From: a virus
Taxonomy: Duplodnaviria; Heunggongvirae; Uroviricota; Caudoviricetes
Strand: one strand, 5' to 3'
DNA length: 42,888 nucleotides
Virus record (IMG/VR): IMGVR_UViG_2734482773_000006
Shown here: positions 1-42,888 of the stretch, piece by piece
Numbering within the stretch: the stretch's first letter is position 1
How the letters are laid out: each line of letters begins with the position of its first letter
Position numbers and translations under genes: made by a program
Notes under the pieces: model-generated
The model's database searches: none
The model's input: only the letters and a program-made list of their open reading frames with translations
What the model was told of the DNA's origin: nothing

Positions 1-2838
1 TTAAATACTCCCCGCGTTATACCACGTCCCATTAATGCAATACTGAATTGGCCTTGCCTGAGTTGTATCAATTAATTCAGCACGGTTTCCGTTAACTGAA
101 CCCGTAACGACATAACCTGACCTGTCAGACCAGCCGGGGCCTTTCCATGTCTGAACAGATGACAGACCGCCAAGGCGAATACCTGTAATAAACCTTGAGT
201 TACATTCTGCCTGCGTATATGCACCAACATCCCCCGCAGAGGGTTTGCGTGTTGTGGTGTAAAACTCTGACCAGTTAGCTTCAAAGCCATAACCATCACG
301 CGCTGAACGATAAAAAATACCGCCGTTCCTGTAATTCACGCGGAACTGTACAGCAGGGCAACTCCCCGCATTCATATTGAAGTGGAGGATTAATGTCGAT
401 GCACCACTGATATCTGCATCATAAACACCGCTATTCCAGTTCCAGCCAACAGCTTTATCATTTGCGACCCTGCGTCCTGTTTGCCCTAAAGCAAATGCAG
501 GCTGCTGGTTTTTCGTGTTGTAGTCTCGTCGCCAGCCAGGAGCGTAAGCATCACCATGATTAATATAAGTGAATTGAGCGTTAGTAATTCCGCCACCGCT
601 GGACGTGCTCGGCGTAGTAACGCGTATGGTCATTGCGCCGCGAGTGCCAATAACTTCCACCACAGCACCTGCAAGACAAATATTTCCGCAACCTGTATCT
701 GTAATAACCTTATTATTTGCATAAGCCCATGAGCCTTTGCACATCCAGTAAGGATGGTTAAATGCCCCCTGACTCTCCAGCCACGAAATAAATTGCGCAG
801 TTGTCCAGACCTGACTATCGCCACCAATATTCAGCCATGCGCTATATGCGCGGCAGGCACCAATGTTTTTGGTGAAGGTATCTTTTCCCGGAATATCTGC
901 GCCGTTCTGGTTTTTCTGTAATGCGCCAGAAGCCTGATTTACCGTTTCCTGTAAACCGAGGTATTCGATAACGGCAGCAACGGTCGATTTCGCAAGAATA
1001 TCCCGCCCGACTTTTGTCAGGGTTGCCAGGCTGGCGACATCATTCCCCGTAAAATACGGAAACCTGTCTGCCGCAGTAGCAAGCCCGGCCAGCGCCGTCA
1101 GGGTGGCATCTTTCGGTTGCTTACCCGCAAGCGCGTTAGTCATGGTGGTCGCAAAATTCGGGTCGTTGCCCAGCGCCGCCGCTAACTCGTTCAGCGTATT
1201 CAGTGCGTCAGGCGACGAGTCTACAAGGGCGGCAATCGCGGCCATCACATAAGCCGTACTTGCGATCTGAGTATTATTAGTACCTTTTGGCGCAGTTGGC
1301 GTTGTTGGCGTTCCGGTCAGTGCAGGACTATTTAAGGGCGCTTTCTTGTTCGTTTCATCCATTACCGCCTTAACCGCTTTTGGTGTCGCAGCCAGCGTTT
1401 CAGACGGGCTGTTAGTGGCGCTACTGAGCTGAACCACACCTTTTTTCGTCGTACTCGCATCTTCCAGAGATACGGCATCAGCAATATCCTCTGCCCGTTT
1501 TGCCGCTGTTTCGGCACGCGTTGCCGCGGATTCAGCAGCAACTTTGCTCTGAGATGCCGCCGTCGCACTGCCAGCAGCCTCTGTTGCCTTCGTGGATGCC
1601 GTCGTGGCGCTGCCCTTCGCTGCTGACGCTTGTCTGGTCGCCTCATCTTTTGAAGCAGACGCCGATGAGGCCGATGACGACGCCGAACTGGCTGACGATG
1701 CGGCAGCCGTTTTTGAGGATTCTGCGCTGGTTTCCGACGCTTTCGCGTTCGTTTCGGATGTCTTCGCTGCGGAAGCTGACCTCGCTGCTGCGCTGGCCTG
1801 CTCAGTGGCTTCGCCAGCCTTCGTTGTGGCTGTTGAAGCGGATGATGCGGCGCTTTCTGCCGATTTTCCGGCGGCGGTGGCACTGGCTGAGGCCTGCCCG
1901 GCACTTGTTGACGCGGCGCTGGCAGACGACGCAGCCGCTGTTTTTGAGCCTGCCGCAGCCGAGGCGCTCTGTCCCGCTGCCGTTTCAGAAGACCTGGCGT
2001 TTGTCTCAGACGTCTTTGCCGCCTTCGCGGAATTGCCTGCCGCCGTTGCCGAGGAAGCGGCACTACTGGCGCTTGATGATGCGTTCGTTTCTGATGATTT
2101 CGCTGCCTCTTTTGAGGCCGCCGCATCCCGGGCTGAGGTGGCTGCTTCTGACGCCTTCGTGGTCGCGGCGGATGCAGAAGTGGCTGCTGATTGTTGTGAC
2201 GCTGCCGCATTCGTTTCTGACGTTTTCGCCGCACCGGCACTGGTAGTTGCCGCGCTTTTTGAGGACTCTGCAGCAGCAGCACTTTTTGCTGCTTCACGGG
2301 CCTTTGTCGATGCCGTTCCTGCGCTGGAAGACGCTGACTGAGCCGACGACGCGGCCTGTCCGGCTGACGTGCTGGCTGCGCGTGCTGAGCCTGCAGCATC
2401 AGTCGCATGGGTTGCCGCCTCACGGGCTGATGTGCTGGCATCGCTGGCTGACTTCTTCGCGGCTGCCGTGTTCTGTGCCACCGCGGACGCGTTACGCGCC
2501 ACCTCTTCCACCATCAGCTCAAAACGGCGCAGTGCCTCCGGACGGGCATCATCCTCCGTCATGGCACCGAGAAAATCATTCAGCGTACCGGGCCGGGAAT
2601 CTTCATACACGGTGATGGTCCCGGCATGTGACGGCGGGAATCCCTCCACCAACAGAATAACGCTGTACTGCCCGTACTCAACGTCCATGCTGTAACGCCC
2701 GGCTTCATCCGGATTTTCTGAGGCCAGCGTGTTCACCACCACCGTGGTGCTGTTACGTTTTGCTTTCAGCTGGATTGTGCAGTTCTGTACCGGTTTTCCT
2801 GTGCCGTCTTTCAGTACACCTGAAATCTTTACTGCCAT
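1..2838 (-). CDS. stf: Side tail fibre protein Stf, with lambda-like N-terminus, long Ala/Ser/Thr-rich repeat region and divergent C-terminal domain
   Basis: ORF track 1..2844; N-terminus MAVKISGVLKDGTGKPVQNCTIQLKA matches lambda Stf as recalled; probable start at third codon; stop codon at 1..3 so the gene is complete. Confidence 0.85.
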   Translation of the reverse strand: MAVKISGVLKDGTGKPVQNCTIQLKAKRNSTTVVVNTLASENPDEAGRYSMDVEYGQYSVILLVEGFPPSHAGTITVYEDSRPGTLNDFLGAMTEDDARPEALRRFELMVEEVARNASAVAQNTAAAKKSASDASTSAREAATHATDAAGSARAASTSAGQAASSAQSASSSAGTASTKAREAAKSAAAAESSKSAATTSAGAAKTSETNAAASQQSAATSASAATTKASEAATSARDAAASKEAAKSSETNASSSASSAASSATAAGNSAKAAKTSETNARSSETAAGQSASAAAGSKTAAASSASAASTSAGQASASATAAGKSAESAASSASTATTKAGEATEQASAAARSASAAKTSETNAKASETSAESSKTAAASSASSASSSASSASASKDEATRQASAAKGSATTASTKATEAAGSATAASQSKVAAESAATRAETAAKRAEDIADAVSLEDASTTKKGVVQLSSATNSPSETLAATPKAVKAVMDETNKKAPLNSPALTGTPTTPTAPKGTNNTQIASTAYVMAAIAALVDSSPDALNTLNELAAALGNDPNFATTMTNALAGKQPKDATLTALAGLATAADRFPYFTGNDVASLATLTKVGRDILAKSTVAAVIEYLGLQETVNQASGALQKNQNGADIPGKDTFTKNIGACRAYSAWLNIGGDSQVWTTAQFISWLESQGAFNHPYWMCKGSWAYANNKVITDTGCGNICLAGAVVEVIGTRGAMTIRVTTPSTSSGGGITNAQFTYINHGDAYAPGWRRDYNTKNQQPAFALGQTGRRVANDKAVGWNWNSGVYDADISGASTLILHFNMNAGSCPAVQFRVNYRNGGIFYRSARDGYGFEANWSEFYTTTRKPSAGDVGAYTQAECNSRFITGIRLGGLSSVQTWKGPGWSDRSGYVVTGSVNGNRAELIDTTQARPIQYCINGTWYNAGSI

Positions 2839-2902
2839 ATTCACCCCACAAAAAAGCCCGCCTGAACCGGCGGGCTGTCATAACACTGTGTTACCTGGCT
2901 AA

Positions 2903-3502
2903 TCAGAATTTATAACCGACACCCACGATGAAACCGTCAGTGCGCCAGTCACCACTGCCGGAGCCTTCATAAGCAATATCAATGGCCACGGATTCGGTCG
3001 GGTTAAACTGCACGCCAGCCCCCCACGCCAGAGACGTGTTGCTGTGGCGACCGTCATCACTTCCGGTCAGCACATCGTGCGTTTTCCCCTTGTTGTCAGT
3101 TACGCGAAGATAATCCCCGGAGAAAGTCGACACACGGCTGTAAGCTACACCCGCCATCGCATACGCGCTGAACCATTCATTCACGCGCACAGACGGCCCC
3201 GCCATTACGCTGAACCAGCGGTTACGAACGGAATCTTCATGCCAGCGGGTATCGCTGTAACGGGTCAGCTGGCGATTCTTGTCTCCTGCATAGCTGAATG
3301 ACGTCACCAGCCCCAGTGTGTCCGTAAACTCATAACGGTATTTCACGTTAATCCCGTTCAGATCATCACTGCCGGGGACGTTCGTCGAGGCATGAAGATA
3401 CCCCGCGCTCAGCGTGGACTGATGTTCAGACGCCCATGCAGGCGCACCGGATACGGCCAGACAAATGGCTGCGGACAAAATTGCTGCACAAACTTTACGC
3501 AT
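2903..3502 (-). CDS. lom: Outer membrane protein Lom (Ail/Lom family)
   Basis: 199-aa ORF with signal peptide, ends in aromatic residue (beta-barrel); position between J and stf as in lambda. Confidence 0.9.
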   Translation of the reverse strand: MRKVCAAILSAAICLAVSGAPAWASEHQSTLSAGYLHASTNVPGSDDLNGINVKYRYEFTDTLGLVTSFSYAGDKNRQLTRYSDTRWHEDSVRNRWFSVMAGPSVRVNEWFSAYAMAGVAYSRVSTFSGDYLRVTDNKGKTHDVLTGSDDGRHSNTSLAWGAGVQFNPTESVAIDIAYEGSGSGDWRTDGFIVGVGYKF

Positions 3503-3572
3503 AATTACCTCTCGCTTTTCTGCAATAAAAAAGGCGTCATTCCTGACGCCCTTTATTGGGGTTATAAATATT

Positions 3573-6500
3573 TCAACGAATACTGATGCCGGAAGCGGCT
3601 TTTTTGGTCACAATCACCGTACAGTCGGTGATATTGCCTGCCCCCTGATTGCCTTTCTGGAAAATCTTAAACTCCAGAGTGACGCTTCCCCTGCCACTCG
3701 GCATATCAATAACTGCACTGTAACTACCGGGAATGGCCCCTTTAGTTTCTCTGGATGCGATTAATACGCCGTTTTTGCGAACTTCAAAACCATAACCCGT
3801 GTATCGCGTGCCTCCTGGGTTATTTCCGCTCCCCGGATCGTCATACGCTATACCGTTAAAAATAATGGGCGGAATAATAATCTGGCGGTCAAAGTTATGA
3901 TCATCGCTGATGGTGACTGTAACCGTACCGTTTGGTGTTTCCGTGTTACCCCACGTACCGACTTTTTTCGGGAAGGCTTTTGATACAGCTTTAACGAAAT
4001 CTCCTCTGACCTGGGTCGCCTCCAGCATGCCCTTAATCGTACAGTTCTGGTTAATCGTGACATTGTTGAGCGTTCCTGAGTTCGCATTCACACTGCCACT
4101 GATATCCGCATTTTTCGCCGTCAGTCTCCCGTCTGATGTCAGGGAAAATGCCGGAGGATTACCGCCGCTGGTAATGGTGGGGGCCGTCAGGCGTTTCAGG
4201 AACACTTCATTCATGAATATCTGATCGCCCTGACCAACAAACATCGGCTTTGTGTTGCCATTCGCAGGATTAATCATCGCAATCCTGTCTGCTGCCAGCA
4301 GCACCTGACTCTGCATGCCGTCAGGGGTGTTCTCAATACCGGCACCGATACCCGCAATATAAAGGCGTCCGTCCTGCATCTGCTGCAGCTTCACTGCCCA
4401 CATGCTGTTCAGGTTATTATTTGTATCAACCTGAACCTTCTGTATCTGCTGGATCGCTGCACTCTGGTCTTCCAGTTTCTTATTGACGGTCTGTGTTATT
4501 TCATTGCTGACATCCGTTATGGACGTCCTGATTTCAGTCAGGTCAGGCGCAAGCTGACCGTTATCAATCTGCGTCCACAGCTCCTGAGCCAGATGGGTTT
4601 TCCCTATCTCGCCTTTGAAAAAATCCAGATAGCCTGATGCATCATCACTCGGCTGACCGACAGCCTCCACGAATGCCGATTTGCCAACGGTGTTCACACT
4701 GCGGATATAAAAGTAATAATCATGGCCCGGTTTGATATTGATACTGGCGGCTATCCAGTACAGCCCCGTGCCAAGGTAGCGGGCTGTGGTTTCAACCTGC
4801 CTGATATCGGTAATCCGCGTTTCCGAGAACCAGAACTCAAATTGTACCGTCGGATCATAAACCGCAAGATGCGGCGTGGCGGTTATCTGAAAATAGCCCG
4901 GTGTCAGCTCAATCCGAGACGGCGCTGCCGGTGCGGCAATCCGGAACGATACCGATGCCGGTTCGCCCTGCTGTCCCCACGCATTTACCGCCCGGACAGT
5001 CAGCCTGTAGTTCCCCAGCGCCAGTTGCGTGAAGCGGTATGTGGTTTCCGTCGTCCTGGCCGTACTGACCAGCCGCTCACTGCCATCGTCCGCTGCCACG
5101 GTCAGGCGAAGCAGGAAGCTCACCCCCTTCACCACCTTCGGCGTGTCCCAGCGCGCCAGCACCTGATATTCCCCGCTGTCTGCGGTGACTTCGGCAGTCA
5201 GGTGCTGCACCGCGGGCGGCGTGACGCCATTCACCGTGCCGCTCAGGTCGCCGTCAAAGTGCGCCCCGTTATCCACGATGGCTTCTTTTTCGGGTACATG
5301 CTGCACGGCGGTGATGGCATACGTGCCGTCGTCGTTCTCACGGATACTCACGCAGCGGAACAGGCGCTGGCGCAGCGTCGGCAGCTTCAGCCCCCACACG
5401 CTGTATCCGGCAACGCCGTCAGGAACACGGCTCACTTTTACCTTCACGCCGTCGGTGACGGACTGGACCTCCACGCTGACCGGATTGCCACTTCCGTCAA
5501 CCAGGCTTATCAGCGTGGTACCGGAGGATGGCAGCGTGATTTCACGGTCGAGCGTCAGCGTCCGGGTCTGGCTGTTCACCGCCAGCACGCGCCCGCCGAT
5601 GCTGATACCCGCATAGTCATCATCGCAGATTTCAATGACATCCCCCGGTACATGGCGAAGCCCTTCCGCACCCACGCTGAAGTCCACGGTCTGCGTTTCC
5701 AGCAGTTCCGTTTTAATCAGCCACAGCCCGGCGCGGTGCGCCTGCCCCCGGCTGGTACAGCCAAAGGCATCCATCTTCGTGACGTTACGACCGTAACGGG
5801 CAATGGCCTGAGTATCTTCAACAAGCTCTGTCGCCGTCTCCCAGCCGTTGTTCGGGTCAATCCAGTTCACCTCAACGGCATTATGGCGGTCCTTCAGGGC
5901 GCTGAAGCTGTAGCGGAACGGCGCGCCATCATCCGGCATCACCACATTACTGCGGTTATAGGTCCACGCCTTATCCGACGGTCGGTCCTGCACAAACGTC
6001 AGCGTCTGCCCGTTCCATACCGGCATACAGCGCATCGCCGAGCAGAAATCACTGAGCACATCCCACGCCTTACGCTGTGTGGTCAGGTACGCATTACAGG
6101 TGATGCGCGGCTCCGTGCCGCCAAAGCCGTCCGGCACTGACTGGTCGCAGTACTGGCCGATGACATACAGCGCCCATTTATCTACATCCGCTGCACCAAG
6201 ACGTTTCCCCATGCCGTAGCGCGGATGGGTCAGCATATCCCACATACACCAGGCCATGTTGTTGCTGTATGCTGGCTTAAACGTTCCGTCCCAGATACCG
6301 CTGTATTGCCGCGTCTGCGGGTTATAGTTCGACGGCACCTGCAGAATGCGCCCGCGCAGATGATAATTACGGCTCACCTGCTGGCTGCCGAACTGCTCCG
6401 AATCCACCTGCACGCCGACCAGTGCCGTGTTCGGGTAGCACTGTTTCACATCGATGATTTCGGTGTATGACGACCAGAGCGTTTTGTTCTGCAGCTGGTC

Positions 6501-7070
6501 TGTGGTGCTGTCCGGCGTCATCCTGCGCATCCGGATATTAAACGGGCGCGGCGGCAGGTTATCCACCACCACCGAGGCCAGATACTGCGAGGTGGTTTTG
6601 CCCTTAATGGTGATGTCTTTTTCCGTCACCCAGCCACCGTTACGCTGTATCTGAACCAGCAGGCGGACTTCCGACGGATTCCGGTCCCCCTTTGAGGTGG
6701 TTTCCACCAGTGCCTGCACACCGAAGGTAAAGCGCAGACGGTCGATGTTTGCAGACGTAATGGTGCGGGTGATCGGCGTGTCATATTTCACTTCCGTACC
6801 CAGCACCGTCTCGGAGCCGGAGGATTCAAACCCCTCCGGCGGTGTCTGCTCCTGCTCACCGGCACGGAACACCACCGTGACACCGGAGATGTTGGTATTC
6901 CCCTCAGTGTCCAGCACCGGCGTACTGTTCAGCAGCACGCTTTTTAATCCATCCACCGGACCTTCAACCGGCCCTTCGCTGATGGCATCGATCACACTCA
7001 GCAGCTGCGTGGACTTCAGGTTGTCCTTCGCTTCGCGCGGGGTATGCCCCTTACTGCTGCCTTTACCCAT
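3573..7070 (-). CDS. J: Tail tip host specificity protein J (central tail fibre)
   Basis: 1165-aa ORF; N-terminal and central sequence lambda J-like; C-terminal ~150 aa differ from lambda J as recalled. Confidence 0.95.
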
Positions 7071-7130
7071 TCCTCACGCTCCATAAATGACAAAACCGCC
7101 CGCAGGCGGTTTCACATAAAACATTTTGCA

Positions 7131-7802
7131 TCAGCGACCAATCACCACAACCTGACCACCGTCCCCTTCGTCTGCCGTGCTGATCTCCTGAGAAACCACG
7201 CGAGACCCCACGCGCATTTCCCCGTACAGAACAGGCAGAACATTGCCCTGGGCAACCATGTTATCCAGTGAGGAGAAATAGGTGTTCTGCTTACCGTTAT
7301 CCGTTGTCTGTGTACGGGGAGTTCTGGCTTTCGGTGCCAGCATCTGCGCCACACCACCGAGCACCATACTGGCACCGAGAGAAAACAGGATGCCGGTCAT
7401 ACCACCGGTCCCAATGGCTGCCCCCCATGCTGCAAGGGTGGCTCCGGCGGTAAAGAATGATCCGGCAATGGCGGCAGCCCCCAGGACAATCTGGAATACG
7501 CCACCTGACTTGGCCCCGGCGACTCTGGGAACAATATGAATCACAGCGCCATCAGGCAGAGTCTCATGTAACTGCGCCGTTAACCCGGACGTGCTGACGT
7601 CCCGCCCGGCAATCCGTACCTGATACCAGCCGTCGCTCAGTTTCTGACGAAACGCCGGGAGCTGTGTGGCCAGTGCCCGGATGGCTTCAGCCCCCGTTTT
7701 CACACGAAGGTCGATGCGGCGACCAAATCGTTGTAAATCCCCGTAAAGGCAGATGCGCGCCATGCCCGGTGACGCCAGAGGGAGTGTGTGCGTCGCTGCC
7801 AT
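7131..7802 (-). CDS. I: Tail assembly protein I
   Basis: 223 aa, same length as lambda I; overlaps K by ~100 nt as in lambda. Confidence 0.9.
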   Translation of the reverse strand: MAATHTLPLASPGMARICLYGDLQRFGRRIDLRVKTGAEAIRALATQLPAFRQKLSDGWYQVRIAGRDVSTSGLTAQLHETLPDGAVIHIVPRVAGAKSGGVFQIVLGAAAIAGSFFTAGATLAAWGAAIGTGGMTGILFSLGASMVLGGVAQMLAPKARTPRTQTTDNGKQNTYFSSLDNMVAQGNVLPVLYGEMRVGSRVVSQEISTADEGDGGQVVVIGR

Positions 7803-8443
7803 TTGTCGGTGTACCTCTCTCGTTTGCTCAGTTGTTCAGGAATATGGTGCAGCAGCTCGCCGTCGCCGCAGTAAATTGCGGCGTGATTCGGCACTGATGA
7901 ACCAAAACAGCACAGCAGCACATCGCCCGGCTGTGCCGCTGACAACGGCACCTGATACAGCCCCGTCGCCTCCAGATTATCCAGATAGAGATTCTGGCCG
8001 TTACGCCACCAGTCATCCTCACGATAAAAGTCCGGCATCTCAATCCCCGCCAGATGATAAGCATCCCGGAACAGTGTGTAACAGTCCGTCACACCGTGCT
8101 CAAAGCGCCGCCCGGTGAGATGCGGCACACAGCGGAACTTATGAATCGTCCCCCGGCAGACCAGCCACCACGGCAAATCACTCTGCACCTGCAGCCGCCG
8201 GTCGGCCTCACTCAGCCAGGGCAGACCACCGGGGTGGCTGTGGACCAGCGCCACAATCTCACCCTGCATTTCTGCCTGCAGCCAGTCTTCCGGCGACATA
8301 CGGAAATACGCCTCCGGCTCACCGGAGATATTCACGCAGGGAAAATATCTTTCCCCCTCCGGCGTGCTTACCACGAAGCCGCACGACTCCGCTGGCGCAC
8401 ATCGCCGGGCGTGCGCCAGAATCGCTGATTCTGTCTGTGTCAT
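7700..8443 (-). CDS. K: Tail assembly protein K (JAB/MPN plus NlpC/P60-like)
   Basis: ORF begins MTQTESAILAHARRC; HSH and cysteine motifs; follows L. Confidence 0.9.
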   Translation of the reverse strand: MTQTESAILAHARRCAPAESCGFVVSTPEGERYFPCVNISGEPEAYFRMSPEDWLQAEMQGEIVALVHSHPGGLPWLSEADRRLQVQSDLPWWLVCRGTIHKFRCVPHLTGRRFEHGVTDCYTLFRDAYHLAGIEMPDFYREDDWWRNGQNLYLDNLEATGLYQVPLSAAQPGDVLLCCFGSSVPNHAAIYCGDGELLHHIPEQLSKRERYTDKWQRRTHSLWRHRAWRASAFTGIYNDLVAASTFV

Positions 8444-8448
8444 GGGAT

Positions 8449-9147
8449 TTACTGCGAAAGTTTGTTAATGGAAAGGAAGCCGCCAAAGTTGCCGACGTTA
8501 TTGCGGAACTTACAACCGCTCAGGCATTTGCTGCATTTATCCTTCGTGATATCGGACGTTGGCTGGTCATATTCATCCGCGACAGCCGGACCGCTATAAC
8601 CGCACTCGTCACCGCGATAGGTCCAGGTGCAGGTGTTGGCCAGCATGATACGTCCCGGAAAAACAGCGCCATCCGTTTCCGTCGGCGTGGACAGTACAAA
8701 GGAGGCACTCACCGCGCTCAGTTCGCTGCACTGCTCAATGCGCCAGCGGCTGATCACCTCCTGCTCCGGATCGGCGTAACTGTTTCCGTTGACGAAGTTC
8801 ACCGCATCCAGAAAACGGGCGTAAACCTTACGCCGGACCACCGTTCCGCCGACCAGACTCTGCATATCTTCCGCCATCCCGGTGACCATACCGTACAGGT
8901 TAGAAACCGTCAGCGTGGGGCGCATACTGGTGCCTTTGCCATTCAGTTCAAAACCGCTCCCCTGAATGGGATACGGCTGATACTGTCGCCCCTGCCAGGT
9001 GACCGGCTCACCTTTTTCGTTCTGCTCATTACAGAAAAAATAACGTTCTCCACCGACCTCTGTCAGGTCGATTTCCCAGAGCACCACGCTGGCCGACTGC
9101 TCCGCACGGGTGCATTCATTCAGTGTTTCCTGCCGGATATCCTGCAT
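8449..9147 (-). CDS. L: Tail tip protein L
   Basis: 232 aa, same length and position as lambda L. Confidence 0.9.
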   Translation of the reverse strand: MQDIRQETLNECTRAEQSASVVLWEIDLTEVGGERYFFCNEQNEKGEPVTWQGRQYQPYPIQGSGFELNGKGTSMRPTLTVSNLYGMVTGMAEDMQSLVGGTVVRRKVYARFLDAVNFVNGNSYADPEQEVISRWRIEQCSELSAVSASFVLSTPTETDGAVFPGRIMLANTCTWTYRGDECGYSGPAVADEYDQPTSDITKDKCSKCLSGCKFRNNVGNFGGFLSINKLSQ

Positions 9148-9476
9148 CAGTTCACCACCTGTTCAAACTCTGCGCTGAACTCAACACGCAGCATACTGAC
9201 CCGCGACGACCATTTTGCGCAGGTCACCTTTATCTGCCGCCACTCATAAGGCGGCGTCCACAGAAAGGCTTTCCAGCCCCCGTGCTCTTCCAGAAACGAC
9301 TCCAGTACCGTGGCCTCCTCACGGGGGACAGAAAGCGTCACGCTGTACGTTTTCAGGTTGGCATTCAGCCCGGCAGGCGCTCGCTGGGAATAGCCATCAC
9401 CAAAGCGCACCTTTCTTACAGAAGGGGCCGAAGCCACATCCATACCGGGTTTCACTTTCCAGCGGAAGGTTTTCAT
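9147..9476 (-). CDS. M: Tail tip protein M
   Basis: 109 aa, same length and position as lambda M. Confidence 0.9.
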   Translation of the reverse strand: MKTFRWKVKPGMDVASAPSVRKVRFGDGYSQRAPAGLNANLKTYSVTLSVPREEATVLESFLEEHGGWKAFLWTPPYEWRQIKVTCAKWSSRVSMLRVEFSAEFEQVVN

Positions 9477-12052
9477 CGTCCACCTCCGGAGAACAGGCCA
9501 CCATCACGCATCTGTGTCTGAATTTCATCACGGGCACCCTTGCGGGCCATGTCATACACTGCCTTCATCATCTGTGGACCTGGCAGACCATTCGTACCGT
9601 CGTTCTGAATCACCACGTGATTGTTCTGATTAAAATTAATGCCTTCAGCCCGCCGCATCTGCGCCGGACTTCCGGCACCGCCCACATAACCACCTTCCGC
9701 ATAGCCCCGCATCAGGCGGTACAGGTTGCCGACACCAATCCGGCTGGTTGCCTCCTTCGTGAAGACAAATTCACCACGGTGAACAATCCCCGCTGGCTCA
9801 TATTTGCCGCCGGTTCCCGTAAATCCCCCGGTCGCAAAATGGAATTTCGCCGCAGCGGCCTGAATGGCTGTACCGCCTGACGCGGATGCTCCACCACTGG
9901 CAGCACCGCCAATGGCGCTGCCGATACTCCCGACAATCCCCACCATTGCCTGCTTAAGCAGAATTTCTGTCATCATGGACAGCACGGAACGGGTGAAGCT
10001 GCGCCAGTTCTGCTCACTGCCGGTCAGCATCGCCGCCATATTCTGTGCAATACCATCAAAGGTCTGCGTGGCTGCACTTTTAAACTGCGACATACTGTCC
10101 GTGGCGCTCTCTTCCCACTCACTCCAGCCGGACTTCAGGCCTGCCATCCAGCTCCCGCGAAGCTGGTCTTCAGCCGCCCAGGTCTTTTTCTGCTCTGACA
10201 TGACGTTATTCAGCGCCAGCGGATTATCGCCATACTGTTCCTTCAGGCGCTGTTCCGTGGCTTCCCGTTCTGCCTGCCGGTCAGTCAGCCCCCGGCTTTT
10301 CGCATCAATGGCGGCCCGTTTTGCCCGTTGCTGCTGTGCGAATTTATCCGCCTGCTGCGCCAGCGCGTTCAGGCGCTCCTGATACGTAACCTTGTCGCCA
10401 AGTGCAGCCAGCTGGCGTTTGTACTCCAGCGTCTCATCTTTATGCGCCAGCAGGGATTTCTCCTGTGCAGACAACTGACGACGTTGCGCCGCCTCCTCCA
10501 GTACCGCGAACTGACTTTCTGCCTTCCACAAATCCCGGCGCTGCTGGCTGATTTTCTCATTCGCTCCGGCATGCTTCTCCAGCGTCCGGAGTTCTGTCTG
10601 AAGCATCAGCAGGGCAGCATGAGCACTGTCTTCCTGACGATCGCCCGCAGACACCTTCACGCCGGACTGTTTCGGCTTTTTCAGCGTCGCTTCATAATCC
10701 TTTTTCGCCGCCGCCATCAGCGTGTTGTAATCCGCCTGCAGGATTTTCCCGTCTTTCAGTGCCTTGTTCAGTTCTTCCTGACGGGCGGTATATTTCTCCA
10801 GCGGCGTCTGCAGCCGTTCGTAAGCCTTCTGCGCCTCTTCGGTATATTTCAGCCGTGATGCCTCAGACTCGGCCCAGTCCTTTGCTGCCATCTCTCTGGC
10901 CTTTTCAAGATCGGCCTGCAACGTGGCGGCTGAAAGCCCAAGTTGCGCATTCGCTCTGTCCTCCCATGCTCCCCGGAGATTGGCAAGAAATGCTGAGGTT
11001 TTACCGCGCCGGTGGCTCCGGCTCTGATACCACTGCCATTTTTTGTCCGCCTCATCAAAAGCCTTTTCTGCTTTCTCCAGCATTCCCTGGGCAGTGTCCG
11101 GGCGACCAATATCCAGCACCGAATCCCACATGGATTTGAATGCCCGTGCTGTCCTGTCTGCCCAGGTCTCCAGCGTGCCCATGTTCTCTTTCAGGCGGCG
11201 GGTCTGGTCATCAAACCCTTTCGTTGCGGCCTCGTTCGCCGCCTGCAATGCCCCGGCTTCATCTCCGGAACGCTGCAACTGAGCAACATACGCAATCTGC
11301 TCCGCCGTCACGTTATGGAACTGACGTGCCATCGCTGTCAGTCCCGACGTCGGGTCTGTGGTCAGCTTCCCGAAGGCTTCAGCGACCTTGTCCACCTCCA
11401 CGCCGGATGCAGAGGAGAAACGCGCCACACTCTGGCTGATCGCCTCAAACTGCTCACCACCACGCACACCGGCATTCACCAGCGCCGTCAGTGACTCGCT
11501 GGTCTGGTTAAACGTCAGCCCTGCCGCCTGCCCGGCTCTGGACAGGACCAGCATACGATCTGCCGTCAGTCCCGCCTGATTGCCGGAAAGGACCAGCGTT
11601 TTGTTGAAATCGGACAGGGTTGAGTTGCCCTGATACCAGGCATACGCCAGCGCACCGGTCGCCACCGCCAGCGAGGTGGCCCCCACCATCGGCAGGGTGA
11701 TCGCACCGGCAAGCCCCCTGAACATGGGGATCATCCCGCCGAAGGAGTCCTTAACCTGACCCCCCTGTTGCAGCAGGATCAGCCACGGGCTTTGCCCGCC
11801 TGCAAGCTGCGTGGCCACGTCGGTGAACTGTGCAGGCAGCATACGCATGGCGGCTTTATACTGCCCGACGGAAATCCCCGCTTTCTGTGCAGCCAGCGCC
11901 TGTCGGCTCAGCGACTGTTCAACGACTGCCGCTGTTTTTTTCGCATCAGTTTCCGTACCGGAAAAATGACGCCTGACTCTGGCCATCTGCTCGTCAAATC
12001 TGGCCGCATCCAGACTTAAATCAACGACCAGATCGCCTACCGGTTCAGCCAT
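9473..12052 (-). CDS. H: Tail tape measure protein H
   Basis: 859-aa ORF, coiled-coil rich, C-terminal Gly-rich segment; lambda H position. Confidence 0.95.
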   Translation of the reverse strand: MAEPVGDLVVDLSLDAARFDEQMARVRRHFSGTETDAKKTAAVVEQSLSRQALAAQKAGISVGQYKAAMRMLPAQFTDVATQLAGGQSPWLILLQQGGQVKDSFGGMIPMFRGLAGAITLPMVGATSLAVATGALAYAWYQGNSTLSDFNKTLVLSGNQAGLTADRMLVLSRAGQAAGLTFNQTSESLTALVNAGVRGGEQFEAISQSVARFSSASGVEVDKVAEAFGKLTTDPTSGLTAMARQFHNVTAEQIAYVAQLQRSGDEAGALQAANEAATKGFDDQTRRLKENMGTLETWADRTARAFKSMWDSVLDIGRPDTAQGMLEKAEKAFDEADKKWQWYQSRSHRRGKTSAFLANLRGAWEDRANAQLGLSAATLQADLEKAREMAAKDWAESEASRLKYTEEAQKAYERLQTPLEKYTARQEELNKALKDGKILQADYNTLMAAAKKDYEATLKKPKQSGVKVSAGDRQEDSAHAALLMLQTELRTLEKHAGANEKISQQRRDLWKAESQFAVLEEAAQRRQLSAQEKSLLAHKDETLEYKRQLAALGDKVTYQERLNALAQQADKFAQQQRAKRAAIDAKSRGLTDRQAEREATEQRLKEQYGDNPLALNNVMSEQKKTWAAEDQLRGSWMAGLKSGWSEWEESATDSMSQFKSAATQTFDGIAQNMAAMLTGSEQNWRSFTRSVLSMMTEILLKQAMVGIVGSIGSAIGGAASGGASASGGTAIQAAAAKFHFATGGFTGTGGKYEPAGIVHRGEFVFTKEATSRIGVGNLYRLMRGYAEGGYVGGAGSPAQMRRAEGINFNQNNHVVIQNDGTNGLPGPQMMKAVYDMARKGARDEIQTQMRDGGLFSGGGR

Positions 12053-12479
12053 ACCGGACTCCTCCTGCGATCCCTTCTGATACTGTCATCAGCATTACGT
12101 CATCCTCCGTCATGTCCGCCACATCCGGGGAAGCGGGGATAACTTCATTCCCGTCCGGGCCAAAGCGGACGCCTCCGGCAAGCCCTGCCGCTTTCTGCAT
12201 CAGCACATCATCTTCAGGCTCTTCGTCAGCCTCACGCCGGTTCAGCAGACTGAAATCCAGCGGATGCATATCCGGATCGCTGAAAAACAGGCTGAGCACG
12301 GTGTACGTCAGCCCGGAAAAGTGCATATCCAGCAGAACATCATGAAAATAATGGGTACTGTAAAAGCGGTGCCAGTCGGCATACTCCGTGGATGACATCC
12401 CGGCAAGCATGGCACGCCAGTCGGGTCGCCCCATCTCACGCGCCAGTTTCAGGGCAAAACTCAGCTCACCGTCGAACAC
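12045..12479 (-). CDS. T: Tail assembly chaperone T segment (expressed as G-T fusion by -1 frameshift)
   Basis: 144-aa ORF overlapping 3' end of G in the -1 frame; GGGAAAG slippery heptamer on the coding strand near 12479..12485. Confidence 0.8.
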   Translation of the reverse strand: MFDGELSFALKLAREMGRPDWRAMLAGMSSTEYADWHRFYSTHYFHDVLLDMHFSGLTYTVLSLFFSDPDMHPLDFSLLNRREADEEPEDDVLMQKAAGLAGGVRFGPDGNEVIPASPDVADMTEDDVMLMTVSEGIAGGVRYG

Positions 12480-12883
12480 TTTCCCGCAGAAACAGGCTCT
12501 GCGGGCCCGGCGTCCTCTGTCTGTTCAGGGGCATTATTCACCACAAACTCATACATACCAGACAGCCGGTACACCACGTTTTCAGCATGAGAAATTGCCT
12601 CCGTGGGCCAGGTGGTAAGCACTTCCTGCTCAATCTGTTTAACGGCTTCATTCATGGACGGCATCTGCGTCTTCTGCGGATGGTTATGCCACAGGGACAT
12701 CGCCACCAGAAACGCGCCGGTTCTGATGGCGTCTTCCACAGTAAACTTCCGGTTGCTGTCTGACTCCGCCTGTTCTGCCTGCCGTTTCAGCAGGGCGAGA
12801 TGCTCAATTCGCTGCAGGGCTGACAGTTCAGAAAGCGTGACGCTCACACCGTTATATTCAAATGATTCGGTTTTCAGGAACAT
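12461..12883 (-). CDS. G: Tail assembly chaperone G
   Basis: 140 aa, same length and position as lambda G. Confidence 0.9.
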   Translation of the reverse strand: MFLKTESFEYNGVSVTLSELSALQRIEHLALLKRQAEQAESDSNRKFTVEDAIRTGAFLVAMSLWHNHPQKTQMPSMNEAVKQIEQEVLTTWPTEAISHAENVVYRLSGMYEFVVNNAPEQTEDAGPAEPVSAGKCSTVS

Positions 12884-12898
12884 CGCTGACTCTCCGGA

Positions 12899-13639
12899 TT
12901 AACTGTCGGTGACGGTGATTTCTGCAACCACAGCAAGTTCACCATTACCGGATACAACCGGAATGTTGACCTTGCCTGCAGCAACACCTTTCACGGTGAT
13001 GGTCATACCACTGACCGACACGGTGGCTTTTGTTTTATCCGCAGACACCGCACGGAAGCTCTTGTCGGTTGCGCCTTCCGGCTGGAATGCCACGGTCAGC
13101 GTGGTGCTCTGCCCTTTCACCACCGAAGTGCTGGCAGGCGTCACGGTCATGCCGGTTGCCGCTGTTACCGTGCTGCGATCTTCTGCCATCGACGGACGGC
13201 CCACGTTGGTGACTTTCACCGTGCGGGTGATCACTTCCTTCGCCGTCACCGCCTTACCGATACTGCTGACCCAGCCGCGGAACACATCGACCGTGCCGTT
13301 CGGGAAGCGGATTTTATAGGCACGGGTATCCCCTTCATTAAACCACGCCAGCAGCGCCTGCTGCCCCTGCTCTCCGGGCATCCACGCCAGCGTGAAGCTG
13401 GTATCTCCGGCAGATTTCTGCCCCTGCCCGGTCGCAGTCCAGTCCGCATCTTCATCATCGAGATAGCTGTCGTCATAGGACTCAGCGGTCAGTTCGCCGG
13501 GCGTCAGGTCTTTAACTTTAGCCAGACGCGACCAGTCAACGTCTGAAAGCGGGTTCGCATAAGGGTCACCGTTCCCCTTATAAACCCACAGTGTGGTCCC
13601 GGCCCCTTTCACCGGCATTACTGGATTTGGTACAGGCAT
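12899..13639 (-). CDS. V: Major tail tube protein V
   Basis: ORF track 12899..13669; lambda V begins MPVPNP at the internal Met, giving the lambda length of 246 aa. Confidence 0.9.
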
Positions 13640-13646
13640 ATCGTCC

Positions 13647-14042
13647 TCACATTTCATAGGTAATGACATAAGTCAGATCGGCTGAACTCCACAGGCCCGC
13701 ATCATCGTCGCGCCGGTAGTCATAGCCACTGGCCACCATACTGGTGATCAAATCTGACAGTGCCGGGACATCGCTCATCACCGGATAAATCCGGGACTCC
13801 ATCCACGAATCCAGCTCTGAATCCGGCACCTGAGCAGGCAGGAAAACTTCAATATGCAGCTCCGCCTGCCAGGTATCACTGTCCAGCTCTTCGCCCGTGT
13901 ATTCAGCGTCGGTGAGATAAACGGCAATTGCCGGAAAATCCGCCTCATCAAAAACAGCGGGGCGACCATCAAAAAGCGTCGCCCCGGTGTCATGCTTCTC
14001 CAGTGCATCCAGTACGGCTGCACGGAGTTCAGTATGTTTCAT
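13647..14042 (-). CDS. U: Tail terminator protein U
   Basis: 131 aa, lambda U length and position. Confidence 0.9.
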
Positions 14043-14617
14043 CGCTTTATTACCATTCTCAGTTGATGCTGCAGCGCATAGCCCAGCTCTTTCGGAAGAC
14101 GTTCACGCCGTATCCGTTCAATATTCTGTTTAAACGCCGTGGTAAGCGGCACCACCATCGGGATTTTCACCACATCAATGGGGTAACGGTTTTTCCCGGC
14201 CACACGCTGCATGACATGCCACCGGCCATTTTTCAGTTGCTGAATAAACGCGCCGGGAATACGACGGTTTCCCACCACAAGCACGCTGCCGCCACCTTTC
14301 AGGGATGAACGCTGCCCCTTTTTACGACGTCTGCGGCGGGAAAGGACAACCCGCGCGTTACCCAGCTTTATTACGGGCAAATCCCCCCGGTTAACCCTGA
14401 TTCTGGCCTGCGGATTTTTGACCGTGGCCCTTTTCAGCCTGGCCCTTTCCTTTACCAGTTTCCGGCGTACCTTTGTCTCACGGGCAACCTGTGACGCAGA
14501 CTGCGATATCGTGGATGACGCAACGCGGTTAATGGCCATTGCGGCGGCACCAGGCACCGCCGTTTTGCTGATACGGCTGAGGTTTTCAACGGCCTGCTCA
14601 AGACCTTTTATGGCCAT
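14039..14617 (-). CDS. Z: Tail completion protein Z
   Basis: 192 aa, lambda Z length and position. Confidence 0.9.
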   Translation of the reverse strand: MAIKGLEQAVENLSRISKTAVPGAAAMAINRVASSTISQSASQVARETKVRRKLVKERARLKRATVKNPQARIRVNRGDLPVIKLGNARVVLSRRRRRKKGQRSSLKGGGSVLVVGNRRIPGAFIQQLKNGRWHVMQRVAGKNRYPIDVVKIPMVVPLTTAFKQNIERIRRERLPKELGYALQHQLRMVIKR

Positions 14618-14628
14618 ACATCCCCCTT

Positions 14629-14982
14629 TCAGCGGCGACGGTTAACGGCAGGCGGCACGCCACGCCCAAGCCAGAGATGACAGCTTCCGCCATCATCCGG
14701 CGAAATCCGGTCCACCCAGAAGTTTTCCTCGCCGATGGTCAGTGTGTCTCCACGCCGCAGCTGCCGCACATCATCAGTCCGGACAAACAGGGACGGGCTG
14801 GAGCCTTCAACGCGCACCCCCTGTCCGGCATAGCTGATATTTTCAGGGTCATCAAAAACACCACGTATCACAGCACCGGACAGCTCACCGGATGTCATGG
14901 TGGCTGACGTTCCCATGTACCCGCGTATCGTTTCATCGGCGCGGGCAATGGCAGCATCGAACAGGTTATCGGAATCAGCCAC
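14629..14982 (-). CDS. FII: Head-tail connector protein FII
   Basis: 117 aa, lambda FII length and position. Confidence 0.85.
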   Translation of the reverse strand: MADSDNLFDAAIARADETIRGYMGTSATMTSGELSGAVIRGVFDDPENISYAGQGVRVEGSSPSLFVRTDDVRQLRRGDTLTIGEENFWVDRISPDDGGSCHLWLGRGVPPAVNRRR

Positions 14983-14993
14983 AGCGCCTCCCG

Positions 14994-15389
14994 TTATTGC
15001 ATTCTGGCCAGGCCATGTTCTGTCATTTCGGCTGCCACACCGGCAGAGACACGAAACGCCGTTCCCGGCAGCACAAATGCCACAGGCTCATCCCGCGTGG
15101 CGTGAAGTGCATCAGTATGCAGCGTCACCAGTGCCACGACCGTGACCAGAGCAGCCGTATCAATCACGGTATCCGGCTGCGCTGATACCACCTCATTTTC
15201 ATGTCCGGTCAGCGCATTTTCCGGGCTGACAGATGTGTCCTGACCGGCAGCGTCATCCGTGTCATCAAGCTCCTCTTCCAGCTCTGCCACACGGAGCACC
15301 AGTTCTTCTTTCGTCCCCGTCAGGCTGACATCACGGTTCAGTTGCTCACCCAGCACCTGAAGACGGGCAATCAGTTCATCTTTCGTCAT
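14994..15389 (-). CDS. FI: DNA packaging protein FI
   Basis: ORF track 14994..15428; lambda FI begins MTKDELIARL at the internal Met. Confidence 0.8.
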   Translation of the reverse strand: MTKDELIARLQVLGEQLNRDVSLTGTKEELVLRVAELEEELDDTDDAAGQDTSVSPENALTGHENEVVSAQPDTVIDTAALVTVVALVTLHTDALHATRDEPVAFVLPGTAFRVSAGVAAEMTEHGLARMQ

Positions 15390-15430
15390 GGACTCCTCCA
15401 CAGAGAGAAAATGGCCCCGAAGGGCCATGA

Positions 15431-16456
15431 TTACGCCAGTTGTACGGACACGAACGCATCAGGATCAGCCAGCAGCATCAGCGGTGCTGACTGAATCATG
15501 GTGAACTCACGCGCCGGATCGCCGGTGGTCACCCAGTTTTTCGGGTAGCGGGCAGAGGCGTTAATACCTTCGCGCTGTGCGTCCGCATCCTGAATGCAGC
15601 CATAGGTGCGCAGACCGCGTGCCTGAGTGTTCCCCAGCACCATCGTGTTGTCCGGCAGGAAGTTCTTTTTGACGTCGTTTTCCACGTACTGTCCGGAATA
15701 CACGACGATCGCCGTATCGCCATACATCCCCTTATAGGACACCGCTTCGCCCAGGTCTTTTACCGCTGTCTCCAGCTCGGAATGAGAGCCGCGACGGGTA
15801 TCCAGCTTCTCCTTGACGGCTTTGAAGGAACGGAACAGCGCCCAGCCTTTCGGATCAAACACGATGATATTCACCACGCCGCTGGCGTTCAGCGCATAGG
15901 CTTCGATATCGTCGGTCGGGTCATACGTGGACTTGTCACGCTTGCTCCACTCCGTACCACCGGACTGTGTGATGTTGTTCGCCGCACTGCGGCCCATATC
16001 CACCTCAACCGGATCGAAGGCTTCACCGGTCATGGTGTATTTGCCCTTAAGCACAGCAGAAACTGCCTGCATCTCTTCGACCTGAGCAATGGCCAGCTCT
16101 TCGTCTCGCATGTTCTGCATGATGATGCGACGGCGGCGGTAAGCCGGGTCCGCCAGATTCTGCGGATCTTCATCCGGCAGGCGACGCAGGGTCATCTGCG
16201 GATTCACCTCATGCTTCGGCTTGACATATCCCGGTGTAAATTCAGAGGTGGAGCCGCCACGGGAGCGGATAACCTCACCGGAAACAATCGGCGAAACGTA
16301 CAGCGCCATGTTTACCAGTCCCGGAATTTGTGAGAGATAGACTTTCTCCGTGGTGAAGGGATAGCTCTCACGGAAAAAGAGACGCAGAAACAGCGGATCA
16401 AACTTAAATTTCTTCTCATTTGCCGCCAGCAGCTGGGCGGTTGTGTACATCGACAT
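15431..16456 (-). CDS. E: Major capsid protein E
   Basis: ORF track 15431..16483; lambda E begins MSMYTTAQLLAAN at the internal Met; the resulting length matches lambda E. Confidence 0.95.
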   Translation of the reverse strand: MSMYTTAQLLAANEKKFKFDPLFLRLFFRESYPFTTEKVYLSQIPGLVNMALYVSPIVSGEVIRSRGGSTSEFTPGYVKPKHEVNPQMTLRRLPDEDPQNLADPAYRRRRIIMQNMRDEELAIAQVEEMQAVSAVLKGKYTMTGEAFDPVEVDMGRSAANNITQSGGTEWSKRDKSTYDPTDDIEAYALNASGVVNIIVFDPKGWALFRSFKAVKEKLDTRRGSHSELETAVKDLGEAVSYKGMYGDTAIVVYSGQYVENDVKKNFLPDNTMVLGNTQARGLRTYGCIQDADAQREGINASARYPKNWVTTGDPAREFTMIQSAPLMLLADPDAFVSVQLA

Positions 16457-16511
16457 AAAAAAATCCCGTAAAAAAAGCCGCACAGGCGGCCTTTAGTGAT
16501 GAAGGGTAAGG

Positions 16512-16844
16512 TTAAACGATGCTGATTGCCGTTCCGGCAAACGCGGTCCGTTTTTTCGTCTCGTCGCTGGCAGCCTCCGGCCAGAGCACATCCTCATAAC
16601 GGAACGTGCCGGACTTGTAGAACGTCAGCGTGGTGCTGGTCTGGTCAGCATCAACCGCCAGAATGCCAACGGCAGTACCGTCGGTGGTGCCATCCCACGC
16701 AACCAGCTTACGGGTGGAGGTGTCCAGCATCAGCGGGGTCATTGCAGGCGCTTTCGCACTCAATCCGCCGGGCGCGGTTGCCGTATGTGCCGGGTCACTG
16801 TTGCCCAGCGGCTGGTAATGGGTAAAGGTTTCTTTGCTCGTCAT
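16512..16844 (-). CDS. D: Capsid decoration protein D
   Basis: Sequence [12 protein letters not shown]...AISIV matches lambda gpD as recalled. Confidence 0.95.
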
Positions 16845-16853
16845 AAACATCCC

Positions 16854-18153
16854 TTACACTGGTGTGTTCAGCAAATCGTTAACGGCATCAGATGCCGGGT
16901 TACCTGCAGCCAGCGGTGCCGGTGCCCCCTGCATCAGACGATCCAGCGCAGTGTCACTGCGCGCCTGTGCACTCTGTGGTGCAGCTGCCAGAATGCGGCG
17001 GGCCGTTTCCACGGTCATACCGGGGGTTTCTGCCAGCACGCGGGCCTGTTCTTCGCGTCCGTGAGCCTCCTCACAGTTGAGGATCCCCATAATGCGGCTG
17101 TTTTCTGCCGCAACCGCAGCGGTGATCTGCGCGTTCACGTCCGGCTGCGCCGCGCTGGCGTTTTCGCCCTCCGTCGCTGGCACCACGTCAGTAACGTCAG
17201 TCTGCGAAGCAGTGGCTGAAACAGTTGTTGATTGAGTCTCTTTGGTCATTCGCCCTCCTGAGAGACGGGATTTACGCGCATCCAGTGCATCACGCATGAC
17301 GGTGATCGCATCGGTGCTGTTAACAAGTTCATCAGCCAGTCCGACATCAATGGCCTCCTGACCGCTGTACACTGCAGCCTCGGTATCCAGCACAGCCTGC
17401 ACAGACAGGCCGGTATATGCCGACACCTTCTGCGCAAACATCTGGCGGGTTGCGTCCATCCGGGACTGCAGTGTCTCCCGGACGTCATCCGGAAGATGGC
17501 TGTAGGGATTGCCATCCACCTTATGGCTGCCGCTGTAAATCAGCGTGATTTCCACCCCCTGTTTCTCCAGGGCAGCACCGTAATTACTGTGAGCCATCAT
17601 GACGCCGATGGAGCCTGTCCGGGCGGTCTGCGTGACCAGACGCCGGGAGGCGGCACTGGCAAGCAGCTGACCTGCACTGCAGTTCATGTCGTTGGCCAGC
17701 GCCCATACCGGTTTTATGTCTCGCACACGGGCGATGATGTCAGCGCAGTCAAATGCCCCCGCCACCATTCCGCCTGGCGTGTCCATATCGAGCAGAATGC
17801 CGTCCACCATCGGGTCGCTGGCAGCCTGTTGCAGACGGGCGATAATGCCGTTGTAACCGGTCATCCCCGAGTACGGCTGCAGCGCCCGCGTCCGGCTGAC
17901 CAGCGTGCCGGACACCGGCAGCACGGCGATGCCGTTCATGACCTGATAACTGCGGGCCTGTCGTGGCCCGTCATCATTACCGGATAACGCCAGCGTCGCG
18001 GGTGCCTCTCCGGCAGTCAGGCTGTCACCGGACACCGCATCCGTCAGGCGGCTGATCCCCAGCTGGCCTGCAAGCGCACAAAAGAAAACCCGCGCATAGG
18101 CGGGTTCAAGCATCAGCGGCTCATTAAAGGCCATACTGGCAATATGCGGGAGA

Positions 18154-18173
<20 letters not shown>
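16854..18173 (-). CDS. C: Capsid assembly protease C with in-frame nested scaffold Nu3
   Basis: ORF track 16854..18308; lambda C begins (M/V)TAELRNLPHIASMAF, here with a GTG codon at 18173; length then equals lambda C; start overlaps 3' end of B. Confidence 0.85.
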
Positions 18174-21854
<3,681 letters not shown>

Positions 21855-21880
<26 letters not shown>

Positions 21881-22400
21881 TCAGCAACCCCGGTATCAGT
21901 TCATCCAGCGCGGCTGCTTTGTTCATGGCTTTGATGATATCCCGTTTCAGGAAATCAACATGTCGGTTTTCCAGTTCCGGAAAACGCCGCTGCACCGACA
22001 GGGGGATCCCGTCGAGAATACTGGCAATTTCACCTGCGATCCGCGACAGCACGAAAGTACAGAATGCGGTTTCCACCACTTCAGCGGAGTCTCTGGCATT
22101 CTTCAGTTCCTGTGCGTCGGCCTGCGCACGCGTAAGTCGATGGCGTTCGTACTCAATAGTCCCTGGCTGGAGATCTGTCTCGCTGGCCTGCCGCAGTTCT
22201 TCAACTTCCCGGCGCAGCTTTTCGTTCTCAATTTCAGCATCCCTTTCGGCATACCATCTTATAACGGCGGCAGAGTCATAAAGCACCTCATTACCCTTGC
22301 CACCGCCTCGCAGAACGGGCATTCCCTGTTCCTGCCAGTTCTGAATGGTACGGATACTCGCACCGAAAATGTCAGCCAGCTGCTTTTTGTTGACTTCCAT
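21855..22400 (-). CDS. nu1: Terminase small subunit Nu1
   Basis: 181 aa, begins MEVNKKQLADIFGASIRTIQNWQEQGMPV (HTH), lambda Nu1. Confidence 0.95.
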
Positions 22401-22640
22401 TGTTCATTCCACGGACAAAAACAGAGAAAGGAAACGACAGAGGCCAAAAAGCCCGTTTTCAGCACCTGTCGTTTCCTTTCTTTTCAGGGGGTATTTTAAA
22501 TAAAAACATTAAGTTACAACGAAGAAGAACGGAAATGCCTTAAACCGGAAAATTTTCATAAATAGCGAAAACCCGCGAGGTCGCCGCCCCGTAACCTGTC
22601 GGATCGCCGGAAAGGACCCGCAAAATGATAATAATTATCA
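22401..22640 (-). other. cos: cos packaging site (cosB, cosN, cosQ); 12-nt cohesive end at about 22579..22590
   Basis: Minus strand reads GGGCGGCGACCTCGCGGGTTTTCGCTATTTATGAAAATTTTCCGGTTTAAGGC, the lambda left end as recalled, preceded by the lambda right-end sequence CGGGTCCTTTCCGGCGATCCGACAGGTTACG. Confidence 0.85.
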
Positions 22641-22788
22641 TCTACATGTCACAACGTGCATCTACGCCATCAAACCACGTCAAATAATCAATTATGACGC
22701 AGGTATCGTATTAATTGATCTGCATCAACTTAACGTAAAAACAACTTCAGACAATACAAATCAGCGACACTGAATACGGGGCAACCTC

Positions 22789-22983
22789 ATGTCAACGAAG
22801 AACAGAACCCGCAGAACAACAACCCGCAACATCCGCTTTCCTAACCAAATGATTGAACAAATTAACATCGCTCTTGAGCAAAAAGGGTCTGGGAATTTCT
22901 CAGCCTGGGTCATTGAAGCCTGCCGTCGGAGACTAACGTCAGAAAAGAGAGCATATACATCAATCCAAAGTGATGATGGATGA
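22789..22983 (+). CDS. Small YlcI-like protein (DUF3950 family as recalled), possible ribbon-helix-helix fold
   Basis: 64-aa ORF between cos and bor, same neighbourhood as ylcI in DLP12; Arg-rich N-terminus. Confidence 0.55.
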   Translation: MSTKNRTRRTTTRNIRFPNQMIEQINIALEQKGSGNFSAWVIEACRRRLTSEKRAYTSIQSDDG

Positions 22984-23342
22984 ACATCCCGGTTTCTTCC
23001 ACCATCGCACCGGAAAAGCGACTATGAGGGTAACCCTGCGTCTGTCAGCACAGTAAAACCCGGTGTGCATCGTTTTTGATTATTCCCGCACACTCACGCA
23101 GAAGGAATTCCCCGTCGGGCTACGGTCATGGTTAATGCGGGAATACGGCGACGATACAGCGCAGCTAAAAGGGTAATGGACAGATAGAGCGGTTTATTTC
23201 ATTCCACAGGATTCTGAGTGCCCCCCTCCTCCAATAGGCTGAGCATCCACCTATATAGTTTTAATTTTCATCAATCCATTTAACTATCGTTTAATTGTTG
23301 TCACATAGGATTCTGCCGTTTTTAACAATGCAGGATAATAAG

Positions 23343-23636
23343 ATGAAAAAAATGTTGTTTTCTGCCGCTCTGGCAATGCTTATTACAGGATGTGCTCAAC
23401 AGACGTTTACTGTTGGAAACAAACCGACAGCAGTAACACCAAAGGAAACCATCACCCATCACTTCTTCGTTTCGGGAATTGGACAGGAGAAAACTGTTGA
23501 TGCAGCCAAAATTTGTGGCGGCGCAGAAAATGTTGTTAAAACAGAAACCCAGCAAACATTCGTAAATGGATTGCTCGGTTTTATTACTTTAGGCATTTAT
23601 ACTCCGCTGGAAGCGCGTGTGTATTGCTCACAATAA
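23343..23636 (+). CDS. bor: Bor lipoprotein (serum resistance-associated lysogenic conversion protein)
   Basis: ORF track 23295..23636; internal Met begins MKKMLFSAALAMLITGCAQQTF (lipobox LITGC); ends EARVYCSQ as lambda Bor; convergent with Rz as in lambda. Confidence 0.9.
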   Translation: MKKMLFSAALAMLITGCAQQTFTVGNKPTAVTPKETITHHFFVSGIGQEKTVDAAKICGGAENVVKTETQQTFVNGLLGFITLGIYTPLEARVYCSQ

Positions 23637-23667
23637 TTGCATGAGTTGCCCATCGATATGGGCAGCT

Positions 23668-24129
23668 CTATCTGCACTGCTCATTAATATACTTCTGGGT
23701 TCCTTCCAGTTGTTTTTGCATAGTGATCAGCCTCTCTCTGAGGGTGAAATAATCCTGTTCAGCGGTGTCTGCCAGTCGGGGGGAGGCTGCATTATCCACG
23801 CCGGAGGCGGTGGTGGCTTCACGCACTGACTGACAGACTGCTTTGATGTGCAACCGACGACGACCAGCGGCAACATCATCACGCAGAGCATCATTTTCAG
23901 CTTTCGCATCAGCTAACTCCTTCGTGTATTTTGCATCGAGCGCAGCAACATCACGCTGACGCATCTGCATGTCAGTAATTGCCGCGTTCGCCAGCTTCAG
24001 TTCTCTGGCATTTTTGTCGCGCTGGGCTTTGTAGGTAATGGCGTTATCACGGTAATGATTAACAGCCCATGACAGGCAGACGATGATGCAGATAACCAGA
24101 GCGGAGATAATCGCGGTTACTCTGTTCAT
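23668..24129 (-). CDS. Rz: Spanin inner membrane subunit Rz
   Basis: ORF track 23668..24141; lambda Rz begins M(S/N)[19 protein letters not shown]; start abuts R stop. Confidence 0.9.
23727..23909 (-). CDS. Rz1: Spanin outer membrane lipoprotein Rz1, embedded in Rz in the +1 frame
   Basis: 60-aa ORF with lipobox VVGC and PPPPP stretch, fully inside Rz. Confidence 0.85.
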
Positions 24130-24623
24130 TGCTGACCCCACAAACAGATTTCACGCTCAATCTCACGACGAGTCATGAGACCTTTCCATTGCTTACCGCC
24201 AGCATATGTCCAGCGACGTAGCTGATCACATGCGCCTTTGATATCGCCCTGGTTTATTTTGCGAAGAAGCGTCGATGTTCTGAAATTGCCAGCACCCACG
24301 TTGTAAACGAATGAGTAAAGAGCGCCGCGCATTGTTTCCGGTATATCGACTTTGATGTACGGGTTAATTTGTCTGGCGACCGTGGCAAGGTCTTTATTCA
24401 GGAGGGCTTTGCATTCTGCTTTGGTATACGTTTTACCGAGCATGATGTCTTTTCCTGTATGCCCGTGACATACAGTCCATACACCAACAATATCTTTGTA
24501 TGGTATGTAGCTGACACCTTCCAGACCATCGTTACCACTTGGGCCAGTGATTAACACTGATGCTATAGCAATTGCTCCGCCACCAATAGCAGCAGCAACG
24601 GCTTTTCGTAATGATGGAGGCAT
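24126..24623 (-). CDS. R: SAR endolysin (phage 21 R-type lysozyme)
   Basis: 165 aa; N-terminal Gly/Ala-rich signal-anchor-release segment [18 protein letters not shown]; matches phage 21 R / DLP12 RrrD as recalled. Confidence 0.9.
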
Positions 24624-24838
24624 TATTCACCTCTCGCAGCCTTGCGCTTATCTTCTTTAATCTTGAAATAAAGGTTTGTCAGGTACGTCAGCAGGCCAAA
24701 TACCAGGCTACCCAGCACACCTATTGCTGCCCACTGTGAGGGCGTGACTTTATCGAGCAGCTGTAAAAACCAGTAACCGGCACTACCTGCTGAGGTGCCA
24801 TAGGCGACACCCGTTGTTAACTTATCCATGGATTTCAT
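24623..24838 (-). CDS. S: Pinholin (phage 21 S-type, two transmembrane domains)
   Basis: ORF track 24623..24883; internal start MKSMDK (dual-start motif) matches S21 as recalled; ends [11 protein letters not shown]. Confidence 0.85.
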
Positions 24839-24883
24839 AACCCCACCTCGCAGACAAAGCGGGTGTAAATTGAGGGAATACAA

Positions 24884-25427
24884 CGTATCGCAAAAAAGCA
24901 GAAACGTAACAGACTCGGAGTCAGTGAATAACTCAGGTATTGAGTTATCAGCTAATATCGAGACTCAAAAAATGGAAAAACCAGCTCGACGGCGGGTTTA
25001 AGCTGTGTGACGAAGTAACCACTCTTAACAGCATAACCAATTTTTTACGTACGTAAACCACTGAATGATATTTATGAGAATGCTACCGAGTGTTCAAAAC
25101 ACCACCACAAATACATAAGAAAACCTCAACAAATAACCAATAAATAATTTCCGGCGTTATTTTTAGTTAATTTAAATTAAACCACCGAATTATAGACCCC
25201 CCCATAAATAACAGCCATTAATATAAATTAGCTAATAGGTTTATTTTTGTTCAAATAAGAGCCATAAATAGGTTTCGATAGAAAAAGTTCAGATAAAAAT
25301 AGAGATCTACTTCACAAATTAAATGAGAAACTAAAACTTACATCTTGAAATAATCACATTGATTAGATGAATATTTATCGCGCAGTGACATCATTTTTTA
25401 ATAATAGTTCAAAAAAAAGGGCTCACG
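24884..25427 (+). promoter_or_regulatory. AT-rich upstream regulatory region of the porin gene (putative promoter and regulator binding sites)
   Basis: ~540 bp non-coding, strongly AT-rich, directly upstream of the porin start; no tRNA-like structure recognised by eye. Confidence 0.35.
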
Positions 25428-26525
25428 ATGAAAAAATTAACAGTGGCAATTTCTGCTGTAGCTGCATCAGTACTGATGGCGATGTCTGCTCAGGCAGCTG
25501 AAATTTATAATAAAGACAGTAACAAGCTGGATCTGTACGGAAAAGTTAATGCCAAGCACTACTTTTCCTCTAACGATGCAGATGATGGTGATACTACTTA
25601 TGTTCGTCTGGGCTTCAAAGGCGAAACCCAAATCAACGATCAGCTGACTGGTTTCGGTCAGTGGGAATATGAATTCAAAGGCAACCGCGCTGAATCTCAA
25701 GGTTCCTCCAAAGACAAAACCCGTCTTGCATTTGCAGGCCTGAAATTCGGTGACTACGGCTCAATCGATTACGGCCGTAACTACGGTGTAGCATACGACA
25801 TCGGTGCGTGGACTGACGTTCTGCCAGAATTCGGTGGCGATACCTGGACCCAAACAGATGTGTTCATGACTGGTCGCACCACTGGTGTTGCAACCTATCG
25901 TAACAACGACTTCTTTGGTCTGGTTGATGGTCTGAACTTTGCTGCTCAGTACCAAGGCAAAAACGATCGTAGCGATTTCGATAACTACACCGAAGGTAAC
26001 GGTGATGGCTTCGGTTTCTCTGCTACCTATGAATACGAAGGGTTCGGTATCGGTGCAACTTATGCGAAATCTGATCGTACCGACACTCAAGTTAATGCAG
26101 GGAAAGTTCTTCCTGAAGTATTTGCTTCCGGTAAAAATGCAGAAGTTTGGGCCGCAGGTCTGAAATATGACGCTAACAACATTTACCTGGCCACTACCTA
26201 TTCTGAAACCCAGAATATGACTGTATTTGCTGATCACTTCGTTGCTAATAAAGCTCAAAACTTCGAAGCTGTTGCACAATATCAGTTCGATTTCGGTCTG
26301 CGTCCGTCCGTTGCTTACCTGCAATCTAAAGGTAAGGATCTTGGAGTATGGGGCGATCAGGACTTAGTCAAATATGTTGATGTAGGTGCAACCTATTACT
26401 TCAACAAAAATATGTCTACTTTCGTTGATTACAAAATCAACCTGCTTGACAAAAATGACTTCACTAAAGCACTCGGTGTAAGCACTGATGACATCGTTGC
26501 TGTAGGTCTGGTTTACCAGTTCTAA
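25428..26525 (+). CDS. nmpC: Outer membrane general porin, NmpC/Lc (OmpC/OmpF family), intact
   Basis: 365-aa ORF with signal peptide [23 protein letters not shown] and C-terminal VGLVYQF; matches DLP12 NmpC / phage PA-2 Lc as recalled; lies between Q and S on the opposite strand. Confidence 0.9.
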
Positions 26526-26529
26526 TCTG

Positions 26530-26690
26530 ATTACGAAAAAGATATGTTGCGGGAGGCTTTGCCTCCCCAACATATAAGTGGCTCCCTCAAGCCACTTCCT
26601 TTAGGAGCACAACCTTGCTTCTAACTATATAAACCTTCTGTTATATATTACCCTTTATTTTTGGGGGCGTTGCAACGCCCCATTTTTAAT
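26530..26690. terminator. Two GC-rich hairpins between porin and Q: candidate porin terminator (plus strand) and tR'-like terminator of the short PR' transcript (minus strand)
   Basis: Hairpin GGGGCGTTGCAACGCCCC followed by TTTTT on plus strand (~26657..26690); long hairpin around GCGGGAGGCTTTGCCTCCCC (~26540..26580) followed by a T-run on the minus strand. Confidence 0.4.
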
Positions 26691-26714
26691 AATTTTTAGT
26701 AAACAATTGGCATA

Positions 26715-27098
26715 TTAATTAGAGTTATTAACAACGATATCCATCTCTAACCGGATATCTAATGCCATTAACATCCCTTCAATTATGCCCTCAGCCTTCT
26801 GTAACCTTTTCCCGATATAACCATCAGAGCAGCAATGCTTACCTGCCAGTGACATTAATGTCATACCGACTACATAATAATCTACTAATAAATCGTGCAA
26901 ATCGCTGTTGTTCTTTTTCAGACGGGCCATGCACCCGCAAATGATCATCGCGTCATCGTCACAACATTGCGGGCGAGATTTTACTTTTGAAGGAATTAAT
27001 CCCTTAAAACCGGCGGCAATGGACGACCAGGTCACATCTTCATGATTATTAGCCGCCCACGCTCCCCAACGCTCAAGAACCATCTGAATATCACGCAT
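26715..27098 (-). CDS. quuD: Late gene antiterminator Q (phage 82/DLP12 QuuD type)
   Basis: ORF track 26715..27113; internal start [18 protein letters not shown]; Cys-rich zinc-binding region; matches DLP12 QuuD as recalled. Confidence 0.85.
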
Positions 27099-27320
27099 CA
27101 ACTTACTCCACAAAAATCAGACCAGAACGCCAATTACAAGCAAAAATCAACAAAACAGTATTAGTTGATTGTTATCTCTGACTTCATACTCCTGCTCCTG
27201 TCAGGGTTTTGGCGTAATTCTTCAGTATTCGGTAATCGGTCAAAACAGAACCGGGGAAACGATATAAGCGCAGACGCCCCCAGCGGTGGCGAAGAAGTTC
27301 TGCCATATTAAACTCAAACA

Positions 27321-27683
27321 TCATTCATTCCCCATTTCGGTGATGGTCAGTTCCAGCCTCCCACCTTTGGTAACAGGCATCTTCACAACGCGGTAATCAA
27401 CGACCTGAGCATCATCCAGCCAGAAACCTGCTTTAGTGAGTGCGTCAAAAGCGGCTTTTTGCAGATTATCCAGGTCACGGCGACGGCGATCCGGCATGTG
27501 GCACTCAATGCGGATTTTCACAGGCATAGCCAGGCCGATATCCAGCATTGCGTTTTTAATGATTCGGGCGACGTTATCGCGGTATGCCTGCCCCTCTGCG
27601 CTGACGTGCGTGCGCCCGCGATTATGGCGGTAATAGCGATTATTGCTCGGAGGCCAGGGTAATGTGATGCTGTAGGTATTCAC
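27321..27683 (-). CDS. rusA: Holliday junction resolvase RusA
   Basis: 120 aa, [27 protein letters not shown], matches RusA as recalled. Confidence 0.9.
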
Positions 27684-27970
27684 GCCTTAATAACCCCCTC
27701 TTTCAGCCAGATAACCTGTGTTCTCGCCATACCTTCCAGCGCGCATTCTTTTGCATATGCAGCATCGACAAAATGTGTGCGGCGGTCGATTTCGTCGTGG
27801 CAGGCAGAACATGCAATGGTGGCAATCAGGTCTGGCGGTTTGGTACCGGTGCCGCACAATCCAGTCAGCCGGATATGTGCCAGTACAGACGTTTCAGGGT
27901 TGCCATTACATACGCCAGGGATTCTTACCTGGCATTCCCGACTACGCGCTGCTTTTCTCAAATCAGCCAT
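27680..27970 (-). CDS. ybcO: YbcO-like nuclease (DUF1364 family as recalled)
   Basis: ORF track 27680..28009; probable start at internal [23 protein letters not shown]; Cys-rich. Confidence 0.8.
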
Positions 27971-28133
27971 GACTCCTCCTTGCTGCCAGTCGCAACCATT
28001 TTTTATCAACCAGGCTAGCGGTATACCCGAGCAGTGTTGGTATTTCGGATGGTTTCAGTTCAGGCTTACGCTTACGACGATTTGGTACTCTGTAGATGTT
28101 TCCGTTCATGACACGAATAAGCGGTGTAGCCAT
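27966..28133 (-). CDS. Small basic ORF (~55 aa) translationally coupled between ybcN and ybcO (YlcG-like position)
   Basis: Read by eye; ATG overlaps ybcN stop, stop overlaps ybcO start; below the 60-aa ORF track threshold. Confidence 0.35.
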
Positions 28134-28588
28134 TACGCCTCCTGCTTGTCGCGCAGCAGCTGGAACTCGCAGCTCTGCGGAATAGTCAGGTGGCAGCCAA
28201 TATTCATCGCCCAGGCTTCAACCTTACACAGGAAGACATACATCTCTCCGGTATCAAGATTGGAGGTATGGCGTAACGACTGGATAGTAGTGATTTCGCC
28301 GGTTACGACATCAACCAGGTCCTTGGTTTCATAACCGAGGTATGTGTGTTTGAGAGCATCTTTTACCCATGCTGCGGTAGCGAACGATTTCCCCCTGCTG
28401 ATGAGGTATTCACTGATTTCGCTGTACCACATGTGGCTGAGTGCATTCTGGGAAAGACTGCGTTTCTCACGCCACGGTTTAAGCACCATGCGAAAGCATT
28501 TTCCGTCCTCCAGATAAGGCTGGATCTGCTGGCCGATAGCGGTGAAGTTGCCGCGATGTAATTTGATGCCGTCTTGTGGGAGGTTCAC
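28133..28588 (-). CDS. ybcN: YbcN-like protein (DLP12 YbcN family, nin region)
   Basis: 151 aa, begins [35 protein letters not shown]; matches DLP12 YbcN as recalled. Confidence 0.8.
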
Positions 28589-28813
28589 GCTTCACCTCCG
28601 CAGAGGTCAAACGTTGGATGCAAAAAAACGCAGGTGCATTTCTGCATCTGTGAATGGAGAAGATAGGTTGGATTGTATGTGCGCATAAACGTCCCCGTTT
28701 AGCGCAGAAGTCACCGGAGTTGTTCAGGCTCCGGCTTATTAATATTGCCTACTTACAATTAATTTTTCAACTGTTAGAAACTTATAATTAGCTGTCTCTT
28801 TGTAACTATCAAT

Positions 28814-30709
28814 TTAATTATTTTTCTTTAACTTGAAATTTCTTCCCATTGCTAGTGTTCTTCGAAGATTCGAATCATAAGCTGGTTGATAATATCTATC
28901 ATAAAAATCCTTAATTGTCTGATGGTAAGTATCCAGCATCAAACCATAAAACCCCCTAACCTTAAGATAATCCACCAAGGGAAATAAATAATCATCAGTC
29001 TGAACATCAGTATCAATATTATTTTTTTGTTTTTTAACTTCAAATTTGTATAAGTTTAACTCACCCTTATCCATCGTGCATGAAAAAAGGTCGTCAAAAA
29101 TCAAATCAATTTCTGTCATAGGAACTCGTTCTTTTCCAGACATTATAGGTAGAATATCAATACCTAAGAGCGAACCTAATACAAAGTCGTAATGAAGCGA
29201 AATCACTGAGTCATTCGATGTCGAGTTGCCTTTGATAAATACTCTACTTAGTGCCGAGTCAAAAACATTCTCAACTCTCTCTCTCGTCATGTTTGCGACA
29301 TCTACAACTCCCATATCACGAGAAGCTTTTATTGTGATTTCATCTATAAATGCTTTGGAATCTAGTGAATGTAAAAACAACATGAAGTTATCTAACTGTT
29401 CAGAGCATTTAATAGCCACCATAAGATTTTCGTATATATCTTTTTTATACTCAATCGGTAAATTTGCTACCGCAAAAGCAGCATAAAATTCTTGCACTGA
29501 TTTATGCAGAAAAACATACCTATTATTTCCCTCAGGTTGGATAAGGCAAGTTATCTCAATAAGATCATCTATAAAGTTTGATGCATCTTCTTTAAGATAA
29601 CCTTCTGTTTCAATAGCATCTTCAGCATATCTAAGCAACTCCTCTCCCCAAAACTCAAATTTCTCCTCAATCAGTGCGTTATAGCAAATAGCTGAAAAAC
29701 ACAATTTAGCTTTTTCACCAATAATGTTTGATTTTTTCTCGCGCGTATATACTTTTATTTTATCATGCCTTGCATATAAGGTGTCAAAGAGGCTTCGATA
29801 AAACTCTATTATATTATTTGGAATATCATTCATATAAGGATAACAATAATACAAAAGAGTAACTAAAATTGGATTGCAAATAGTTCCCTCAAGTTCTTCT
29901 TTATCACATAGTAAATCCGCCAAGACTTTAAACGAGGCATCACTACTTGAGAATCTGTCATTTTTCGATAAAGAATGAAGAATACAAATCTTATCAGAAA
30001 TATTTAGCTTATCTATAAAAATATTATACACATCAGTAGTATAACATATATCTGTATTTGGTCTCGTTGTTGCGATAATTGGTGTGTTAAAATGATAATG
30101 AATGTTTTTTATTTCATTCATCATCATAGTTCGCTCTTCATGTTTAACCTCATCAAATCCATCCAACATTAAAACGACTCTTTGGGATTGCAGTAATATT
30201 TTCAAGCTATCCTCTGAACACCCCACACCAAATGAATTAAGAATGTCTGCCAGATAAGCAATAATATTTGCATTCTTCACCCTTCTTAATTCAATAAAAA
30301 AAGGCATCCGTTCTGATTTTTTTATTTCCTCGCTAAACAACTTGCGTAAAATAGTACTTTTCCCTTGCCCCGCTATACCGACTATATTTACAATACCATG
30401 AAATGGTAAAGTGACCCCATCTTTTATAACGACCTTGTCTTTATTAGATGCCACCTCAACAGTTAACGGATAATAAATATCATCTAAAAAAATATCATAA
30501 TCAGCGTTGTGCAAAGTTCTCATTTTCAGAGATGGTAGCACATGCTTTCTTAAATAATTTTCTCTTCCGAGGGGATCATTTAATTGTTCGAGTATAACCT
30601 TGCCTTCATCTAGGTCCCTAGCCCAAGGTTTAGAGAGCAATACTTCTGTTATTTTTTCCGCAGCTTTTCCTACTGTGCTATTAATAATAGTCGCAAGAAA
30701 CTCATCCAT
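28814..30709 (-). CDS. NACHT/STAND-family P-loop NTPase (bacterial NLR-like), candidate single-gene anti-phage defence protein
   Basis: ORF track 28814..30766 (650 aa); likely start at internal Met (30709) preceded by GGTGA; Walker A GIAGQGKST (ORF aa 130-138), Walker B VVLMLDGFDE (197-206), TTRP (233-236); visibly AT-rich gene with AT-rich non-coding flanks. Confidence 0.7.
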   Translation of the reverse strand: MDEFLATIINSTVGKAAEKITEVLLSKPWARDLDEGKVILEQLNDPLGRENYLRKHVLPSLKMRTLHNADYDIFLDDIYYPLTVEVASNKDKVVIKDGVTLPFHGIVNIVGIAGQGKSTILRKLFSEEIKKSERMPFFIELRRVKNANIIAYLADILNSFGVGCSEDSLKILLQSQRVVLMLDGFDEVKHEERTMMMNEIKNIHYHFNTPIIATTRPNTDICYTTDVYNIFIDKLNISDKICILHSLSKNDRFSSSDASFKVLADLLCDKEELEGTICNPILVTLLYYCYPYMNDIPNNIIEFYRSLFDTLYARHDKIKVYTREKKSNIIGEKAKLCFSAICYNALIEEKFEFWGEELLRYAEDAIETEGYLKEDASNFIDDLIEITCLIQPEGNNRYVFLHKSVQEFYAAFAVANLPIEYKKDIYENLMVAIKCSEQLDNFMLFLHSLDSKAFIDEITIKASRDMGVVDVANMTRERVENVFDSALSRVFIKGNSTSNDSVISLHYDFVLGSLLGIDILPIMSGKERVPMTEIDLIFDDLFSCTMDKGELNLYKFEVKKQKNNIDTDVQTDDYLFPLVDYLKVRGFYGLMLDTYHQTIKDFYDRYYQPAYDSNLRRTLAMGRNFKLKKNN

Positions 30710-31097
30710 TTTTTCACCACATTCATTAACCAATACGTGGTGCATTCTTACAAGACTCAGTAACAATTGTCAATCATAGGTTTTCGCATGATTGCAAAAC
30801 GCCATAAACAATTGTAGCACCATAATTTTAAACACTATATAATATACAACCTTCCTACAAGCATTCAGTACATCGCTTAATCACAGGGCTTGAATATATA
30901 GTAAGGAATCGATATTAATCACCTCATCTACTTTAAACATCTTACACACCTATAATTTATAATAGTCAACACGAGGTCATCATATTAAACATGCAATTAC
31001 AAACATTCATTTTTATATAAATTTTCATGATTTAACCGTAGGGCGACGGTAATAAATTTCATATACAAGGATTTAAGCTCCCATACGTTTTCTATTA

Positions 31098-31277
31098 TTA
31101 AAAATAACATACCGTTCGCCAGACCTTACCATCAATGACTAAGATTCCTGCCCGCGCCATTTTAGCCGCAGCCTGATTTATGCTGGTTACGGTTGCGCCT
31201 GTTACCGCGGCAACGTCCTGTGCACAGAAGCTCTTATGCGTCCCCAGGTAATGAATAATTGCCTCTTTGCCCGTCAT
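31098..31277 (-). pseudogene. ren: Truncated ren gene (59 codons), broken at the junction with the AT-rich island
   Basis: Read by eye: MTGKEAIIHYLGTHKSFCAQDVAAVTGATVTSINQAAAKMARAGILVIDGKVWRTVCYF then stop; matches the lambda Ren N-terminus as recalled and ends ~37 codons early; ATG overlaps P stop. Confidence 0.6.
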
Positions 31278-31975
31278 ACACTTGCTCCTTTCAGTCCGAA
31301 CTTAGCTTTAATTTCTGCGATCTTCGCCAGAGCCTGTGCACGATTTAGAGGTCTACCGCCCATAACAGGAAGTTGTTTTACTGGTTCAGGTATCGTCTCA
31401 CCACGGTTAATTCGCGCTGTCATACAGGCCAGTTCATCGGCAGCCTTGCGCCGTAATTCCGCGTCAGTCAACGCATTGGCCCGCATGTTCTGGTACAGGT
31501 TGGTAACCAACCAGTAGTGCGCGTTTGATTTCCATGGATAAGACTCTGCGTCCGGATACAGGCCACGCTTCCGGCAATACTCGTAAACCATATCAACCAG
31601 CTCGCTGGCGTTTGGCAGCCCGGCGGTAACGGATGTTTCTTCCCGGCACCAGGCAACAAACTGCCCGGGAGATGGCAGGAATGGTCGATTCTGCCGACGG
31701 GCTACGCGCATTCCTGCGTTAACCTGTTCCATTGTGGTGATCCCATTTTCCCGGAAAGCCAGCACCCACTGGCGGCGGATTTCGTTCAGTTCGTTCTGGT
31801 CCCGGTTAGCCAAGCTCGCCGGGAAAGTTGCCAGTAACTGGCTGAACACACCGTTGATGATCTGCGCTACCTGCTGTACCTGCGGCTTTTCGTCGTACTG
31901 TTCCGGCATGTTGTTGGCGATCCGACGCATCTGCTCACGGTCAAAGTTAACCATCTGTGCGGCGATGTTTTTCAT
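31274..31975 (-). CDS. P: Replication protein P (DnaB helicase loader)
   Basis: 233 aa, MKNIAAQMVNFDREQMRRIANNMPEQYDEKPQVQQ, lambda P. Confidence 0.95.
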   Translation of the reverse strand: MKNIAAQMVNFDREQMRRIANNMPEQYDEKPQVQQVAQIINGVFSQLLATFPASLANRDQNELNEIRRQWVLAFRENGITTMEQVNAGMRVARRQNRPFLPSPGQFVAWCREETSVTAGLPNASELVDMVYEYCRKRGLYPDAESYPWKSNAHYWLVTNLYQNMRANALTDAELRRKAADELACMTARINRGETIPEPVKQLPVMGGRPLNRAQALAKIAEIKAKFGLKGASV

Positions 31976-32901
31976 AAATCCACCCCGTAAATCCAGTCAG
32001 TGTTTGTCAGGTCGAGTTTTGGTTTTCTGGCTGCCACGCCAGCCTGTTGCTTGTTACGGTTGATTTCGAGCTGGGTCCACTTGTCGCGGAGTTTAGCCGG
32101 ACTCAGCACGTTACCGGACCAGAAGTTGTCCTGGCATGCCCAGCGGAACAGCACGCACATGTCGCGGTGGTTACGTCCATCACGTTCACGCATCAGGCGG
32201 ATATCGTTAGCCCACCCTGCAAAATTCGGTTTTCTGGCTGATGGCGCGATGGTCTTCACCATGTCAAACATCCACTCTGCGGCGGTCAGGTCTTCTGCTG
32301 TCCCCCACCTGCTGCCGCTCTGAATTGCAGCATCCGGTTTCACCACAGGAAGATCGTTTTCTGGTTGGTCAGAGGATTCGCCAGAATTCTCGGACGAAAA
32401 AGGTTTTATATTGTCTTTTGTTAGTTTGTCTTTTGTGTTTACCTGATTCGGGTAAACGCCTTTACCTGATTTGGGTAAACTTTTTTTACCTGATTCAGGT
32501 AAATTTACCTCTTTCAGGTAAACTTTATTTTTCTTACCTGATTCGGGTAATGTTGACCATTCACTGACCACATTATTAATGCCGGTATTCCGCCCGCTCT
32601 GAATAAAAATCCCACGCTTTACCAGAACACTTTTTGCAGCAGAACACTTGTGCGGCAATATCCCGGTTAATTCGGAAAGTTGCTCGTTGCTAACCCAATC
32701 CAGTTTTTTATTAAAGCCATATGTTTTGCGCATGACAGCCAGAAAGACCAGAAGCTGGTGCTGTGTTAATCCGGCCAGCATCACAGCTTCCAGCAACTCA
32801 TTTGCAATGCGCGTATAACCATCGTCGAGATCTGCCACGCGCCGCTCCTTTTGTGCCACATCCGGCACTGGAAAATTGAATATCTCAGCAGTGTTTGCCA
32901 T
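31972..32901 (-). CDS. O: Replication initiator protein O
   Basis: ORF track 31972..32991; probable start at internal MANTAEIFNFP with GGAGG upstream; contains the ori iterons; C-terminus lambda O-like (pairs with P). Confidence 0.85.
   Translation of the reverse strand: MANTAEIFNFPVPDVAQKERRVADLDDGYTRIANELLEAVMLAGLTQHQLLVFLAVMRKTYGFNKKLDWVSNEQLSELTGILPHKCSAAKSVLVKRGIFIQSGRNTGINNVVSEWSTLPESGKKNKVYLKEVNLPESGKKSLPKSGKGVYPNQVNTKDKLTKDNIKPFSSENSGESSDQPENDLPVVKPDAAIQSGSRWGTAEDLTAAEWMFDMVKTIAPSARKPNFAGWANDIRLMRERDGRNHRDMCVLFRWACQDNFWSGNVLSPAKLRDKWTQLEINRNKQQAGVAARKPKLDLTNTDWIYGVDL
32395..32552. repeat. Replication origin: five ~17-bp iterons (TACCTGATTCGGGTAAA-like) plus adjacent AT-rich segment, inside the O gene
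   Basis: Five near-identical copies spaced ~24 bp apart, each an inverted repeat TTACC..GGTAA; seen as repeated LPESGKK in the O protein. Confidence 0.75.
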
Positions 32902-32987
32902 AATTCCTCCCGCAATGAGTGTGTTACGATTTGCACCTGAAAGTCGGTTCTGTTCGCGCAGACCGGCTTTCGCCATTTCCGAACCTG

Positions 32988-33533
32988 TCATATTGCCCCC
33001 AGCATGGTGGTGACCATCGCCATCAGTGGACCAGCCAAATCCGGGTCCACACGAAACATCGACACAATGCCTTCACTCATCTCCTTCAGTTTCTGGTGGC
33101 GTGGTGCGTTGAGAATGACAGCCTGTTTTGCCTCACTGAGTTCCTTTTCCATTTCAGCCAGCCGAGCCATGTAGCTATCCTGCTCAACCAGGTGGCCGCG
33201 ATATTCCAGCGGTAGTACCGCCAGAATTGCCGGGGTCAGTTCACGCACGTTATTTCGGTATTTTTCAGAATCGAATTTGTTATCGAGGAAGCGGAACAGC
33301 TTCTGGCGTGCACGGCTGACATCATCAGGGAAATCGATGGTGCCGCCGCCCTGCTCCCGATACTCATTCACAATGAGTGCGGCAACAACATCCTGATTAT
33401 CTGCAGCCGACCAGGCGCGAACGGCATCACGGATTTTTTCGTGGCCTGGCGCCTGTTTTGTTTGAGAACGATTTATCACCGCAGTCGGGCTAAATCCGCT
33501 AGTCTGTTGGTATGTAAGTGGTTGCATAGTCAT
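32988..33533 (-). CDS. YdaT-like protein (CII functional analogue of Rac-type immunity regions)
   Basis: 181-aa ORF just downstream of the cro-like gene; motifs NEYREQGGG and LTPAILAVLPLEYR resemble Rac YdaT as recalled. Confidence 0.55.
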   Translation of the reverse strand: MTMQPLTYQQTSGFSPTAVINRSQTKQAPGHEKIRDAVRAWSAADNQDVVAALIVNEYREQGGGTIDFPDDVSRARQKLFRFLDNKFDSEKYRNNVRELTPAILAVLPLEYRGHLVEQDSYMARLAEMEKELSEAKQAVILNAPRHQKLKEMSEGIVSMFRVDPDLAGPLMAMVTTMLGAI

Positions 33534-33557
33534 TGCCTTATCAGTTAACGCCGCAGT

Positions 33558-33785
33558 TTAGGCGGCAGAATTACTCGCGTTAAACAATGGTGCGAGGTCG
33601 GGACGAATATCTGCTGGTTTAATCTTTCCACCAGTGGCTGAGACAATTTTCATTACATAGCGGGCATCAATTCCGCCACCGTGTAGCCAACGCCAAACTG
33701 TGGGTTGGGCTACACCGCATAGATCTGCCAGTCGTTTTTGACTACCTGTAATACTGATTGCGAGTTGAATGGTTTGATTTGTCAT
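33558..33785 (-). CDS. cro: Cro/YdaS-like HTH repressor
   Basis: ORF track 33558..33791 (TTG); probable ATG at third codon; HTH GVAQPTVWRW; divergent from cI. Confidence 0.75.
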   Translation of the reverse strand: MTNQTIQLAISITGSQKRLADLCGVAQPTVWRWLHGGGIDARYVMKIVSATGGKIKPADIRPDLAPLFNASNSAA

Positions 33786-33895
33786 TATCAATTCCTATTG
33801 GTATTGCAATGAATGAATAATAGCAATGCGTATTAATCCAAGCAATAGCAAAACGTGTTTTGACCATCAATACGCAAGCGTATAAATTAAAACTT
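33786..33895. promoter_or_regulatory. Right operator/promoter region (OR, PR, PRM-like) between divergent cro and cI
   Basis: 110-bp divergent intergenic region with repeated (T/A)TAGCAAT / TTGCAAT motifs, also found in the presumed OL region. Confidence 0.5.
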
Positions 33896-34588
33896 ATGAA
33901 AAAAGAAACTCTTGCTGATCGCTTAAACCTAGCGATGGAACAATCTGGAATGTCTCAAGGCGCTCTTGCAAAGGCGTCTGGCGTAGCTCAACCCACAATC
34001 TGGAGACTGACAAGCGGCAACGCTCGCGGCTCAACAAAAATTGTTGAAATAGCTAATGCATTGGGTGTTCGAACAGAATGGCTCTCATCAGGCATAGGCC
34101 CGATGAGAAATGACGGTCAACAATCAGGGAAGCCTGCTGTCAGCCATTCAAAATACTTCAAGATTGACGTTCTTGATATAGAAGTGAGTGCCGGGCCGGG
34201 AGTCATCAACCGTGAGTTTGTAGAAGTTCTACGCTCGGTTGAGTACTCGTTTGACGATGCTCGTCACATGTTCGATGGTAGGAAGGCAGAAAATATCCGC
34301 ATCATTAACGTACGCGGTGACAGCATGTCAGGAACGATCGAACCAGGTGATCTGCTGTTCGTTGATATCACGGTTAAATCTTTCGACGGTGATGGTATCT
34401 ATGCGTTTCTGTATGACGACACCGCCCATGTAAAGCGCCTGCAAATGATGAAGGATAAGCTACTGGTTATCTCTGATAACAAGAGCTACTCACCGTGGGA
34501 CCCGATCGAGAAAGACGAGATGAACCGGGTATTCATATTCGGTAAGGTTATTGGGAGCATGCCGCAGACGTACAGAAAACACGGATAA
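33896..34588 (+). CDS. cI: CI-type prophage repressor (N-terminal HTH, C-terminal S24 LexA-like peptidase domain)
   Basis: ORF track 33860..34588 (TTG); probable ATG at MKKETLADRLN (may be leaderless as lambda cI); HTH GMSQGALAKASGVAQPTIWRL; S24-like GDSM and K residues. Confidence 0.85.
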   Translation: MKKETLADRLNLAMEQSGMSQGALAKASGVAQPTIWRLTSGNARGSTKIVEIANALGVRTEWLSSGIGPMRNDGQQSGKPAVSHSKYFKIDVLDIEVSAGPGVINREFVEVLRSVEYSFDDARHMFDGRKAENIRIINVRGDSMSGTIEPGDLLFVDITVKSFDGDGIYAFLYDDTAHVKRLQMMKDKLLVISDNKSYSPWDPIEKDEMNRVFIFGKVIGSMPQTYRKHG

Positions 34589-34670
34589 TCAGCCGCGTGT
34601 TGATGAGGCTTTTGGGTAATACGCTGAAGAAAATACCTTATAAAAAATAACATTACGGGAAAGGCAAAAA

Positions 34671-34934
34671 ATGAGTAATAAAACACTTGTTAAAAAATCA
34701 AATAACTGTGTCGATGCATACGCCGACGCGTTTGGCTACTCTTCGTTTGGTGACGGCTCTCAGCGCCTAGGTTCAATTTCTTTTTTTCATAATGTAACTG
34801 AATGGCCTGTTGATGAAAGTGACGATGTTGAGAACATAAAGTACAACATTGCAACCATTAGAATGCCCGAAGAATTGATGCTTAAATTGGCTGACTTCAT
34901 TCGCGACCAGCATGACAAAGCTAAAACAAACTAA
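34671..34934 (+). CDS. Hypothetical 87-aa acidic protein, first gene downstream of cI (rexA position)
   Basis: ORF track; same strand as cI, before the terminator at ~35466; no family recognised. Confidence 0.45.
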   Translation: MSNKTLVKKSNNCVDAYADAFGYSSFGDGSQRLGSISFFHNVTEWPVDESDDVENIKYNIATIRMPEELMLKLADFIRDQHDKAKTN

Positions 34935-34946
34935 TCGTAATTAATT

Positions 34947-35390
34947 ATGAAACACGATTATTACGAAGCTCCAAACCTAAATGATAAAATTGCAAAGGCG
35001 GCAAAATCATTTTGTTTGCACTCCAGTGCGTCTTCCCAGCTAGCAGGTATATCTGGAAAAAGATGGGACATGCTACAATCAAGTGGTAGCAGTGGGTCTG
35101 GGAGTGATAACATGCCTGAAAAAGTTGCAAAACTGGAGTCCGATGTTGCTCATATCAAACGAGACGTTGATGAACTTAAAACAGACGTTAAAGCTATCGA
35201 CAAAAATATGATAACTATTCTTGCACGTCTGGACTCTATAAAAGAATCCTTAACAAACAAGCCATCAAGTGATGCTGTCGATAGAAAGATTTCAGACGCA
35301 AAGCTTGCGGTATTGCTTGGTGTTCCAGCAATCATCGCTGCAGGAACAGGACTTTATAAGCTATCAATGTACTTTTTCTTTAGTGCTTAA
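34947..35390 (+). CDS. Hypothetical coiled-coil protein with C-terminal transmembrane anchor (rexB position); probable shorter 92-aa form from 35112
   Basis: ORF track 147 aa; internal ATG at 35112 has GGAG upstream; C-terminal hydrophobic helix AVLLGVPAIIAAGTGLYKLSMYFFF; heptad-like charged region. Confidence 0.45.
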   Translation: MKHDYYEAPNLNDKIAKAAKSFCLHSSASSQLAGISGKRWDMLQSSGSSGSGSDNMPEKVAKLESDVAHIKRDVDELKTDVKAIDKNMITILARLDSIKESLTNKPSSDAVDRKISDAKLAVLLGVPAIIAAGTGLYKLSMYFFFSA

Positions 35391-35465
35391 GAAAATGCTC
35401 GCACCCTTGCATTAGGTAAAGCGATTTTTCATTCCCCATTACCCTCGCTCTTAACCAATCATCTA

Positions 35466-35494
35466 AACCCGGCCACCGTGCCGGGTTTTCTTTT
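35466..35494 (+). terminator. Rho-independent terminator ending the cI-operon transcript
   Basis: Hairpin CCCGGCCACCGTGCCGGG followed by TTTTCTTTT, read by eye. Confidence 0.55.
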
Positions 35495-35589
35495 GCCCTC
35501 CCCTCATCACACACCGTTCAAAAAACCACCACGACCTCACTTCAGTTATCGCTATGCGATGCAAGTCACAAAATTAATTCTTTTTGCTA

Positions 35590-35700
35590 TCAAACATTTA
35601 ATATCAAAACACATCAACTAATAGCAATAAGTATTGATATCACCAATAGCAATAGCTATTATCACCATATCGCAACAACACAACGATACGGCAACCACCT
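35590..35700 (+). promoter_or_regulatory. Putative left operator/promoter (OL/PL)
   Basis: Cluster of ATAGCAAT / TATCACC repeats shared with the cro-cI intergenic region, upstream of the gam-bet-exo operon. Confidence 0.4.
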
Positions 35701-35855
35701 GATTCACCGTTGCGATGACCGCTTAGATCCGCAGCTTGAATTTCAGCAGGCTTCGGGGAGTGCGAGGGATGAAACGGACGCGTGAACGTCGGTGTGACCA
35801 GCTGAAATCAACTCAACATTTCATACCTTAGTCGCTTCAACGAGGCGGCTTAGTT

Positions 35856-36146
35856 ATGACAACCGGCGGCCATCCACCGCCTGAATACGCGCAGAAGTCT
35901 TTATATGTTCAGCAGCCCAGCTTACGGGCAGGAGTTTTTATGGTTCATCAACATTACGGAACGCAGACCGTTAATCGCGGTGCGGTCATGCCAGGAATGC
36001 TGGTCAAACGCAAAGATGGTACCTGGACTGCATCAGCTAATTTACGCGGACGACTTTATCTGCATCGCGGCATTGAGCGCACTTATACCCGTGACTTGCT
36101 CGTGGAAGTTTTTCTCGACGGACGCGGCAACGGTCTGAATCACTAA
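35856..36146 (+). CDS. Hypothetical 96-aa protein, first sizeable ORF of the pL operon
   Basis: ORF track; SD-like GAGGCGG upstream; in frame with gam and separated from it by one TAA codon. Confidence 0.4.
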   Translation: MTTGGHPPPEYAQKSLYVQQPSLRAGVFMVHQHYGTQTVNRGAVMPGMLVKRKDGTWTASANLRGRLYLHRGIERTYTRDLLVEVFLDGRGNGLNH

Positions 36147-36221
36147 TCCCCTTTCCTGTTTTCCGAATCAGCCTGGCATTCCGCGGGCGATTTTTTCACA
36201 GCCATTTTCAGGAGTTCAGCC

Positions 36222-36518
36222 ATGAACGCTTATTACATTCAGGATCGTCTTGAGGCTCAGAGCTGGGCGCGTCACTACCAGCAGATCGCCCGTGAAGAGA
36301 AAGAGGCAGAACTGGCAGACGACATGGAAAAAGGCCTGCCCCAGCACCTGTTTGAATCGCTATGCATCGATCATTTGCAACGCCACGGGGCCAGCAAAAA
36401 AGCCATTACCCGTGCGTTTGATGACGATGTTGAGTTTCAGGAACGCATGGCAGAACACATACGGTACATGGTTGAAACTATTGCCCGCCACCAGGTTGAT
36501 ATTGATTCAGAGGTATAA
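36222..36518 (+). CDS. gam: Gam (RecBCD inhibitor), short GamS form
   Basis: 98 aa, [34 protein letters not shown], lambda GamS. Confidence 0.9.
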
Positions 36519-36523
36519 AACGG

Positions 36524-37309
36524 ATGAGTACAGCACTCGCAACGCTGGCAGGGAAGCTGGCTGAACGTGTCGGCATGGATTCTGTCGACCCACAGGAACT
36601 GATCACCACTCTTCGCCAGACGGCATTTAAAGGTGATGCCAGCGATGCGCAGTTCATCGCATTGTTGATCGTCGCCAACCAGTACGGCCTTAATCCGTGG
36701 ACGAAAGAAATTTACGCCTTCCCTGATAAGCAGAACGGCATCGTTCCGGTGGTGGGCGTTGATGGCTGGTCCCGCATCATCAATGAAAACCAGCAGTTTG
36801 ATGGCATGGACTTTGAGCAGGACAATGAATCCTGTACATGCCGGATTTACCGCAAGGACCGTAATCATCCGATCTGCGTTACCGAATGGATGGATGAATG
36901 CCGCCGCGAACCATTCAAAACTCGCGAAGGCAGAGAAATTACGGGGCCGTGGCAGTCGCATCCCAAACGGATGTTACGGCATAAAGCCATGATTCAGTGT
37001 GCCCGTCTGGCCTTCGGATTTGCTGGTATCTATGACAAGGATGAAGCCGAGCGCATTGTCGAAAATACTGCATACACTGCAGAACGTCAGCCGGAACGCG
37101 ACATCACTCCGGTTAACGATGAAACCATGCAGGAGATTAACACTCTGCTGATCGCCCTGGATAAAACATGGGATGACGACTTATTGCCGCTCTGTTCCCA
37201 GATATTTCGCCGCGACATTCGCGCATCGTCAGAACTGACACAGGCCGAAGCAGTGAAAGCTCTTGGATTCCTGAAACAGAAAGCCACTGAGCAGAAGGTG
37301 GCAGCATGA
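36524..37309 (+). CDS. bet: Bet (Red beta single-strand annealing protein)
   Basis: 261 aa, [48 protein letters not shown], lambda Bet. Confidence 0.95.
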
Positions 37310-37986
37310 CACCGGACATTATCCTGCAGCGTACCGGGATCGACGTGAGAGCTGTCGAACAGGGGGATGATGCATGGCACAAATTACGGCTCGGCGTCAT
37401 CACCGCTTCAGAAGTTCACAACGTGATAGCAAAGCCCCGCTCAGGAAAGAAGTGGCCTGACATGAAAATGTCCTACTTCCACACCCTGCTGGCTGAGGTT
37501 TGCACCGGTGTGGCTCCGGAAGTTAATGCTAAGGCGCTGGCCTGGGGAAAACAGTACGAGAACGACGCCAGAGCCCTGTTTGAGTTTACTTCCGGCGTGA
37601 ATGTTACTGAATCCCCGATCATCTATCGCGACGAAAGTATGCGCACCGCCTGCTCTCCCGATGGTTTATGCAGTGACGGCAACGGCCTTGAACTGAAATG
37701 CCCGTTTACCTCCCGGGATTTCATGAAATTCCGGCTCGGTGGTTTCGAGGCCATAAAGTCAGCTTACATGGCCCAGGTGCAGTACAGCATGTGGGTGACG
37801 CGAAAAGATGCCTGGTACTTTGCCAACTATGACCCACGAATGAAGCGTGAAGGCCTGCATTATGTCGTGGTTGAGCGGGATGAAAATTACATGGCGAGTT
37901 TTGACGAGATGGTGCCGGAGTTCATCGAAAAAATGGACGAGGCACTGGCTGAAATTGGTTTTGTATTTGGGGAGCAATGGCGATGA
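37306..37986 (+). CDS. exo: Exo (Red alpha 5'-3' exonuclease)
   Basis: 226 aa, [40 protein letters not shown], lambda Exo. Confidence 0.95.
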
Positions 37987-38165
37987 AACATCCTCACGAT
38001 AATATCCGCGTAGGCACGATCACTTTCGTCTACTCCGTTACGAAGCGAGGCTGGGTATTTCCCGGCCTTTCTGTTATCCGAAATCCCCTGAAAGCACAGC
38101 GGCTGGCTGAGGAGATAAATAATAAACGGGGAGCTGTATGCACAAAGCATCTCCCGTTCAGTTAA
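37977..38165 (+). CDS. Lambda orf60a-like small protein
   Basis: 62 aa, [30 protein letters not shown]; position after exo as in lambda. Confidence 0.7.
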
Positions 38166-38329
38166 GAACGAGTATCGAGATGGCACATAGCCTCGCTCAA
38201 ATTGGAGTCAGGTTTGTGCCAATACCAGTAGAAACAGACGAAGAATTTCATACGTTAGCCGCATCCCTTTCACAAAAGCTGGAAATGATGGTGGCGAAAG
38301 CAGAAGCAGATGAGAGAGACCAGGTATGA
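38138..38329 (+). CDS. Lambda orf63-like small protein
   Basis: 63-aa ORF in the lambda order. Confidence 0.65.
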   Translation: MHKASPVQLRTSIEMAHSLAQIGVRFVPIPVETDEEFHTLAASLSQKLEMMVAKAEADERDQV

Positions 38330-38405
38330 CAACCACGGAATGCATTTTTCTGGCAGCGGGCTTCATATTCTGTGTGCTTATGCTTGCCGACATGGGACTT
38401 GTTCA

Positions 38406-38621
38406 ATGACACCTCAGCAGGAAAACGCCCTTCGCAGCATTGCCCGTCAGGCTAATTCTGAAATCAAAAAAGCCAGACAGCAGTTTCCGGATAAAAACGT
38501 CGATGACATTTGCCGTAGCGTACTGAAGAAGCACCGCGAAACGGTAACGCTGATGGGATTCACACCGACTCATTTAAGCCTGGCAATCGGCATGTTAAAC
38601 GGCGTCTTTAAGGAACGATGA
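38406..38621 (+). CDS. Lambda orf61-like small protein
   Basis: ORF track 38310..38621; probable start at internal MTPQQENALRSIARQ. Confidence 0.6.
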   Translation: MTPQQENALRSIARQANSEIKKARQQFPDKNVDDICRSVLKKHRETVTLMGFTPTHLSLAIGMLNGVFKER

Positions 38622-38719
38622 ACATGAAAAGCAAAATCATCAGGGAGCTACAGGCTCCTTTTTTATTATTCGCATTCACCCTCAAGCGTATTAACCAACA
38701 ATTCAGGGATTAATGGAAG

Positions 38720-38941
38720 ATGGCAGACATCATTGATTCAGCATCAGAAATTGAAGAATTACAGCGCAACACAGCAATAAAAATGCGCCGCCTGAACCAC
38801 CAGGCTATATCTGCCACTCATTGTTGTGAGTGTGGCGATCCGATAGATGAACGAAGACGCCTGGTCGTTCAGGGTTGTCGGACTTGTGCAAGTTGCCAGG
38901 AGGATCTGGAGCTTATCAGTAAACAGAGAGGTTCGAAGTGA
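38720..38941 (+). CDS. DksA/TraR-family C4 zinc finger protein (lambda orf73-like)
   Basis: 73 aa with CxxC...CxxC (CCECGDPI...CRTCASC). Confidence 0.8.
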   Translation: MADIIDSASEIEELQRNTAIKMRRLNHQAISATHCCECGDPIDERRRLVVQGCRTCASCQEDLELISKQRGSK

Positions 38942-39151
38942 GCGAAATTAACTAGAAGCCAAAGATAAAATCATCGCTGAGCAGGAGAAAATCGCTAACG
39001 GAGAAAAGACAGTAAGTCAGTATATGAAAACCGCATGATATCATCAGATAAAAATCGGTCGTAAAGCGAAATATTAATACCAGAACAAACGAGTCGAGGT
39101 AAATTATATTACCTCGATAAATTAACTAAAACTTGCCCGCTATATACTATA

Positions 39152-39754
39152 TCATTCAGTATCATCACGCGCGGTCTGTGCATATGTCACTACCGCACCT
39201 AATATATTAATTTTCTTTTCAACATAGATAATATTATCGTACTCATAATTGCCATACGGATAGCAAATGCGAATATTCTCATGTAGATCGGGGTCATCCA
39301 CCTCAGCTCCAGAACAACTTTTTGAACTACCGGAAGTATACCGATACGGTGCAACATAAGACGATGTCTCTCCAGGCAAAAAATAAGTTAGTGTCGTAAG
39401 GGGTATAATCAGAAAAAATCCTGCAAATATGCACATCCCTGCATAAACCTTAAGGTATGCTGACAGACTCTTCCAGCCTCTTTGTTTTACTATCCCCTTC
39501 TTAACCCAAAACAGAGATAACAGAAAAGCTATTCCCATGCTAAACAGAATGTAATAGTGGGATATACTCTGATTAAGAAACGTGACCCTGTAGATATCTG
39601 CCCGCCACCAGAAGAAAAGGAAAATAAAGATCAGCCCTGAAACTGTCATGCAAATCAAATAAGGATACGAATCTTTTTTCATGTTTAGCGCCCATAAAAT
39701 TTTTCCTGACCCGGACAAATTTACCATCCATTTTTTGCGCAGAAAATAGCTCAT
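39152..39754 (-). CDS. Hypothetical integral membrane protein (three predicted TM helices plus Cys-containing C-terminal domain), AT-rich moron
   Basis: 200-aa ORF on the opposite strand to neighbours; hydrophobic segments LICMTVSGLIFIFLFFWW, YYILFSMGIAFLLSLFWV, VYAGMCIFAGFFLIIPLTTLTYFL; start codon uncertain. Confidence 0.5.
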   Translation of the reverse strand: MSYFLRKKWMVNLSGSGKILWALNMKKDSYPYLICMTVSGLIFIFLFFWWRADIYRVTFLNQSISHYYILFSMGIAFLLSLFWVKKGIVKQRGWKSLSAYLKVYAGMCIFAGFFLIIPLTTLTYFLPGETSSYVAPYRYTSGSSKSCSGAEVDDPDLHENIRICYPYGNYEYDNIIYVEKKINILGAVVTYAQTARDDTE

Positions 39755-39996
39755 TACTTACTGCACAATAATACACAAAATTGCGTAAATTTTTTGCATG
39801 GATTTTAGCTCTTTCAGCCGACATTTAAGGGGTAAATAGCATTTCCTAAAAGCAACTGCACCAACCCAACAGAATGGGCTACCGCTTACGTTGAGAGCAA
39901 AAAAGTGTATAGCAGCAATGAACAGCATCCTCGCACTGACGAGGATTTCTTTTATCTGAACTCGCTACGGCGGGTTTTGTTTTATGGAGATGATAA

Positions 39997-40164
39997 ATGC
40001 ACTTCCGAGTCACAGGTGAATGGAATGGAGAACCATTCAACAGAGTTATCGAAGCCGAGAACATCAGCGACTGCTATGACCACTGGATGCTGTGGGCGCA
40101 GATAGCACATGCAGACGTAACCAATATTCGAATTGAAGAACTGAAAGAACACCAAGCCGCCTGA
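39997..40164 (+). CDS. Small hypothetical protein upstream of xis (lambda orf55-like position)
   Basis: Read by eye, ~55 codons, ATG preceded by GGAGA; below the ORF track threshold. Confidence 0.4.
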   Translation: MHFRVTGEWNGEPFNRVIEAENISDCYDHWMLWAQIAHADVTNIRIEELKEHQAA

Positions 40165-40178
40165 TGGCGGTTTTTTCT
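40156..40178 (+). terminator. Rho-independent terminator-like hairpin between the small ORF and xis
   Basis: GCCGCCTGATGGCGG followed by TTTTTT, read by eye. Confidence 0.45.
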
Positions 40179-40203
40179 TGCGTGTAATTGCGGAGACTTT
40201 GCG

Positions 40204-40422
40204 ATGTACTTGACACTTCAGGAGTGGAACGCACGCCAGCGACGCCCAAGAAGCCTTGAAACAGTTCGTCGATGGGTACGCGAGTGCAGGATATTCCCTC
40301 CTCCGGTTAAGGATGGAAGAGAGTATCTGTTCCACGAATCAGCGGTAAAGGTTGACTTAAATCGACCAGTAACAGGTAGCCTTTTGAAGAGGATCAGAAA
40401 TGGGAAGAAGGCGAAGTCATGA
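40204..40422 (+). CDS. xis: Excisionase Xis
   Basis: 72 aa, MYLTLQEWNARQRRPRSLETVRRWVRECRIFPPPVKDGREYLFHESAV, lambda Xis. Confidence 0.95.
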   Translation: MYLTLQEWNARQRRPRSLETVRRWVRECRIFPPPVKDGREYLFHESAVKVDLNRPVTGSLLKRIRNGKKAKS

Positions 40423-41470
40423 GCGCCGGGATTTACCCCCTAACCTTTATATAAGAAACAATGGATATTACTGCTACAGGGACCCAAGGACGGGTAAAGA
40501 GTTTGGATTAGGCAGAGACAGGCGAATCGCAATCACTGAAGCCATACAGGCCAACATTGAGTTATTTTCAGGACACAAACACAAGCCTCTGACAGCGAGA
40601 ATCAACAGTGATAATTCCGTTACGTTACATTCATGGCTTGATCGCTACGAAAAAATCCTGGCCAGCAGAGGAATCAAGCAGAAGACACTCATAAATTACA
40701 TGAGCAAAATTAAAGCAATAAGGAGGGGTCTGCCTGATGCTCCACTTGAAGACATCACCACAAAAGAAATTGCGGCAATGCTCAATGGATACATAGACGA
40801 GGGCAAGGCGGCGTCAGCCAAGTTAATCAGATCAACACTGAGCGATGCATTCCGAGAGGCAATAGCTGAAGGCCATATAACAACAAACCCTGTCGCTGCC
40901 ACTCGCGCAGCAAAATCAGAGGTAAGGAGATCAAGACTTACGGCTGACGAATACCTGAAAATTTATCAAGCAGCAGAATCATCACCATGTTGGCTCAGAC
41001 TTGCAATGGAACTGGCTGTTGTTACCGGGCAACGAGTTGGTGATTTATGCGAAATGAAGTGGTCTGATATCGTAGATGGATATCTTTATGTCGAGCAAAG
41101 CAAAACAGGCGTAAAAATTGCCATCCCAACAGCATTGCATGTTGATGCTCTCGGAATATCAATGAAGGAAACACTTGATAAATGCAAAGAGATTCTTGGC
41201 GGAGAAACCATAATTGCATCTACTCGTCGCGAACCGCTTTCATCCGGCACAGTATCAAGGTATTTTATGCGCGCACGAAAAGCATCAGGTCTTTCCTTCG
41301 AAGGGGATCCGCCTACCTTTCACGAGTTGCGCAGTTTGTCTGCAAGACTCTATGAGAAGCAGATAAGCGATAAGTTTGCTCAACATCTTCTCGGGCATAA
41401 GTCGGACACCATGGCATCACAGTATCGTGATGACAGAGGCAGGGAGTGGGACAAAATTGAAATCAAATAA
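40400..41470 (+). CDS. int: Integrase Int (tyrosine recombinase)
   Basis: 356 aa, MGRRRSHERRDLPPNLYIRNNGYYCYRDPRTGKEFGLGRDRRIAI, lambda Int; overlaps xis. Confidence 0.95.
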   Translation: MGRRRSHERRDLPPNLYIRNNGYYCYRDPRTGKEFGLGRDRRIAITEAIQANIELFSGHKHKPLTARINSDNSVTLHSWLDRYEKILASRGIKQKTLINYMSKIKAIRRGLPDAPLEDITTKEIAAMLNGYIDEGKAASAKLIRSTLSDAFREAIAEGHITTNPVAATRAAKSEVRRSRLTADEYLKIYQAAESSPCWLRLAMELAVVTGQRVGDLCEMKWSDIVDGYLYVEQSKTGVKIAIPTALHVDALGISMKETLDKCKEILGGETIIASTRREPLSSGTVSRYFMRARKASGLSFEGDPPTFHELRSLSARLYEKQISDKFAQHLLGHKSDTMASQYRDDRGREWDKIEIK

Positions 41471-41560
41471 TGATTTTATTTTGACTGATAGTGACCTGTT
41501 CGTTGCAACAAATTGATAAGCAATGCTTTTTTATAATGCCAACTTAGTATAAAAAAGCAG
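41471..41560. other. attL: attL junction: phage P' arm plus 15-bp core (GCTTTTTTATACTAA, present as reverse complement at about 41544..41558) joined to host attB sequence
   Basis: Plus strand reads ...GATAAGCAATGCTTTTTTATAATGCCAACTTAGTATAAAAAAGCAGGCTTCA; lambda P' arm and core, then host-like sequence. Confidence 0.8.
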
Positions 41561-41604
41561 GCTTCAACGGATTCATTTTTCTATTTCATAGCCCGGAGCA
41601 ACCT

Positions 41605-42888
41605 GTGAACACATTTTCAGTTTCCCGTCTGGCGCTGGCATTGGCTTTTGGCGTGACGCTGACCGCCTGTAGCTCAACCCCGCCCGATCAACGTCCTTCT
41701 GATCAAACCGCGCCTGGTACCTCTTCTCGCCCGATTCTGTCGGCAAAAGAAGCGCAGAATTTCGATGCTCAACACTATTTTGCATCCCTGACACCAGGTG
41801 CTGCAGCGTGGAATCCTTCCCCGATTACCCTGCCTGCGCAACCTGACTTTGTTGTCGGCCCGGCGGGCACTCAAGGTGTAACGCATACCACGATTCAGGC
41901 GGCGGTAGATGCGGCAATTATCAAGCGTACCAACAAGCGCCAGTATATTGCCGTGATGCCTGGTGAGTATCAGGGAACGGTATATGTCCCTGCCGCTCCG
42001 GGTGGAATTACTCTGTACGGTACAGGTGAAAAACCGATTGATGTGAAGATTGGGCTTTCCCTTGATGGTGGCATGAGCCCTGCCGACTGGCGTCACGACG
42101 TCAACCCGCGCGGCAAATATATGCCAGGTAAACCAGCGTGGTATATGTACGATAGCTGCCAGAGCAAACGCAGCGACAGTATCGGTGTTCTCTGCTCTGC
42201 GGTCTTCTGGTCACAAAACAATGGCCTGCAACTGCAAAATCTGACCATCGAAAACACGCTGGGCGATAGCGTAGATGCAGGTAACCATCCGGCGGTGGCA
42301 CTGCGTACTGATGGTGACCAGGTACAGATTAACAACGTTAACATTCTCGGTCGTCAGAACACCTTCTTTGTCACCAACAGCGGTGTGCAGAACCGTCTGG
42401 AAACCAACCGTCAGCCGCGTACGCTGGTGACCAACAGCTACATTGAAGGGGATGTGGATATCGTTTCTGGTCGCGGCGCAGTGGTGTTCGATAACACCGA
42501 ATTCCGCGTGGTGAACTCACGTACTCAGCAAGAAGCGTATGTGTTTGCACCGGCTACGCTGTCCAACATTTACTACGGTTTCCTCGCCGTAAACAGCCGT
42601 TTCAATGCTTTCGGTGATGGTGTGGCGCAACTGGGCCGCTCGCTGGATGTTGATGCCAATACCAACGGTCAGGTGGTGATCCGTGATAGCGCCATCAACG
42701 AAGGTTTTAACACGGCGAAACCGTGGGCCGATGCGGTGATCTCTAATCGTCCGTTTGCGGGTAATACCGGCAGCGTAGATGATAACGACGAAATACAGCG
42801 CAATCTGAATGACACTAACTACAACCGCATGTGGGAATACAATAACCGCGGCGTGGGTAGTAAAGTGGTTGCAGAGGCGAAGAAGTAA
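41605..42888 (+). CDS. ybhC: Host YbhC-like outer membrane lipoprotein (pectinesterase-fold acyl-CoA thioesterase); chromosomal gene flanking lambda attB
   Basis: 427-aa ORF with lipoprotein signal LTAC; visibly different composition from the prophage; known neighbour of attB-lambda in E. coli. Confidence 0.85.
   Translation: MNTFSVSRLALALAFGVTLTACSSTPPDQRPSDQTAPGTSSRPILSAKEAQNFDAQHYFASLTPGAAAWNPSPITLPAQPDFVVGPAGTQGVTHTTIQAAVDAAIIKRTNKRQYIAVMPGEYQGTVYVPAAPGGITLYGTGEKPIDVKIGLSLDGGMSPADWRHDVNPRGKYMPGKPAWYMYDSCQSKRSDSIGVLCSAVFWSQNNGLQLQNLTIENTLGDSVDAGNHPAVALRTDGDQVQINNVNILGRQNTFFVTNSGVQNRLETNRQPRTLVTNSYIEGDVDIVSGRGAVVFDNTEFRVVNSRTQQEAYVFAPATLSNIYYGFLAVNSRFNAFGDGVAQLGRSLDVDANTNGQVVIRDSAINEGFNTAKPWADAVISNRPFAGNTGSVDDNDEIQRNLNDTNYNRMWEYNNRGVGSKVVAEAKK

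Follow-up and report, generated by a model that had tools for sequence, protein, structure and literature searches.

A conserved untranslated pL leader with a two-hairpin RNA module, and with neither N nor put, in a widespread lineage of lambda-like Escherichia coli prophages

Early antitermination by the N protein is a textbook feature of lambdoid phages, and to our knowledge the put RNA is the one well-studied exception to it. The window analyzed here, a stretch of viral DNA of 42,888 nucleotides (IMG/VR record IMGVR_UViG_2734482773_000006), is a lambda-like prophage in which no N gene follows the early-left promoter, and its early-left region, between the cI-moron operon and gam, raises the question of how such an operon is expressed. 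A sequence-only reading of this region had noticed the gap and offered two answers, namely that N and neighboring genes were lost by deletion or that the phage uses a different mechanism, such as an HK022-like cis-acting RNA. Our results favor another answer, to which we assign a probability of about 0.55: that a widespread lambdoid lineage (the PhiR68_2, 4A7/Bievrevirus, and Perceval type) has this as its native early-left control region, with kil, gam, bet, and exo read directly from pL.

The repressor gene of the window is followed by a two-gene moron and an intrinsic terminator (Table 1). The stretch from 35466 to 35493 is 89% identical to lambda 35826-35799, the hairpin just after rexB, which we take to be t_imm, and in relatives that carry other morons the shared homology begins at 35465-35468. 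The moron pair (34671-35390), lying between the repressor gene and pL, fills the rexA/rexB position; its 147-aa protein matches PHROG 3556, which carries no function label, and the same slot holds a SIR2-family protein in one relative (L005) and an ASCH-domain protein in phage 4A7. Downstream of exo lie lambda-type small open reading frames (ORFs) and then xis and int. On the other strand, cro and the YdaT-type gene in the cII position are about 24 nt apart, with neither a terminator nor a tR1-like site between them. Gene O holds four palindromic units of about 19 nt (TTTACCTGATTCGGGTAAA) at 32434-32550, presumably the ori iterons, and an AT-rich insert between P/ren and ninB encodes a 650-aa NACHT/AAA-domain protein (28814-30766, minus strand) and resembles a defence moron inside the pR operon.

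Table 1. Features of the early region of the window, and copies of the two-hairpin module at other loci
Feature	Position	Strand	Basis or detail
Q antiterminator	27113-26715	-	family scans
O, P, NACHT-domain moron, NinB, YbcO, RusA		-	family scans
YdaT-type protein in cII position		-	family scans
YdaS-type Cro	33791-33558	-	ORF list, family scans
S24/HTH repressor	33860-34588	+	ORF list, family scans
Two-gene moron, 87 aa and 147 aa	34671-34934, 34947-35390	+	ORF list, family scans
Intrinsic terminator ending the cI-plus-moron operon	35465..35488	+	9-bp stem, then T-run
oL operators overlapping pL	35619..35668	+	50-nt block rich in AATAGCAAT
pL -35 TTGATA; -10 TATTAT	35634-35639; 35657-35662	+	
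Probable start and 5' leader segment, partly immunity-specific	35669..35702	+	homology break
Leader core, non-coding, lineage-specific, 119 nt	35703..35821	+	genome survey
21-codon ATG ORF (ORF21) MKRTRERRCDQLKSTQHFIP	35769-35831 including stop	+	ORF list
Two-hairpin module, about 60 nt	35822-35881	+	covariation, covariance model R2
Hairpin A	35822..35858	+	CAUA/UAUG closing helix flanking 9-bp covarying stem
Hairpin B	35865..35881	+	GGCGG-CCAUCCA-CCGCC, nearly invariant
96-aa ORF	35856-36146	+	ORF list
3' leader	35882..35939	+	small hairpin GCCC 35915-35918 / GGGC 35926-35929
Shine-Dalgarno AGGAG	35930-35934	+	5 nt upstream of kil ATG 35940
KilR-type Kil, 68 aa, 207 nt	35940..36146	+	PHROG 294, RefSeq annotation
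Mosaic joint into lambda-like DNA and kil-gam spacer	36140..36221	+	lambda alignment
gam (98-aa form)	36222-36518	+	ORF list, phage annotations, lambda homology
bet	36524-37309	+	ORF list, phage annotations, lambda homology
exo	37306-37986	+	ORF list, phage annotations, lambda homology
Module copy, HK225 (L087)	3504-3563		
Module copy, phi80 (L238)	2509-2567		
Module copy, HK639 (L237)	2528-2586		
Module copies, further loci (L219-L236)			

The operator cluster that had been presumed upstream of the leader proved real. Its oL block (35619-35668) is a direct repeat of the cro/cI intergenic (oR) block at 33818-33867, with 74% identity, and it overlaps the best sigma-70-like site of the region (TTGATA-17-TATTAT, 35634-35662, 10/12 consensus match). 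Homology between immunity types breaks exactly at 35669 or 35703, and three immunity types join the common leader at one or the other of these positions, each with its own -35 and -10 elements at equal spacing, so that pL transcription would start at about 35669. From there to the ATG of kil at 35940 the leader spans 271 nt with no N gene in between, and its first segment, 35669..35702, is C/A-rich and G-poor (GC skew -0.38 to -0.54).

That N is missing downstream of oL/pL, as the sequence-only reading had it, was confirmed. Annotations of near-identical phages place no N gene between cI and gam, none of the early-region ORFs scanned against Pfam and PHROGs matches an N family, and the ORFs within 35669-36221 are a 20-aa chance ORF and KilR. 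Nor does a boxA (CGCTCTTWA) occur in 35669-35939 or after cro, the only matches in the window being at 35446 and 24316 (minus strand); for boxB the nut test is weaker, as boxB types differ between phages. The copy at 35446-35454 is an exact lambda nutL-type boxA (CGCTCTTAA) 10 nt upstream of the t_imm-like hairpin, that is, upstream of pL at the 3' end of the cI-moron operon, and as two matches were observed in the window where 0.56 are expected, this one may be due to chance. The absence of N is real, and it matches the ordinary layout of a lambdoid lineage rather than a defect.

The first ORF of the leader had been likened to the arginine-rich motif of N proteins. A 21-codon Arg-rich ORF is indeed present, although it ends at 35831, 3 nt before the 35834 given earlier, and the likeness itself is not conserved: the ATG is replaced by GTG in 45 of 59 distinct relatives, four relatives carry a 5-nt insertion inside the frame, and diversity by codon position (0.055 / 0.021 / 0.060) has no periodicity. 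With 117 ORFs of at least 20 aa overlapping 33000-39500, an ORF of 20 to 30 codons means nothing by its presence alone. As a remnant of N it was rejected too, the N of phi80 having no similarity to it, and the 68-aa in-frame translation, compared with 5.8 billion proteins, returned near-identical E. coli gene calls and deletion fusions only. ORF21 is a chance reading frame and not a gene or the remains of one for N.

ORF21, the 96-aa ORF, and kil lie in one common reading frame. A T/C polymorphism at 35829, unpaired in hairpin A, turns the TAG stop of ORF21 into CAG in about 40% of relatives, which merges ORF21 with kil and explains the inconsistent "Kil" annotations that run across the leader in some records. 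A long Arg-rich-Kil fusion protein was considered and rejected: indels break its frame, no Shine-Dalgarno sequence precedes any upstream start, codon periodicity is absent, and synonymous changes amount to 13 of 33 (39%) compared with 12 of 33 (36%) in another frame.

The non-basic 96-aa ORF said to precede gam is likewise present, as is gam, but the real gene within it is a 68-aa Kil to which a 28-codon extension has been added. This protein, which had been raised as a possible analogue of N, is identified as a KilR-type Kil, and not an N analogue, by its match to PHROG 294 "Kil protein" (E = 1.5e-36, residues 1-68 on profile positions 13-80 of 83), and relatives carry PF27398 KilR. Exactly this 207-nt gene is annotated in RefSeq genomes and in phage 4A7, and in 68 relatives its segregating sites fall 0 / 3 / 21 on the three codon positions. 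KilR is a family annotated as a cell-division inhibitor. The 28-codon extension starts at an upstream ATG inside the conserved hairpin A; its diversity by codon position (0.020 / 0.001 / 0.003) is without periodicity, and a search of 5.8 billion proteins found no protein family for it. Since neither ORF21 nor the extension has a coding signature, the leader is non-coding. Its 3' part (35882..35939) is of very low diversity and has related blocks in other phages, and the hairpin of the kil-gam spacer (36171-36188) is weak, with 5 pairs and a T-run tail (GATTTTTTCA).

This layout is shared far beyond the window. The stretch 35466-36230 is 100% identical in phage PhiR68_2, and pL-leader-kil-gam is 90-99.5% identical in 14 further phage records, including 4A7 (Bievrevirus) and Perceval. 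In all, 15-16 sequenced phages are 90-100% identical here, and 15 records match the region over 80% or more of its length. Perceval, a prophage of LF82, is experimentally active and yields virions (PMC9928086). Among 5426 complete E. coli genomes, 2210 (about 41%) carry the 119-nt leader core, all at 90% identity or more and 2209 of them at full length, and no annotated feature lies under it in the genomes surveyed. Nucleotide diversity (pi) is 0.025 in the core and 0.019-0.025 in the leader as against 0.04-0.06 at neighboring third codon positions; the leader is under purifying selection and so has some role.

Homology to lambda is confined to the hairpin at 35466-35493 and to the DNA from 36140 onward, where 36140-38700 aligns with lambda 33193-30633 at 97.5% identity; from the t_imm-like hairpin to the end of kil there is none. 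Because the intervening DNA is not homologous to lambda, it is an alternative module and not the scar of a deletion from lambda. The idea that N and its neighbors were deleted, which would leave the prophage antitermination-defective, can point to the roughly 2 kb (nutL, N, sieB, ral, ea10, and cIII) that are missing relative to lambda between the t_imm-like hairpin and the kil end. However, the identical layout is found in phages that have been sequenced and propagated, in an experimentally active prophage, and in some 41% of complete E. coli genomes, the region does not differ at all from that of PhiR68_2, and the intervening DNA is conserved as well as foreign to lambda, so that we find this idea scarcely credible.

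The leader as a whole has no global structure that folding could detect (z = -0.05 over its full length, with +0.78 when the core is folded alone), and a search among phages for remote homologues of the core, on which covariation could be tested, found none. An 11-bp long-range inverted repeat (35736-35747 / 35801-35811, UUGAAUUUCAGC / GCUGAAAUCAA) encloses the G-rich center of the core. We rejected it as a helix: two natural variants keep the pairing by wobble, with no compensatory change and no thermodynamic signal.

For put to act, RNA polymerase needs its beta-prime zinc-binding domain, and the element has recognizable sequence and structure. We gathered put elements from IMG/VR by a pattern derived from HK022 putL and putR and aligned 22 variants with the nested part of the cryo-EM structure imposed (PMC9378689); 97.6% of cells were paired in this alignment, and none of 500 shuffles did as well. 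The covariance model built from it, R1, scored 87.4 bits on HK022 putL and 80.6 bits on putR, and it also recovered put elements that it had not seen, namely the HK639 putL-like RNA (56.8 bits) and that of locus L213 (71.3 bits). In the leader of the window R1 found no match with its filters off, and the put hallmarks GAACGGC, GUCGG, CGGCG, GGAUGA, and CAAUG are all absent from it. The HK022-like cis-acting RNA that had been offered as an alternative to deletion is thus not there, at least in the form of put. The best match of R1 in the window, 32807-32869 inside gene O (14.3 bits, E = 0.13), was rejected as coding and without the invariant put motifs; in homologues the match scores 14-19 bits.

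Other signals were sought with the same outcome. A repeat search and a scan with R2, the covariance model of the module described below, found no second copy of any leader segment on the pR side. The leader has no ops element (GGCGGTAGNNTG), whose only match, with one mismatch, lies at 14282 (minus strand) and is at chance level. An Rfam scan of 31000-38000 with E values up to 1 gave two chance matches only, mir-7940 and rliD, of which the latter is spurious and falls on the ori iterons in gene O. The lineage has neither N/nut nor an HK022-type put RNA.

What the leader does contain is a module of two hairpins. Across 27 sequence variants, hairpin A has seven pairs with compensatory double changes; 96.8% of cells are paired compared with 31-50% in slid register, none of 500 shuffles is as good, and the minimum free energy fold is the same structure (z = -4.1). 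A G-U pair at alignment columns 15-23 is kept in 25 of the 27 variants, which places the structure on the pL-sense RNA. In hairpin B, none of the 27 variants shows a change in three of the five pairs or anywhere in the 7-nt loop, and each of the outer two pairs is altered in one variant; the 11-nt linker between the hairpins and the CAUA/UAUG closing helix are nearly invariant as well. R2 scores 87.1 bits (E = 5e-21) on the module of the window, the only copy there, a score that is partly by construction since the window sequence is in the seed alignment A2, and 69-88 bits on independent members, with one copy per locus. The module copy in the window has no Rfam match, and a full-text literature search for the exact sequence of hairpin B returned no hit; the two-hairpin element is apparently undescribed.

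Hairpin A contains both the stop codon of ORF21 and the ATG of the 96-aa ORF. In all 27 variants this invariant AUG is paired within the closing helix, and a GAGG lies about 10 nt before it. Read from the AUG, the frame varies between variants in length and phase, and since it is not preserved the module is a nucleic-acid element. The hairpin B region was also seen to lie at breakpoints: in some E. coli assemblies (P0001-P0003; L211) deletions have their junctions within hairpin B or immediately past it, the deletion derivatives fuse the leader to bet, gam, or an orf61-like gene, and this suggests a hotspot of deletion or recombination.

The module recurs with 87-97% identity in early-left operons whose flanking sequences are unrelated, in phages HK225, phi80, and HK639 and in prophages of Enterobacter, Citrobacter, Leclercia, Scandinavium, and Trabulsiella. 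The first gene after it differs between these phages and is not always kil. In phi80 the module lies directly 3' of tL1A, the terminator after N; in HK639 it lies 3' of the terminator that closes putL and two genes; HK225 and most prophages of Enterobacter and Citrobacter likewise have a terminator directly before it; and elsewhere its immediate neighbor is mostly a GC hairpin followed by a T6 run. One locus has it directly 3' of a put element. In the lineage of the window there is no terminator between pL and the module. From these comparisons, what relatives carry between pL and the module is an antiterminator cassette with its own terminator (nutL-N-tL1A in phi80), and both are missing here as a unit.

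Hairpin A by itself, with the same CAUA...UAUG helix and embedded AUG (and the GAGG), occurs just upstream of cIII in lambda (33481-33521; L210 2982-3022, minus strand; 15.7 bits) and in HK022 (L003 4444-4488, minus strand; 17.7 bits). These copies differ from the module in lacking hairpin B, in their U-rich 3' tail, and in their weak scores. Each is preceded by a small terminator-like hairpin, and in HK022 the UGA stop of a short ORF read from the hairpin A AUG overlaps the start codon of cIII.

Our results lead us to propose that, once the repressor is lost, pL would fire at about 35669 and RNA polymerase would cross the untranslated leader, in which there is no hairpin with a good U-tract, and continue straight into kilR, gam, bet, and exo, which would act as immediate-early genes with no need for processive antitermination; the absence of the cassette and its terminator as a unit would be what puts the module into the pL leader. 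From 35669 to the end of exo, every site that resembles a terminator is weak, with 5-6 pairs. Beyond exo the picture is different, and it is here that the proposal is strained. In its distal part the pL operon shares about 97% identity with lambda and with the N-encoding phage mEp332, and strong intrinsic terminators are kept before xis/int (38642-38660, 39927-39946, 39958-39977, and 40154-40173), while in the direction of Q, after the NACHT gene and upstream of ninB, there is a hairpin that ends in a T7 tail (28649-28626). These distal terminators, the T7 hairpin, and the constraint on the leader all count against a model without antitermination. An untranslated leader of 271 nt is also expected to be a target of Rho, and no element that would protect it from Rho was found. 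All four distal terminators precede xis, which starts at 40204; the first of them lies in DNA that aligns directly with lambda (97.5%), and mEp332 matches the whole distal stretch (about 97%).

These terminators could be accommodated if the leader, through its 119-nt core, its module, or both, acted as a new cis-acting RNA that makes RNA polymerase resistant to termination. It occupies the position just 3' of pL where putL sits, it is constrained with a core kept at full length, terminators shared with lambda still precede xis/int, and the module resembles put in being a two-stem RNA of about 60 nt, one that covaries and has invariant loops. However, unlike nut and put, it has no second copy after pR; the module is found also in phages that have N (phi80) or put (HK639, L213, L219, and L217) and usually lies downstream of the very terminator that an antiterminator would need to precede; and the core has no thermodynamic or covariation signal and no remote homologues. 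On balance we regard such an RNA as rather unlikely, and it is more doubtful still that the lineage-specific core, possibly with the module, constitutes a third phage processive antitermination signal beside nut and put. We likewise think it unlikely that the leader is a regulatory 5' untranslated region that limits or times the toxic kil, through Rho-dependent attenuation or through control of translation at hairpin A, a role that could coexist with direct read-through from pL. Rho silences prophage kil genes, the leader is long and untranslated with a C-rich, G-poor 5' 40 nt, and hairpin A combines a Shine-Dalgarno-like GAGG with an AUG that is paired throughout; yet the C-rich segment is missing from one immunity type, the gene behind the module varies and need not be kil, and the upstream reading frame is conserved in neither length nor phase. 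Very improbable, in our view, is a so far unrecognized trans-acting phage protein that stands in for N. Small early proteins without known function are encoded at 37977-38165, 38138-38329, and 38310-38621, and the cII position is occupied by a YdaT-type protein, presumably a CII-like DNA binder as reported for YdaT; the small proteins, however, are of the lambda orf60a/orf63/orf61 type and occur in N-dependent lambda as well, and no candidate site in the RNA is found on both operons. Direct reading of kil, gam, bet, and exo from pL thus remains the explanation that we prefer.

Compared with known systems, the window is lambda-like in kind. It shares with lambda (N/nutL/tL1) and phi80 (N/nutL/tL1A-tL1B) the order cI, terminator, oL/pL, leader, kil, gam, bet, and exo, with lambda its distal operon, and with phi80 the two-hairpin module, which in phi80 comes right after tL1A; in contrast to both it lacks N, its leader contains neither boxA nor boxB, and pL and the module are not separated by a terminator. 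With the put phages HK022 and HK639 it shares the lack of N and a conserved non-coding RNA region directly 3' of pL, and put and the module are both pairs of stem-loops of similar total size, but put systems have copies after pL and pR whereas the leader of the window has neither a put match nor a pR copy.

Growth of lambdoid phages without N is known from the nin5 and byp derivatives of lambda, and lambdoid phages that lack N are on record in HK022, HK639, LLS, and the Eru1 Stx phages. For the N-less LLS phage a put-like mechanism is only a guess of its authors (PMC12315714), and the Eru1 Stx phages reportedly have no N, CII, or CIII (PMC8044961). In comparison with LLS and Eru1, the lineage described here is far more prevalent, the absence of put has been tested in it, and lambda-type distal terminators are kept. 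New here are the RNA module and the result of our tests that a very prevalent lineage possesses neither N nor put.

Our findings concern a lineage present in about 41% of complete E. coli genomes, among them that of the pathobiont LF82, which has neither N nor put and yet keeps the distal terminators of lambda, and they raise the question of how such prophages express their excision and recombination functions on induction. If the leader were a new antitermination RNA, the commonest E. coli lineage of lambda-like prophages would use a cis-acting RNA of its own to pass lambda-type terminators. The function of the module, whatever it proves to be, would bear on the control of delayed-early genes in lambdoid phages generally.

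Follow-up and report, generated by a model that had tools for sequence, protein, structure and literature searches.

SieA of phage P22 is an inner-membrane protein of 162–164 amino acids (aa) with three predicted transmembrane (TM) helices, which blocks DNA injection. Its gene runs in the direction opposite to that of the neighboring gene 16; a promoter of its own is annotated, and expression from the prophage has been described. HK97 gp15 and DicB are also small prophage proteins, which stop superinfection at the inner membrane via sugar transporters, gp15 being a moron. Their sizes and topologies differ from those of the protein described below. Three TM helices followed by a C-terminal OB-fold barrel are found in the short NfeD proteins (YuaF of B. 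subtilis, YbbJ of E. coli). Following Juhala et al. (2000), we call moron an accessory cassette that is carried by a temperate phage and is autonomous. DicB has been presented as a prophage protein blocking phage DNA entry (PMC6832061), and sieA, whose product carries the conserved motif FxRYPxEAxxFNK, occurs only in P22-like prophages, where genes 16 and 9 flank it (PMC10883804).

The annotation of phage P2 lists old and tin as genes of lysogenic conversion that serve phage exclusion and have a transcript start of their own. Old works in the cytoplasm as an ATPase/nuclease, and Tin is soluble. Both genes lie between Q and A, and this locus of P2-like prophages is an anti-phage hotspot (Rousset et al., 2022; PMC9122126). 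According to Table S5B of that article, one of its systems, #4, has no Pfam domain, is labeled "3 TM" and occurs at 470 loci in E. coli P2-like prophages; in the text of its tables of cloned and tested systems, the sequence of system #4 was not found. The article also mentions partition systems and a cytolethal distending toxin in the hotspot, and activity for only 3 of the 8 additional cloned P2 systems (PMC9122126).

Here we describe a homolog of system #4 in a lambdoid siphovirus. The window, that is, the whole stretch of DNA analyzed, comprises 42,888 nucleotides (IMG/VR record IMGVR_UViG_2734482773_000006). The homolog shares 51% identity with system #4 over 168 residues (E = 2e-56), and the homology extends over the whole protein. 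Both have the same three TM helices and the same C-terminal SCSGAxVDDPDL...ICYPYGxY domain, and both form a single-gene cassette in an accessory hotspot of temperate phages. Their locations differ: system #4, as reported, lies between gpQ and gpA of P2-like myoviruses, a place shared by other homologs, whereas the copy in the window is in the exo-xis region, from orf73 to ORF55/xis.

A Substituted Module in the pL Early Operon

BLASTN comparison with lambda showed that homology breaks after position 38953 and returns at 39927, at the tL4 terminator, which marks the right-hand edge of a substituted module (Table 1). In the lambda annotation, the equivalent interval holds ea22 and ea8.5. The replacement of these two genes, proposed by a first-pass annotation made from the sequence alone, was therefore confirmed, as was the AT-richness of the region: the GC content is 0.381 in the module, 0.38 over positions 38942–39996 and 0.39 in the 200-aa ORF, against 0.51 in the window.

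The module carries a single minus-strand gene with a hairpin behind it, and the orf73-like gene on its left is convergent with this gene. The first-pass annotation had seen a 200-aa frame on the opposite strand as the only sizeable ORF of the region, and this frame (39152..39754, minus strand) is indeed the sole ORF longer than 83 aa on both strands of positions 38942–39996. However, the interval from orf73 to xis is not limited to this gene, as the small conserved plus-strand ORF55 is also present before xis. ORF55 is followed by a terminator-like hairpin (40154–40173), xis and int. Rfam gave zero RNA families on positions 38600–40300. A 56-aa ORF at 39758–39928, annotated in phage 434, was considered as a second gene and rejected: it runs over both the tL4 hairpin and the junction with lambda, and PGAP leaves it unannotated.

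The junctions are thus sharp and the cassette is missing at the same place in a close relative, its base composition is unlike that of its surroundings, and it has its own predicted terminator, formed by the hairpin and a T-rich minus-strand tail. The earlier proposal of a moron holds good, as we have here an oppositely oriented, AT-rich, self-contained accessory cassette whose homologs are also carried in another hotspot of unrelated temperate phages (P2 Q-A). It is well supported that positions 38954–39926 constitute a moron, located in the early pL operon of a lambdoid prophage of the 434 type and reading against pL.

Table 1. Position of the module, of its flanks and of the features of its gene in the window.
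Feature	Position	Strand	Basis or remark
orf73-like DksA/TraR zinc-finger gene (left flank)	38720..38941	+	Pfam PF01258 1.6e-8, phrog_54, RefSeq annotation
Substituted module in place of lambda ea22 + ea8.5	38954..39926	.	973 bp, 38% GC
Hairpin, likely intrinsic terminator of the gene	39094..39117	-	34 nt past the stop codon; then CTCGTTTGTT on the minus strand
Probable true CDS, 176-aa membrane protein	39152..39682	-	Stop codon 39152-39154; homolog starts, SD-like element, dN/dS
C-terminal five-stranded OB-like beta-barrel, predicted periplasmic	39155..39376	-	Two invariant Cys (C-x16-C)
TM helix 3	39377..39445	-	About residues 104-126 (200-aa numbering); hydropathy, AlphaFold2 (AF2); preceded by K/R-rich loop 2
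TM helix 2	39500..39559	-	About residues 66-85; hydropathy, AF2
TM helix 1	39602..39664	-	About residues 31-51; hydropathy; AF2 helix 5-31 (176-aa numbering)
24-codon "N-terminal extension" of the 200-aa ORF/RefSeq model	39683..39754	-	Likely 5' UTR + promoter
Shine-Dalgarno (SD)-like GGG	39691..39693	-	8 nt before ATG 39682
Predicted extended -10 TGgTAAATT	39718..39726	-	Comparative alignment
Predicted weak -35-like TTTTCT	39741..39746	-	17 nt upstream of -10; TTTT conserved in alignment A4
Three degenerate direct repeats, 10-bp spaced, related to ATTGTGCA	39761..39790	-	Upstream of the predicted promoter
tL4 hairpin + T-run of the pL operon	39927..39953	+	t-L4 annotated in M60848; terminator scan; fold -9.5 kcal/mol
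ORF55, lambda p35 homolog (right flank)	39997..40164	+	phrog_676 5.5e-40; M60848 ORF55

Coding Sequence and Predicted Expression Signals

The 200-aa frame exists, but conservation places the start at ATG 39682 (residue 25), for a protein of 176 aa. All the non-lambdoid homologs begin at this Met25. The equivalent of the 24-codon extension reads ATG TAG in the Salmonella copy L005 and contains an in-frame TAA in the E. coli copy L029. In the variants P0021 and P0022, manual counting on the alignment gave 2–3 changes in the 24 residues of the extension vs. about 4–5 in the other 176. The SD-like element is conserved as GGxG in the phage-borne copies that were aligned, with invariant G-G columns in an alignment of 7 upstream sequences. 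From these comparisons, the true start is probably ATG 39682 rather than the start of the 200-aa ORF, and 39683..39754 is probably a noncoding 5' UTR and promoter. The dN/dS ratio of the gene vs. P2-borne alleles was 0.10–0.14; by this measure it is a real coding gene under purifying selection.

The autonomous promoter named in the first-pass annotation is a predicted one, and a generic sigma-70 scan called zero promoters upstream of the membrane gene. The upstream alignment revealed the motif TGnTAnnnT (-44 to -48 relative to the ATG) in the lambdoid and Citrobacter copies and in five out of six P2-like ones; the exception, that of K. michiganensis, has TACAAT at the place of this predicted -10 element. 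The motif was missing from the chromosomal copies of Enterobacter, Klebsiella sp. R390 and Pseudescherichia in the same alignment. The ATTGTGCA-type repeats located further upstream are perfect in the P2-like copies L005 and L029. In the 434 record, a TTGT-N6-TTGT pattern at these repeats is marked as a CII site. We did not retain a control by CII, as the mark is based on the pattern only, of which several chance matches are expected per genome of this size by our own estimate. Also, the motif is conserved in P2-like phages, which are not known to have lambda CII.

Between the convergent genes, the inverted repeat reported earlier (CGAGGTAAATTATATTACCTCG) was found at 39095–39116. It belongs to a hairpin with a 9-bp stem (39094–39102/39109–39117) and a 6-nt loop, whose minus strand folds at -12.9 kcal/mol (z = -3.5 vs. 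shuffles) and which is likely the intrinsic terminator of the membrane gene. Transcription would start from the predicted extended -10 promoter of the gene and end at this hairpin. As the gene is antisense to pL transcription, we infer that the protein would be made in the lysogen and damped in lytic growth; this orientation is consistent with the predicted expression from a repressed prophage.

Predicted Architecture and Topology of the Protein

The three hydrophobic helices expected from the first reading of the translation were recovered in two ways. Kyte-Doolittle hydropathy (19-residue window) exceeded 1.6 at residues 29–52, 64–85 and 98–127 of the 200-aa ORF, and AlphaFold2 gave three long helices and a five-stranded beta domain. 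The Cys-containing C-terminal domain, first estimated at about 70 residues, has roughly 75 residues, with exactly two Cys in every homolog examined. Over 18 homologs, the mean K+R count was 4.4 in loop 2 vs. 1.3 in loop 1, and the C-terminal domain is net acidic. According to the positive-inside rule, this charge bias predicts an N-in/C-out topology. The N-terminus would thus be cytoplasmic, followed by three TM helices with a cytoplasmic K/R-rich loop between TM2 and TM3, and the chain would end with a periplasmic OB-like barrel, whose two invariant Cys probably form a stabilizing disulfide. A lipoprotein was rejected, as the N-terminal Cys is not conserved and a lipobox is lacking. As so predicted, the protein has no cytoplasmic domain, and any activity would have to take place in the membrane or periplasm. 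The periplasmic C-domain is its best conserved part (A3 vs. A2 identities), which argues for a conserved ligand. Taken jointly, the cassette, the protein and its topology form a part of our explanation that we regard as very probable.

Scans of the protein against Pfam, NCBIfam and PADLOC gave zero matches, the best hit being DUF6057 at E = 0.18, far below the cutoff. No defense family of PADLOC-DB v2 was matched at E up to 10, and Pfam over 18 family members yielded scattered noise only. Nothing was found below E = 0.38 in a PDB sequence-profile search or below 1e-3 with Foldseek against BFVD. In PHROG, the protein matches phrog_1416, a family of unknown function, over residues 113–200 only (E = 7.1e-51). 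When 1.84 billion cluster representatives were searched exhaustively with an HMM, only 61 clusters were retrieved; one long match (P0122, 3074 aa, with repeats) was judged to be a spurious low-complexity, Cys-motif match. Homology to a known structural phage protein, which would have spoken against a moron, was not detected in these searches, and HepS is unrelated. We found no functional study of the protein or its homologs in publications on mEp332, on exclusion by phage 434, on transmembrane proteins of the exo-xis region, on the RefSeq accession or on hotspots of lambdoid phages.

Compared with the systems presented above, the protein, as modeled, resembles SieA in location, size and number of helices (inner membrane, about 160 aa, three TM helices), with 176 aa vs. 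162–164. Homology with P22 SieA was not detected (hhalign probability 0.2%). The conserved motif of SieA, predicted to be cytoplasmic, does not occur in the alignment of this family, in which the conserved domain is predicted periplasmic. PHROG or Pfam links to HK97 gp15 and DicB were not found. The domain architecture and size are strikingly similar to those of short NfeD proteins, the C-domain being modeled as a five-stranded OB-like barrel. However, the 18 members gave zero NfeD matches, and a Band_7/SPFH gene was present in none of the neighborhoods examined.

Distribution of the Family

The same DNA is present in phages 434, mEp332 and 2B8, the sole carriers among sequenced phages; a distant BLASTN search with the left 200 bp of the module retrieved the same three phages only. 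The gene is missing from lambda itself and from most lambdoid phages. The 434 copy is 98% identical in DNA and protein and has the same flanks, but 434 possesses ORF114 before xis and the window does not. In complete E. coli genomes, the lambdoid copy occurs in 825 of 5426 (~15%).

Homologs with 51–78% identity are found in the hotspot between the portal and replication genes of P2-like prophages. The P2-borne alleles of E. coli, Salmonella and Klebsiella, placed in the interval from the portal gene Q to the replication gene A, are 55–78% identical, and they point toward A, in the place and orientation of old/tin. Like old and tin, they are convergent with the early operon, which parallels the convergence with pL in the window. 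No relationship to Old or Tin exists in sequence or architecture. PADLOC gave zero matches on the neighbors of the P2-borne homologs. Two small upstream ORFs occur in some Salmonella loci, and are missing from L005, L029, L016 and the lambdoid copy.

The Enterobacter orthologs are chromosomal and syntenic in at least six species. They are located directly after a LysR gene or its remnants, near LysR/GGDEF/AI-2E genes; after an intact LysR gene, the copy starts 16 nt downstream and the phage-type promoter is missing. Other non-prophage copies are present in Klebsiella sp. R390 and possibly in Pseudescherichia, on the basis of the absence of phage markers only. The dN/dS ratio among Enterobacter and Pseudescherichia copies was 0.2–0.35. 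The synteny next to LysR without phage-type promoter suggests a cellular role, and such copies outside prophages indicate that the family is not exclusively a phage-versus-phage weapon.

Proposed Function and Alternatives

We propose that the membrane gene is a good candidate for a factor protecting the lysogen at the cell envelope. Superinfection exclusion or membrane-acting abortive infection had been suggested in the first-pass annotation. The protein would sit in the inner membrane of the lysogen, where its conserved periplasmic domain would bind a conserved envelope component needed for the DNA of incoming phages to cross the inner membrane or, alternatively, the incoming ejection or tape-measure apparatus itself. 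Either binding would stop genome entry of superinfecting phages, that is, produce superinfection exclusion. Such exclusion would resemble SieA, HK97 gp15 and DicB in manner, without relatedness, and the block of DNA injection by SieA provides a working model. This mechanism at the envelope is possible, and we infer it with some doubt; the explanation as a whole (cassette, protein and exclusion mechanism) is offered as a tentative one, a little short of an even chance.

Some observations point away from exclusion. A match to a defense model is lacking in PADLOC, as is similarity to SieA, and not all the cargo of the P2 hotspot is defensive. The Enterobacter orthologs suggest a cellular role, and the predicted promoter was not called by the generic scan. 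Also, the gene is carried by myoviruses as well as by a siphovirus, whose entry routes differ, and no single "self-type" target is evident.

The alternative that carries most weight is a factor for envelope fitness or immunity that has no link to phage defense. A cellular gene would have been taken up as lysogenic-conversion cargo in the manner of lambda bor or lom, and would protect or modify the envelope of the lysogen, for example through immunity to a bacteriocin acting in the membrane or periplasm or to a contact-dependent toxin, through tolerance of an envelope stress, or through a trait used in host interaction. The vertical inheritance of the syntenic Enterobacter orthologs, the dN/dS ratios among the Enterobacter and Pseudescherichia copies and the position behind LysR speak for it, and the strong conservation of the periplasmic domain is what a fixed target, cellular or toxin, would lead one to expect. 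Colicin immunity proteins, which are typically small inner-membrane proteins of 3–4 TM helices or membrane-anchored periplasmic domains with a disulfide, offer a further parallel, and the P2 hotspot holds non-defense cargo too. However, a toxin or bacteriocin gene was adjacent in none of the contexts examined, and none of the 18 members matched a Pfam immunity family. The repeated capture in two phage accessory hotspots, in an old/tin-like orientation, fits phage-phage competition at least equally. Considered separately, this alternative appears rather unlikely; as between the two, an envelope-level block to superinfecting phages is the most likely function, closely followed by a role in the envelope or in immunity that does not concern phages.

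Two other roles fit the data less well. The protein could be an abortive-infection effector, sensing an infection cue in the envelope and depolarizing or permeabilizing the inner membrane, with death of the cell before progeny is formed. The gene sits in defense hotspots, its three TM helices could oligomerize into a pore, and Rousset et al. (2022; PMC9122126) state that TM proteins of known defense systems are generally thought to be suicide effectors. Yet it is a single gene with no partner common to all contexts, the protein has no cytoplasmic domain for sensing replication or assembly, and it is unlike RexB, CBASS 2TM and other PADLOC effectors; the chromosomal copies, apparently co-transcribed with LysR, also argue against a dangerous effector. 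We consider this role improbable. It is still less probable that the gene serves the life cycle of its own phage, by acting in lysis or its timing, by helping injection or by regulating lysogeny. Its location in the exo-xis region suggests this, as orf60a, orf61, orf63, orf73 and ea22 of that region reportedly modulate the lysis-lysogeny decision, and class I holins also have three TM helices. But the gene opposes pL, so that early lytic transcription is antisense to it; it lies in exo-xis, far from the lysis genes and outside the lysis cassette, zero holin matches were obtained in Pfam and PHROG, and an N-in/C-out protein with a large periplasmic domain is unlike holin S105. The gene is missing from lambda and most lambdoids, and its presence in P2-like myoviruses and non-prophage loci indicates that it is not tied to the biology of one phage.

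If superinfection exclusion is the function, the family would represent a new and very compact envelope-level defense, and would account for some of the "unknown" content of prophage hotspots. In the strongest form of this proposal, which we regard as doubtful, the gene, already present in the classical phage 434, would be the founder of a new family of single anti-phage proteins that act at the envelope, shuttling between lambdoid and P2-like hotspots and domesticated in the Enterobacter chromosome. Their conserved, disulfide-bonded periplasmic OB-like domain would plug or mask a conserved entry route in the inner membrane, and at least some 15% of E. coli strains would be protected in this way against a class of phages. 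If it does not exclude phages, the gene would be non-defense cargo that guilt-by-location screens would misclassify. In both cases, the lambdoid exo-xis, P2 Q-A and Enterobacter chromosomal copies are now joined into one family with a clear predicted topology, which is an easy experimental target. From the published listing, a relative is the fourth most frequent cassette of the P2 defense hotspot.

The Gene in Existing Records

The gene has been visible since the 1991 int-xis sequence of phage 434 and is still named "hypothetical protein". "ORF-22+" of 434 (M60848, the old name), CPT_434_36 "putative membrane protein" (OL657226) and RefSeq WP_001348592.1 are the same gene. Its annotated starts differ: OL657226 gives 188 aa from a TTG and RefSeq 200 aa, whereas the comparative evidence favors 176 aa, which suggests a correction of the start codon in RefSeq and in the 434 genome record. 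A truncated allele of 112 aa also exists in the family.

Genomic setting of the membrane protein gene

A lambdoid prophage is integrated at attB-lambda, and its left arm forms the end of the window, with the host gene ybhC beyond int. As bet, exo, the small exo-xis genes, xis and int are all on the plus strand, the pL early operon reads along this strand. In BLASTN, lambda homology stops at 38953 and restarts at 39927, and the equivalent lambda interval is annotated with ea22 and ea8.5. A 973-bp module has therefore replaced both genes, as the first-pass annotation had proposed. The left recombination junction is marked by the remnant of ea22, reduced to its first five codons (GTG AGC GAA ATT AAC) and followed by TAG. 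The interval had also been described as AT-rich, and its GC content is 0.38-0.39 versus 0.51 for the whole window.

Features of the membrane gene region (window coordinates)
Feature	Position	Strand	Remark
bet	36524-37309	+	
exo	37306-37986	+	followed by the small exo-xis genes
orf73-like DksA/TraR zinc-finger gene	38720-38941	+	
ea22 remnant	38938-38955	+	
Likely terminator hairpin	39094-39117	-	
200-aa ORF	39152-39754	-	
Probable 176-aa product	39152-39682	-	ATG at 39682
TAAATT of TGnTA element	39723-39718	-	
TG of TGnTA element	39726-39725	-	
ATTGTGCA repeats	39761-39790	-	~80-110 nt upstream of the gene in L005 and L029
t-L4 hairpin	39923-39953	+	labelled terminator t-L4 in 434 record M60848
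Second terminator-like hairpin	39958-39977	+	
ORF55	39997-40164	+	
xis	40204-40422	+	
int	40400-41470	+	

The same DNA (98-99.8% identity) was found in phages 434, mEp332 and 2B8, and the gene with its flanks in 825 of 5426 complete E. coli genomes. It is not new as a sequence: the ORF has been deposited for decades and a P2-borne relative has been catalogued. 'ORF-22+' of the 1991-era record M60848 is its 5' end, OL657226 labels it 'putative membrane protein', and RefSeq lists hypothetical protein WP_001348592.1. Our analysis connects the lambdoid, P2-like and chromosomal copies and adds a proposed corrected start, a predicted topology and domain, and a conserved promoter-like element.

Two successive terminator-like hairpins lie just 5' of ORF55 (plus strand; 39927-39946 for t-L4 and 39958-39977 for the other), within lambda-homologous DNA. 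ORF114, located between ORF55 and xis in phage 434, is missing at 40154-40203, and ORF55 leads directly into a terminator-like hairpin and then xis, as in lambda. Also, a 3.6-kb contig of a 'Candidatus Nanosynbacter' MAG (JARKOR010000073.1) carries a gene 100% identical to the E. coli prophage gene, together with lambda exo/bet; it is almost certainly bin contamination and not a Saccharibacteria gene.

Coding sequence and start codon

The sole sizeable ORF of 38942-39996 was, as first read, a 200-aa frame on the opposite strand; judging from base composition, DNA of 38% GC would contain an open frame of 200 codons by chance with an estimated probability of ~1e-6. The database search returned 74 proteins, from Enterobacteriaceae throughout except for one evident contaminant. 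The dN/dS ratio (Nei-Gojobori) was 0.10-0.14 between lambdoid and P2-borne alleles and 0.2-0.35 among chromosomal Enterobacter and Pseudescherichia copies, one near-identical pair being left out. The membrane gene is a real gene.

Its product is probably 176 aa long, based on three comparisons with relatives. The non-lambdoid homologues (36-78% identity) all begin at the equivalent of residue 25 of the 200-aa ORF, with MKK(D/Y)SYP; a Shine-Dalgarno-like GGxG element 8 nt 5' of ATG 39682 is invariant in an upstream alignment of seven loci from differing contexts; and in-frame stops occur in the Salmonella locus L005 (ATG TAG at the first ATG of the 200-aa ORF) and in the E. coli P2-borne locus L029 (TAA inside the N-terminal 'extension'). 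The RefSeq model (200 aa) and the 434 model (188 aa, TTG) probably start too early, the former adding 39683-39754. A 56-aa ORF (39758-39928, minus strand), the second 'putative membrane protein' of 434, is probably spurious, as it spans the lambda-homology junction and the t-L4 hairpin and has no PGAP call.

Predicted expression signals

The upstream DNA is common to all phage-borne copies and travels with the gene. A TTTTCx element is followed, after 17 nt, by TGnTA(A/T)(A/T)TT, located at -44 to -48 relative to the ATG; TACAAT takes its place in the K. michiganensis P2-like copy, and upstream comparison found no TGnTA element in the Enterobacter chromosomal copies. This arrangement looks like an extended -10 promoter, from which transcription would start near 39711, 3' of both upstream ATGs. 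A generic promoter scan called none of these elements, so the promoter, claimed at first as autonomous, is a prediction only. Direct repeats of ATTGTGCA with 10-bp spacing lie further 5'. Perfect in L005 and L029 but degenerate here, they accompany the gene as it moves among lambdoid and P2-like prophages, and they may bind a regulator. One pair was labelled a CII site by the 434 annotators, on pattern only; lambda CII is disfavoured because the site is conserved in P2-like phages.

The inverted repeat noticed between the convergent genes was located at 39095-39116, with a 9-bp stem (39094-39102/39109-39117) and a 6-nt loop. On the minus strand it has a folding energy of -12.9 kcal/mol (z = -3.5) and a T-rich tail, and the terminator scan listed it; it is likely the terminator of the membrane gene. 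Early transcription from pL, antiterminated by N, would run antisense to this convergent gene, whose expression is therefore expected in the lysogen.

Protein architecture and conservation

Hydropathy exceeded 1.6 over 19 residues in three segments (residues 29-52, 64-85 and 98-127). The AlphaFold2 model (18-sequence alignment, mean pLDDT 84) likewise contained three long helices, in line with the initial reading. In addition, loop 1 held a short strand, and the C-terminus formed a beta domain of five strands, which reached pLDDT 89.5 when modelled by itself. Among the 18 homologues, K+R averaged 4.4 in the TM2-TM3 loop versus 1.3 in the TM1-TM2 loop, and the C-domain was net acidic. By the positive-inside rule, the N-terminus and loop 2 would thus be cytoplasmic and the C-domain periplasmic. 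The Cys-containing C-terminal domain described at first always has exactly two cysteines (C-x16-C), even in the most distant members, which fits a periplasmic disulfide. This domain is the best conserved region, with the motif SCSGAxV(D/E)(D/E)PxL...I(R/K)ICYPxGxY...K(R/K)xNxLGxVV.

No significant match for the protein was found in Pfam, NCBIfam, PADLOC, PDB sequences or BFVD; PHROG phrog_1416, with no assigned function, matches its C-terminal 88 residues. The family is small, as an exhaustive profile search retrieved only 61 clusters out of 1.84 billion cluster representatives. A 112-aa form of the E. coli P2-like allele (P0131/P0133), on at least 1000 contigs, retains TM3 and the C-domain without TM1-TM2. 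This form represents either a pseudogene that is widespread and truncated at its 5' end, or a bitopic variant that is functional, and is probably the reason for phrog_1416 being limited to the C-terminal half.

Prophage and chromosomal homologues

P2-like prophages carry homologues with 55-78% identity in E. coli (L029), Salmonella (L004-L006, L013-L015) and Klebsiella michiganensis (L016-L018); in every case the homologue lies between portal gene Q and replication gene A and is directed towards A. In P2 itself, old and tin have this position and orientation; their annotation describes lysogenic-conversion exclusion genes that have a transcript start of their own. This interval has been defined as an anti-phage hotspot, where system #4 of Table S5B is a '3 TM' protein with no Pfam and 470 occurrences (Rousset et al., 2022). 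That protein and ours share 51% identity (E = 2e-56); its sequence was not found in those tables of cloned systems from the study that we consulted. In at least six Enterobacter species, syntenic chromosomal orthologues (36-45% identity) have a LysR gene on one side and a GGDEF gene on the other. LysR is degraded in some of these species; in those that keep it intact, the orthologue starts 16 nt downstream. Klebsiella sp. R390 and, possibly, Pseudescherichia carry further non-prophage copies.

Possible function

The protein is an uncharacterised prophage moron membrane protein. Several lines of evidence strongly support the moron (lysogenic-conversion cargo) interpretation of the first-pass annotation: the junctions of the replacement, its base composition, its self-contained set of signals, purifying selection on the gene, and the gene's capture, more than once, into two unrelated hotspots of temperate phages in old/tin-like orientation. 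As there is no cytoplasmic domain, action must be in the membrane or periplasm. The predicted periplasmic barrel is tightly conserved, which points to a ligand that is itself conserved and not to a rapidly evolving phage protein. Our preferred mechanism, by analogy and tentatively, is superinfection exclusion at the DNA-entry step, in which the protein would either cover a conserved inner-membrane factor needed for entry or obstruct the incoming conduit. In architecture, the closest analogue is P22 SieA, an inner-membrane protein of 162-164 aa with three TM helices that blocks injection and whose gene lies on the opposite strand with its own promoter; no homology was found between SieA and our protein.

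The syntenic Enterobacter orthologues favor a non-phage envelope role, e.g., bacteriocin or toxin immunity or stress tolerance, which we consider nearly as likely as exclusion. An abortive-infection pore seems improbable beside these two; that the protein serves the cycle of the phage which carries it is more improbable still. The family is widespread and cheap to test, and tests would be informative whichever way they fall.

Neighboring genes in P2-like prophages

In four Salmonella loci (L004, L006, L013, L014), two small same-strand genes (81 or 123 aa, and 119 aa; ~7100-7900) without Pfam match lie 5' of the homologue. Both are absent from L005, L016 and L029, and L015 has the 81-aa gene alone; they could be optional partners or separate cargo. 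In K. michiganensis (L016-L018, 4281-7623), the homologue adjoins genes for a 790-aa AAA_16-like protein and a 279-aa protein; no PADLOC match was found for either, and the pair may be a candidate two-gene defence system.
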